Positions 1 to 64,000 of a stretch of 64,000 nucleotides of DNA are shown piece after piece. The notes beneath the pieces were generated by a model. The model saw nothing but the letters and a program-made list of their open reading frames with translations, had not been told where the DNA came from and made no database searches. Source of the DNA: Cyanophora paradoxa CCMP329 (lineage: Eukaryota > Plantae > Glaucophyta); the NCBI GenBank assembly GCA_004431415.1, contig QPMI01000095.1:340780-404779 (forward strand), read 5' to 3'. The position numbers and the translations under genes were made by a program. Numbering within the stretch: position 1 is the stretch's first letter; each line of letters opens with the position of its first letter.

Positions 1-1426
1 CCCGCAGGCCCGCGGCGTGGCCCCCGGCGTCGACGCGGCGCTCCCCGAGGCGGGGGCGGGGAAGGGGGGCGGGGCGGGGGCCGGGGGGCGGGGCCAGAGG
101 CGGCGGCGGCGCTGGGCCTGGAGGGGCCCGGCGAGCCACTCGAGGCGCTCGCGGAGGACGTCGAAGGAGGCGCGCTTCGCCGGGCTCCGCTTCAGGCACT
201 TCTTCATCAGGTCCCGCAGCAGGTCCGGGCACGAGGCCGGCACCTCCGGCTTCCGCCGCTCCGTCACGACCTGCCGCCCCGCTCGCCCCGCGCGCGGCCA
301 CGGGGCGGGGGGGCGGGGGCGGGCCTTGTGGGCGATGGCGAGGGGCTGCATGCCCTCCCAGGGGTGGGAGCCAGTGAGGAGGAAGCGGAGGATGCAGCCG
401 AAGGACCAGACGTCGGCCGTCGCGCTGATCTGCGACTCCCCCGCCAGGATCTCGGGGCTGCTGTACGCGTCCCCGAAGGGCGTGAAGTCGGGCGTCCCCG
501 AGACCCGCGTCTTGATCTCCTTGGAGATCCCGAAGTCGGCTATCTTGGGCGCGTGCTCCGCGTCCACCAGGATGTTCCGCGGGTTCTGCCCCCGCGCCTT
601 GGCCCCGCGCGCCGCCGCTCGCGCGGGGGCGGGGTGGGGCGGGGCGCACGAGGTCCCTGTGGACGATCTGGGGCTTGCGGGCGTGCAGGTAGGCCATCCC
701 CGAGGCGATCCCGTGCGCGATCCGCACCACCTGCCGCCCCGCTCCAGCCCGCCCCGCCCCAGCGGCCCCCCAGCGGCGCGGGGCGCGCACCTCGGGGAGG
801 TCGAGCGCCCCGCGCCGCTTCACGTAGTCCGAGAGCGAGCCGTTCGCGGCCAGCTCCATGCAGAGCATGACCTCTCCCTGCGGGCCACAGCTCCAGCCCA
901 GGAACCGCACGACATTCGAATGCGCCAAGGTCCGTAGCATCGCCGCCTCGCGCGCCAGCATCGTTCTCTCCTCCTCAGCGTTCCGAGCAAGGCGCCCGTG
1001 CGAGCACTTGACGGCAACTGCGCGCTGCGCTCGCACGGCCGCTTCACAGCCGCTCACGGCCCAAGGGGACCGCACCGCTCTCTCCTCTGTACACACTGCG
1101 ATAGATGAGCCCAAAGCCACCTGAGCCGATGATGTTCTTCGGGTCCAGGGCGAGCTCGCTGACGGGAATCACTGCGGTATGGAGAGTCAGCGGGGCGGGA
1201 GTCGTGTTCGCGGCAGCATGCAGCGCTTTATGGCCCCAGCGCACTAGCGCTAACGACATGAGGCCTCGCGCATGCGCCGTTATGCAGCGCAGGGGTTGGG
1301 GGGCAGTTTAACCGGCGCACTTTCCTGCTCCAGCAGCGCAGGATGAAGCAGTGGCGGCGCTGGCGGTCCTGCTGAACCGCCAATGCCCGAGCCGGCGGCG
1401 GCAGGCCCGCCGCTGCTGGACGGCAT
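1..1426 (-). CDS. TKL/MLK-like Ser/Thr protein kinase (multi-exon; 3' end may run off the window)
   Basis: Spliced translation gives IGSGGFG, VAVK, HSNVVRFLG, HGIASGMAYLHARKPQIVHRDL..NILVD, KIADFG, SSPEIL, DVWSFG. Probable ATG at 1426 (MPSSSGG). Confidence 0.9.
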
Positions 1427-1596
1427 GGCCTGGCCGTCTACCCCCTCTCCCGCCCCTCCCCCCTCCCGGCAACCGGCTCTGCGTCTGCAGTAAACGTGAC
1501 AGTAGAATCCGCTGCGAGCAGTTTGCAGTAAACGTGTGGACGTCGTTTCGAACAGTCTCGACAGCCAGGAATTCAAACCACCGCTACACGCACGCC

Positions 1597-2958
1597 ATGC
1601 TGAAGTACTTGCAGCGCGGCATCAAGGAAAGCGATAAGGTGAAGGACGTCAAGAGCAGCGATGCGAAAAGCGAGCCAAAGACGAGGTCCGACTTGCGACG
1701 GCTGATCCTGCGGTCACCCGCATGGCGGGGGCGCTCCGCGGAGCTGCTTGGCGGTGCGATACATGTGCGGTGGCTTCAGCGTGCCTTTCGTTTCGTAACG
1801 CGTTGCGCAGGCGCTCGCTGGTTGCCGGACCTCACAACAAAGGAGCTCGTTGAAGTTGCCAAGCTGCTGGACATCGCTGTGCCGGCCGGATTCCTCAAAG
1901 CCGCGGGCAAGTCATCCGCGCGCGGAAGCGTGCGCGCGCTCAAGCGCGCGCCGCGCAGAGACGAAGACGTCGACCGGCAAGAAGGACGGTGGCGCGAAAG
2001 GCGGGAAGGCTGCCGCGGGCAATGCGGGCAGCTCCAAAGGAGCCGTCAGCTCCAAAGCAGCCGCGGGCAGCTCCAAGGCTGGCGCAAGCAGCTCGAAGCA
2101 AACGAAAGAGCCGGCCAAGTCCGCGGGAGAGTCGAGCAAGGCCGCGGGAGGGAAGCGGAAGGCAGGGCGCCTAGCCCCTGGAACATACTGTGCGCGCCTC
2201 CGGCTGCCCGCTGTTGCTTGACTGCGGAATAACAACATGGATCGACCGTAGGCATCGGCGGGTGCGGCCCCGAAAACAACTTCAGCAACGCCTTCGTGTA
2301 CAAGATTCTTGACGTCTACAAGGAGACGGCCGAGGACGGGTCTGTCGAGGAGGTAGCGAAGTGCCTCTGGTTCCGAGTGCGCTCACGTCGTCGCCACATC
2401 GCCCCGGCCGCTCGCCGAGGGGGGTACGGTGCAGGAGCAGCAGGTGGAGGCAACGAAGGGGGAGGAGGGGACGCCGAGCAAGCGGAAAGGCAAGCGGAGC
2501 GGGAACGAGGAGGGGGACGAGGAGGACGAGGGGGCGTCGAACGACGTGGAGGGGACGCCCTCGAAGAAGGGCAAGGCGCGGACACGGACCCTCTTCGTCG
2601 GTGCGGCCGCCCCGCCCCGCCCCGCCCCGCCCCCGCCCGACGCCGGCGCGCAGCGGATCCCGAGACGCAAGTGGAGTGCCTGGACGCCCTCACGGAGATG
2701 GACGGAGTGCGAGAAGGTGAGGGCGCGCCCCCGGGAAGGGGTCCCGGCGGAGCCGGCGCCTAGCGGCGCGCAGGGGTGGACGAGGCGACGGGCCTGCCCG
2801 TGGCGCAGTTCAGCCGCAAGGCCTTCTACGAGCTCCTAAAGAATCTCAAGTCGAAGGTGCCGCCCCGCCTCCGCCCTCTCTCCGCGCCGCGGCGCACCGC
2901 AAACCCTCGAGCCCCCGCCCCGCAGCACGCCGCCCACCAGAAGAAGCAGAAGAGCTGA
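1597..2958 (+). CDS. Hypothetical Lys/Glu-rich protein (multi-exon)
   Basis: MLKYLQRGIKESDKV... exons join at GT/GC-AG sites through ...VYKILDVYKETAEDGSVEEVAKCLWFR... to KKQKS*. No family recognised. Confidence 0.6.
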
Positions 2959-3158
2959 GGGCTCGTCTTCAAGCTTATCGTGTGAGGTCGATCCACCAGC
3001 TCTGTTCCCCGCCCCCCTGTCGCATTCGCCTTGCGTGTATCTCGCAGCACCAGTACGCTACATACCCTCGCGGGCGCCACGTGCACGCGGCTGGGCGCCC
3101 CCGTGCGGGTAGGCAGCCGGGCGGGCGGGAGCGCGCGATTGTAGATCCAGCAGACAAT

Positions 3159-3223
3159 GTAGGTCGGCTGGTTGGCCGCAGTGTAGGTCGGCTGGTTCAC
3201 CTGCGGCCAACCAGCCGACCTAC
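3159..3223. repeat. Perfect 23-bp inverted repeat (hairpin) with a partial third copy in the loop
   Basis: gtaggtcggctggttggccgcag (3159-3181) and ctgcggccaaccagccgacctac (3201-3223); the loop contains gtaggtcggctggtt again. Confidence 0.9.
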
Positions 3224-3818
3224 CTTACTGCCTATGCTGTCCGCGAGCCAATAGCCGAAGGTCAATCCGACGGCGGCCGAGGTGGCCTGCGAAGCGGATG
3301 AGAGCTTAGCTGTAGCTCTCGGGCGGCTGTGGCTTTTTGGCGCTATAGCTACAGCAGACCATGAAAAAGGGTGCGGCAATGAGCTTTCGGAAACTCCGCA
3401 GCAGACGCTGGAAGCATTCAGCAGCAGTCGGTAGTCGGCAATGAGCAGGGCAGCGGCAGTCGGCGGACCTTCTTCTTTGCGAGCTCGTGCAGCTCCGCGA
3501 TCGCTTCCTCCTCGTCCTGAGCGATGCGTCACAGACGCACTGAGGCGCGCCGGTCGGTGGCGCCGGCAGTTCCGACCTCGATGTCAGCGTCGGAGTTCTC
3601 TTGGTCCTCCGCAGCTGGAGGAGGCGGCGCGGCGTTGGACGTACGCATCTTAGGCGCGACTCAGGGACTCGTGGACTCCGATGACTTGGTGGGGGGGGGG
3701 GCCGGGGCGGGGGGGTAGAGCCCACGTCCGGGCTCGAGCTGCAGCCTAGGCTCGATCTGGGACTCCGGACTCCAAAGGGGCTCGAGCTAGCCGGGCTGGA
3801 CACGGGCGGCGACTGACG

Positions 3819-6800
3819 ATGCCGCCGCTCGTGCTGATGGTGGCGGAGAAGCCGAGCATGTTCGTTCGCTCGCAAGCCCCGAGGCCGATTCGATTGGCGC
3901 ATCGGTAATGGCGGCCATTGATGGGATCATCGCAGCGCTTCGTCGATCGCATCGATCCTCGCTTCGTCCTCGTCTTCGAAAGCGCGTCTTTTAAAAGCGT
4001 CGCCGAGGCTGGGCGAAGCCTCTGGAGAGACTGCAAGTGCGAGGCCGCCAAGTGCGAGGCGCGGCGCGTCTCCCGCTACGTCGGTCTGGGAGTTCTCTGC
4101 GCAATTTCAGGTGCTGCTCGGTGTCACGCATCGCTCGAGGCTGAGCTGCGGCCTGCGCCCCCTTAGCTACGGCTTGGGGCTCGCAGAACCGCCCCGCCAA
4201 CTTTCGCGTAACGAGCACCGTAGGGCATGTGCTAGGTACGTCTCCGGCGCTCGCAGGGGCCCGGGGGTGCCCGGGGGGGTGCTCGGACTTGCACTCTGCG
4301 GGGCGGGCACAGCGAGCCCCGGCGCTAGCTTGCCTGGCCGTCTAACATGCACTTTCACCGCGGCAGCGTACGACTTCCTGCCCGAATACCAGAACGTGCG
4401 ACTTTCGAAGTTCCTGCCCGCATACCAGAACGCTCACGGGCCGTGCAGTGGGAGAAAACAGATCCCGCAACGCTCTTCTCTGCGCCTGTACGGAAGGAAG
4501 AGACCAATCCGAAGGTACCCCGGTCGCGGCCGGGCCCCGCCGGCGCCGGTGGCGGGCGCGCGCAGTCGATCGGCGCGGCGGCGCGGCCGCGCCAGCCAAC
4601 GTTAAACGTCAGACGCGGATCTGCTACCACCTGCAGCAGGAAGCGAAGGGCTGCGACTACCTCGTCCTCTGGCTCGACTGCGACCGCGAGGGCGAGAACA
4701 TCTGCTTCGAGGTCATCGACAACACTGTCCGCAACATGAACCGCCTCCCCGGCGGCCAGCAGCAGGTGTTCAGGGCGCGCTTCTCGGCCATCTCCGGTCC
4801 GCCGGCGCCGCCGCGAGTGCCGGGGAGCGGGGCTTTGCGAGCGGGGCGCAGGGCCGGACATCGAGCGGGCGATGCGGACTCTGGTGGCGCCTAACAAGAA
4901 TGAGGCACTCTCGGTGGACGCGCGGCAGTCCGTCTCAAATGCCGATGTCAAACGAACGCCGATCTCAAACGAACGCAGGGAAATCGACCTCAAAGTCGGA
5001 GTGGCCTTCACCAGGTCGGGACCCCTCCCCGGTTGGGACCCCCCCAGGGGAATGTAAGGGCTCAATAGTCGGCGGCCTCGGACTTGCACTCCGCGGGGCG
5101 GGCTCTCCCAGCCGCGGCGCTAGCTCACTCGGCCGTCTAACATGCACTTCCACCGCGGCGGACACGGATATACACCCAGAAGAGAGAAAGGAGGCGGAGA
5201 AAGAGAGCCTCTGCGGGGCCCTCGAGGTCGTCCTCCCCCATATGCATGGCCAGCTAACGGTTCCAGACCAGATTCCAGACCCGGTTCTTCCAGGGGAAGT
5301 ACGGTGCGCGCCGCCCCCTCGAGGCGCGCGTGGGCGGGGCGAGCGGGGCGCAGGGAACCTCGACGCGCGGCTGTACGCCCCCGCGCTGAGCGTCCACATC
5401 GTGCCATTAATATAGCGCCACGCACGCAAAGCGTATCCTACGGGCCTTGTCAGGTTCGCGCGGCCCTCTAGCGTGCACTCTGACCGCACAGGCGCGGGCA
5501 TACACGCCGACCTGTCTCCCAGACCCCGACCCTCGGCTTCTGTGTCGACGTGCATGACCAGGTGCGGGCGACGCGCAGACTTACAGCCGCTGCCCGCCGC
5601 CGCCGCCGAGCCAGGGCCGACCAGATCCAGTCCTTCAAGCCCGAGCGCTGGTGGTCCCTCGCAGTAACGATCGCCAAGGCGCGCACCACGCCCCGCCCCC
5701 GCTCCCGCCGCCCTCGCCTCTGAGGCCGGGCGCAGGCGGGGAGCCCGGCGGTGCAGCTCGAGTGGGAGCGCGGGCGCCTCTTCGACCTCGAGGTCGCCAC
5801 CATGTTCCTGAAGCTCGTCCAGGAGGCCAAGACCGCCAAGGCCCGCCCCGCCGGCGCGCCCCGCCCCGGCCTCCCGCGCCGGGGGCGAGGCGGGGGTTCC
5901 GGCAGGTCGTCTCGGTCTCGGTGAAGGAGGAGCGCAAGCCGCGCCCCACGCCCCTCAACACCGTCGCCCTCCTCAAGGGTCCCCGCCCCCGCCCCGCCCG
6001 CCCCCCCGGCGCCGCCTCACGCGCGGGGCCGGCAGTGGCCTCGGCGAGCCTGGGCCTCGGCCCGCACCACGCGATGCAGATCGCCGAGCGGCTGTACATC
6101 CAGGGGTACATCTCGTACCCGCGCACCGAGTCGACGTCGTACCCGGAGCACTACGACGTGCGGGACGCCGTGCGGGAGCAGAGCCGCCACCCCGTGCGCC
6201 CGCCCCCGCCCCCCCTCGCCTCCCGCCGGCGCTCACCGGGCCCAGATCTGGGGGGAGTACGCCGGCTCGCTGCTGCAGACGGGCCTGGCGAAGGCGCAGG
6301 CGGGGGTCGACGTGGGGGACCACCCGCCCATCACCCCCATGCGCACCGCGACCGAGGCGGAGCTGGGCGGGGGCGACACGTGGCGGCTGTACGACTACAT
6401 CGCGCGGCACTTCCTCGCGACCGTCTCGCCGGACTGCCGCTACAAGCGGATCACGGCCTCGTTCGCGGTGGCGGGAGAGTCCTTCTCGTGCTCGGGGCGG
6501 GAGATGCTGGCGGCCGGGTGGACGGCCCTCATGCCGTGGACGGCGATGAAGGACGAGGGCCCCCGCTCCTTCACCCAGGGCGAGACCCTTTCCGTTGCCT
6601 CGGTCTCCCTTCGCGATGGTTCCCGCTCCCCCCCAGCTTCGAGAGCTCGCGTGCAGCCTCTACTAGCTCTGAATAACATGCCTGCGCTACGGCCCGCGAC
6701 GGCCCGCCCCGCCCCGCGCGCCCCCCGCCCCCTCGCCGAGGCGGCGGGCGCAGGGGAGACGAGCGCGCCGGAGTACCTGACCGAGTCGGAGCTGATCGGG

Positions 6801-8569
6801 CTCATGGAGCGGCACGGCATCGGCACCGACGCCTCCATCCCCACCCACATCAACGTCCGTCCCGGCCCCGGCCCCGGCCCCTCCCCGCTCGCGCTCCCGA
6901 GCACGGCGGGGGCAGAACATCTGCGAGCGGAACTACGTGACGGTGACGGGCGGAAAGCGGCAGCTGGTGCCCACGAACCGTGCGCGTCTTTGCACGACGA
7001 CTTTCCCGCACAGTTTCTTTCGTGACCCCGCGCGGCTCTCCAGTCGGGATCGTGCTGGTGCACGGGTACCACCGGATCGACCCGGAGCTGGTGCTGCCGA
7101 CAGTGCGGAGCCACATCGAGAAGGAGATCTCGCTCATCGCCACCGGCGAGGCCCGCTACGAGGAGATCGTCGGCGCGCCCCCGCCCCGCCCCGTCCCTCC
7201 CCGCGCCGCGAGGCTGAGGCCGGCGCCGCAGAGCACGCCCTCTCCGTCTTCTCCGAGAAGCGCGCCCCGGTGGCGGGGCGGGGGCGGGGGGCGGGCTGAC
7301 GGGGCGCAGGTTCGCGCACTTCGCGAAGAGCATCGCGCGCATGGACGACCTCTTCGAGGCGACCTTCTCGCCCCTCGCCGCCTCCGGCCGGCCCCTCTCC
7401 AAGTGCGGCAAGTGCCGCCGCTACATGAAGTACAGTCCGCCAGCCCGCCCCGCCCCGCCCCTGCCCCGTGCGGGGTCCAAGGGCGTGACGCGGGGCAGTG
7501 CCGCTGCGGCCGGCGCGGCTGCACTGCGCGACGTGCGACGAGACGTACAACGTGCCGCAGCAGGGGACGATCAAGCTCTACAAGGAGCTCCGCTGCCCCC
7601 TCGACGACTTCGAACTCGTCCTCTACTCGACCGGCCAGGACGGGTGCCCCCGCACCCGGCCCCGCCCCCGCCCCGCCCCCCCGCGCCCACCGCCGGGCAG
7701 CGTGGCGTACCCGCTGTGCCCCTACTGCTACAACTACCCGCCGTTCGAGGGGGTGAAGGCGGGGATGGCGTGCAACAGCTGCGTGCACCCGACCTGCCCG
7801 CACTCCCTCGTCCGCAACGGCATCTGCCCCTGCACCACCTGCGACTCCGGCGTCCTCGTCCTCGACCCCGTGCACCCCGCCCCCGCCCCCGATCGCCCCG
7901 CGCCCCTCACCGGCCCGCCCCGCGCCCCCGCAGATCTCGGCCCCCAAGTGGAAGGCCGGCGCCCCGCCCGCCGCCGGCGCGTGGAGTGGCGCTGAGGGGC
8001 CGCGCAGGTGGAGTGCAACGCGTGCAACTGCCTCGTCTACCTGCCCCCGAGCGCCCACAAGGTCGCCCCGAGCGAGGACGGTCCGCGCCGCCCCCCGCGC
8101 CGCCCCTGCGGGGGGCGACGGGGGCGGATGGGGCGCAGGGCGGTGCGAGGAGTGCGGGGCGACGCTGCTGGAGATCGAGTTCCACAAGGAGAAGACGCCG
8201 CTGCCCGACCGCAGCACCGCCTACACCGGCTGCATCCAGTGCGACGACTTCCTGTCCGCCCCGCCCCGCCCCCGGCCCCGCCCCGCCGCCCCCCCCCCCC
8301 CCCCTCGGCCGACCCCGGTCCGCCAGGTACGAGATGTGCGAGCAGGGCATGGGTGCCGCCCCCCGACCCCCCCCGCCTCCCCGCTCCCCGCCCTTCTGAG
8401 CCTCCCCTCAGGCCGCATGCGGCACAAGATGTTCAGCAGGAGGCGCGGCGGCGGCGGTCGGGGGCGGGGCCGAGGACGGGGACGGGGCCGGGGCCGGGGC
8501 CGGGGCGGCGGGGGCGACCCCTCGAAGATGTCCGTCGAGGAGCGCACGCGCCTTATCTTCGGCTCCTAG
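3819..8569 (+). CDS. TOP3B: DNA topoisomerase III beta (about 30 exons)
   Basis: [79 protein letters not shown] (catalytic Tyr), [21 protein letters not shown]-terminal Cys zinc fingers and an RGG box. Confidence 0.97.
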
Positions 8570-8887
8570 CGCCCGCGGCCCCCCCCCCCGCCCCCGCCCT
8601 GGAGCATAGACTAGTTTGCTCAGCCAGCCAGGGCAGGCAGATGTAGCCGTGGATGCGTAGTTTCAAGTTTAGGGCATGCAGGAATCGAGGCGTGAGGAGG
8701 CACGGCTCAGGGCTCGGGGCACTGCGGCTTTCACAGGCGTGAGCTCCGAGGCTCAGCGGCTCGAGGAGGACAGGCGAGGGTTCTGCGAGGCAGCGACGTC
8801 TCCTGCAATTGAACCCGGAGTCCTTCTATCTCGAGGTGATCTCACATCTAACATCGTGCAGTTCCCAAGCTGCTTCTCTAGCTGCGA

Positions 8888-9737
8888 CTAGCGTGTTGCC
8901 GAGGCGGGGTCACCTCCTGGGGAGGCCGGAGGCGCGGGCGGCTGGGGGAGGGCCGTGCGGCTGCTTTGGCACGCACACGCACGCGAAGAGGTAGTCGCCG
9001 AAGTCAAGCTCCACGCAGGCGTCCTCGGGGCGTACGGAGAGCGACGTCGAGGCCGCCCGCTGCTGCGAGCGCGCGCTCTGCCCGCCCCCGGAGCGCGAGC
9101 CCGGGCGCGCATCGTGCACGGGGGCCTCCTCGACGAACGACGACGGGAAGAGGCGGTCGATGGAGGACAGGAATGAGGCCGAAAAATCAAGCGGCGTTTC
9201 TGCCGGGCCCTCAAGCACGTCCTCCTCCAGGCCCCACCGCGCCCCTCCCCGCCGCTCCTCCGAGCCGGGCCGCCGCGCGCTGCTGAGGCGCGCGGAGGTG
9301 CCCGGGGTGCCCGGGGCGCGCCGCCCGCCGGCGTCGTCGACGCGGGCGGAGAGGTGCACGCTGCCGGTGGTGCTGTAGCTGAACCAGCCGTCCTTGGGGA
9401 CGCCGGGGTTGGCGTAGAGGGAGGAGAGGCCGAGCTCGAAGTGGCCGAGCTCCGCCGAGCTCCGCGGGTCCACCACGCGGAAGACCGCCTTCCTCACCTG
9501 CCCCCCGTCCCCCAGCGCCTGCCCGCCCGCCGCCCCCGCGTGAGGCCCCCCGCGCCGCTCCGCCCGGGCGCCGCGACGCACCGGGAAGCGGAACGTTTCG
9601 TCCAAACGGCCCCGCCGGCCGCCTACCGCAAGACTTTGAGCGACTTTTCCCCGGACTGAGACCTCAACCATCTTCTTATCTTCGTATCCGTCATCAGCGA
9701 GCTCTGCGACGATGAGAAAGTTAGCTATCGCGTTCAT
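8888..9737 (-). CDS. Hypothetical protein with a C2-like N-terminal domain
   Basis: MNAIANFLIVAEL...LDETFRFPV..KAVFRVVD..ELGHFELGLSSL..DGWF..GSVHLSARV resembles a C2 beta-sandwich; followed by a low-complexity tail. Confidence 0.55.
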
Positions 9738-10509
9738 TCATGGCGCTTAGCTAATCAAGCGCCCATTAGCTAAAAGCCCAGCATCCGCAGCTGCGAGCGG
9801 ACGAAGGGCACAGGAACTTGAACATCTGAGCTGGGAGGCGAGGACTCGCCGAACCTATTAATGTAAGTTCTATGGACATTTTGTGCGCCGCAAGCGGCCA
9901 AGCCGACGCGCTGCCACGGTCAGTTTTCCCAAGCTGGCCCTGCTTTGCGCGAAGGCGGAATTATTGTGCGCGATTCGCTTCGGCTGCGGTTCAGGTGCAG
10001 CTGTTGAGTACTAGTGATAGATCCAGCGACAGCCGCACGTTGTAGGCTGTACCCCTCAAAGAGGGGCCGGGGGAGGAAAGGGGGAGAGCGCAGCTAGCTG
10101 CAGATCCGATCTAGCTATAGAGCGCTAGCGCCGGGCAGCCGGGCCCTGCCGGCGCCGGTGGCCATGGCGGGCGTGCGCGCGCGGTCGATCGGCGCCGCGC
10201 CAGCCATCATGGCATGGCGCCAGCCACGTGCACGTGCACTGGCCAACTTTTGGCAATGCGCGCGCGGCGCCGGCGCGCGCCGGCGTCGCCGGCGCCAGCT
10301 GCAGCTAGCTATAGCCGGCCGCCGGGCCATGGCCGGCGCCAGCCATTCCTGCTTGCGCACGCGTACGTGCACAAATTCTTTGAACGATCGCGAAGGTGCC
10401 TTCTCGAGCTCGTCTAATCGACATGCTGCCGCAGCACCTAGGCCTATGGCTGCCTAAAGCTGTAGCTATTTAGCTAGCGCTATGTATAGCGGCGCCGAGC
10501 CTAGCGCAC

Positions 10510-11565
10510 CTATATCCTTTCGGCGACGAGCCACCAGTTTTCCTTGTCGTAGCCGCTCTCGAGGAGGCGGGCGGTGCCGAGGGACTCGACGAGGGCCTCC
10601 AGCTCCCCCTTCCTGAAGACGTGGTAGAAGCGGCGGAGGACCACCTCGCCCGCCCCCGCCCCCGCCTCGCCCGCCTCGCCCTCTCCCCCGGGCCCCGGGG
10701 AGGCCGGGCGCCCCCTCTGGCGCTGGAAGCGCGCCTGCAGGTGCCACGGCACCAGATTGTCCTGCTCCGTCCACTTCATGCGGCTCCCCTGCCCCGGGCC
10801 GGCGCCCGTGAGCGGCGAGGCCGCGTTCAGGCGGATCGAGCGGGGCACCTCTTGCTGCTCGAAGGCCCAGACGTACACGAGCACGCGCCCCTTGGGCCGC
10901 GCGATCCGGAAGAGCTCCTGCGCCCCGCCCCGCCCCAGGCGCTCGGAGGGCGCCGTCGTCTTGAGCGCGAGGCGGTGCGCCACGCGCTGCGCACGGCGAG
11001 GGCCTGCCGCCTGTGCTGCTCCGTCGAGAAGTGGTGCACGACGGCGATCGAGATGACGGTGTCCTGTTCAGGCCTATCAGGGCGGGGCTCCCGAGCGCGG
11101 GATGGGCGCGGAGGGCGCACGAAGGCGTTGCTACGAAGTGGCAGTTTGATGCTGTCTGCTACGAGCGCCTCGAAGCCGCGGCCGCCGCAGATGTCTGTGA
11201 GCACCCTGCTCCTGCATGCGCATTCGGAAGCGATCAGGGTCCGCCGCGCGCAGCGCTTATGCACGCATGTGCGCGTGCTGAGAGCGAGCGAACCTGTCCG
11301 AACCGATCATAAATGCGTGCGGCGGGACGGACCCGAAGTACTTGCCATTCCCGCACCCAACATCCGCGACGAGCTCCCCGGGGGCGCACGCTTTCAGAAA
11401 CGCGTCAATCCGCGGCCAAGGCTGAGAGAGCGTCGAACCGATCGTCAGGCATCGTGCGCGCGGCGACCTCGCGGCGCACACCTTGTACCGCGTTTCCGAG
11501 AAGTGGTGCCCGATCTGATCGTAGATCTCGTGAACGTGCTTGATCTCGATATCAGTCGACTGCAT
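10510..11565 (-). CDS. TRM9: tRNA (carboxymethyluridine-34) methyltransferase, TRM9/ALKBH8 methyltransferase-like
   Basis: EIKHVHEIYDQIGHHFSETRYKPWP, DVGCGNGKY, ISIAVVHHFST, LVYVWAFEQ, QDNLVPWH, RFYHVFRKGEL, YDKENW. Confidence 0.93.
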
Positions 11566-11643
11566 GTGCGCCCGGGGCGCAGCCCGCGGCCGGTGCGGCG
11601 GTGCGGCGGTTCCAGCTGCAGGGATACCGCTTTAAAAAGCCGG

Positions 11644-13521
11644 ATGGGCGACGCGTCCGAGCAGGACCAGCAGCTCGTGCGTTCGCACTACGATCAGCGG
11701 AAGAGCCTGGGGATTGCAGGCCGCGAAGAGAGCCGCACTTTCAAGGTGCGGACGCTGCACAACTGGATCAAGGTGCGCCACCGCGCCCCGCGCCCCGATC
11801 TCGTTCTGCGTCTCGTTCTGCGTACGCGTCGTTCTGATCTCGTCTCTAGTTCGCGCTCATCGAGTTCGATGAGCACGCGCGGCGCCGCTCACGGCCCGTC
11901 GTGCTCGACCTGTGCTGCGGGAAAGGCGGGGACCTGAACAAGTTCGCGCGGGTGCGGGCGCGCGGGGTCGTCTGCGTGGACTGGGCGAGGAAGAGCGTCG
12001 AGGAGGCGGTACGGCGCTGGGGCTCGATGCGAGAGCGGTTTCCCGTCGAGTTCTACTGCGCGGACTGCTTCGAGGTTGACCTGGGGGCCCATCTGCACGC
12101 CGACCTCCGCTTCGACCTCTGCTCGTGCCAGTTCTCGCACGCCCCGCCCCCCTCCCCCGCACCGCTCCCGCGCGGCCCGACGCGGCGGCAGCGCGCACTA
12201 CGCCTTCGCGTCGGAGGGGCGGGCCCGGGCGATGCTCCGCAACGTGAGCTCGCGGCTCGTCCCCGGCGGCGCCGCCGTCCTCACCCTCCCGGACGCCGAC
12301 GAGCTCGCGTGCGGCGGCCCGCCCCGCGCGGCGGCCCGCCGCGCCGACGCGGGCGGCGCAGGCGGCGGCTGAGGGCGAGCGGCGGGGACGGGTTTGGGAA
12401 CGGGTTCTACCGGGTGCGCTTCGACGCGGGGAGCGCGGGGCGGGCGCGGGCATGGAGCTCGAGGAGGGGCCCCCGAGCCCGCCGAGCCCTCGGCGTCCGC
12501 TACGAGGTGCGCCGGCGCCCCGCGGGCCGGCGGGGCGCCGAGGGTCCACGCGGGGCGCAGTTCTACCTGGAGGACAGCGTGGGGGAGGCGGCCGGCCCCG
12601 GCGCCCTCGAGCTCGTCCCCGAGTTCCTCGCCCCGCTCGCCACCCTCCGCCGGCCCGCCCCAGCCCCGCCCCCGCCCCGCCCGCACGCCCGCCCGCTTGC
12701 CGACGCCCCGCAGCCTCGCAGCGGAGGCGGGCCTGGAGCTGGTCTTCGCCCGCAACTTCCGGCGTTCGCGGAGGAGCTGGGGCGGGACGGGCGCAGGTGG
12801 CGGCGCTGCGGCGGATGCTGGGGGGTGCGCGGGGCACCCCCTCGAGGCCCTCTCCCCCGACGAGTGGGAGGTCTCCTGTGCGCCGCCCGGCCCCGCATGC
12901 GCGCGCGGCGCTGACGCGCGGCCGGCAGCGCTCTACGCCGCCGTCGCGTTCCGCAAGGCCGCCGCCGCCCCGGGGGCCGGCCCCAGCCGCAAGCGCGACC
13001 GCGACGAGGAGCGCGACGCGCGGCAGCAGGGCCACCACCCGCGCCGCGAGGGCGACCCCGGAGGGCCCTACGACGACCGCGGGGACAACGCATACTCGCG
13101 GCAATCGGACAGCGGCTACAGCGATCGTAGAGGGGGGTACAATGACCGGTGGCGTGGCTACGACGATCGGCGAGGCGGCAGTGGCGACCAGCGAGGGAGG
13201 TACGACGAATGGAGAGGAGGGTACGATGACCGGCGAGGAGGGGGATACGATGGTTCGCGAGGCGGGTACGACGATCGAAGACGAGGACACGATGGTCGGA
13301 GGGCAGGACACGATGACTGGCGAGGGGGGTACGACGACCGGAGAGGCGGCTACGAACGAGGTGGTTCTGACGAGCGGAGAATGGGGTACGACGGTCGGAG
13401 AGGCTATGACGACGGGGGAGGGTTCGGTGATCGGCGAGGGGCGCGGGAGGCGGGGGAGCGGGCTTGCCCCATCGTGCTCGTGCCCGGCTTCTCCGCCTCC
13501 GACATCCGCTCCCTCCCGTAG
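11644..13521 (+). CDS. RNMT: mRNA cap guanine-N7 methyltransferase with an RGG/YDD low-complexity C-terminal tail
   Basis: VRSHYD..R.ES....VRTLHNWIK, VLDLCCGKGGDLNKF, FDLCSCQFSAHYAFASE..AR.MLRNVS..L.PGG, YEFYLEDSV, VPEFL, LSPDEWEV..LYAAVAFRK. Confidence 0.93.
13080..13440 (+). repeat. Coding minisatellite (RGGYDDR-like peptide repeats)
   Basis: Repeated GGYDDRR/GHDDWR units in the last RNMT exon. Confidence 0.85.
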
Positions 13522-13534
13522 CGACCGTGTTCGC

Positions 13535-15773
13535 TTAACTCCGTTTGCACGCCTCTCCGCTCTCCGCCAGCGGGCGGGGGCCCGGGCCCGGGCCGGGAGG
13601 GGCCGCCGGGGCGCGCCGGCGGCGGCACCAGTCGAGGTAGTAGGCAGGCTCGCGGCCGCCCTCGAGCTCCTCGGCACGCACCGCTGCCTCTGCCGCCCGC
13701 ACCAGTGCCGCCGCCTCCTGCGCGCCCCGCCGCCCTCGCACGCGGCGCCTCGCGTGGGAAGCTTGCGGGGCGGCCGGCACCGCGTCGGGCTCCATGCGCA
13801 GGGCCCCGCAGAGGGCGACGAGGAAGTCGGGGGGCAGGCCGGCGCCGCCGGCCCCGCCCTCCGACGCCGGCGGCTGGCGCTCGCGTACTCGCGCGAGGCT
13901 GAGCTCGATGACGGCGCGCTCCCGGCGGCCCACGCGGAAGAGGGCAACCGCGCCAGCCACTTGCCCAGCTCCGAGGCCCCGCCGGTCTGCCCCCGCCGGC
14001 CGTCAGCGGGGCGGCGACAGGGGCGCGGGCGCGGGGCGGGGCGGACGGCGGCGGCGTGGGCGTCGGCGCGGAGGAGGGCGGCGACGTGCGGGCGGAGGCG
14101 GTCGCGGAGGAAGGCGGCGGCGGCGGCGCGGCCCTCGGCGCTCGCCTCGAATGCCGCCCCCGCCCCGCCCCGCCCCTCCACCGCCCCCGCCGCGAACACC
14201 GAGTGCGCGAGAGCCAGCGGGTAGCCCGGTGCCATCGGGCCGTTGATCAGCAGCGGCGTGTCCAGGCTCGCCTGCCGCCGGTGTCAGGCTCCCCGTCGCA
14301 GAGCCACGCGGCCTACGAACCCGCACGATCTCCTCGGGAATGTACCCCTGCCCGCAGGCGTCAGGGGCGCCCCGGGGCGGCGGTGCGGAGGGGGAGCCGG
14401 CGCACCGCACAGCATGCGACGAGCGTGCCGACCTGGCGGTGGCTGATCATGAGCTGCGGGGCGGGGGCGGGGGCGGGGGCCCGGGGGCGGGGCGGGCGGG
14501 GACCATCTTGCGGATCTGGTGAAGGAGGAATGCGCGGCCGCCGAGGCGGAGGAGGACGTGGGGGCGGCCGGCGACCTCGGCGGCCTCGCAGTCGAAGCGG
14601 TAGACCGTCCGCAGGAAGGCGGGGTCCAGCGCGTCCCCCTCCCCGGGCCACCGCCCCGCCTCCATCGCCCCCCGCAGCGAGTGCCGCGTCCCCGGCCCCG
14701 CCCCAGACCGCCCCGCCCCCGCGTCCGCCCCGTCCACCTTGGCGCCGCCCTCCGCCGCCTCCTCGCCCTCCCCGCCGCCCTCCGCCGCCTCGCCCTCCAC
14801 TTCCCCCGCCCCCTCCCCCCCGCCCCCGCCCCGCCACCGGGGCCGCGACTGGGGCGCTTGGCGGCGGCGGGAGGGCCGTCGCGGGCGGCGAGGGTGCGGC
14901 GGCGCTTGCGGCGGGCGTCGGAAGCGGCGTAGTTGTGGAAGTGGCGCGTGCCGAGAAAGAGCGCCGCCAGCCGCCCCGCGCGCCCCACGTCCGCCTCCCC
15001 CGCGTACGCGTCGGGCCCCGCCCGCCCGCCGGCCGCCGCCTCGAGCGCCTCGGCGAAGAGCGCGTCGGCCGCGGCGTCCTCCTCCGGCTCCGGCGGGGCC
15101 CGCAGCGCGAAGGCCCCCGCCGGCAGCAGGTACTCGTACAGCCGGTAGCTCGTCTCCTGCGCCCCGCCTCGAGCTCGCACCCCGCGGCCCCGCGAAGGCC
15201 GGAGCGCTGCGAGGGGCGGCGCATGCGCACGTCGCGGGCGTCGAAACCGCTGCGGACGCGCTGCAGGTCGAACGCGCGTATGTCCTCGGGAAGCGCCCCG
15301 TTCAGCCGCTCCAGCAGCGCCCTCGCTGCCACACGCCCGATCGCCGCCGCGTCGCCGGCCCCGGGCCCCGCACAGCCGCCTGCTCCAGCTGCAGCTCCAG
15401 CTGTAGGCCCACTGGCAGCCGCAGCTCCCGGCGGCTCGAGGGCGTCCCGCGGGATCCGAAGATCGAGTGCGAAGAGGGCGGCAGCCGCGTGCACCCCCTT
15501 GTCCGTCCGCGAGCTCCTTGATAGCCGCGTCTGCGCTGGCGTTGCATTCTGCCAGAGGAGCCCGATCTCGCTCAGCGCTCGAAGCAGCTCGCCCTCGATC
15601 GCTGTGCGAGATCAGCCGGCTCACGTACGCGTACCGAGGGGATATCACGCACTCTTAAGGCGCGCGTTGTACTGACTGCCTTCGTACGCCGTTCCCAGAT
15701 AGCCTAGCAGGAGCGCGCACCTGACCTTCTTTGCCGGTGCGCGGCTCGAGCTCGCGCTCGCCTCCCTGCTCAT
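13535..15773 (-). CDS. tRNA pseudouridine synthase, TruA/PUS1 family
   Basis: CALLLGYLGTAYEGSQYN, GVHAA, LNGALPEDIR, FDARD..YRLYEYLLP, FLGTRHFHNY, GRAFLLHQIRKMVG, PMAPGYPLAL. Confidence 0.9.
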
Positions 15774-15875
15774 GGCAAGGTGGCTCCCACTTAGCTGTGC
15801 CCCCACTGAGCTGTGCCCTCCGCCGACGGCCGTCGGCCGGCGGCCGCAGTTTGTGGGGTAGAGGATTCGAATACC

Positions 15876-18800
15876 ATGCTGGGCCTCACGCCGCTGGGCG
15901 CGCTCCGGCGTGCAACGGAAGAGATGCGCTCGATTGGTGCGTCCATTTTGAGCACTCCTCGCGCTGCCCCCTACGCCGCTCGCAAGCGACGACGAAACGA
16001 GCGCTCTCGCAGCGCGCCTCGCGCGGCCTCTGTCGTACAAAGGGCGTCGTCTTGATCTCGTGCAGCCCGACGAAGCCGCTCCTCCTCCGGACGCCGAGTT
16101 CCTCGGCTCGACCAAGGGGACGACGATCATCCCTCCCAGGCGCAGCCAGAGGCCCAAGGTGTTCAAGCGCGATCACGAAGAGTGGTGGAAACGCGCGATC
16201 CACCGGCAGCGCGCTCGCGAGGGCGTCTCGCGCTACCAGGACCGACATCCAGCGCTCCCGTTCAACCCTCGCGAGCTGCCGCCGTCACCCTGGGCCGTCT
16301 CGCACCCAGCGAGCATCGGGATTGGGCGCGGCAGGCGTACGTACGCTGTCGCAGCCGGGAGCCAGGCGTTTCGGCGGCCGCGCCGGCTGTCAGCGAACCG
16401 GGATTGGGACGCGGACGAGGACGACGAAGACGAGGAGGACGAGGAGAGGATCGACACGCCAACTGCGAGGCGCTCCGCCCGCATCCAGCCAAAGCGCAGC
16501 CCGGAGAGGCCAGCGGCGCGCGCCAAGAAGTCGGCTTTCCGAGGGCGCGGCCGTGTGCGGGATCTGCGGGAGGAGGAGGAGGACGAGGACGAGGACGAGG
16601 ACAACGAGAACACGTACGACGGGCTGGCCATCCGGGACGCGCGCGTCTCGTCGTGGCAGGAGGAGCGGGACGAGGAGTTCGACGTGCGCCGCCCGCCCCG
16701 CGCGCCGCCCCGCCGGCCTCACGCGGCGCGCAGGAGGAGCTGTGGCAGCACGTGAAGGCCCGGCAGATGGGCCTCCCCGCGAAGGAGATGCCCGGCACCT
16801 CACGGCTGCGGGGCGCCGAGCGCAAGGCGCTCAAGACGATTGCGCCGGGGCCGCCCTCGGTCAAGCAGCTCCGGGAGGAGCGCGACAAGCTCGAGCGCCG
16901 GCAGCGCCGCGCCGAGCGCGCCGGCTCCGATCGCGAGGCGGACGAGGCGGCAGCGGGGCGGGGGAGGCGGCGGGCGGCGCGGCGCCCGCAGCGGAGGAGG
17001 GGCGGGAGGGAGGCCGCTGGTGGAGCTCATCGGGCGGTGGCAGGGCAAAGTCGAGGCCGCCGTGCGGGCTCGCGACGCCGAGCGCTTCTCGGCCCTCATC
17101 AAGGTCCGCGGCGCGGCGGCGCGGCCGGGCGGCGCGGCCGGGCGGCGGGGCGGCGGGGCGTGAGCGGGGGCGTGAGCGGGGCGTGAGCGGGGGCGGCAGG
17201 GTGTGGAGGTGGAGGACGCGGTGCCGGCGGTGTTCGTGTGCAACGCGGCGATGCACGCCCTCGCCGAGGCCGGAGAGCCGGCCGCCGTCGACGCCCTCCT
17301 CGACCTCATGCTCCAGGCCCGCCCGCCCCGCCCGCACCCGCCCCGCCCCGCCGCCGGCCGCCTGAGGGGGCCCAGGAGCGCGTCTTCCCCGACTCGGTGA
17401 CGCTGGCGGTGTACGTGCGGGGCTCGGAGGCGGCGGCCCCCGCGGAGGCCCTCCCGGGGGAGTCCCTCGCCCTCCTCCAGGCCCCCGCCCCGCCAAGCCG
17501 CCCGGGCCCGCCGCCCGCGCCGAGCGCGCGAGCCACGTTCTGCGCCCCGACGGGCCCCACGCCCGCGTCGCCGCCGTCTTCGAGCGCTTCCGGCGCCTCG
17601 CCGCGCGCCCCACCATCGAGGCCGTCACCGTGCGACCGCCGCTGCCCCGCCCCGCGCCGTTGGGGCAAGCGGGGCGGGGCGGCAGGCGGTGGTGCAGCGG
17701 TACGCGGCGGCGGGGCGCCCCGGGGCGGAGATCCTGGCCCTCTTCCGAGCCCTCCGCGCCCGGCGCGCCGGCGCGCTCCTCCTCGCCGCCGGCCCCGCTG
17801 AGGCTGCGCAGGTACAATATCGCGTGCGACCCGCCGGCGTACACGGCCCTCATCAAGGCCGTCTGCTTCCCGCCCCGCCGCCCCGCCCCGGCCCAGGGCG
17901 CCTCGGGCGCGAAGGCCAAGGCCGAGAAGGCGGTGGGGGCGGTGGGGGGCCCGCTGCTGGCGATGGCCCTCCTGCGAGAGATGAATCGGCAGAAGGGCGC
18001 CGCAGACGCCCTTCTCTACACCACCGTCGGCCCGCCCCCGCCCCGCCCCCGTCCCGCCCCCGTCCCCGCCCTGCCGCTGACGGGCGGCGGGGGCAGTTTC
18101 GGCGCTGTGCAAGCGGGGCGCCGTGGGGGCGGCCACGGCGGCCTTCGAGGAGGGCCTCTCCTTCGGCTGCCGCTTCGACACCCGTGCGCGCGCCGGGCGC
18201 GCCGGGGCGGGGCGGGGCGCGGAGGCGCGGCTGAGGGAGCGCAGTGGCGTGGAACGTGGTGATGTTCGGGCTCTGCGTGCGCGGCCGCACCCCCGACGCC
18301 GAGAACTGGCTCTCCCGCATGCACGCCGAGTGCGGCCCCCGCCCCGCCCCGCCCCCGCCCTCCGGCCCCCGCCCCGCCCCCGGCCCCGCCCCGCCTCCGC
18401 CCCCGCGCCCCCGCCCCCGCCCCCGCCCCCGCGCCCCGCCCGCGCCCCCGCCCGTGCGCCCTCTGAGGCCGGGGCAGGGGCGCGGACCCGGACGCGTTCA
18501 CGTACGCGTGCCTGGCGCGGAGCTACGCGAAGGAGGGGCGCCGGGAGGAGGGGCGCCGGGTGCTCGAGCTGGCGGCCCGGGAGGGGGTGATGCCGGCCGG
18601 CGTCTCCCTCGAGTGGGTGGAGAGCTACGCCGGCTTCGGCGAGATCCGCGAGATCAGCGCCCGCCAGGCCGCCCAGGCCCGGCCCCGCCACGGCTCTCGC
18701 CCCTGGCTCAACGACCCCCGCCGCGACCCCCTCGAGCAGCAGACCGCCGCCCCGAAGCCGGCCGCTGCGCGCACTCGGGACCTCCCCAGCCCGCGCCGCG

Positions 18801-18892
18801 GGCGCTCCCGCACCACCAGCCCTCGCCGCGGGAGCCGCCCCGCCGCCCGCGCCCGCGGCTCGAGCACGAGCGCACGAGCCCTGCTTAAGTGA
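15876..18892 (+). CDS. Pentatricopeptide repeat (PPR) protein, probably organelle-targeted
   Basis: PPR-like motifs: FVCNAAMHALAEAG, PDSVTL, AYTALIKAVC, LLYTTV, AWNVVMFGLCVRGR, PDAFTYACLARSYAKEG. Arg/Leu-rich N-terminus. Confidence 0.85.
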
Positions 18893-19169
18893 TCGCTCCC
18901 CGGGCCCGGACGCGTACATTGCGGAATACATACGATATATCATAGTATCCGATGCAGGGAGATAAGCTTAAGAATTACGATTACGATAAGCCGGGTGGGC
19001 TCGGGAGTCGACGAGGCCCGGCGCGCGGCTGCCCCCGGAGGATCCCCAGCAGCAGCCGCAGTAGGTTAGGGTAGCCTTTAATTTAGTATTCTTCTTCATC
19101 GCGTAGGCCGCCTTCCAAGGATAGGCCTCGCAGACGGGGGTAGCTGGGTTAGCGCCTCGTTTTTCGAGG

Positions 19170-19259
19170 CTGGCACTGCTCTACTATCCCCCTGAGGGCC
19201 CGGCATCCCCCGGGTACCAGCACGTAGCGTGTGGTCGTGTAGCTACCGTGTGAAGAGCA
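19170..19259 (+). repeat. Dispersed ~90-bp repeat, copy 1 (inverted copy at 62419-62508)
   Basis: ctggcactgctctactatcccc...ctaccgtgtgaagagca matches the reverse complement of 62419-62508 with about 3 substitutions. Confidence 0.9.
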
Positions 19260-19496
19260 TAGTATTGCCGTCGGCGTTCGTCGCTCGGATTCGCTGAATT
19301 TCGCTCCCACTGGGGGATACCGCATTAGTGCTTGCCGGAGGCTACCTCGAACTCGCTCCCCGACAGCTGCAGCTGGGCAGGACAAGCGCCCGCACCATTC
19401 GCGCCGAAGGCAGTACACAGCCGCCTGACCATCAGCACACAAGGCCGATCAGAGCAGCTCTCAATCGATGACCACCGGCTGCTGACCAGAGAAGAG

Positions 19497-22176
19497 ATGA
19501 CTACAATAATTTTCAAGACTTCTTGTGGGGAAACCAAGCCAGGTCAAGGAGTGTTCCTGGTCGGAAGCTGCAAAGAACTCGGTTCGTCGCGCGCAGGGCG
19601 ATCCTTGGCGCATTCGTGAGCTAGTAGTACATACTCAGTCCCTGGAACATAACACGCCTGGCGCGCATCTTTGGCCACAGGAGACGCTGAGTTTCTCTGC
19701 TGCAGGTGCCTGGAATGTTGTTAACGGACTTAAACTCTCTACTTCTGCTGCCAGGTGCGTCGCTTTCGTCCAGAAACTCGCCCGCGCGCACGTGCCTAAT
19801 CCGCGCGCGGCAGCTTTCCGGAGTGGCGCGGATCCGTCTCTTTGGCCTCCTCTGGAACGCAAATAGAGTATAAGGTCGTTATCGCGGACGAATCTGGGAA
19901 GAATCCGCGCTGGGAAGATGGGAAGAACAGGTCGTTGAAGCTGCAGCCCAGCGATGTATCCGTGGCCGTCGCCTTAACTTGGAGCAAGCCCGGTGGTGAG
20001 CTTTCTTTTTCTATTCTTGCTTTCATTGCTTTTATAACGGGGCCACAGAGTCCCTCGAAGTTGCTTCAAGTGCTCCTTCCACACCAGCACCAACGCCAAC
20101 ACTGGCACCCCAGCCGGCGCGGCCGGCGCCCGTCGCGCATTTAGCGCCAGCGGCTTTGCCTCCCGTTGCTGCGGCCCACGCCCTCGCCGGCAACTCGAAG
20201 GCGTTCAGTCCACAGCTAGGGAGTCCGATCGGCTCGCCGATGGCGTTCTCGCCGATCGGCTCGGCGCACCCATCGGGGAGCCCCTCGGGGCTCGCCGGTC
20301 TCCTCCCTCTCTCCACTTCCTTCTCGCCGATCGTGATCGCGTCGTCGCCGTCGCCCCCTGCGGCGCTGTCGACATCGCTGCCGCCGCGGCCCCGCGGCCC
20401 GCCGGCCTCCTTCCACGAGGAGGAGCAGGCGGCAGCGCCGCGCCTTCTCGGCCTCTCGATCGGGTCCCCCGTGCCGCTCAACGTCGCGCCGGGCGCCGGC
20501 TCGGCGCACAACTCGCCGCGCGCCCTCTCGAGCTCCTCGAGCTCGGCCGGCTCGGGGCCCAGCACGCCCACCAAGGTGATGCACCGGTCGGGCCCCCCGT
20601 CGGCGCCGCGGCCGATCCCGACGAAGCCGCCCGTCTACCACGGGCCCCACGGGCCACACCACCACGAGTCGCCCCTCACCGTCCAGATCCCCTCGCCGAC
20701 GCAGAAGCCGGCGCCGGGCTCGAACCCGACGAGCCCGGCGGGGATGCTGCGGAGCCCCGTGCTCTCCCCGGGGACCCCCGGCTCGCTGCCGTCGGCGGTG
20801 CGGGTGGAGCTGGGCGTCCCCAAGGTGGAGGGCGAGGAGGCGCGGGGCCTGGAGCTCGGCCAGGTGCTGGGGCGCTCGGCGTTCGGGGCGATCCACCAGT
20901 GCACGGAGACGGCGACGGACCGCACGCTCGCCATCGCCCGCATCCCCCGCCACATCCTCTACCGCGCCCCGGCCCGCATGAAGGCCCGCCCGCCCGCCCC
21001 CCCCGCCCGCTCCCGCCCCCCCGCGCCGCGCCGCGCTGACGCGGGGGCAGACGCTGGTGGAGGTGGTCGAGCGGGTGCGCAAGGGGCAGCAGGAGCGGGG
21101 TCCCACGGGGCGCCACGTCGTCGCCCACCGCGACACCTTCGAGACCCCCGTGCGCCCGCCCCGCCCCGCCCCGCCGGCCGCCGCGGGGCGGGGTCCGACG
21201 GGGCGGGCAGCTCTCGCTGTGCTACACGATGGAGCTGGTGACGGGGGGGAAGCTGTTCGACCGGATGGTGATGAACGGGGCGTACAGCGAGAAGGACGCG
21301 GCGGCGTGCATGCTGCAGGTCGCCGCCGGCCTCGCCTTCCTCCACTCGTGCGGCGTCGTGCACAGCGAGCTCAAGCCCGAGAACCTCATGTACGAGGGGC
21401 CGGACGCCGACAGCGCCCTCGTGATCATCGGGCTGGAGCAGGGCCACCTCGTCGGCGAGACCGACCGGGAGGCGGCGCAGCGGGCGGCGCCCGAGTACCT
21501 GGCCCCCGAGGTGCTCGCGCAGGGGGACGAGTACCGCTACGACCCGGCCGCCGACGTCTGGTCCTTCGGCGTCATCCTCTACGTGCTCCTCTGCGGCTAC
21601 TTCCCCTTCTTCGGGGCGACCCCCGAGGAGGTCTTCCGCCGCGCCCTCGAGGCGCCCCTCGACCTCGAGCGCCGCGAGTGGGCCGCCGTCTCCGAGGCGG
21701 CCAAGCGCCTCCTGCGGCGCCTGCTCGACAAGGACCCCGCCGCCCGCCCCCGCGCCGAGGAGCTCCTCGCCGACCCCTGGATGCGGGGCGAGGTCTGCGC
21801 GGAGGCGCCGCTCGCCCCCAAGGTCGTCTCCAACCTCGCCGCCTTCACCGCCCGCCGCCGCTTCAAGGCCAGCGTCCTCGCCGCCGTCGCAATGGGCCGC
21901 CTCAAGGCCGCCGGCGCCTCCCCCTCGGCCTCGCCCCGCGCCTCGCCCGTGCCGGGGGCCCACGCCGGCGGCCAGGAGAGCGGGCGGGCGAGCCCGACGG
22001 GGGCGGCGATGAAGGACCCGCGGCTGGCGGCGGTGCTCGCGGACCCGCACGTGCACTCGGCGCTGCGCGACCCCGACCTGGCGGCGCGGCAGACGGCCGC
22101 CGCGGAGCACGCCTGCGGGGCCCCCGAGCGGCCCCTCCACCTCCACCACGCCCTCGCCCGCCTCCAGGCCGCCTGA
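19497..22176 (+). CDS. CBM20 starch-binding domain fused to a Ser/Pro linker and a CaMK-family pseudokinase
   Basis: CBM20: TKPGQGVFLVGSCKELGAWN..FPEWRGSV..IEYKVVI..RWEDG.NR. Kinase fold: MELVTGGKLFDR, HSELKPENL, YLAPEVL, DVWSFGVILYVLLCGYFPF, followed by FTARRRFKA. Confidence 0.88.
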
Positions 22177-22757
22177 CAGCCCCGCCGCCCGCCCCCGCCG
22201 CCCCGCGGCGCCTCCTCCTCTTCGTCTCCCGTTTTCGCCGCTGTACCACGACTCCAATTTTGACCGGGCACCGCGTACTCTAGTAGACCTTCATTTCTGT
22301 TGTTTTCTGTATCGTGTATTTCATGGGTAGTAGGGGTAGGGGGGCATGGGTAGGGGTAGAGGGACTTGTTTGTTTGATGACGCAAGCCCTGCAAGAGGGA
22401 CAGCAACGTTGTCTGTCCCCTTCCCGCGGAGCTCGCTCCCCGCGCGGGTCGCAATTTTCGGCTTCGGCTTTCAAATCGATGATTTCAGCTTGCTTTCTAA
22501 ATTTCTCGGTATTGTAGAAACGAGACCGGTGTGGCAGTGCCGCACGCAGCTTTTTTTATATTGCAGGACAATCCCGCTGCGCCGGCGTTGCGGTCGCAGT
22601 TGGGGCATCGATATTGGTCGCACTTAGTGCACAGAGCAACGTAATTTACGATCTCCTATTCATTCAGCGGCTATCACAGTGTGTATTGCGACGAGTGTTC
22701 AAACTAAGACATTTCTGCAGGGCCTTTCCGGGGGCCGAGCGCGGGGGGCCGACCAGG

Positions 22758-25700
22758 CTAGGCGAGAGCGGGGGCGGGGTCCTCGGGGGGAAGGTGTGGG
22801 AGAAGGAAGGCCCAGGGGACGCGCTGGTGCCAGGGGCCGCCGGCGCCGGCCCCGCCCTGGGCCCCGAGGCGGACGCCCTCGGGGAGGCCCGGGGCGGCGA
22901 GGAGGCGGGCGGCGAGGGCGCGCAGCAGGGGCGCCCCCGGCGGGGCCTGCGCCTCCGCCGCGAGCGCCGAGGCGGCGAGGAGCGCCACGGGGCTCACCAC
23001 GCCGCTCACCGGCCGCCCCAGGTACCCCTCGGAGCCGCCGCGCTGCGCCGCCCCGCCGGCGAACGCCCAGCGCGCCGCGGGGCCCGCCTGCCGGCGCGTC
23101 GGCCTCGGGGGGCGGGGCGGGGGCGGGGCGGGGCGGGGCGGACGTGGCGAGGCGGAGGGCGAGCTCGAGGGGGGCGGCGGCGCGGGCGAGGTCGGCCTCG
23201 GCGAGGAGGCCCCGCGCAGCGAGCACCACCAGCAGCCGCCCCGCCGCCACCACCGCCCCCGCGCTCCGCCCCGGCCGCGAGAAGTCCGCCCCCCCGACCA
23301 GCCCCGCCGCCACGCACCTGCCCGCCCCGCTCAGGCCGGCGCGGGCGGCGGGGGCGGGGTTGGGGCGCACTCGGCGGCGGCCTCGGCGAGGCGGGCGGCG
23401 GCGGGGCCGGCGGCAACAACGGGGAGGGCGGCGTCGAGGACGGCTCCCGCCGCCTCCGCCTCGCCGGACAGGGGCGGCCCCTCCGCGGGGACGAGGCCGT
23501 CGTCGGTGACGAGGGGGCCGCGGAGGATGCCGGCGGCGGCGCGCCAGGCGCGGTCCACGAGCTCCACCGCCGCCTCCGTCGCCGCCATCGCCCCCGCCAC
23601 CCCCGCCCCCGCCCCGCCCCCGCCGCCACCCGCCCCGCAAAGGCCACCGCGTAGCCAGCCGCTCGGTCCGCCGCCGCGGCGTCGTCGGGGGCGGGGCCGG
23701 GGGCCGGGGCGGGCGGCGCAGCGGAGGGCGAAGCGGAGGGCAACCTGGGCGAGGGCGGCGGGGACGAGGGGCCCGTCGTGCGCCCCGGGGCCCTCCTCGG
23801 GGGCACCCCGCCGCCCCCGGCCCCCCCGCCGCACGAGGCGAGCCACGCGCCGAGGTGCCGCCCGTGCACCTGCCGGCGCCCCCTCAACCGCCTCGCAGCG
23901 AGGCCACGGGGGGCGGGGGTGGAGGCCCGGGGGCACCTCCCAGAGTGCCTGCAGGAGGGCGTCGCGGGCCTCGCAGGGCCCCGGCCACAGGTGGAGCCGC
24001 CGCAGCAGCTCGAAGCGCCGGCACGCCCTGCACGCACCGCTTGTCGGGGGCGGGGCGGGGCGGGGCGGGGCGGGGCGGGGGCCGCACATGACGACGGAGC
24101 CCATGGAGAGGGCGTCGGGCCGCAGCTGCCGACCCGCTCCCTGAGCCGCCGCGCGGGGGGCGGCACGGGGGGCGCACCGAGGCGGGGAGGGTGAGGTCGA
24201 ACTCGAAGTGCTGCGGGGGCCGGTGCCCCGCGGGGCCGGCGAAGGGGTCGCGGGGCACGGCGACGCGGCCGGTGTCGAGGGGGAAGGGGCCGGGCCCGTG
24301 GAGGGCCTCGTCGCGGGCCCCCTCCCGGAAGAGCGCCTCGAGCGCCTCCTCCATCTCCCCCTGCGCGTCCTCGTGCAGCTCCGCCAGCGCCGCCGAGGGC
24401 GGCTCCGAGCAGAGGCGCTCCGCCAGCCGCGCGAGGCGCTCGGGGGGCCCGGCGACGAGGGCGGCGAGGGCGGCGGGGCGGCGGAATGCTGCGGCCTCGA
24501 GGAGGGCCGCCGCCTCGAGGGCGTCCCCCGCGGCCCCGCCCCGCCCCACGGCGCGCGCGAGGAGGGCGGCGAGGAGGGCGGGGGCGGGCGGGGCGGCGGG
24601 GGCGCGGATCGCGGAGGCCCGCGCCGCGGGCGGCGTCGCCGAGGTCGAGGGCCGTCGCCAGGCGCCCCCACGCCGCCACGTCCACCCCCACCTCCCCCGC
24701 CTCCACCCTGCCCCCCGCACCCGCCCTCAGCCCCGTCCCGCGCGCGGCGCAGGGCGGCGGGGGGCGCGCCTGCGCAGGAGCCACTCGAGGAGGGCGGCGA
24801 GGAGAGCGGGGCGGGTGGCGAGGGCGGCGCGGGGGGCCCCGGGGGGCGGCTCCTCCTCGACGGGGCGCCCCTCGTCGTCGGCGCGCTCGAGGAGCTCGCG
24901 GTACTGCCCCCGCGCCCCGCCCAGCGCGTCCCACTCGATCGCAGCCACGGCGGCGGCGCCGAGAGCGCGGGCCGGCGCCCGGGCCGTCGCCGGGCGGACG
25001 GCGAGGCCGGCGGCGAAGGCGTCCAGCAGGCGGCCGGCGGCCGGCCCCTCCCAGCCGGCCCCCGCCCCGCCCGCCTGCTCGGGCGCCTCGAGCGGGGCGG
25101 GGGCGTCCGGTGCCTCGGGGGCCCCTCGGCGGCGAGCCCCGCGACGGAGAGGAGGGCGAGGAGGAGGGCGCGGGCGGCGCCGGCGCCGGCCGCGCGGCCC
25201 CAGGCGCGGTAGGCCTCGGCGGCGGCGGCGGAGGCGGCGTCGAGGGCGGGGCCCGGGGCGGGGCGGCGGCGCGCAGGAGGCAGGCCCCCGCGGAGAGGAG
25301 CCCGTAGACGAGCTCCTCGGGGACCTGCCGCCCGTCAGCGCGCGCGGCGGCGCGGGGCGGGAGCAGGGCGCGCCGCCGGCGGGGCTCCCGCGGGGGCGAT
25401 CCAGAGGACGGTGCCTGCGGGGGCGGCGGCGGAGGCGAGGCGGACGGAGGGCCCGGGGGCCTGCGCGTCGGGCCCGAGGAGGCCCGGGGCGGTGGCCTCG
25501 GGGCTCAGGGTGAGGCGCCCCGAGCGGCGCTCGGCGAGGCTCCGCAGGCACTCCTCCGGCACGAAGACCCGCTCCTCCGCCACCCCCTCCCCTGCCCCCG
25601 TCCACTCGCCCGGGCGCCCCCCGCGGCCGGCGCGGCGCTGGCGCACCGGAGCCGTCGCAGGGGGAGAGGGCGCGGCGGGCGATGGGGACGCCGTCGAGGT

Positions 25701-28700
25701 CGGCGCGGATGGCGAGGTGGAGCCCCGCCGGCACCGTCTGCCGCCCGTCACGCCCCGGCCCAGCGCGGCGCCCCCGCACGCGCGGCGCGCCTCGGGCCGG
25801 GGAAGACGGCGACGGCGCCGCGCAGCGTTCTCCCGCCAGCGCGGGCGCCTGGGCGGGGGTGAGGGGCGGCGCCGGGGCGCGGGGGCGGGCGGCGCGCCTC
25901 GAAGGTGAGGCGGCCCCAGTGCGGGCTCCCCTCCACGATCCCCACCCGCATCTCCTGCCGCCCCGTCGGCCCCGCCCGCCCCGCGCCGCCCCCGCGCACG
26001 CGCACCAGCGACTTGGGGGCGTCCCCGGGCGGGGCGGGGCCGGGGCGACGGGCGTGCTGACGCCCGCCCAGTCGCGCACCGTCTCCGCCTCGCGCCGCAG
26101 GAGCGCCCCCACCGCCCCGAAGAGCCGCCCCGCCGCAGCCGCCGCCGCCCCGGGGGCCAGGCCGAGGGCGCGGAGAAGGGCGGGCAGGCGGGGGGCCAGC
26201 GGAAGGCGGGGAGGGCGGAGGCGGCGAGGAGGGCGTCGGCTGCGGCGGCGGCGAGGGGCTCCTCGGGGGGCACTCGAGGAGGGCGGCGAGGGCGCGCTCG
26301 CCGGCCGCCTGCGCCAGCTCCCGCCCCGCTGCTCCCGCCCCGCCCCTCCCGCCGCAGCACCGCGGCGGCGGTGTGCAGGGCGGCGGCGGCGCGCAGGGCG
26401 GCGGGGCCCGGGAGGTCGGGGCGGCGCGCGAGGCCGAGGGCGCAGGCGGCGGCGGCGAAGGCGGCGGGGAGGGCGTCGGGGCGGCGGGGAGAACGGGCAT
26501 GGCGGGGCCTCCTCGGCGGGGAGGAGGGCGGCGCGGGTGCCGGCGCAGGCCCCCGCGAGGCCCTCGTCCCCGAAGCCGGCCCCCGCAGCCGCAGCACGCA
26601 CCCGCACAGCTCCGCCAGGCGCCCCCAGGGGCCGGCCCCGCCGCCTCCCGCCCGAACCCCTCCGCCAGCGCCGCCAGCGCCTGCGCCGGGGCTCGGGGCG
26701 GGGGCGGGGCGGGGCGGGCGGGGGCGGACCTCGTGGATGAAGCCGGCCCAGCGGGGGAGGGCGGCGGCGGCGGCGGGCCCCTCGCGCTCCGCGTACGCCA
26801 GCACCGCCTCCGCGGGGGCCAGCCACGCGCACACCCCCGCCTCCGCCCCGCCCCCGCCCGCCCCCGCACCTCCCCCGCCCCGCCCTCCCCGCCACCCGCC
26901 CCGGCCTCGCCCCCGCCCGCGGCGACCTCGCCTCCCGAACCCGTCCCTTCGCCTCCGGCCGGCGCCGCCTCACGCCCGCCGGGAGCCGCGGCTGCCGGCT
27001 CGGCGGTGGGGACTGGGGGACTGGGTGGCCTGGTCGGAGATAGCGCAGCGGAGGGCTGCGCGGAGGAGTGCTGCGACGGCCTCGAGAGCGCGCAGCCGCT
27101 CCGCGCTCGCCGGCTCCGCGCAGAGGTGCCCCGCTGCGGCGGCGGCGGCGGCGACGGTGGCGGCGATCTCGCGCGCGCCGGCGGGGCCGCGCCAGCCGGC
27201 GGCGGCGAAGAGGAGGAGGTCGCGCAGGGCGGCCGCCGCCCACGCGCGCAGCCCCGGCTCGAGGCCGGCGGCCGCGAGGGCCGTCCGCCCGTAAAGCAGC
27301 CTGCGGCGCGTCGCGCGGGGCGGCGGGGCGGCGAGCACGGCAGGCGCACCACTTGGGCCAGTGGCGGCGGGGCGTGGAGGCGGCGAGCGGGGCGGCGGCG
27401 GCGTGGAAGAGGAGGAGGGCGGGGGCGGGGGCGGCCGGGGCGGCCTCGAAGGCCTCCTCGGCGAGGTGCACGACGTTGCGCACGCCGAGCGCCCGCAGCG
27501 CCGCCTCTCGCGCCGGCGCCGCCGGCGGGCCCCGCCCCGTCGCCCGCAGGAACCCGGCGGCGCCGCGGGCGAGGGCGAGGAGGAGGGCGGGCGGTGGCGC
27601 CCGAGGGTGCGGGCCCACTCGAGGGCGGCGACGGGACCGTTCTCCCAGGGCCCCTCGGTCGCCCCCGCCGCCTCCGGGTGGCTCCAGTAGCACGCCCCGC
27701 CAGCCCCGCCACCGCCCCCAGGAACCTGCGCCGCCCTGAGCCCCCGCCCCGCCCACCGGCCCCGCCGCACGCGCACCGGCCCGGGGCGGCCCCGTCGGAG
27801 GCCCGCGCGAGGAGGCGGCGCAGGAGGCGGCCCCAGGGGGCCCCTCCTCCTCCTCCTCCTCCCCCGAGGCGCCTCCGAGCGCGGCGGAGGCGGCGCGCCC
27901 GAAGGCGGCGCGGGCGCGGCGCGGGGCGGCGGCGTGCAGGGCCGCCATCGCCTGCGGCGTGCCGGCGCGCGAGCCGGCCCCGACGGCCGCCGCCGCGATC
28001 GCCGGCAGCGGCCCCGCCGCCGCCCCCTCGTGCGCCGCCCGCTCCTCCAGGAAGGCCCGCAGCTTCCCCAGAGCGCCCGCCGCCCCTGCGCCCCGGAGCG
28101 TCACCCCCGCTGGGGCACCAGGCACCGGAGCCCCGCGCCACGCGGCCGCACCCTTCTTGGCCCGCCGCCGGGCGATCGCCGCCAGCGCCTCCGCCTCCTC
28201 GTCCTCGCCCTCGCCCTCCGCCCCCTCGCTCCCCGCGCCATCGCCGCCGCCCGCGCGCCGCAGCCGCTTCGCTGCGCGCCCCCCGTCCTCCGCGTTCTCC
28301 GCTGCAGCCGCATCGCCGTCCTCCGCAGCGCCGCTCTTCCGCTTCCGCTTCTTCTTCTTCCGCTTCTTGCGCGCCTTCTCGGCGCTCGCCGCCGCCGCCT
28401 GCTCCGCGCCCTCCCCCGCGCTCTCCGCACCCGCCGGGGCGCTGCTCGGCCCGCCCTCGACGGTCGTCGCGGCCGACGCAGCGCTCGACCTCTTCCGCTT
28501 CTTCTTCTGTCCGCGTCGGCGTGAGCGGCGAGCGCTGGACCGGCCGCAGGGGCGCACCTTCTTCTTCTTCTTCTTGTCTGCAGCGGCAGCCTGAGTCACG
28601 CCGGTCCCTCCATGCTCCTCCAAGCCATCATCAGGCGCCGCCTCGCCAGCAGCGGCAGTGTGCTCATCGCCGGACTCGGGCGCGTCGGCGAACTGCAGCG

Positions 28701-28864
28701 GAGCGTTCGCACGGTCAGCGATCGGCGCGCGCGCGCCACAGGACGTCAAGCGGGCGTACGCAGGAGCCTGCAGCGCCTCCGTCGTCGCCCGCGGCGTACT
28801 CGGCCTCGTCGGATCGCCGTACGTGATCTCCGAACTCGTACTCCGCCTCATCGCTCGAGCTCAT
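22758..28864 (-). CDS. Large hypothetical protein (Lys-rich N-terminus, Ala-rich helical body; many exons)
   Basis: ATG MSSSDEAEYEF, KKKRKR basic tracts, continuous GC3-biased exons separated by typical short introns. The 3' end and exon structure are approximate. Confidence 0.55.
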
Positions 28865-28991
28865 CGCCGGCGTCTTGCAGGCGCGATGAGGCTGAAGCCT
28901 CGCAGCGGGGACTGGAATGAACGTCGAAGTTGGAACTTGGAAGTTGGAAGTTGGAACGTCGGAGGGAGGATACGGCATTAATCTGAAAACA

Positions 28992-31900
28992 ATGTTCGCA
29001 GCTCCGTTCGTCGTCGTTCCCGGCGCGCCCGCGCGCGCCGCTGGCCTTCCTGTGCGCCGCGCATTTGCTGGGAAGCCCTTGCGTTGCGTGCAGGCGCCGC
29101 GCCAGAAGCTGAGCGTCCCGTCTCTCCCCGGCTCTCCCACTCGGAGCGGCGCGCCCGGTCGGCGCATTCATTGTTATTATAAAACTTACTTCAATTAAAA
29201 TGCAGCGAGCTTCCACGCCAGCGCAAAGCCGGGCTTCCCCGATGAGTACCGACGCACAATTTGGCTGCTGGAAGGTTCGTTACCCGGCTGTGGTTGCCGC
29301 TGCCGGGCACGCTCTTACTCCCGAGCAGGAGTCCGGCCCGCTACGCGCCCCCAGCTCCCACGGGACGTCACCTCCGCAGACGTCATCGTCGTTGGCGCCG
29401 GGTAAATCCATACCTTGTTCTTTTGCTGCATCAAGAATGTACTCATCATCTGGATATTCAGTATTGCGGGATTGACATTGGTGCGCTGCTGCTCTCGCGA
29501 GCTCTCCCGCGGTTGCTGGCGTCGACGCGGTCGCGCAGGCGTACGAGCTGCTGAAGAAGGGCGTCAAGGACGTCCTCGTGCTGGAGGCGCGCTCCGTCAG
29601 CGGCGGCATGACCGGGCGAACTACGGCTCACCTTATGACCAGCTGGGACGGTCCGGGATCCGCGCCGGCGCCGCGCCGCCCCCTCGCGCCGGCAGAACGC
29701 GCGCCGCGCAGACCGCTACTTCGAGGCGGAGAAAGAGTTGGGGCGGGAGCGGACGCGGGTGCTGGCGGAGAGCCTCGTGGGGGCGGTGGACCGTATCGAG
29801 GCGATCGTGAAGGAGGCCGGCATCCAGTGCGACTTCAGCCGCCTCCCCGGTGCACCCGCCCCGCCCCGGCGCCCCCCGCCCGAGGCCGCCCGCCGAGGGG
29901 GGGCAGGGCACCTGTTCCTGGGCGAGGGGCAGGGCGAGGAGATCCTGCGGCGCGAGCTGGACGCCGCCACCCGGTGCGCGCCCCGCGGCCCCACGCCCCG
30001 CCCCGGGCGCCGAGGCGGGGCCGCGCAGGGCGGGAATCAAGGGGCTACAGCTGGAGCGGTACACCGACACGACGGCGGTGCGGGGCTTCGGGCGCGTGCT
30101 CACCTTCCCCGGCCAGGGCCAGTTCGACCCGGTGCGCCGGCCCCCCGCGGTACCCCGCCTCGCGGCGCGATGCGGGGCGGGGCGCAGGTGAAGTACACGG
30201 ACGGGCTGGCGCGGGCGGTGGAGCGGCTCGGGGGGCGCATCTTCGAGGGGACGCGCGTCGCCCACGCCCGCGGCGGCTGCGTCGCCACCGGCGACGGTCG
30301 CGAGCTCTCTGCCGGCGCCGTCGCCCTCTGCACCAACTCCCCCATCGTCCGCGAGCCCCTCCTCCACATGAAGCAGGCCCGCGCCCCGCCCCGCCTTGCC
30401 CGCCCTCGCCCCGCGTGACGCGGGCGCCGCAGTCGCCCTACCGCACGTACGCCGTCGCGGGCCGCGTGCCCCGCGGCTCCGTTCCCCCCGCTGTGCGCCC
30501 GCCCCTCCTGCCCGGCCCTCTCCGGCGCGCCTCTGAGGCGGCGGCAGCTCTTCTGGAGCACAGAGGACCCCTATACCTACGGTCTGCCCCCCTGCTCGCC
30601 CGCTCCCCCGCCCCGCCCCCGGCGCACGAGGCGACTGGCCGCAGTGCGGCTGCAGCCGACGCCGGCCTTTGACTACATCATCACCGGCGGGGGCGACCAC
30701 CGGTGCGCCGAACCCCTCCGTCCCCACCCGTCCGCCCTCCCCCCACCGCGCCCCGCGCAGCTCGGGCCACACGCCGGAGGTGCCGGGGCGCTTTCGCGGG
30801 GCGGGGCGGGGCGGGGCGGGCGGGGCGGGGCCGAGGTGCAGGGCGCGCGCAGGACCCCGGTTCGGTCTTCGAAGACCTGGTGCCCGCCTTCTCCCCTTGG
30901 GCTCTCGGGGGAGCTGGGGGACACGGGGCGGCAGGTGCGGTGGACGAAGGCGCACTTCCCCCTCGCCGACCGCTTCGACTGGCGCTGGTCCGGCCAGGCT
31001 CGCGCCTCCTCCGGGCCCCGCCGCCTCTGCCGGGCCGCTAGTGCTAGTCTGTCTTGAACAGTGCTAGTAGAGGCCGACGGACACGCGGCCGAGGCTCGCG
31101 AGGCTCCGCTGTGCGAGCGTCACCGCCCATTGGTGGGGGAAGAGGAACCGGGGGGTACCTCGGAGCACTCGAAAGGGGATCAAATCGGCGTAGCGTGGCG
31201 GGCGCGCCCCGGAGGTCGGCGGCGCTAGCGCGACTCGAGGAAGTAGGGAAGGAGCGATGTCGGGCCTGCCGTTCGTCTACGTACCGTACGCGGGACCCCC
31301 AGGTGGGGACGCCATGCCGGGGCCGCGCCGAGCGCCCCGCCTGCGCTGCCGCCGGCTGAGGTTGTCGCGTGCGTGCGTGCAGGGGCCCCTCCGCCTGTGC
31401 CCGGAAGCATCGTGCGCTGCAGAGCCCCGATGTCTATCGATGTCTATCTCTCCCCCTTGCGCGCGCGGCTTCGCCGCTTCGTGTCCCTTCATTTACGAGC
31501 TCGGGATCCGCGTGCGCTCGATTCGGGCGCAGGGCTTGGGGTCCGGGCGGCCCCCGCTGCCTCCGCCGCCTATCATCTAGACGCATCCTCGCCGCCCTCA
31601 TCGCAGGCCCCCGCCCGCCCGCCCCGCCCCGGCCTGCGGCGGGCGGCGAGCGGGCTGCAGGGGAGGAGCACCCTTGGGCGGCCCTCTACGACCCCAAGCA
31701 CCTCAAGATCGGTGCGTTCGTCGGCCCCGCCGGCGGCTCCTTGTGCGGGAGCGAGCGGGGGGGCGGTGCGTGCAGACACGAGCTCGCTGCCGGACCTGGT
31801 GGAGCACACGGCGGCGACGGCGGGCGGTTACGCGGGGGCCGTCCTGCCCCGCCCGCCATTCTCCGCCCGCTCCCTCGACCCGGGCTCCGGCGCCCTCGTC

Positions 31901-32371
31901 CACGACCCGCTCCCCGTGCCCGCCCCGCCCCCCGCCCCCGGCGGCCCCTCACCCGGCGGCAGACGGCGGCCTTCAAGGACGAGGCCGGCGCCACACACGT
32001 CCACTCGGGTGCCGGCCCCGCCCCCCCCCCGCCCGCCCCCGCCCCCGCCGTCCCCGCCGAGCAGCCGAGCTCAGCGATCTGCCCGCACCTTGGATGTGCG
32101 GTCGAGTACAACCCCGTCGAGAAGGCCCGCCCCTGCCCCGCGCTCGCCACCGCGCCCGCCGGCCGCCGCCGTCGGTGACGCAGGGCGGGCGGGGCGGGTG
32201 CAGACGTTCGACTGCCCGTGCCACGGCTCCATCTTCGACGCGGACGGGGCCGTCCTCAACGGGCCCGCCACCTCCAGCCTCCACCCCGCCCCCTTCTCCC
32301 ACGGCGCCGACGCCCCCGCCCCGCCGCCCTCCGCCCCCAACGCCCCGCCCCCCAAGAAGGAGACCCTCTGA
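28992..32371 (+). CDS. FAD-dependent oxidoreductase (DAO-like) with a C-terminal Rieske 2Fe-2S domain (YhfW-like) and a putative plastid transit peptide; the middle part looks degenerate
   Basis: MFAAPFVVVPG presequence; DVIVVGAGIAGLTLAYEL, GGMTGRTTAHL, QGQFDPVKY, GGGDH, WRWSGQ, HPWAALYDP, CPHLGC, FDCPCHGSIFD..G.VLNGPA. Confidence 0.88.
29402..29461 (+). other. 60-nt GT-AG intron made of antisense plastid-type ferredoxin (petF) DNA
   Basis: Removing it restores GAG|IAG; read-through gives an immediate TAA. The reverse strand reads EYPDDEYILDAAKEQGMDLP in AT-rich codons. Confidence 0.9.
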
Positions 32372-32457
32372 CCCGGCGAATTCCTTTGTAGGGTGCCGGT
32401 CCGCCCAATGTTGATGTGCGGGTTCTTCTTTGTGCCCTTCTGTTGAATTTATTCTGA

Positions 32458-33668
32458 TCATGAGCAAACGTAGCCTGCGCATGCAGCTGCTAGAGATGCC
32501 TCCCCAAGCTTGCGCACTCCGAATTGCTCAGCAGCTGGCGACGTCGACCGCGAGGGCAGGCTCGAGCTCGGCTCGAGCTCACTCCTCGAGCCACTGCGCA
32601 CGCGTACGCACCAACCGTGAGGCCTTGGCGATCGAAAGCGGGTACATGCACAGGGCCCGGGGGAAGGACGGACGGAGCTCTCGGTGGCGAGCGCGTATAC
32701 CGACGTTAGCTGAAAACGTTGAGCCGGACCGACCCGGCACAGAATGTGCCCTGCCTCCAGATCATACCGCAGCCGTTTTATCAGCTGCGGGGCGGGGCGA
32801 TCCAGAAACGTAAGTACTAGTTCATTCATAATCCGATGATCAAATTAAATGAACAGGCTCTGGGACATGTACAGGCTTTAGATCTGGGACCGGCTAGCGC
32901 GCGATTCACGGAACCTGCGTGAAGGCAGCGTGCCGGGGGCGCGTAGAGTGCAGCTCCCGCAGGTGAGGCCGCGTGATGAACGAGTAGAGCACGAAGCAAA
33001 TCTATTTTGTGTGTGAAAACTCGATCGATGGGCGGGCGCGGGAACTCCGATCGCGAGAGGGGCCGGCGCACGCGAGCCAAGCTGTTCTCCTCGTCGGGGT
33101 CGAGCATGCGACTCCCGCGGCGGTCGATGCCGTGCAGCAGGCCCTCCACCGTCTCCAGTCCGTGCAAAATCGCCGTGACTGCGCACGGCTTCAGCGCGCG
33201 TGCAGGGAGGCCATATATATGCATGCATGGCCACGTGCCATTCAAGAGATGGGTCTCGTCAAGGACGTGACGCTCGAGGAAATCGGCAGCCGCGACCAGC
33301 GTTGGAAGTTGCGGCATATAGAGATGCCGGAAAGAGCGTGAGTCCGGGTGGTGGACAGCGCTGCAGGCGACGCCGGCGTCGCCGATATGCATTTTTTGCG
33401 GGGTCAAGGTCTGCGCCGCGGCGCGAAAAAATCAATTCGAGCGAAATCGGGGGTCAAAGCTCTAAATCTGCGCAAAATCACTGACCGGCGCGTTTTCCGT
33501 GGGTGGGATCGGAGGCGACGCGTAGAGCGCTTCCGCGGGGACCCTACGAGCGTGCTCGTCCGCGCAGCACGTCGCGATCGGGATCCGCTGGCCATGGGGG
33601 GCCGATGGCACGTACGCATACGGCCCCGCGCGCGCGAAAGGGTCGTCCGACGGAAGAAAGCGCGCCAT
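32458..33668 (-). CDS. Hypothetical protein, lower GC, multi-exon
   Basis: Plausible exons MARFLPSDDPF..., ...HLYMPQLPTLVAAADFLERHVLDETHLL..., ...QLIKRLRYDLEAGHILCR. No family recognised; boundaries uncertain. Confidence 0.4.
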
Positions 33669-33959
33669 GGATCAGCTGCGCATGCCGGTACCCCGATGCA
33701 TTTGCACGTGCACAGTGTGCTGCGCATGCGCCTTGCAACTGCAAGGCGCACAGCAATCGGAGCATCCTGCTGAGTTGCGCCCCAGAACGGCGATTCCCGC
33801 GGGCTTCTGGGCGGGGAGCCGGATGCGGCATCGGCGGCCGCCACCGCTCGCTTGAGCTCCTAGATCCTGGCAGGAGTGCACGTCGCCTCGGGGGTTGCGG
33901 GCGGTAGTTGGGGCGCTAGTGGAAGGCGGCGTGGCGACTTGCGCGCGAAGCTAAGCTTC

Positions 33960-34082
33960 CTGCGCGGAGCTACGCGGCGCGGGGAATGGGGAATGCGTAC
34001 ATCGGTCTTCGTCCAACTGCCGCAGCACCTCTCCGATGATTTGCCCCACGCTTTGCAGCGCCTTGAGGTCATCCTCGGTCTC
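33960..34082 (-). pseudogene. RPT4: Isolated fragment of 26S proteasome ATPase RPT4/PSMC6 (one partial exon plus the following intron)
   Basis: 34082-34001 translates [26 protein letters not shown] and is followed by a gtacgc...gcgcag intron. No further RPT4 sequence follows. Confidence 0.85.
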
Positions 34083-34119
34083 ATCTTTGCAGCCAGCGCA
34101 TGCGAAGGAAGGACTAGAT

Positions 34120-34323
34120 GAGGACGGTGCCTGCGGGGGCGGCGGCGGAGGCGAGGCGGACGGAGGGCCCGGGGGCCTGCGCGTCGGGCCCGAGGAGGCC
34201 CGGGGCGGTGGCCTCGGGGCTCAGGGTGAGGCGCCCCGAGCGGCGCTCGGCGAGGCTCCGCAGGCACTCCTCCGGCACGAAGACCCGCTCCTCCGCCACC
34301 CCCTCCCCTGCCCCCGGCCACTC
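34120..34323 (-). repeat. Near-identical 204-bp copy of 25404-25607 (intron 3' end plus partial exon of the large hypothetical gene)
   Basis: Identical from gaggacggtgcctgcggggg to cccctgcccccg, then one mismatch followed by ccactc; same orientation. Confidence 0.95.
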
Positions 34324-34543
34324 CTCCTTCCTCCTCCGGATCCTCCTTAGGGCAGCATTCCTCCTCCTTAGCGGCCAGTCCGTGGCGGGAACGGGCGAGC
34401 CTCCGGGCACGGCCCGCACCTTTGATCTTTCGATCTTAAGCCCGTAGGGCAAGTAGATATAGGTTTCGATCTCGAGCTTCGGCATTCGATTTCGATTTTC
34501 GACGTCGCTTGCCTATCTGTCTGAGCCCTTACGATTCGACCGG

Positions 34544-34611
34544 CGGCCCACTGCTAGCCAAACAGCTACTAGGGCTAGTCCAGATGTCCGACGGTCGTTG
34601 GTCGTGTCTGA
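34544..34611 (+). repeat. Dispersed ~60-bp repeat, copy 1 (inverted copy at 53566-53625)
   Basis: cggcccactgctagccaaacagctactagggctagtccagatgtc[cgacggtc]gttggtcgtgtctga; the second copy lacks the 8-bp insert. Confidence 0.9.
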
Positions 34612-34973
34612 AATGCAACTGGCACTGCGGCAAGACCAAGGGCCAGGCCTTCGAATTCGACCCCTGACTGATCATGTGTGAGTACCGGTATACGTACTCT
34701 ACTCAACCATGATCATTCAGTGAAACTCTGCCTACCGTAGTACTACGCTTCAAGGCTTCAACGATTATACCGATATGGACCTAGAGCCAGACCGTATCTA
34801 CACAAAAATGCGCTGGCGATTCGGAGAAAGCAGGGCACTAGTACTAGGCAACACAAACGAATCCGCGTGACCGGAACTCGCTACTAGAGGGAGGGGGCTT
34901 GAAAGCACATCACTAGAACGTTGAAAGGTGTCCAGGCGGAGGAGGGGGCCGGCCGGGTGCGGGGCGGGGGGCG

Positions 34974-37411
34974 TCAGACGTCGACGTCGAAGCCCGGGTC
35001 GAGGGCCTCCCGCGCGTCGTGCTCCGCGTCGGCGAGGCTCACCCCCGCCCGCCCCGCCCGCGCACCCCGCCCGCCCCGCCGCAGCCGCCCCAGCAAGGCC
35101 GCCACGGGGCGGCCCCAGGCGGGGGCGGCGGCCCTCGCGGCGGCGGGGGCGGGGGCGGGGCGGCGAGGGGCGCCTCCTGCACGCGCACGGCGGGGAAGGC
35201 GAGGGGCTCCGCCCCCCGAGGGCCACCCCGAGCGGGCCGTAGCCCCCACCGGGCCGGCCCCAGGGGCACCCCCGCCGCCTCCTCTTCCCCGCCCGAGGCC
35301 TCGCCCTCGGCGGCTGGTGCGGCCGCCCAGGCGCCCTTGCCGTCGGCGGCCTTCCACCGACGGCGGGCGCGGCCCGAGGCGAGGCGGCGCTCCGAGGCGA
35401 GCGCTGCGGGGGCGTCAGGCGGCGGTGGCCGGCAGGGGGCGGGCGGGGCGGGGCGCGCCGCAGAGGGCGTAGAGGAGGAGGAAGGCGGAGACGAGGGCGA
35501 GGGCGCGGCGCTGGCCGGCAGCGCCGCCTCCCAGGGCCCGCCGCCATCGCCGCCTGCACCCCGAGCAGCAGCCCGCTCCCAGCCAGCGCCCCGCCGGCAC
35601 GCCCCGCCGCCGCACCAGCGAGAGCGCCCGCACCCGCCCCGACGGCGCCGGGGCGTCGGGGCGGGCTCGGGGCCGGGGCGAGGAGGGCGGCGAGGGCGAG
35701 CGGAGCGGCGGCGAGGGAGGTGGCGGCGGAGGAGGCAAGGAGGAGGAGCGGGAGGGAGGCGGCGAAGGAGGGCGCCGCGCCGAGCGCGGCGAGGAGGAGG
35801 AGGAGGGCGAGGGCGGCGGGGAGGGCGGGTGCGGGGCGGCCGGGGGGCGGGGCGAGGGCGGCGGGCAGGGAGCCGGAGGCGGCGAGGGCGGCGAGGAGGC
35901 GGGGGAGGGCGGCGAGGGTGGCGAGGAGGGCGGCGAGGAGGGAGAGGAGGACGACGACGGCGACGGTGGTGTAGGCGAGGTAGGCGCCGTCCCCGAAGAC
36001 GACGGCGGAGACCTGCAGCAGCAGCTCCCCCAGCACCCCGGGGAACCCCGTCCCGCACGTCTGCTCCGGCCCGCCCACAGCGGGCCCCGCCCCCCCGCCG
36101 CCGCCGACGCCACTGCTGCTGTTGCGGCCGCCTCGGGGGAGACGCCGGAGCCGGCGGTGGCGGCAGCGACGGCGGCGGCTGCGGCTGCGGCGGCGGCGGA
36201 GGCGTCGGGGGGACGGAGGGGAGGTCGGCGCGGAGGCAGTGGAGGCGGAAGTTGAGGGCGAGGGCGGCGGCGGCGTAGAGGAGGGGGAGCAGGCCCCACG
36301 CGGAGCGCGCGAGCGAGGCGAGCATGGAGCGCCGCGCGGCGCGCCGCCCTGCGCCGTCTCCCCGCGAAGAGCGGCCCCGCGTCGAAGCCTGCCCGCCCCG
36401 CCCCGCCGGCGTCGGCCGCCGCCCCGCGGGGGGCTGGAGGGGCGGGGGCGGGCGGACCGGCGAGGAGGGCGGCGGCGAAGACGGCCTGGACGAGGGGCCC
36501 CGAGGGGGAGGAGGGGACGAGCGCCACGAACCACTCCTCGACCAGCCAGGCCGACTCGGAGAAGTCGAGCCAGTTGCGCCAGCGGAAGAAGAGGAGCACG
36601 CAGGCGATGCCGAACACCATCACCACTTGCATCAGCGCCGCCCCCGTCGCCAGCGTCGCCGCCACCGCCACCTCCCGGCGCGAAGCCGCCGCCGCCGCGA
36701 GGGCGAGGGCGAGGGTGCAGGTGACGAAGTCGAGCCACCAGTGGGCGGGGATGAGGGCCTGCGAGGCGACGAGGTGCCGGACGAGGGCCCCGCAGGCCAT
36801 CACCAGCAGCACGCCCCGCAGCAGCAGGCCCAGCACGCTCGCCCCGCCCGCCACCGTCCCCGCCAGCCACGCCCCCTTCCGCGCCGCCCCGAACCGCTGC
36901 CCCCGCTCGTTTTTTGCCCATCGGGCGGGGGCGGGCGGGCGGGGCGGACCGAGGCGGAGAGGGCAGAGTGGACGTGGAAGGCGGGCCCGCGGCTGGCGCA
37001 GCGGGGCTCCGGGTTGGCGCGGATGAGGTCGCCGTAGGAGAGCGCGCTCAGCGTGAAGACGAGCGCCGCGAGCAGCATGCCCGGCACCATGTCCACGTCC
37101 GACGGCGACAGGTCGAAGTTCAGCGCCGCTGTTCCGCGCCCCGTCGGCGAAGCGCCCCGCCGCCGCGCGACCCGGGCCGGCCCATGCTCACCTGCCTGTA
37201 CACCGAAGGCGATCCAAAAGAAGCCGCCGGGGCAGGTGAGCGCGACGGAGATCAGCGACAAGTCGGCGGCGTCAAGCGGCTGCTCCTCTTCGCCCATCGC
37301 AGCGCTATCGCTGGGGCGATCAAGCGGCAGCCTCCGCCGGCCCAGAGGCTCCGCACCCACACCGCCATCCTCGTCGTCCGCCGGCGCACCTCGATGCTTC
37401 CATGTCGCCAT
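34974..37411 (-). CDS. Multi-pass membrane protein, possibly APC/amino-acid permease-like
   Basis: Many hydrophobic segments (LSLISVALTCPGGFFWIAFG, MLLAALVFTLSALSYGDL, VVMVFGIACVLLFF, YTTVAVVVLLSLLAALL); ends DPGFDVDV*. Some frameshifts are needed. Confidence 0.65.
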
Positions 37412-37734
37412 GCGCTGGCCGGGCGTTTCCTCGCCCGTCCGCGCCGCAACGTGGAGTACTTACAGCATATGCTCCATCAAAGACCTGGAGTAGTCCGTTC
37501 GAACTTCGCGGCGCGCCAGCTTGCGACTCTGACCAGAACGTGCTGAATCGATCCTCCGCTCAAAAGATTCGGCGGGCTGATCACTCTCACTCTAGTCTAG
37601 CAGCTCGATCGGCTCGCAGCTACGGCGGCGCTATGCGGTTCGCACGCTCAGAGAAGCCCACGATGAAGAGACACGAGGGGTACACGGTATGACTTGGCTA
37701 GCAGGGGGGTAGCGGAAGTAAGAGCAGCCTCGTA

Positions 37735-40700
37735 ATGCCGCAGGTTAGCCCCGCGCGCATTCATGTATTTCGCTCGTGCCTCGGTGCGACGCTGAGCCGC
37801 ACGGCGGCAGGTACGCTTCGAGAAGGTCGAGGCGCACGGCGACGTGGTCCGCTTGACCGGTCCGACGTTTCAAGCTTCGGTCCAGATCCTGCACGATGGG
37901 ATTGTACGGGTCCGCTGCCCCCCCCTGCTCACGAGCGCGGCTGCGCCGCGGCGACCGTCGAACGGCGCATGTGCAGATCTTCACGTACCACCGGCCCGAG
38001 GACGCGGCGAAAGGCAGCTTCGCAATCGACCCCGCGGCGCGCGTCGGCGTGCCCGTCCGCGTCGACGCCGGCGCCGGCGGCGCGCACACGATCCGGCCGG
38101 CGGCGGGCGGGGCGGAGCTGACGGTGCGGACGCTGGAGCCGTTCGCGTGGAGCTGGGGGTCGCTGGAGGCGGTAGCAATGGAGGCGCACCGCTTCCTCGA
38201 GCTCGGGCGCACCGTCGACTACCTCGCCCTCTCCACCGGCGAGGGCGACCCCTACGCCGGTGCCCCCGCCCCGCCCGCCTCGCCCTGCCAGAGAGACGAG
38301 CCGCGGGGCCGCGGGGCAGAGACGTGCGACGGGCACGTGCTCGGCAACGGGTTCACGCTCTCGTTCAAGGAGCCGCGGGGCCGGCGCTACTACGGCCTCG
38401 GGGAGCGGAGCGGGTCGCTGGACAAGAAGGGGCGGACGTACATCAACTGGACGACGGACGAGTGGGACCACAAGCCGGACATCGACCCGATGTACGTCGC
38501 CTGCCCCTACTTCATGGCCCTCGAGGCCGGTCCGCCCGCCCCCGCCCGCCCCCCGCCCCCCGCCCCCCGCCCGGCGCCTGACGCGGCGCAGACCCCGGGG
38601 GGGCGTGCTGGGGCATGTACCTGGACGAGACGTGGCGCACCGCCTTCGACCTCGCGTACGCCGAGCCCGACCGCTCCCACGTGCCCGCCCCGCCCGCCCC
38701 GCCCCGCCCCGCCCCGCCCCCTGAGCCCCCCGGGCAGGTGCGGACGGACGGCCCGACCTTCGACCTGTACCTCATCCCGGGCCCGACGCCGCGGGAGGTC
38801 GTGTCGCGGCTGACGCGGCTGACGGGGCGGCCGCAGCTGCCGCCGCTCTGGGCGCTCGGCTTCCACCAGTGCCGGTGGAGCTACCCCGACGCCGCGTCGG
38901 TCGCCGCCGTCGTCAAGCGCTACCGCGAGCTCGCCCTGCCCCTCGACTGCATCTGGCTCGACATCGACTACATGGACGCCTACAAGGCCCGCCCCGCCCG
39001 CCCCGCCCCGCGCCGGCGGCCTCGGTGGGGGAGGGGGCCGAGGGGGCGGGGCGCAGGTCTTCACGTTCAGCAAGGCGCGCTTCCCGGACCCGAAGGGCCT
39101 CATCGAGGGCCTCCGCGCCGAGCACGGCGTCCGCACCGTCGTCATCGTGGACCCGGGGGTCAAGAAGGAGGCGGGGTACAGCGTGTACGACGAGGGCCAC
39201 CGGAGCGCGGCGTTCGTGCGGTCGCGGCGGGACGAGGACCTGGTGGGGAAGGTGTGGCCGGACCCTGCCGTGTGGCCCGACTTCACCCAGGAGCACGTCC
39301 GCCGCTGGTGGGGCGACCTCCACGCCGCCTACACCGACGCCGGCATCGGTGCCGCCCCTCCCCCGCACCCCCCCAGCCCGCGGTCTCGAGCGGGGCCGGC
39401 AGCCGGCATCTGGAACGACATGAACGAGCCGTCGGCCTTCCAGCAGCCGCACGGCTCCTCCGAGGGCCGCTCCCTGCCCCTCGGCGCCAAGCACGGCGGC
39501 CGCTGGCACGCCGAGGTGCACAACGTTTACGGGCAGCAGATGTGCCGCGCCACCCACGAGGGCCTCCTCCGCCTCCGCCCCGAGCGCCGCCCCTTCGTCC
39601 TCACCCGCTCCGGCTTCCCCGGCGTCCAGCGGTCCGCCCCCCCCCGCCCCCGCCGCCCCGCCCCGCCGACTCTGCCGCAGGCACGCCTGGCTCTGGACGG
39701 GGGACAACGCGGCGTACTACACGTGCGGGGCCCCTCCCGCGGGGGGCGTGGGGGGCGGGGGCCTGAGGGACGGGGGGCCAGGCTGATGGAGATGTCGCTG
39801 CCGACGGTGATGAACATGGGCCTCTCGGGGATGCCCCTCACGGGGGCCGACATCGGCGGCTTCAAGGCCGACTGCACCGGCGAGCTCCTCGCGCGCTGGA
39901 CCTGGCTCGGCGCCCTCTACCCCTTCATGCGCAACCACGCGGCCAAAGGGACGCGGCGGCAGGAGCCGTGGGCCTTCGGCGAGCCCTGGCTCTCCCACTG
40001 CCGCGCCGCCCTCCGCTTCCGCTACCGCATCCTCCCGTCCGCCCCCGCCCCCGCCCGCCCCGCCGGCCCCGCCCCGGCGCCGAGGCGGCGGCGCGGGGCA
40101 GGTTCATGTACACGGCGGTGCGGGAGGCGTGCGTGAGCGGCCTGCCGCCCTTCCGGCCTCTCCTCTTCGACTTCCCCGCCGACCCCGAGACGCACCCCGT
40201 CGACGACCAGGCCCGCCCCGCCCCGCCCCGCCGCCCCGGCCCCCGCCTGAGGCCCCGCAGGTGCTCGTGGGCGACGGCCTCATGGCCGCCCCGATCCTCC
40301 GCCAGGGCGCCACCCGCCGCGCCGTCTACTTCCCCAAGGGTGCCCCGCCCCCGCCTCCGCCCCCGCCGCCGCGGCGCCGGCCGAGCGCGCGGGGGCGCAG
40401 GGGCGCGCTTCGTGGACTTCTGGACGGGGGAGGAGCAGGGTGAGGGGGCGTGGGCGCTGGCGGCGTGCCCGCTGGAGCGGGGCCTGCTGCTCTACTGCCG
40501 CGCGGGGACGGCGGTGGCGACGGACGGGCGCGAGACGGCCCTGCACACGGGCACGGCCCTCTGGGGCGACGAGGGGGGCCTCGTCTGGCACCTCCCCCTC
40601 CCCGCCGCCGGCCCGCCCCCTCCCCCGCCGCCCCCGCGCCCCCCGGCTGTGCTGAGGGCGGCGCAGGGGAGGTGGACGTGCGGGGGACGGTGTACGAGGA

Positions 40701-40926
40701 CGAGGGGGAGGGCCCGCTGGCGGACGCGGCGGGGTGCCTGGGGGGGGGCGGGCGGGTGCGAGTGCTCGAGGGGCGCCTCGAGGGCGCCTCGCTCCGCCTC
40801 CGCCAGCGCTTCGCCGCGGGGCCCGGCGAGCCCGGCCCCTGCGCCCTCCACCTCGTCCGCCCCGGCCACCCGCCCCGCACCCTCCCCCTCCCCGCCGGCA
40901 CCGCCGAGCTCTCCATCGCCCTCTAG
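37735..40926 (+). CDS. Glycoside hydrolase family 31 alpha-glucosidase
   Basis: YGLGERSG.LDKKG, LTGRPQLPPLWALGFHQCRWSY, IWLDIDYMD, IVDPGVK, GIWNDMNEPS (nucleophile), HNVYG, RPFVLTRSG, WTGDN, GADIGGF, YPFMRNH, QEPWAFG. Confidence 0.96.
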
Positions 40927-41020
40927 CCGCCCCGCCCCCTCCCTGCGCCCCCGTGCGCCAGCAGCAGAGCTCACCGCAACGTATGTGTATGTACATTGGA
41001 CGGGCAGGCGAGCTGAGTGC

Positions 41021-44000
41021 TCACACGCTGGCGGCAAGAGAGGGGGCGGCGTGCAGCGGACCCGCCCCCTCCTTGGCCCCCGGGGTCCCGGGGCGGGAGC
41101 GGCTGGTGCGCAGGGAGCTGAGGAGGTCGGCGATGCGCTCCAGGGGGCTTGAGGGGACCTCCCCCCCGTCGGGGGCAGCCCCGGGGCCCGGGCTGGGGAG
41201 GCGGGTGTGGGCGTGGTGCGAGAAGGCGGAGAGGGCCGGGGCGGGGGCGAGGGCGGCGGGGCTGACGGGGGCGGGCCCTGCGAGGAGCAGGCCGCGGCGG
41301 TAGAGATCGTCGAGGAACGCGGCGACCGCCGCCCGGTGCCGGTGCCCCGGCCCCACGGGGCTCGCCAGCCGGCCCCCGGCCCCGTCCCACGCCGCCCCGC
41401 CCCACCGCCCCTCCGCCGTTGGCGACGCCGGCGCCGCTGCCCGCGGGCTCGAAGTGCATGATCCGCCGGCCTCGCGGTCGGGCGCCCCGGGCGGGGCCGC
41501 GGAGGGAGGAGGAGGGGACGGGGAGCGGGAGCGGGGGTGGGGGCGGGGCCCTGGCGGCGGCGCTCGAGGGCCTCCTGCAGGGTGCGCGTGGCGAGGGACG
41601 CCGGCGGCTCGACGAAGGGCGGCACCACCGCCGCCACCGCCCCGGGCTCGCGGGGCCCCGGGCGTTCCCCCGCGGGGAGTCGGCGCGGGGCGTGCCCCAC
41701 GGGAGGCCGCCGAGGGCGTCGCGGAGCGGGCTCCCGGGGCGCTGGGCGGCGAGACGGGCCGGAAGGAGGAGGCGAGAACCGTCGGCGCGGATGGCGAGTG
41801 CGCGAGGGCCGCCGCTGGCGGCGGGGTGGGCGGCAGGGGGCTCGCCGGAGCGGGGCCGGCCGCAGAAGGGGCGGCGGGGTGGGAAGTGGCGGCGGGGGCG
41901 GGAGCGGCTGCGGGTCGGGAGGCTGGACGAGGCGCGCGCAGGGTCGGGAGAGGCGCGCGCAGGTGCAGGCCCCGGCGGGCACGTGAGCGGCCGCCGCCGC
42001 CCGTCGCCCGCGATCGGCACTTCCACCGCTGCTGGTCGCAGCGGCGCAACGGCCGCGGCGGCTGCAGCTGGCTGCCAACCATGCCTGGCGGGGGCTCAAG
42101 GGGCGCGGGGTGGCAGAGGGTGGCGGGGGCGGTGGGGCACCTGGGAGGGGGCGTGGAGGCGCGCCCCGGGAGGCCTCGCTCGCTCGTCGCCCTGCGCCCA
42201 CGTGAGCTCGCGCCCCCGCGCGCGGCGGGCCGCCGGCGCGCGCCTCCGCAGCGAAGGCCCGATGCCGAGCTGCCGCCGCAGCCGCTCGAGCCGCGCCCGC
42301 TCCGCATCCGTCAGGGGCCCGAAGCGCGGCCCGCTCGCCTCGGGGGGCCTCTGCGGGGCGCCCCCGTCGCCCTCCTGGGGCCCGCAGCTGGCCGCCCGCT
42401 CGGGAAGCGATGGCGCGCCCGGCGCCCAGATCGACGCTGCGCCCTCGGGCGTGAGCCGGCGAGGAAGAGCGCACGATCCTCGATGAAAGAGAGGGCCAAG
42501 CGCGCACGGGGGGCGGAGGGGGCGCGGGGGGCGCTGTAGAGTTCGCCCTGCGAGGCGTGAGGGGAGGCAGGGCCAGCCGGCAGGGCGGGCCGCACCAGGA
42601 GCGGTGCCGGCGGCCGGCAGCGGGTCCCCTGGATGCAGCCCAGGGCCGGCGGCCTGCGCGGGACCCGTCGGCGAGGCTCGAGGAGGCGACGACGCTGGGA
42701 GTACCGGTAAAGCGGGTCGCGCGAGCCGGCGGGGGCCACCGCCGGCGCGCCACCCAGGGTCCCCAACGCCCTCTGCGGGCGCCACGCCAGCGCGGGCGGC
42801 GGCGCAGCGCCCAGCCAGGCTAGAGGTGCTCCCGCCGTGCTTGGCGGCGGCGCCGAGGGGAGCGCGAACGGCGACTGAGCCGGGAATGCTCCCGAGGAGC
42901 CGGCGAGCTCGGGAGCAGCGCCGGGTGCCCAGGGGCTCGAGGGCGCGGGGCCGGCGGGGAGAATGGGCGCAATCTCCGAGGGCGAGGGCGAGGCGGGCAT
43001 GACGAGCGGGGTGCAGCCGGGCCCCGGGCTGCGCCGGAGCCGGCCGGGCGAGACGGAGCGGAAGGCGGAGAGGGAGCCCGGGGCGGTCGCAGCGCGCTCC
43101 AGGCCGCCGGAGGACGCGCAAGCCGCCGGCTGCCCCGGGGCGTCCTGCTCTGTGGCCCCGAGGACCTTCCAGGGCGAGGCCGCCTCGCAGGAGCCCTCGG
43201 GGGTCCCTGGCGACCCCGGCGGCGCCTCCGCGCGGCCCGTGCCGTAGAAGGCAGCCTCCCCGGGGACCCCCGCCAGAGCGCCGCCGACGGCGGCGCACAG
43301 GCCCTCGCCCTCGCAGCCATCGACGGGGGTAGCTGCCCGAGGCGTCCGTGCGCCGCGCGCCGAGGCAGGGCGGCCCAAGGAGCGCGGCGCCGGCGTGCCG
43401 CCCCCGTCCTCTCCCTCGTCGCCGCTGCCGGCGAGGCCGGGGCCCGGCTCGTCGTCGCCGGGGCATGCCGGGGCCGGGCCCGGCGCGTCGCTCTCCTCCG
43501 GGGGCGGCGTGATGAGCAGGCAGAGGCCGGCCGCCGCGAGGCTCAGCCGCCGCCGGCTCTTGCTCCGGCCCGTCGTCGATGGGCCCCCGCGGCGTCCGAC
43601 CCCGCCGCAGACGCCGCCGGCAGCGGCGGGAGCGGCGGCAGCAGCGGCAGGGGCGGGAGGGCGGCCGGTGGCAGAGGCGGGGCTTCCGGGGAGGCGGGGT
43701 AGGGGGAGGAGAAGGGCGCCTCGTCGGGCGGCGAGGTCGGCGGCGAGGGGGCCGCGACGAGGGGGAGCGGGGGCGGGCCGGTCCCCACGGAGCCCGGCGG
43801 GGTCCGGGCCGGCGGGGATGCGTCCCGCGGAGCCGGCACCCCTGCCAGCCCCGCGCTCGGGCCCCGCCACCTCCCCGCCGACCGCGGGCGGCTCGCGCTG
43901 CGGCCCCGCGCCTCCGCGCCGGGCACGACGGAGACCTGCGGCCGCCAGACCGCCTCCTCTCCGCTGCTCGGCCGCGAGGCCGCTCCGCCGTCGGCCTCCC

Positions 44001-45189
44001 CGCTGCTGCGTTGCCGCTCGCCCGCCGGTCCCGACCCACCCGTCGCCCGCCGCCGTCCGACGCGCGCCTTCGTTGCGCGGGAGGGGGTTCCGAGGAGTGG
44101 CGCGATGGCCGGCGGGGCGTGGACGCCGCGGTTGCGGGCGACCTGTCCCTGCCGGAAGACGCGCCGCGCGGCCCCCGGGGCGACCTCTGCGCGGCCACCC
44201 GCGTGCGTGAGCGCGCTCGACGCTCGCGGGGCGCGGGGCGGCACCGTCGAGGGACTTGAAGACGGGAAGGGGGCGCCCGGGGAGGCTCCGGGTGACGCAG
44301 GCGAGCAGCGAGCGGAGCAGCAGCGCGTAATCGGATGCCCTTGGCCGCTCCGACCACATGTCTGCCCCGTCTCAGCCCGCGAGACGGCGCGGCCGGCGCG
44401 GCGGGCCCTGCAGCGCACTCGCAACCTCGAAGAGACAGCGCCGGAAGCCTGCGGGGCCGGCAGCAATGATAAGCGCGAGGATGGCCCCACGAAGGCGCAG
44501 AGCGCACGGTAGCCGTCGAGGGTGTCGTGCCCGCCGCTGTCGTGCTTCCAGTCCTCCGCCTGCCCCGCCCCGCCCCGCGTGGGCAGGGCTGGAGCGCTAG
44601 GAGGGGCCCGGCGGCCCATCGGGGGGGGCCGCACCGCGAACTTTTCGACGAGGCGGGGGTCCCACCTGGCGCTCCCGTTAAGAGCTTTGTACATGAGCAT
44701 GTAGAAGGTCATATATTCCGCCTGGCGGAGTGTGAGGCGAGGCCGGCAGCGGAGGCCGCGCGCCATCCAGGGATTCAGCGGGCGGACCTTCTCGACGGCG
44801 CCGCTCCCGTTGGAGTCCGTGACCGCCCACCACTCCCGCAGCGCCGCGACCACCAACGGGTCGAACTTCAGGCTCTCCAGCCGGAGCATCTGCCCGGCGA
44901 TCAGGCCCAGGACTCTCTCCTTTCGAATTGCCCATGGCAACCGCACGTGCGGGAGCGTCCAGAAGGACTCGTCGTCGCCATCGCGCACGTACGCCTCCCG
45001 CAGCTCCTCGTAGAGCGAGCGCCTTCGGTCAAGCTGCTGCGACCCGCGGTCGACGGAGGCGACCCGCAGCCGCCCCGGCGGCCCCGGGCTCGACAGCCCC
45101 GGCTGCTGCATCTGGTAAGTCTCATTCAAGCGCCCCTGCGCGCGGCGGCCTCTCGCAGGAGCCGAGGTCGCCCTCGCTGCGCTACGCAT
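41021..45189 (-). CDS. EF-hand-containing protein with a long Pro/Ala/Ser-rich disordered tail
   Basis: WWAVTDSNGSGAVEKAEY (EF-hand loop), MYKAL..AEDWKHDSGGHDTLD..LFEVADMW. Tail exons approximate. Confidence 0.65.
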
Positions 45190-45337
45190 TAAGTAACCAC
45201 CGGAACCGTGTTGACGCAAACGCGAACGCGAGCGCAAGCAACTGGCAAGCGCTAGCATACGGCGGTTCGCGGCGAACGAGTCGGGTTGGGGGAAGAATAA
45301 GCGGGTACGCGATTGTTCAGCTCGTTCGTTTGAGAGA

Positions 45338-46583
45338 ATGCAGCGCCCCGGCTACTATCAGATCCCCATCTCCCAAGTTCGGCAGGTGCGCCAGGTGCGC
45401 AAACCTCGTTCGCCGGCTGACCTTCGCGACAGCTCGTCTCCGGTCTCAGTACGCAGCTGCGGGCAGGTGAGCCGCGCCGTCACACGCGGCCTCGAACGCG
45501 TTTCGCTGATGCAATCCGCTCGTTAGAGCACCAGGCCGTCCTGCAGCAGGCCAATAAGCTGAAGGAGGAGGGCAACAAGCTGTATCAGGAGGGCCGTCTC
45601 GACGATGCGATCAACCACTACACACAGGCCATCGATGCGATGGACAAGCTCCCCACCGGTCCGCGCCGCCTTCTCGAACGATATCCGCCGTTCCGCTCAC
45701 GCGGCGCAGCGGCCGCAGTGGACCCGCTTTCGACCTTCATAAACAACAGGGCGGCCGTGTTGCTGCAGTCGGTGCTTCTGTGCCCCTCGATCGCGCGTAC
45801 ACGCTCTAACCAGCGCCCGACCCGTTCGCAGGGGAAATATCTCGACTGTGTCATTGGTGAGCGCGCGCGATGCAGCTGGCTCTGGGCGCGGCGCATTAGA
45901 AGGGCCTGAGAACTTAGCTAGCTTACGATCGCCAAGCTGCTGCTGGGAGGGCATGAGCACGGGCGGCCGCACTCGATCTCACCGCGGCCGCCGCACCCGC
46001 GCAGACTGCACCATCGTCCTGGGCATGCAGGCGAACAACGTGAAGGCCTTCACGCGGAGAGCACTTGCGTACGAGTACCTGGAGAAGAAGGGCGAGGCGC
46101 AGGCTGGTGCGCCGGTTCCTGACTCGAGCCCCGCTGCTCTCCGTCGCTCTGCCTCCACCCAGACCTGCGGTCTGGCTTAGGGATTGTTCAGCTTATGCGT
46201 CGCGACTCCTTTATAATCCTCCCATTTTCTTTTCCGGGGCGGGCGCGCTGACCTGCCCGCCCGCCTCCTGCGCAGACTACCAGGCGGCCATTGCGATCGA
46301 GCGGACGAACGTTGACGCTCTCGCGGGCCTCGAGCGCATCAAGGGCGACCAGGCCCCGCCCCCGCTTCCCACCATCTCCCCGGCGCCGGCCCCCGCGGCG
46401 CCCGCGCCGGCCCCTGCCGAGGTGCCCGCGGAGGAGAAGGCGGCGCCGGCTGCTGCGGAGGCGCACGCGCGCGGCGAGGAGGAGGAAGACGAGGAGGACG
46501 AGGAGGGCGACGACGAGCCGCGCGAGGGCGAGGAGGACGAGTACGACGAGGAGGAGTACGACGAGGATGAGGATGAGTACTAG
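45338..46583 (+). CDS. TPR-repeat protein with an acidic C-terminal tail (co-chaperone-like)
   Basis: ANKLKEEGNKLYQEGRLDDAINHYTQAI, NNRAA, DCTIVL..NVKAFTRRALAYE, DYQAAIAIE. Confidence 0.88.
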
Positions 46584-46753
46584 CTCTAAGCACAGTTTCT
46601 CTGAGTGTTCTGTATGATAGGAAACCCAAATCTCTGCCTCCAGGCGCTGGACGAGGTCCACGAGAAAGGGCGGGGGTTGGGGTAGAGGCTCTGAGGGGCT
46701 CTCCGCGTGAGGGGTAGAGCAATCGCAAGCTGCACACGCGAAATTCGATATCA

Positions 46754-47991
46754 ATGGGAGGGAAGGAGAGCAAACAGGGATCCGCGCGCCCGGCGGGCAG
46801 TGGAACCGTTGGGCCGCACGCCACGCCTGAGCTGCGGATCGATCAGCCCGCACTTCGCGAAGAGGGCGCGGGCCACGGAGCGCACAAGCCGGCGGTGCAT
46901 CACGACACCAAGTCGTTTACTGTGAGCTTTTCCCGCACTGTTTCAGCGATGCGCGGCACCCGCGGCAGCGCCGCGCGGAAAAATTTCGGTTTCTGAAGCC
47001 TGCGCATGCCGCAGGCCGACACGGACCCCAACCGCTGGAAGCTTTTGAAGCACACGATTGCTCCTGGTTCGTGCAGCGCGCGGCGCGCGGCGCGCGGCGC
47101 GCGGTGCGCGGCGCGCGGCGCGGCGGCCAAGGGAGCAAACGCGCTTGCCGCGAGTTTGGTCCTTCCTTGATCGAGCACCGTTTATTATTCAATGATTACA
47201 TATGTATGCGCGCGTCTTCTAGCTCCGCGGGCTGCTTGCTCAAGCTGCGCTTCTCCATTTTCGTCCAGTGGCATCTTGTTCAAGCGGCGCCCCGCAGGTG
47301 AGACTCTGAGCGAAATATGCAAGAAGACGAAAACCCCTACAGCGGTGCGCTTTCGCGGGTCTGGGGTTTTCCTCCCTTTCCCCTGCACGCCGCAATTTTC
47401 TCCCAATGGCATCTCTCAAGCGGCACCCCGCTGCAGGCTGTGAAGAAGTTCAACAGCCTGGAGGACGAAAGCCACATCGAGGCCGGCAAAGACATCATCT
47501 TACCCTACAAAGTCCAGCCGGTGAGCGAGCGCTAAGCATGGACGCGCGTCGCTGACAGCGCGCAGGGCGACACGCTATCGAAGATCGCGAAGGGCTTTGG
47601 AACAACCGTCGACATGCTAAAGCAGGTCGCCGCTTCGGGTCGCCCGTCTTGCATGGGGCGGGCCCGCCTGATCGGCGCCGGCAGGACAACAACCTGTCGG
47701 GGGACATGATCCAGGAGGGCACTTTCCTCTCTGTGTACGGTACGCCCCTCTGCCCGCGTGCTGCGTGCTGCGCGCCCGGCCCCGCTAGTGGTGATCCCTC
47801 CACCAGACCACAAGAAGAAGGCCCATGCCCACCAGGAGGAGTGAGGCGCTCCCGCGCGGCCCGTGGCCCGGCTGCTCGCCGGACTCTCGTTCTTTTTGGC
47901 CCCTCCAATCTTCCCCCTTCCCCTTCGCCTCTATGGCGGCGGCCGCGCCGTGTACAGACCCCTGAAGAGGATAAACGTTTCGTGCGCGTAG
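46754..47991 (+). CDS. Protein with two LysM domains and an N-myristoylation-like start
   Basis: MGGKESK; HTIAPGETLSEICKK..AVKKFNSL..IEAGKDIILP; YKVQPGDTLSKIAKGFGTTVDMLKQDNNL..IQEG. Confidence 0.88.
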
Positions 47992-48082
47992 GCAGCAAGG
48001 CACTGTAAATGCGATATCGATCCATGTGAATTCCTGTCTGCCAGACACGATCGGGGCGGCGCAGTGGGATGGGCGCGGGGCG

Positions 48083-51000
48083 CTAGACGGGCAGGGCGGC
48101 GAGGGCCTCGATCTGCTCCATCACGGACAGCAGCTCCTCCTCCTTCGCCATCTGCGCCTCGCTCAGCCGCCCCAGCTCCTCGTAGTCCGCCGCGTTCGCC
48201 GGGTCCTCCAGCCCCGCCGAGATCTGCCCCGCCCCCGCCGCGCGCCCCTCCAGTCAGCGCGTCGGGCCAGCGAGGGGCGGGGGGGGTGCCGAGGCGCGCC
48301 TTGTCGAGCTCCTTCTCCAGCTTCGCCTGAAGCTTCGTGAGGCGCTTGACCTCCGCGTCCCGCTGCTTCCGCTGCTGCCCCGCCGACAGCGGCTTCGCCT
48401 CCACCGCCGGCGCCGGCGCCGGCGCCGCCTCGGCAGCCGGGCGGCGCGTCTTGGCGGCGGCCTTGGCGCGGGCGGCGGCGGCGGCGGCGGCCTCGGCGTC
48501 GGCGCGCGCCTGCTCCATCGTGCGCTTCGCCTTGGCGCGCTCGTCTGGCGGGTCCCGCGTGAGCGAGCGAGGCGGCGGCGCCGCGCGGGGGCTCGGGGGC
48601 GGACAGAAGTCGAAGTTCCCGTCGTACTGGATGGCGGCGCCGGCGTCGATCTCGATGATCTTGTTGGCGACGGCGTTGAGGAAGTGGCGGTCGTGGGAGA
48701 TGCAGAGGAGGGTCCCCTCGTAGGACTGCAGCGCCGCCTCGATTACGTCGCACGAGGCCATGTCCAGGTGGTTCGTCGGCTCTGCCCCCGCCCCTTCCCC
48801 CTCAGCCCCAGCACGCGCTTCGGGGGAGAGAGAAGGCAACGCAGGCACCGTCGAGGAGGAGCAGGTGGGAGGGCCGGACGAGCATCCGCGCGAACGCCAG
48901 CCGCGCCTTCTCCCCGCCCGACAGCACCGAGACCTACCCGGGGCCCGCGTGAGGCCGGCGGGGTGCGGGGCGGGGCGGGCAGGCCTTCTTGAAGACGTCG
49001 TCGCCGAGGAAGAGGAAGGAGCCGAGGTAGGTGCGGATCTGGGTGTGGTCCCAGCGGCTCACCGCCCCCTGAATCGTCTCGAAGACGCTCAGGCTCAGAT
49101 CCAGCTCCTCCTCCGTGTGCTGCCCCGCCCCGCCGTCAGCGGGCGCCGGGGGGCGGGGCGGGGGCGGGGGGCGCGCCTGGGAGAAGTATGCGACGTCGAC
49201 GCCGGGCCCGAAGAAGACGCTGCCGCCGTCCGGCTTGATCTCCCCCGCCAGCGCCTTCAGCAGCGTCGACTTCCCCGCCCCGTTGCGCCCCACGAGCCCC
49301 ACCTTCTCCCCCCGCTCGATCTCCACCTCCAGCCCTGCGGCGCGCGTCAGGGCCGGCGGGCCCCCGGAGCGGGGGCGGCGGGGGCGGGGGCGCGCCCTCG
49401 AAGACGACCTTGTCGCCGTAGCGCTTGGAGAGGTTGCGCGCCGCCGCGACGATGCGGGGCGCCCGCGACGGCTGCGGGATCTGCATCGCGATCGCCTTCT
49501 GCTTCGAGGCCGGCGCCTCGATGCGCTCGATCTTGTCGAGGGCCTTCATGCGCGACTGCACGGACTTGGCGAGCGTCGCCTTCGCCTTGAAGCGCTCGAT
49601 GTAGGCCTCCTGCCGCTCGATCTCCCGCGCCTGCCCCGCCGCCGCCGCCTCGAGCTGCGCCCGCCGCGCCTCCCGCTGCGCCTCGTACTCGTCGAACGTC
49701 CCCGTGTACAGCGTCAGGCGCCCTGCGCCCCGTCAAGCCCCACGCCGGCCGGCGCGTGGCGGCCCCTCGGGTACCCTGCTCGATTGCGGCCACGTAGTTG
49801 ACGCACTTGTTGAGGAAGAGGCGGTCGTCTGCGCCGGCGTCGGGCGGGGGCGCGGAGCGGGGCGGGGCGGGGCGGAGGGCAGCGGGGGCGGACGCGAGAT
49901 GAGGACGAGGGCGCTGCGCCATCGAGCGAGGAAGGCCTCGAGCCAGACGATCGCCTCCAGGTCCAAATGGTTCGTGGGCTCGTCCATGAGCAACAGGTCG
50001 GGCTCCATCCTGACCCGCCGGGGCCTCAGGGCGCGCCCCGCATTTGCCTCGGGGCCGGGGGCGGGGGCGCACAGGAGGAGGCGGGCGAGGGCGACGCGCA
50101 TGCGCCAGCCGCCGGAGAAGGCGCGGAGGCTCTTCTCGAGCTCCTCCTCCCTGAAGCCGAGGCCGAGGAGGATCTCGCGGGCGGTCTCGCGGGGGCGCGC
50201 CGCGCGGACGAAGTCGAGCTGGGTCTGCAGGTCGGAGAGGCGGGCGTAGAGGGCGCGCTCCTCAGGGTGCTTCGCCAGCGCCTCCGACACCTCGTCGATC
50301 CCCGCCTCGATCTCCTCCTCCAGCCCGATCCCCGACGCCACCTCGTCCACCACGCTCCGCTCCCCCGCGTCCGCCGGCAGCTCCTGCGCCAGGTACCCGA
50401 TCCGCAGGCCCCGCTCCTTCACCACGCTCCCCTTGTCCGGGCTCAGGTCCCCCATGATGATCTGCCGCCACCTCGCACCCGCACCCGCGCGAGAGGGCGC
50501 AGACGGGGCGCACCTTGAAGAGCGTCGACTTGCCTGCGCCGCCGCGCGGCGGGGTGCCTCAGCTCGCGGCATGCATGGAGGGGATCGGAGGGCGAGGGGG
50601 CGGGGGCGGACCGGCGCCATTGGGCCCGACGAGGCCGAGGCGCATGCCCGGCCGGATGGCGAGCGTCACGTCCTCCAGCAGGTCTTTGCCCGGGTAGGCT
50701 TTCGAGACGTTCTCCAGCGCTGCCCGCCCCGTCAGCTGCGGCGGCGCCACCGCGGCCGAGCGCACATCGCACCGATCTGAGACGCGTAGACCTCCGGGAG
50801 CGCATAGCTAACGTTCCGCGGCGCGGCCAGAGCGCCCGCCCGTCGGAGCGCGGAGCCAGCAATCGCGCGCAGCCCCCCGCGCGCCACGAAGTAGCGCGAT
50901 CCAGCGAAAGCCGTGTTCTTGCGCAGCTCTATCAACTGGGCTCGGCCCAAGATTCTGGGTTGACTCGTCTCTGACCGTCGATGCGCGCTGCAGCTGGACA

Positions 51001-51085
51001 TGGGCGCGCGTTGAAACCAGAACGGATCGCTCGCCGCACTTCTGACCACCGGCAACGCCCCCGTCGCGAAGCTGGAAGCGCACAT
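48083..51085 (-). CDS. ABC-F family ATPase (EttA/YheS/Uup-like), putative plastid presequence
   Basis: Two ABC cassettes ([36 protein letters not shown]; [22 protein letters not shown]), C-terminal coiled coil, no TM segments. MCASSF... N-terminal extension. Confidence 0.93.
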
Positions 51086-51273
51086 TTCGGTTCGATCTTG
51101 TTCGGGTCACTGCTAGCTGGCGCAGCTGCGGACCGCTACTTAAGCTCTTTTCTTAGCTGCGTGCGATTCTGCTGATCGAACAAGCGCGCGCCTCGGCCCA
51201 AGCCCCAAAGCTGGTCGGGGGGTACGGCTTTAGAAGAGCGGGGTGGGGGAGGGAACGTTCGTCTGCTTCATGA

Positions 51274-53410
51274 TCAAGAGGAGAGAGGCGCAGGGGCTGC
51301 GTGTGCGGGGTTGGGGTCGGGGCCGGCCCCCTGCGCCGGCTTGGCGGCGGCGATGACGAGGTTGCGGGGGGACTGGAGGGGGTCGAAGAGGGCGGCGAGG
51401 CGGAGGCGGTGGGCCCCCGCGGGCCCCGCGAGCTCGTGGAGGAAGAGGAGGCGGTCGAGCACCACGAGCGATTCCAGCGCCGGCGCCAGCACCGCCTTCA
51501 GCGCGTCGAACGCCGCCAGCGCCCGCTGCCAGCGCCCGCCCCCTTAGCCCCCGCGGCGCCGGGCAGGGCGGGGCGGGGGCGGGGCGGGGCGGGGCGGACG
51601 GGGTGGGGGAGGGCGGCGGCGAAGAGGGCCTCGAGCTGGGCGTCGGACTGGAGGTCCGGAGGGAGGGCGAGCCCTAGCCTCGCCACCGCCGCCCGCGCGT
51701 ACGCCGCGAACGACGCGAACGCCTCCTTCGGCAGCGTCGGCACGTGCCGCTCCTGCGGCGCCAGCTCCCCGTAGTGCCTGCGGAACACCACCTGCGCCCC
51801 GCCGCTCGGCGGCCCCCGGGGCGACGGTGCGGGGCGGCGGGCGGGGGGGCGGGCCTCGAGAGCGGCGCGGTAGGCGTCGCGGCGCCACTGCTCCTCCTGC
51901 GCCGCCGAGTCCGCGCACTCCCAGCGCTCCGGGCTGCGCGCCCCTCAGCGCCGGGGCGGCGGGGAGGGGGAGGGGCGCGGGTGGAGGGGACCTGGAGGCG
52001 GCGAGCATGCGGGGCCGGTAGCCGAGGTAGAGGCCGGAGCGGCGCACGAAGGCCGAGCAGGGGAAGCCGTGCACGTGGCCCTCCCCCACCGTCAGCTTCT
52101 CGTACTCCCGCTCGGCGCCCGGCTCGCGCTCGGCGCCCGGCTCGGTGAGGAGGTTGTAGCAGCAGCCGACGACGACGAGCGCCGCGACGCCGGCCCCGCT
52201 CGCGGCGTACGCCCGCAGCAGGTTCGCGCTGAGGTCGCCGCACGGGTGCAGGCCGAGGAGGAGCAGGCGGCGGCCGCGGAGCAGGGGCGCGGCCTCGGGG
52301 GCCTCCTGGGCAATGCTCGCGAGGAGCGCCTCGGGGCCCAGGTCGCACATCACCCTCGAGGTCACGGCGTGCAGCTCGCCCCGCTGCACCTCCCCCGCCA
52401 CCCGCCGCTGCGCCTCCCCCAGCGCCTTCCCCGCCCGCTCCCTGCCCCCGCACCCTCCCTCGCCGGCCGCCCGCGCGGATGGGCGGGCGGGGGGGGGGGG
52501 GGGGCGGGGGGGCGGGGGCGGGGCGTGCCGGAGGCGGCGGGTGTTGTCGGCGCTCATTTCGACGCAGACGACGTCGAGGCCGTAGTGGAACGCCAGCGCC
52601 ATCGACACGAAGCCCTGCGCCCCGGCCCCGTCGCCCCAGCTCGAGGCCGGGAGGGCCGGCGGGGCGGGGCGCGGCGCGCCTGCCCGGCCCCGATGTCGAG
52701 GACGGTGTGGGCGCCCGCCTCGCGCGCCACGCGGAAGACGTATTCGCTCAGCAGCTCGACCTGCCGCCGCCGCCCGTCAGGCACCGGCGCGCGGGGCGGC
52801 GGGGCGGGGCGGGCGGGGCGGGGCGGGCGCGCCTCGTGGGCCTTCTTGGGCTTCATGCCCTTCAGGAAGACGCGGTGCAGCGGCGGCCGCGGGTCCGGCG
52901 CCGGCGCCGCGCACGCGTCCAGCGCCTCCTGCCGCCGCGAGACCGCCCCCTCCGCGCCCTCCCGCACGAACCGCCGCAGCGACTCCGGCCAGTCCTCCTG
53001 CGCCCGCGCCGCGCTTTGAGCGGCGGGCCGGGCGAGTCGGCGGAGAGCCCAAATGGCAGCGCGCCTGCGACACGCCTGTCGGCATCCTGCAAGGCGCGAA
53101 TTCGAAGTTCAGGCGCAGGGTGGCGGGCGAGGCGGGGCGAGCGGACCTGCGTATGTGCTCAATGGGGCTGGAGAGGAGCGGGTCCCTCCATTCCTCTGGG
53201 ACCATCTTCCAGTGCTCGTCCACGCACAGGTCCACGACGTGCGCCTCCGCCAGCCGCCGGTAAGGCGCCAGCCACGCCACTATCTCGTCGAAACGCGCGC
53301 GCGCTGCCTCCTCCGACGCCGCCTGTCGGCGCGAAACGCTTAGCTAGGTGCCAGCGCCCGTCGGGAGCCCCAGGCACCTCCGGTCGCGGCTGCAGCGGCG
53401 GTTCCGACAT
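51274..53410 (-). CDS. METTL25/RRNAD1-like methyltransferase
   Basis: GMKPKKAHEVE, VLDIGAGQG, LLGLHPCGDLS, VVVGCCYNLLTE, GFPCS, PALESLVVLDRLLFL, LFDPLQSPRN. Confidence 0.9.
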
Positions 53411-53565
53411 CGCCGCGCGATCCCGGCGCGCGGCCGGCTCCGCCGGCGCTTCTTCTTGCTTTCGCTTCACCGTGTTAACAGAAGGCAGCTGAGCCGGCTG
53501 CAACAGAAGTTAGCGAGCGTTCGGCTGCAGCGGCGGTTTCGCAGCTAATCGCGAACCCCCCTTGC

Positions 53566-53625
53566 TCAGACACGACCAACGACATCTGGACTAGCCCTAG
53601 TAGCTGTTTGGCTAGCAGTGGGCCG
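53566..53625 (-). repeat. Dispersed ~60-bp repeat, copy 2
   Basis: Reverse complement of 34544-34611. Confidence 0.9.
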
Positions 53626-53732
53626 TCCAACTTTCGTCCAACTTTCGTCCAACTTAAGCTTCCGTCCAAGTACTAGTGCCAGTCGACGTCGTAATCCGAT
53701 GATCAAACCTCAACTTTCGTCCAACTTTTTCG
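53625..53732. repeat. Short tandem GTCCAACTTTC units in a divergent intergenic region
   Basis: gtccaactttc x2, gtccaactt, gtccaag, then ctcaactttcgtccaacttttt. Confidence 0.8.
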
Positions 53733-53751
53733 CTCGCTCCGCTTAGCTAAA

Positions 53752-55066
53752 TTGGACGAGGGGCCTGAGCGGCAACGCGCCGCCGCGTCGCACCTGGACC
53801 ATCGCATCGGTGCTCCCGCATCTATTACGACTTGTCAGAGCGCACTTTCGGTGCTCTCCTGTCACACACAGTGTGAGGCTGAGGCCCGGCTCGAGCTACG
53901 CTGCTCAGAGCAACCGCTTGCTGCCCCGCACATCGCGCGGCGGAACTATTCATGCGCACCGCTAGCGCTGAGCTCGAGGAGCGCAATTGGGACGTGCTGG
54001 ATTCGCGGAGTTGCAGCGGCTCGGCGCGGTCTGCCGTCCGTGGCGCGCTGTGGCGTGGTGCCCGAGCGTCCTCGGGGCCGCGCTGGAGCACCTGGAGCTG
54101 CCGCTCATGGCGGGGCGGCAGGAGAGCCAGGCGGCCTTCCTGCGGGCTGTGAGACTCGCGGGCGCCGCGGTGCAGCGCGTTAGCCTCGACCTTTACGACC
54201 TCGACCGGCCTTTCGCCGAGGCCGTTTTGCGGTCTGCCGCCGCGTACTGCCCTGCGGTGAGGCACCTCGCGGTGCGGAACGCGCAGAGCGTGCCGGCGGG
54301 CTCGCTCGCGGCGGCGGTCGCGGCGTGGCCGCTGCTGGAGGGCCTCGACCTCGCCGGCTGCGTGCGGCTGCGGGACGCCGACCTCGCCGCCGTCCTCGCG
54401 AGCGCCGCCGGCGAGCGCGGCGTCGCCGATCTGTGCCTCGACGGCTGCACCGCCCTCGGGAGCCGCTTCGGGTGGGCCGTCCGCGAGGACCTGCGCGCCG
54501 TCTCCCTGTGCGACCTGCCCCTCTCTGCCGCCTCCGTAAACCGCCTGGCCCTTGCCTGCCACGCCTTGGAGCGCCTCGACCTCTCCTCCTCCCCCGACGC
54601 CTGTGCCGACGCGACGGCGGCCTCGGTGGCGGCCCACTGCCCCGCCCTCGCCGCCCTCTCCATGGCCGTCGCCCCCGAGCTGGGCGCCCCGCCCCGCCCC
54701 GCTCCGACGTCGCCCTCCGCTCGTCCGCCCCGCCCCGCCCCCGGCCCCTCGCGCCGCCGACGCGAGCGCGGGCGCAGGCTGGCGGGGCTGGCGCGGCTGG
54801 AGGAGCTCGACCTGGAGGGCTGGTCCGCCTTCACGGACGCCGGCGTCGCCGCCCTCGCCGCCGGCCCCGCCGCTGCCGCCCTCCGCCGCGCCGTCTTCGC
54901 CGCCTGCCGCGAGCTCTCCGCCGCCTCCGCCGCCCGCCTCGCCGCCGCCTGCCCCTCCTCGAGGCCCTCGACGTCACCCGCTGCCCCGCGTCTCCCGGGC
55001 GGCCATCGTCGCCGCAGCGCGCTCCTTCCCCTCCCTCGCCCTCGAGGGCCCCCCGGGGCGCGCTAG
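53752..55066 (+). CDS. F-box/LRR (AMN1/FBXL-type) protein; ends uncertain, possible frameshifts
   Basis: LQRLGAVCRPWRAVA (F-box end); LRR repeats LEGLDLAGCVRLRDADL, LERLDLS, LEELDLEGWSAFTDAGV. Confidence 0.75.
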
Positions 55067-55386
55067 CGCCGCATCGATATCCCCCTGCGCCCACCGCCCT
55101 CTGCCGCATACGTCTCTGGGAGCTGCGCGGGCCCGCCCCGGCCCCGAGGCCCCGCCCGAGGCCGCGGCCGCCCCCGCGAGGCCGGCCGCGCCGGCCGCCC
55201 CCGCCGGGCGACTCCTGGACATCACGTACGGCTGCGGATGACGCCTCCGCCCTGAGTGCTCTACAATTCGCTTTCCTCGCTAATTACAGGCCGGCAACAG
55301 AGTGGGGGGGGGGGGCGAGACTGGGGCGGCCCCGCTGAAGACACTGACCCAGGGAGCCGCTGAGCTTGCCCGGGGGCCGAGGGCGG

Positions 55387-56301
55387 TCAGTGGGCGAGGG
55401 CCTTGGCGAGGTCCTGGAAGGCCTCGAGCTTCTTGAAGCGCGAGTCTTGGATGACCGCCTGGTTCGCGTCGTTCGAGAAGTCGCTGCGGCGGCACGCTGA
55501 TCAGCCGCCAGCGCACACCTGACGCTCCGTTTCGCTCTCGTACCTGATCCATTCCACAAGGGTCGTGTTGGATTGCGTAACCTGACCCCGTCCCCGGCTC
55601 CTCAGCCGCCGGCCCTCAGCTGCAGAAGCATGACGGCATCCAACGCACCCGGCGCAGCTTGATCGTGTGAATCTGACTCATCGCCGTCGCCTGTTGGCCG
55701 CCGTAGTGAGCGCGGCGCGGCCACGGGCATCGACAACGACGGCGGCGCCAGGCGCATGCGGACCGGAGGGTCACTCTCGATAAGTTCGTAGGTGACCTGC
55801 CGCTCGCAGTCACTGATCTCGAGCACTTTGTACGTTGCCTTTGTCCCATCCGTGAACACGATTTTCCGCGTCGAACCAACCTCAGCCGCCGCCCCGCCTG
55901 CAACCTCGCACGTCTTCACGAGCGAGGACCACCACTGGCGGGGCGCGTCAGCGATGTGATGACAGGTTGATCGGTCGTGTCGGCGGCACGTAATACGCGA
56001 GGGCGGGGCGCTCGGCTGAATAATCTAGAGGACGGAGGATCGCTAGAGCTTCCGCGTATGCGACGTCTTATGGCGGCCGGCGCGGAAGAAAACGGACGGC
56101 GACGGGTCAAAGAAGGAATGGCGACGGCAAACCTGGAACGTCATCGGCCTCACGGCCGCGTAGACCTGTACATGTGAACGGCGAGATGAGCGACGTCAAA
56201 TTTATGGCAGTAGATGGCGGGGCATGAGGGCGAGCCTTTTCGACGGGCGCGTTCAGGTGAGCAGACTCGTGCACACGGGTGGCAGAGGGCGCGGCAGCCA
56301 T
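55387..56301 (-). CDS. SRPBCC/Bet v1 (polyketide cyclase-like) protein
   Basis: ESAHLNAPVEKVYAAVR..EVGSTRKIVFTDG..LEISDCERQVTYELIESDP..HTIKLRRVT..TLVEW..DFSNDA..VIQDSRFKKLEAF. Confidence 0.85.
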
Positions 56302-56403
56302 GTTGAACGATCGATGTGAGCGGTAGAACTAGAACAGAGACAAGCGAAGTTAGTGAAGCTTCTTGGGGGTACCGGTTCTCGCAATTCTTCCCCCCTCCCC
56401 CTA

Positions 56404-59129
56404 ATGGAGGCCTTCGTCGGCCTGGCGGCCTTGAGCCGATGCACTGGAGTCGCACGGAGCTCCTCACTCGCACCGCATGCCACGCGGCCGGCCGTCTGCA
56501 GAGCTGCCAGACCGGCGTTCTTCGGGACTCGGGCACGCGCGGCTGCCCACAGCTCGTCGTTCTACGGCGCCCCGATCGCTCTGCCGCGTTTCCTACACTC
56601 ATCTCGGCCCGCTCAGGCAGCTCTCTCCCCGCCGCTTGGCGTCGCCCCGCCGGCTGCGCTCATCCTCGGCAAGCGCAGGCTTACGTCCCGCCGCGATCCA
56701 AGTACAAGATCCCTCTCACCTTCCGTGAGCGCGATCTGCAGCCGCGCGAGAGATCTCGCCCTCTTCTTGCTGACCCGTGCGCGTGCAGCGCCGCTCCCCG
56801 ACGTGAAGTTCCCCCCCTATGAGCGCATCGCGCTGCCCAACGGGCTCGTGATCTTCGTCATCGAGGTCCGTGCCGCCGCCCCCCTCGCCGGCGGGGGCGG
56901 GGCGAGGGCGAGGGATGAAGGGGGCGGGGCAGGACAAGGAGCTGCCGCTGGTGAACGGGGCGGCGTACTTCAAGGCGGGGGGGCGGTGGGACGCGCCGGA
57001 GAAGACGGGCCTCGCCGACCTCGCCGGCATCGTCGTGCGCCCCGCCCCCGGCCGGCCCCGCGCCCCGCCCGACGCGCGGCCGGCAGATGCGCTCCGGCGG
57101 CTCCAAGAGCGTGCCGGCGGGGGAGTTCGACCGGATCCTGGAGAACCGGGCGGCGGTGGTGGAGAGCGGGGCGGACCGCTCGATGTTCTCCGTCGGCTTC
57201 AACTCCCTCACCGACGACCTCGACGAGGTCCTCCGCCTCTTCGCCTCCCTCCTCCGCGGTCCGCCCCCGCCCCGCCCACGCGCCCCCGCCATCTCCACCC
57301 ACCGCCCCGCCCCGCCCCCAGAGCCGGCCTTCCCCGAGGACAAGCGCGCCCCGCCCCGCCCCGCCCCGCCGCGCGCCCCTGACGCCGCGCAGGCTCGAGC
57401 TCGCGCGACTGCAGTTCGAGGCCGCCATCGCCCGCCGCAACGACGACCCCGGCGTACGCCCCGCCCGCCCCGCCTTCCCGGCCCCGCGGCGAGGGCGCGC
57501 GCGAGGGGGGCGCAGGGCATCGTCGGGCGCGAGTTCGGGCGGCTTGTGTACGGGGAGGACGTGCGCCGCCCCGCCCCGCGTCCGGCCCCCGCGCCCCGCC
57601 GGCGCTGACGGACGGGCAGTGCCCGTGGGTGCGGATGGCGGAGTACGCGACCGTCCGCTCCGTCACCACCGCCGACCTCCACGCGCGCCCCGCCCCACCC
57701 CGCCCACGCCCCCGTCCCGCCTCACGCCCCGCAGGCCTACCACGCCCGCTACTTTCACCCCAACAACTGCGTCCTCGGCATCGTCGGCAACGTCACCGCC
57801 GACCAGGCCCGCCCGCCCCGCCCCGCCCCGTCCCGCGCGCCGCCGAGGGTCGCGGGCGCTGGTGCAGGTGCGGGAGCTGACGGCGAAGCACTTTGGGGGG
57901 TGGCCGGCGGCGCGGAAGCTGTCGCTGCCGGGGGAGGCGGTGGTGAAGCAGGCGCGGGGCGGGGAGATCCACCTCGTCGACCGCCCCGACATGAACCAGG
58001 CCTTCGTCCAGTTCGGCCAGGCCCGCCGCCCCGCCGCCCCGCCCAGGCCGGCGGGGCGCTGAGGGGGCGCAGCTCGGGGGCACGGTGCGGGACCCGGACT
58101 ACTTCAACCTCTGCATGCTCAACGGCGTCGTCCGCCCTCCCTCCCGCGCCGCGCCCGGGGCTCGTGGGGCGGGGGCGAGCGGGGCGGGGGGGGCGGGGGG
58201 GCAGATGAACGGGTTCGGGGGCCGCCTCTTCAACGAGGTCCGCTCCCGCCAGGGCCTCGCCTACTCCGTCTACGGCTACTGGCGCGCCCCCGCACCCCCC
58301 ACCCGCCACGCCCCGCCTCGAGCCCCCGCCCCCAGGAACGCCCAGTTCGACCACCCGGGCGTCTTCACCGTGCGCATAACACCCCCCCCCCCCCCCCCTC
58401 CCCCCGTCGTCCCCGCACTCCGCGGCTCGGGATCCTCTGAGAGCCGCGCTGCTGCGCAGGCCGGCGGCGAGACCGGCGCCGACGTAGCCACGGTGCGCCG
58501 GCGCGGGCGGGGCGGGGGTGGCGGGGGCAGAGGCGATGCATGACGCCCTTGGCCGTCTCGGGCAGTTCATCGAGGGGATGAGGGCGGTGCTGGAGGAGCT
58601 GCGCACCAAGGAGCCGACCCCCGAGGAGGTGGTGCGCCCCGCCCCCGCCCCCGGCCCCGGCCCCGGCCCCGCCCCCGCCTTCGTCGCGGGGCGACGGGGG
58701 CGGCAGGAGTACGCGCGGGAGTCGACGCTGAACTCGTTCGTCTTCAACTTCGCCTCCCCCGAGACCGTCCTCGTCCGGTACCCCCGCACCCCGCCCGCCC
58801 CGCCCCCGCTTCCCGCCGCGACGCGCGGGGCCGGCAGGCTGCTGCGGTACGAGTTCTACCAGTACCCGTTCGACTACATCTTCCAGTTCAAGCGGGGCAT
58901 CGAGGCGGCGACGGGGGCCGACATCCTCCGCGTCGCCAAGCAGCGCCTCGACCCCTCCAACTTCGGTGCGCCGCCCGCCCCCCCGCGCGGCCGCCCGCGC
59001 CTGCGGCCGGTGAGCCGGCGGGGGGGTGCGGCAGTCTACTGCGTGGTGGGGAACGCGGCGGAGCTGCGGCCCTCCCTCGAGAAGCTCGGCATGCCCGTCA
59101 TCGACCGCCCCATCCCCATCCCCCAGTAG
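56404..59129 (+). CDS. M16 family (PqqL-like) peptidase subunit, probably the non-catalytic half, with a putative plastid transit peptide
   Basis: MEAFVG presequence; LPNGLVIF..DKELPLV, KTGLADL..MRSGGS, EPAFPEDK, RRNDDP, YFHPNN..LGIVG, GGRLFNEVRSRQGLAYSVY, NSFVFNF. No HXXEH motif seen. Confidence 0.9.
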
Positions 59130-60248
59130 CGCCACCCCGCGCCCCCGAGCCTTCTGCTCCCTGCTAGCACCCTTCTCTCATCCCGAATGCACCGACACCT
59201 CTGCGAATGCCGATTGCATCTGTGCCGGACGGCGGACAGTCTAGCTTCCACTTCGTTCGCCCCCACTTGCAACAGCAAGAGGGTACTTGTACCCGAGTTC
59301 GGGCCTCCGAGGCTCATCTTATTCCGAAAGTTCCGCCCAGCTGCAGCTCATCGGCTAGCGCTAGCTTCCTGAGAGTTTCTATTGCTTGCTCTCTCTCGCT
59401 CACACACACACACACACAACTTCCTCTGCATCCGCCGGGATCCGCGCGTACGACTGAATTCGAACTGATCATGATCATGAACTTCGGAAGCGACGCGACG
59501 CGAGCTCCACTTCGTTCGCCCTTGCCATCGGCAAGAGGGCACTTGTCGCGAACGCAGAGAAGCCGCGAAGCGGCGAACGAAGTGAGCTCTACCGTTGGCG
59601 TTCTTCAGGAGGGGTCGATTTTTTTCGCTAACAAAAACGGGTACAAGATTCACAAAAACTCAATCGAAAGATACGTCAGCGCAGACTCGCCGTCACGGTA
59701 GTGTTTTGTGACGCCGTCACGCCCAGGTAATCATTACAAATGCATAAGATTAAGAATGGGCTAGGGCATAGTTTGCAGCGCAACGCGTTGCATGCGCCAA
59801 AGCTTGCGCAAGCGCCGGAGTCGAGGGAACGTAGAGTTGGTGTATCCCCAGGTCGACCTGTCTAAGTACCCTGGTCGCAGTGCTTCGCCGTCGGTGGTCG
59901 TTGCTGTGTAAAGGCCGGGCTGCTGTTTCGGAGGTCGTCTCTGTGATCAGGTACGTCCGTCTTGAGAGCTTAGCGCAGCTTGTCGCACAGGTCAAGCTGT
60001 TTAGCGTGCCGTCTTGTCGCAGGTCTCCGGTTCCGGGGAACCATGTCCAAGGAAGTCGCATCTGCTGCGAAAGGCGTGAAACGAATGGTAGGCACGCTTG
60101 CGATGTGATCGTGCCGACTACGCTCGGCTATCAGCGTTATCATCTCTTGCGGCTTCGCTCTTTCAGGAGAGCTGCCCCGCAGATCGAAACCATTAGCATC
60201 TCCTCGTTAAGCACTAAAACGCTATAGCCGCGAACGCGCGCGCGTACG

Positions 60249-60500
60249 TGGGCGGAGGCGCGGCGGGCGGCAGCACGGCTCGCCGGGCGGGGCGGAGGCG
60301 CGGCGGGCGGCGGAGCGGCGCGCCGGGCGGGGCGGAGGCGCGGCGGGCGGCGGCACGGCTCGCCGGGCGGGGCGGAGGCGCGGAGGGCAGCGGCGCCGGC
60401 GCGGCTCGCCGGGCGGGGCGGAGGCGCGGCAGGCGGCGGCACGGCTCGCCGGGCGAGGGCGCGGCTAGAACGCGGCGGGGCGGCGCGGGGCGAGGCGCGG
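60249..60500. repeat. GC-rich ~40-bp tandem repeat (about 6 degenerate units)
   Basis: ggcggaggcgcggcgggcgg..cggctcgccgggcgg recurs at 60251, 60291, 60331, 60371 and onward. Confidence 0.85.
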
Positions 60501-60728
60501 TGGGCGCTATTAGAGCCAGGCGCCGACGGCCTAGAAGCTGTCTTCACGTGTTGCAATTCAGAACGTTTAAATTTAACCCCCCTTGCACATCCTGATCATG
60601 AGACGAGCAGGGGCGGGCGGGGGCGAGTCGAAGACCTAGTATATGTATGCTGCAATCACATAACTTAAGTTATAATTAGTAAAGGACTTGGTCGCCGATC
60701 CGGGCCGAGCCGAGGGGTCGCGCGCGGA

Positions 60729-61323
60729 GCGCGCGACCCCGAGGGGAGGTCAATCAACGTTAACGTTGAATTCGAAGGCATCAAGGCACTGCGGCATCTT
60801 CGAATTCAAGCTCGCTCCGCGCGCGACCCCGAGGGGAGGTCAATCAACGTTAACGTTGAATTCGAAGGCATCAAGGCACTGCGGCATCTTCGAATTCAAG
60901 CTCGCTCCGCGCGCGACCCCGAGGGGAGGTCAATCAACGTTAACGTTGAAGGCATCAAGGCATCTTCGAATTCCGAAAGTTCAAGCTCGCTCCGCGCGCG
61001 ACCCCGAGGGGAGGTCAATCAACGTTAACGTTGAATTCGAAGGCATCAAGGCACTGCGGCATCTTCGAATTCAAGCTCGCTCCGCGCGCGACCCCGAGGG
61101 GAGGTCAATCAACGTTAACGTTGAAGGCATCAAGGCATCTTCGAATTCCGAAAGTTCAAGCTCGCTCCGCGCGCGACCCCGAGGGGAGGTCAATCAACGT
61201 TAACGTTGAAGGCATCAAGGCACTGCGGCATCTTCGAATTCAAGCTCGCTCCGCGCGCGACCCCAAGGGGAGGTCAATCAACGTTAACGTTGAAGGCATC
61301 AAGGCATCTTCGAATTCAAGCTA
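60729..61323. repeat. Palindrome-rich tandem satellite, 7 units (period 84-90 bp)
   Basis: gcgcgacccc recurs at 60731, 60821, 60911, 60996, 61086, 61171 and 61255; each unit carries tcaacgttaacgttga. Confidence 0.95.
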
Positions 61324-61497
61324 GCGCTCGCGATCGCCGATCGCGAGTCGCGTATACGTACCAGCTTTCACTGCGTTCGCCCCCACTTGCCATCGGCAAG
61401 AGGGCACTTGTACCCGGGTTCCTCATCATATTCCGCAGTCTCTCCGATCGAGGCTCGCTCTATCTCTCCGAGGGTCTACCTCTCTCTGCAGCTAGCT

Positions 61498-62032
61498 ATG
61501 CACCGGTCTAGGGTGGTAGCGCTTTACAAGAGCCTCATCGGGCGCGCGGCGGCGCACGCCCAAAGAGAATATGCGCTGCGGACAGTACGCGAGGAGTTCC
61601 GCAAGCACGCGACCGTAGCAGACGTGCAGAAGCTGTCGGTGCGCGCGGCGGACTAGAACTCGCCGCGCCGCCACAGCTATGCGTCCTAGCAACATCCGAC
61701 TTGACGAGCGCGTGCAGGAGCTCATCCGCGAGGGCGAGAACAAGCTCCGCTTCCTGCGCGCCGTCACTCCCATGAGCCTGCGGGACAGGTACCGCTCGGC
61801 GGAGGAGGAGGAAGCGGCGGCGCGGGGCGAGGCATCGTCGACATTTGTGTATCGGGACGGCAAGTTCGTACCGGGCAACGGAGACGCGGCAGTGGGGGGG
61901 CACCTCATGGTGCGCGACGGCGCCGGCGCCGCCTCCAGGCCCGTCGCCATGCAGACCCGCTCGTCAAGCGGGCACGTCCACGGCGCTGGCTGCGGCTGCG
62001 GCAAGCCGAAGGCCGCCGCCAGCAAGAGTTGA
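61498..62032 (+). CDS. LYR-motif (Complex1_LYR) protein
   Basis: VVALYKSLI..EYALRTVREEFRKH..V..LIREGENKLRFL; one intron. Confidence 0.75.
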
Positions 62033-62418
62033 GATGCTCGCCCAGTGGACACTGGACTAGGGTCCCTCTTTAGTGCTCGCCTCGATAGCTTTAGCGAGGG
62101 TTTTCGTAAATGTTTCCTTTGAAATGTATGCGATAGTTGGCGCTCAGAATGCAGACGAGTTTAGATTTCGTTAAGGTTAACCTCTCAGTATAGGATAGAA
62201 TTTCTTAGTCTAGTTAGAAGCCTCTCAGAAAAGAGACTCTGAGATTAGGGCCTTGAAGGCCTGCCGCATGCGCAGTGCCGCCGTCAGGTGCGGTTATGGG
62301 GCCCCGGGGGCTATGCCATGATGAGAGCCGAGATAAATCGTTCTGCCTGCAAACGTCTTCTCCTCGAGCTCTGGATCTCATTGAGAGATCGAGTCACCGC
62401 GCGTTCACGAATGCCCCT

Positions 62419-62508
62419 TGCTCTTCACACGGTAGCTACACGCCCACATGCTACGTGCTGGTACCCGGGGGATGCCGAGCCCTCAGGGGGATAGTAGAGC
62501 AGTGCCAG
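62419..62508 (-). repeat. Dispersed ~90-bp repeat, copy 2
   Basis: Reverse complement of 19170-19259. Confidence 0.9.
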
Positions 62509-63028
62509 GCTCGCCAGCCCGAAAGGCTTCAGTGCCAGAATTCTTAAGCTTAGCTATAGCTCTCTGGTCGTAAGCCCGCCTGGCCGCGGGACCCCGCCGC
62601 GGCGCCTCGCGCAGCCTGCCCCTGACGCGGCCTGCCCCGCTGCTGGGCTTGCAATTGTGTTCTAGGTGGGTGATCGTAATAGGTGATCGTAATCGTGGTT
62701 CTCCGGGACGGGTCACATCCCACTTTCCGGCGAAGGGGCGGCGATGCCCCTAGCTTCGCTTCAGGCGTAGACCCCTAGCCAGCGATTCTGCACGAGATGC
62801 TTGGTGCGTAATCAAGGCGAAGAGGGCGTGGCCGGCTCGGCGTCGGCGCGGCTGAAGAGATGTATAAATGTTACAGCTATGTTGAATGAATGCGCAGCAG
62901 CGAAGGCGGGAGGTGCGGCCTCGTTGTGGCACAGATGGTTCCTTACAAGGCCCGGTGACTAGAGCCTTCGGCAACGCGCAGGCGGTACGGTGGGCCTGCG
63001 CTCTCGGCGGGAGTGTACGCCGAGCGAT

Positions 63029-63322
63029 CTACGCGGAACGAGACTGTGAGCACGGAGCGACCAGCATGCCCCAGGTAGGCACTTTGATGAGCCAACCAGC
63101 GCACCATCGTGCCTCCTGGTTCACCGTGTTCTTGAACTCCTCCTTCACCTTCTCCGCCTCCTGAAGGAACGCCTGGACTAGCTCATGGGCGCGCGCATGT
63201 ATCCTGTCTACCTGCTTCCTGCACTGTTTCTGAAGGTATTCCTCGACGGTCATGTCATCGGGGACGCCGGTGAGGTCCAGATCGAGCACCGGCTCGGCCT
63301 GCTTCTGCGCTCCTGCGGGCAT
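63029..63322 (-). CDS. Small hypothetical helical protein
   Basis: MPAGAQKQAEPVLDLDLTGVPDDMTVEEYLQKQC..HELVQAFLQEAEKVKEEF; coding-like codon usage; 3' end uncertain. Confidence 0.5.
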   Translation of the reverse strand: MPAGAQKQAEPVLDLDLTGVPDDMTVEEYLQKQCRKQVDRIHARAHELVQAFLQEAEKVKEEFKNTVNQEARWCAGWLIKVPTWGMLVAPCSQSRSA

Positions 63323-63643
63323 CGTGCTGGATGCTTCAATTACCGCTGCTTCGGCTGCTGCTGCTGCTGGACCTGCGACGCTGCTGGCGCTGGCGACTCG
63401 CCGTTGGCAGTTCTCCCCCGTCCGGGATGGAAGTATAGCCGGGTACGTCATCGAAGCTCAATCCGGTCCACTCGGAACCTCGCCAGCCCAGTGCCCCAGC
63501 TTGCCTTAGCGGCTGCGTTAAAAGTGCGGCGCACTCACCTGCCGCTCTTGTGGGCATAGTGGACACGGCGCAGCTGGCGCTGGCCCAGCCAAGCGTTAAT
63601 TAGACCGCGCCGCGGCGCCACACCAGCGTGCCGGTGTGCTTTC

Positions 63644-64000
63644 ATGGGCTTCCAGAGCGACATACTCCAGCTCGCCAACCAGGCGAGGGAGTCTAGGTCC
63701 CTGCCACCCCAGCCAAAGACCCCGCAAGCGGCGTTCTCCGGCGTGCCGCGTAGCGAGGATGGCAGCGAGACGCCTCGCGTTGGTGGCGGCGGCATTCTCT
63801 CCCGCCAGGCCGTCTTCGACCGCTGGTGCGAAGCCCGCCAGGCGCCCGCGCCGCGCTCTTGGCCGAGCGAGGGCGCATTTGTAGGGTCCTGCACGCGGAG
63901 CAGTCGGTGAAGAAGGGGCGGTACGGGCGGGGCGTGCTGGAGTACACGCAGGCGCTGAACATCGACCCGCTGGCGCGCGAGGTCCTCCTCGCCCGCTCCA
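63644..64000 (+). CDS. TPR-containing protein, 5' part (truncated by the window)
   Basis: Second exon reads VKKGRYGRGVLEYTQALNIDPLAREVLLARS (TPR-like). Confidence 0.65.

Follow-up and report, generated by a model that had tools for sequence, protein, structure and literature searches.

Can a spliceosomal intron be built from a piece of plastid DNA? The source of most gained introns is unknown, and a short AT-rich segment in a nuclear gene of the glaucophyte Cyanophora paradoxa CCMP329 raises this question in an unusually legible form, with a donor, two junctions and subsequent drift that can be read base by base. The segment lies in a window of 64,000 nt (contig QPMI01000095.1, positions 340,780 to 404,779 of the forward strand), to which all coordinates below refer. 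It is a real, intron-shaped plastid insertion (NUPT) with a named donor and likely represents the gain of an intron, through a class of mechanism that is itself already known.

The host gene and its predicted 60-nt intron

The gene that carries the segment (Table 1) encodes a protein with a transit-peptide-like leader and corresponds to the C. paradoxa model tig00000383_g24714.t1, which was found by a search with one exon (97% identical protein) and maps exactly onto the window as 19 exons, the first at 28992, separated by 18 introns, 29402-29461 being one of them. This model originates from RNA-trained ab initio gene prediction (PMC6704402); its agreement with the predicted intron is consistent with splicing but, being ab initio, falls short of proof. 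The published model skips two coding exons, 30853-30997 (VRWTKAHF..WRWSGQ) and 31581-31606 (ILAALIAG), inside a modelled intron of 801 nt. At least three introns of the gene are of the GC-AG type (30377, 31607 and 32125), the one at 30377 being supported by RNA.

Table 1. Features of the host gene and its inserts, in window coordinates
Feature	Position	Strand	Basis or remark
Host gene, DAO-family FAD-dependent oxidoreductase with C-terminal Rieske domain	28992..32371	+	homologue and domain matches
Modelled intron 1, 48 nt, the 36-nt insert being preceded by 7 and followed by 5 host nt	29158..29205	+	model mapping
Second high-copy AT-rich insert, 36 nt, probably plastid DNA	29165..29200		flanked by loose contig ends; bin depth 2154
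Upstream exon, 73 nt, ending ...ADVIVVGAG	29329..29401	+	model mapping
Plastid petF (ferredoxin) fragment, 60 nt, antisense to host gene	29401..29460	-	57/60 to high-copy donor
Predicted spliceosomal intron, phase 2, second Gly of GAGIAG	29402..29461	+	frame logic, published model
Putative branch-point-like CTCAT, A at -17 from 3' end, from plastid DNA	29442..29446	+	motif likeness
Downstream exon, 19 nt, IAGLTL, GC3 3/7	29462..29480	+	model mapping
Unrelated DNA in place of exons for conserved 39-residue block	31000..31580		limits approximate

The window is strongly GC-rich and its introns are short. In the host gene, introns usually measure 47-79 nt, and 16 of the 17 other modelled introns have a GC content of 0.67-0.93, the exception (0.31) being intron 1, which contains the second insert. 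The GC content of the segment 29402-29461 is 0.37. Left unspliced, the host frame reads VIVVGAG and then meets a TAA at 29403-29405, and among all nearby GT/GC-AG pairs only 29402-29461, with the donor GG|GTAAAT and the acceptor TTCAG|T, restores VVGAGIAGL, the form that is present in homologues. Every alternative pair shifts the frame, retains the stop or ruins the motif, and these candidates were rejected. Reading of the frame thus confirms the original prediction that 60 AT-rich nucleotides split a Gly codon of VGAGIAG, introduce a stop if unspliced and would restore the motif exactly if removed by GT..AG splicing. Its assignment of the limits also holds, with the insert providing the GT and a host G completing the AG. 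All but the last of the 60 intron nucleotides are donor-derived (59/60), and to within this single host base the intron is, as had been claimed, made entirely of petF DNA.

Branch-like motifs are found in several other introns of the host gene at -12 to -26, a range that includes the position of CTCAT. With GT..YAG ends, a branch-like motif and a removal that restores a conserved frame, the segment resembles a U2 spliceosomal intron, and we infer that 29401 is spliced to 29462. In a simulation, a random 60-nt AT-rich insert was exactly removable as GT..YAG in just 0.26% of the trials. The 19-nt exon that follows is itself unusual in its AT-ending synonymous codons, its GC3 contrasting with 0.74-1.0 elsewhere (p ~0.05).

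The donor is the plastid petF gene

Read on the antisense strand, the insert gives NTEYPDDEYILDAAKEQGMDLP, a peptide that matches plant-type ferredoxins in the PDB with an E value of 7e-7. At the DNA level, the insert differs by three mismatches (95% identity) from a high-copy contig of the organism itself, a 57/60 match for which the chance at a fixed place is about 1e-26. The loose ends of this contig start exactly at 29401 and 29460, and its depth in one DNA run is 7,539, compared with 15-30 for the contigs crossing both junctions, which corresponds to approximately 250 times the nuclear depth. Inspected by eye, the antisense flanks of the donor read CEEQGLDTTI before and YSCRAGACST after the insert peptide; both continue as ferredoxin, which identifies the donor as an intact ferredoxin gene. 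We take petF to be plastid-encoded in C. paradoxa, and a ferredoxin gene at this copy number is therefore plastid petF: the donor is organellar by depth and plastid by gene identity. The original prediction of antisense petF DNA with about 90-95% identity is thus borne out. The C. paradoxa plastid genome (U30821) has a GC content of 30.5% (PMC6330054). With its close match to organelle DNA of the same organism and its location in single-copy nuclear DNA, the segment qualifies as a NUPT.

Two of the three differences can be placed. The breaks of the nuclear-depth contigs at 29453 and 29425 imply that insert and donor have the 31-mer 29424-29454 in common and consequently differ at 29423 and 29455, and the third mismatch lies within 29401-29422. 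Provided that the donor encodes the residues usual at these places, the mismatches at 29423 and 29455 would represent Glu-to-Lys and Cys-to-Tyr changes. Three RNA contigs also cover 29401-29460. They were considered as host pre-mRNA and rejected, because they carry the three donor mismatches and end at the limits of the insert, which identifies them as petF transcripts. In all three runs, the mean RNA depth over 29380-29499 is due to the petF contig alone, and no host contig is present there.

Gain of a new intron or replacement of an old one

The reading that we regard as the most probable, although by no means as certain, is that the intron is a new gain, which arose when plastid petF DNA was inserted by break repair and which was then spliced under selection. 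A 60-nt piece of plastid petF would have been ligated in antisense orientation where the FAD-binding exon of a nuclear gene, functional at that time, was broken, through end joining that used scarcely any microhomology, if any at all. By chance, the insert would start with G-GT, end with CA in front of a host G and carry the branch-like CTCAT; the spliceosome would remove exactly 60 nt and restore the Gly codon. The allele would have persisted because it was spliceable, and the insert would have drifted since by three substitutions.

A rather unlikely but still substantial alternative is that an older intron at this site was deleted nearly end to end and that plastid DNA patched the gap via microhomologies at the splice sites, in which case the intron position would not be new. 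The junctions were examined with both readings in mind. In the donor, T precedes 29401 and A follows 29460; the window has G at both places. Under insertion into the exon (GCC G|GT ATT), the overlap comprises 1 nt on the left and 0 nt on the right, which leaves no in-register microhomology of at least 2 nt between host and donor, and the ends of the insert show no target-site duplication. Replacement would provide microhomology at both junctions, namely GGT on the left (the exon G plus the old GT, 3 nt) and CA on the right (from the old CAG, 2 nt). The overlaps thus fail to separate gain from replacement. The original prediction had proposed microhomology-mediated joining at a ggta common to the host target and the start of the insert. 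The tetranucleotide is indeed present in both, but one base out of register, and joining at GGTA would leave two Gs where the window has three, so that this part of the proposal is not supported.

Replacement is also in line with the length of the insert, which fits the usual intron size of the host gene, and with a second insert in the same gene that retains the intron-like ends GTCGGCG and TGCAG. On the other hand, it requires a deletion of approximately 55 nt that ended 1-3 nt from both splice sites. Host introns contain 67-93% GC, and a GC-rich remnant of an older intron is found at neither end of the insert; it is this absence that makes us favour gain over replacement.

Comparison with other lineages adds little to this decision. 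None of six green orthologues (Myrmecia, Klebsormidium, Coccomyxa, Gonium, Parachlorella and Chara) has an intron within 3 codons of the site, which speaks against an older intron. However, of the 18 introns modelled in Cyanophora, just 4 are shared with any of these orthologues, and with the other 14 unshared, absence from the green sequences is expected either way and the comparison is weak. Protein searches found no glaucophyte orthologue of the host protein, which in a quick tree groups with a green-lineage clade (SH-aLRT 92) on a long branch.

For a new gain at a site that would have had no earlier intron, the low frequency of exactly removable inserts has to be weighed against the number of insertions that took place. 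About 250 plastid insertions have been inferred for C. paradoxa (PMC5570036, Table 2), and with so many, an occasional exactly removable one is plausible despite the 0.26%. AT-rich plastid DNA is conspicuous in a genome of 70% GC, which makes a genome-wide count in C. paradoxa easy, and such a count would separate gain from replacement.

A second insert in intron 1

The same gene carries a second AT-rich insert, for which the bin depth implies a copy number of about 7,000x. Intron 1, in which it lies, would bring an in-frame stop if left unspliced. Excising the 36-nt insert alone leaves an open frame, PGRRAASF, that fits the leader peptide; the region has no RNA coverage. As judged from the sequence, intron 1 may consist of this insert plus 12 nt of a former transit-peptide exon, and these 12 host nucleotides look equally like the ends of an ordinary intron. 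We put forward only tentatively that C. paradoxa repeatedly gains introns from plastid DNA and that the host gene has two of them, one an exact gain from petF and one assembled from the 36-nt insert and 12 nt of exon. If this were true, a single genome would hold enough events to measure a route that has so far been documented by a handful of mitochondrial examples.

The state of the host gene

Host RNA contigs (depth 3-8) begin at 29555. From 29650 to 30433 they show the removal of five successive introns, and splicing is seen once more further 3'. Downstream, the gene is damaged. A conserved block of 39 residues in the C-terminal part of the FAD domain, running from V.EP.D to GDSGxGMTxGT, is found in 129 of 130 homologues, and its motif G[DN]SGxG[ML]T in 117 of the 130. 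An unspliced search of the whole window for this block returned background only, and when the gap was searched with a profile that allowed for splicing, the score was 11, which equals background, compared with 91 for a control block. One DNA contig spans 30839-32004 without interruption, and the loss of the block is thus not an assembly error; in the published model it is concealed within the 801-nt intron, and it had escaped the original prediction. The tetranucleotide CTAG occurs near both ends of 31000-31580. RNA reads through 30997-31068 into a stop near 31057. In another RNA contig, 31533-31602 is joined by splicing to the exons of the Rieske domain; this suggests that the gene is split and hints at a second transcription unit. 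Judging from these sequences, the host enzyme is probably no longer complete, and the gene may be dying.

This raises the question of whether the gene was already dead when it received the plastid fragment. In that case the insertion would have been neutral, the segment unspliced or its splicing irrelevant, and the GT..AG fit fortuitous. The missing block, the long branch of the host protein, two inserts within the first 500 bp of the gene and an RNA depth that is low, nil over the 5' exons and includes the read-through into a stop are all in agreement with such a scenario. Nevertheless, we consider it improbable. The remaining exons contain no stop, frameshift or lost splice site, GC3 is 0.82-1.0 from 29539 on, and RNA shows splicing of five introns in a row further downstream. 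Exact removability would in addition have to be a coincidence of the rarity found in the simulation. Under neutral drift of 5%, moreover, frame and splice sites survive in only about 1.5% of cases, or about 4% when the uncertainty of 3/60 is allowed for, an estimate which assumes that the three differences accumulated at the neutral rate, as opposed to being introduced during repair. This low survival indicates that selection probably acted on the host gene while it carried the insert. We infer that insertion and splicing under selection came first and that the 3' damage followed later.

That the segment is a chimera of the assembly, or stems from cyanobacterial or cyanophage DNA, is highly improbable: matches of cyanophage ferredoxins to part of the insert reach 83-85%, but exact 24-mers of the insert occur neither in GTDB genomes nor in JGI metagenomes, nuclear-depth contigs (28900-29453 and 29425-30789) span both junctions without mismatch, at least 99% of the sampled words of the stretch are present in each of 16 DNA runs, and the high-copy donor is present in the same sample.

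Relation to known sources of introns

A small number of mitochondrial examples are known in which organelle DNA served as raw material for introns (PMC3443670, PMC9860276). A review from 2012 counted five unambiguous intron gains by break repair, for which the evidence was similarity to mitochondrial DNA (PMC3443670). Among the gained introns of Daphnia (Li et al. 2009), as far as they are summarized in that review, one is homologous to mitochondrial 16S rRNA, and 43% are flanked by short direct repeats (PMC3443670). The petF intron resembles the Daphnia gains in its organellar raw material and in the end-joining model. In contrast to them, it is not polarized by intron-less alleles or species, and it has no flanking direct repeat beyond 1 nt. 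Likewise, it has the organelle source in common with a known spliceosomal intron that was traced to organelle DNA and ascribed to break repair, and differs from it by its plastid donor, by splicing that is predicted and by the damage to its host gene.

NUPTs within introns have also been described, e.g., in Amorphochlora amoebiformis (PMC12730881). The NUPTs of this species and of C. paradoxa are likewise short plastid fragments, with 87-97% identity and mostly intronic locations (PMC12730881, PMC5570036). Different from NUPTs that reside inside introns, the petF fragment makes up virtually the entire intron; the 5' splice site, a branch-like motif and, except for one base, the 3' splice site come from the fragment. 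AT-rich foreign DNA can thus conform to the splice signals used in a genome with introns of about 85% GC. A literature search of incomplete coverage found no published example of a whole intron of plastid origin. Introners, finally, are repeated transposable elements (PMC9860276), whereas the petF intron is an isolated fragment of a protein-coding plastid gene; the 64-kb window contains no second copy of the insert, duplications at its ends are absent, and the donor is a ferredoxin gene.

Other features of the window

The host gene is flanked by a near-identical duplication of 204 bp (99.5%; 25404-25607 and 34120-34323). The window further contains a 95-bp sequence with an inverted copy of 96% identity (19165-19259 and 62419-62513) and a tandem array with units of approximately 85-90 bp at 60729-61325. 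Other AT-rich islands with GT..AG ends are located at 22448-22517, 32810-32881, 60627-60687 and 59594-59684.
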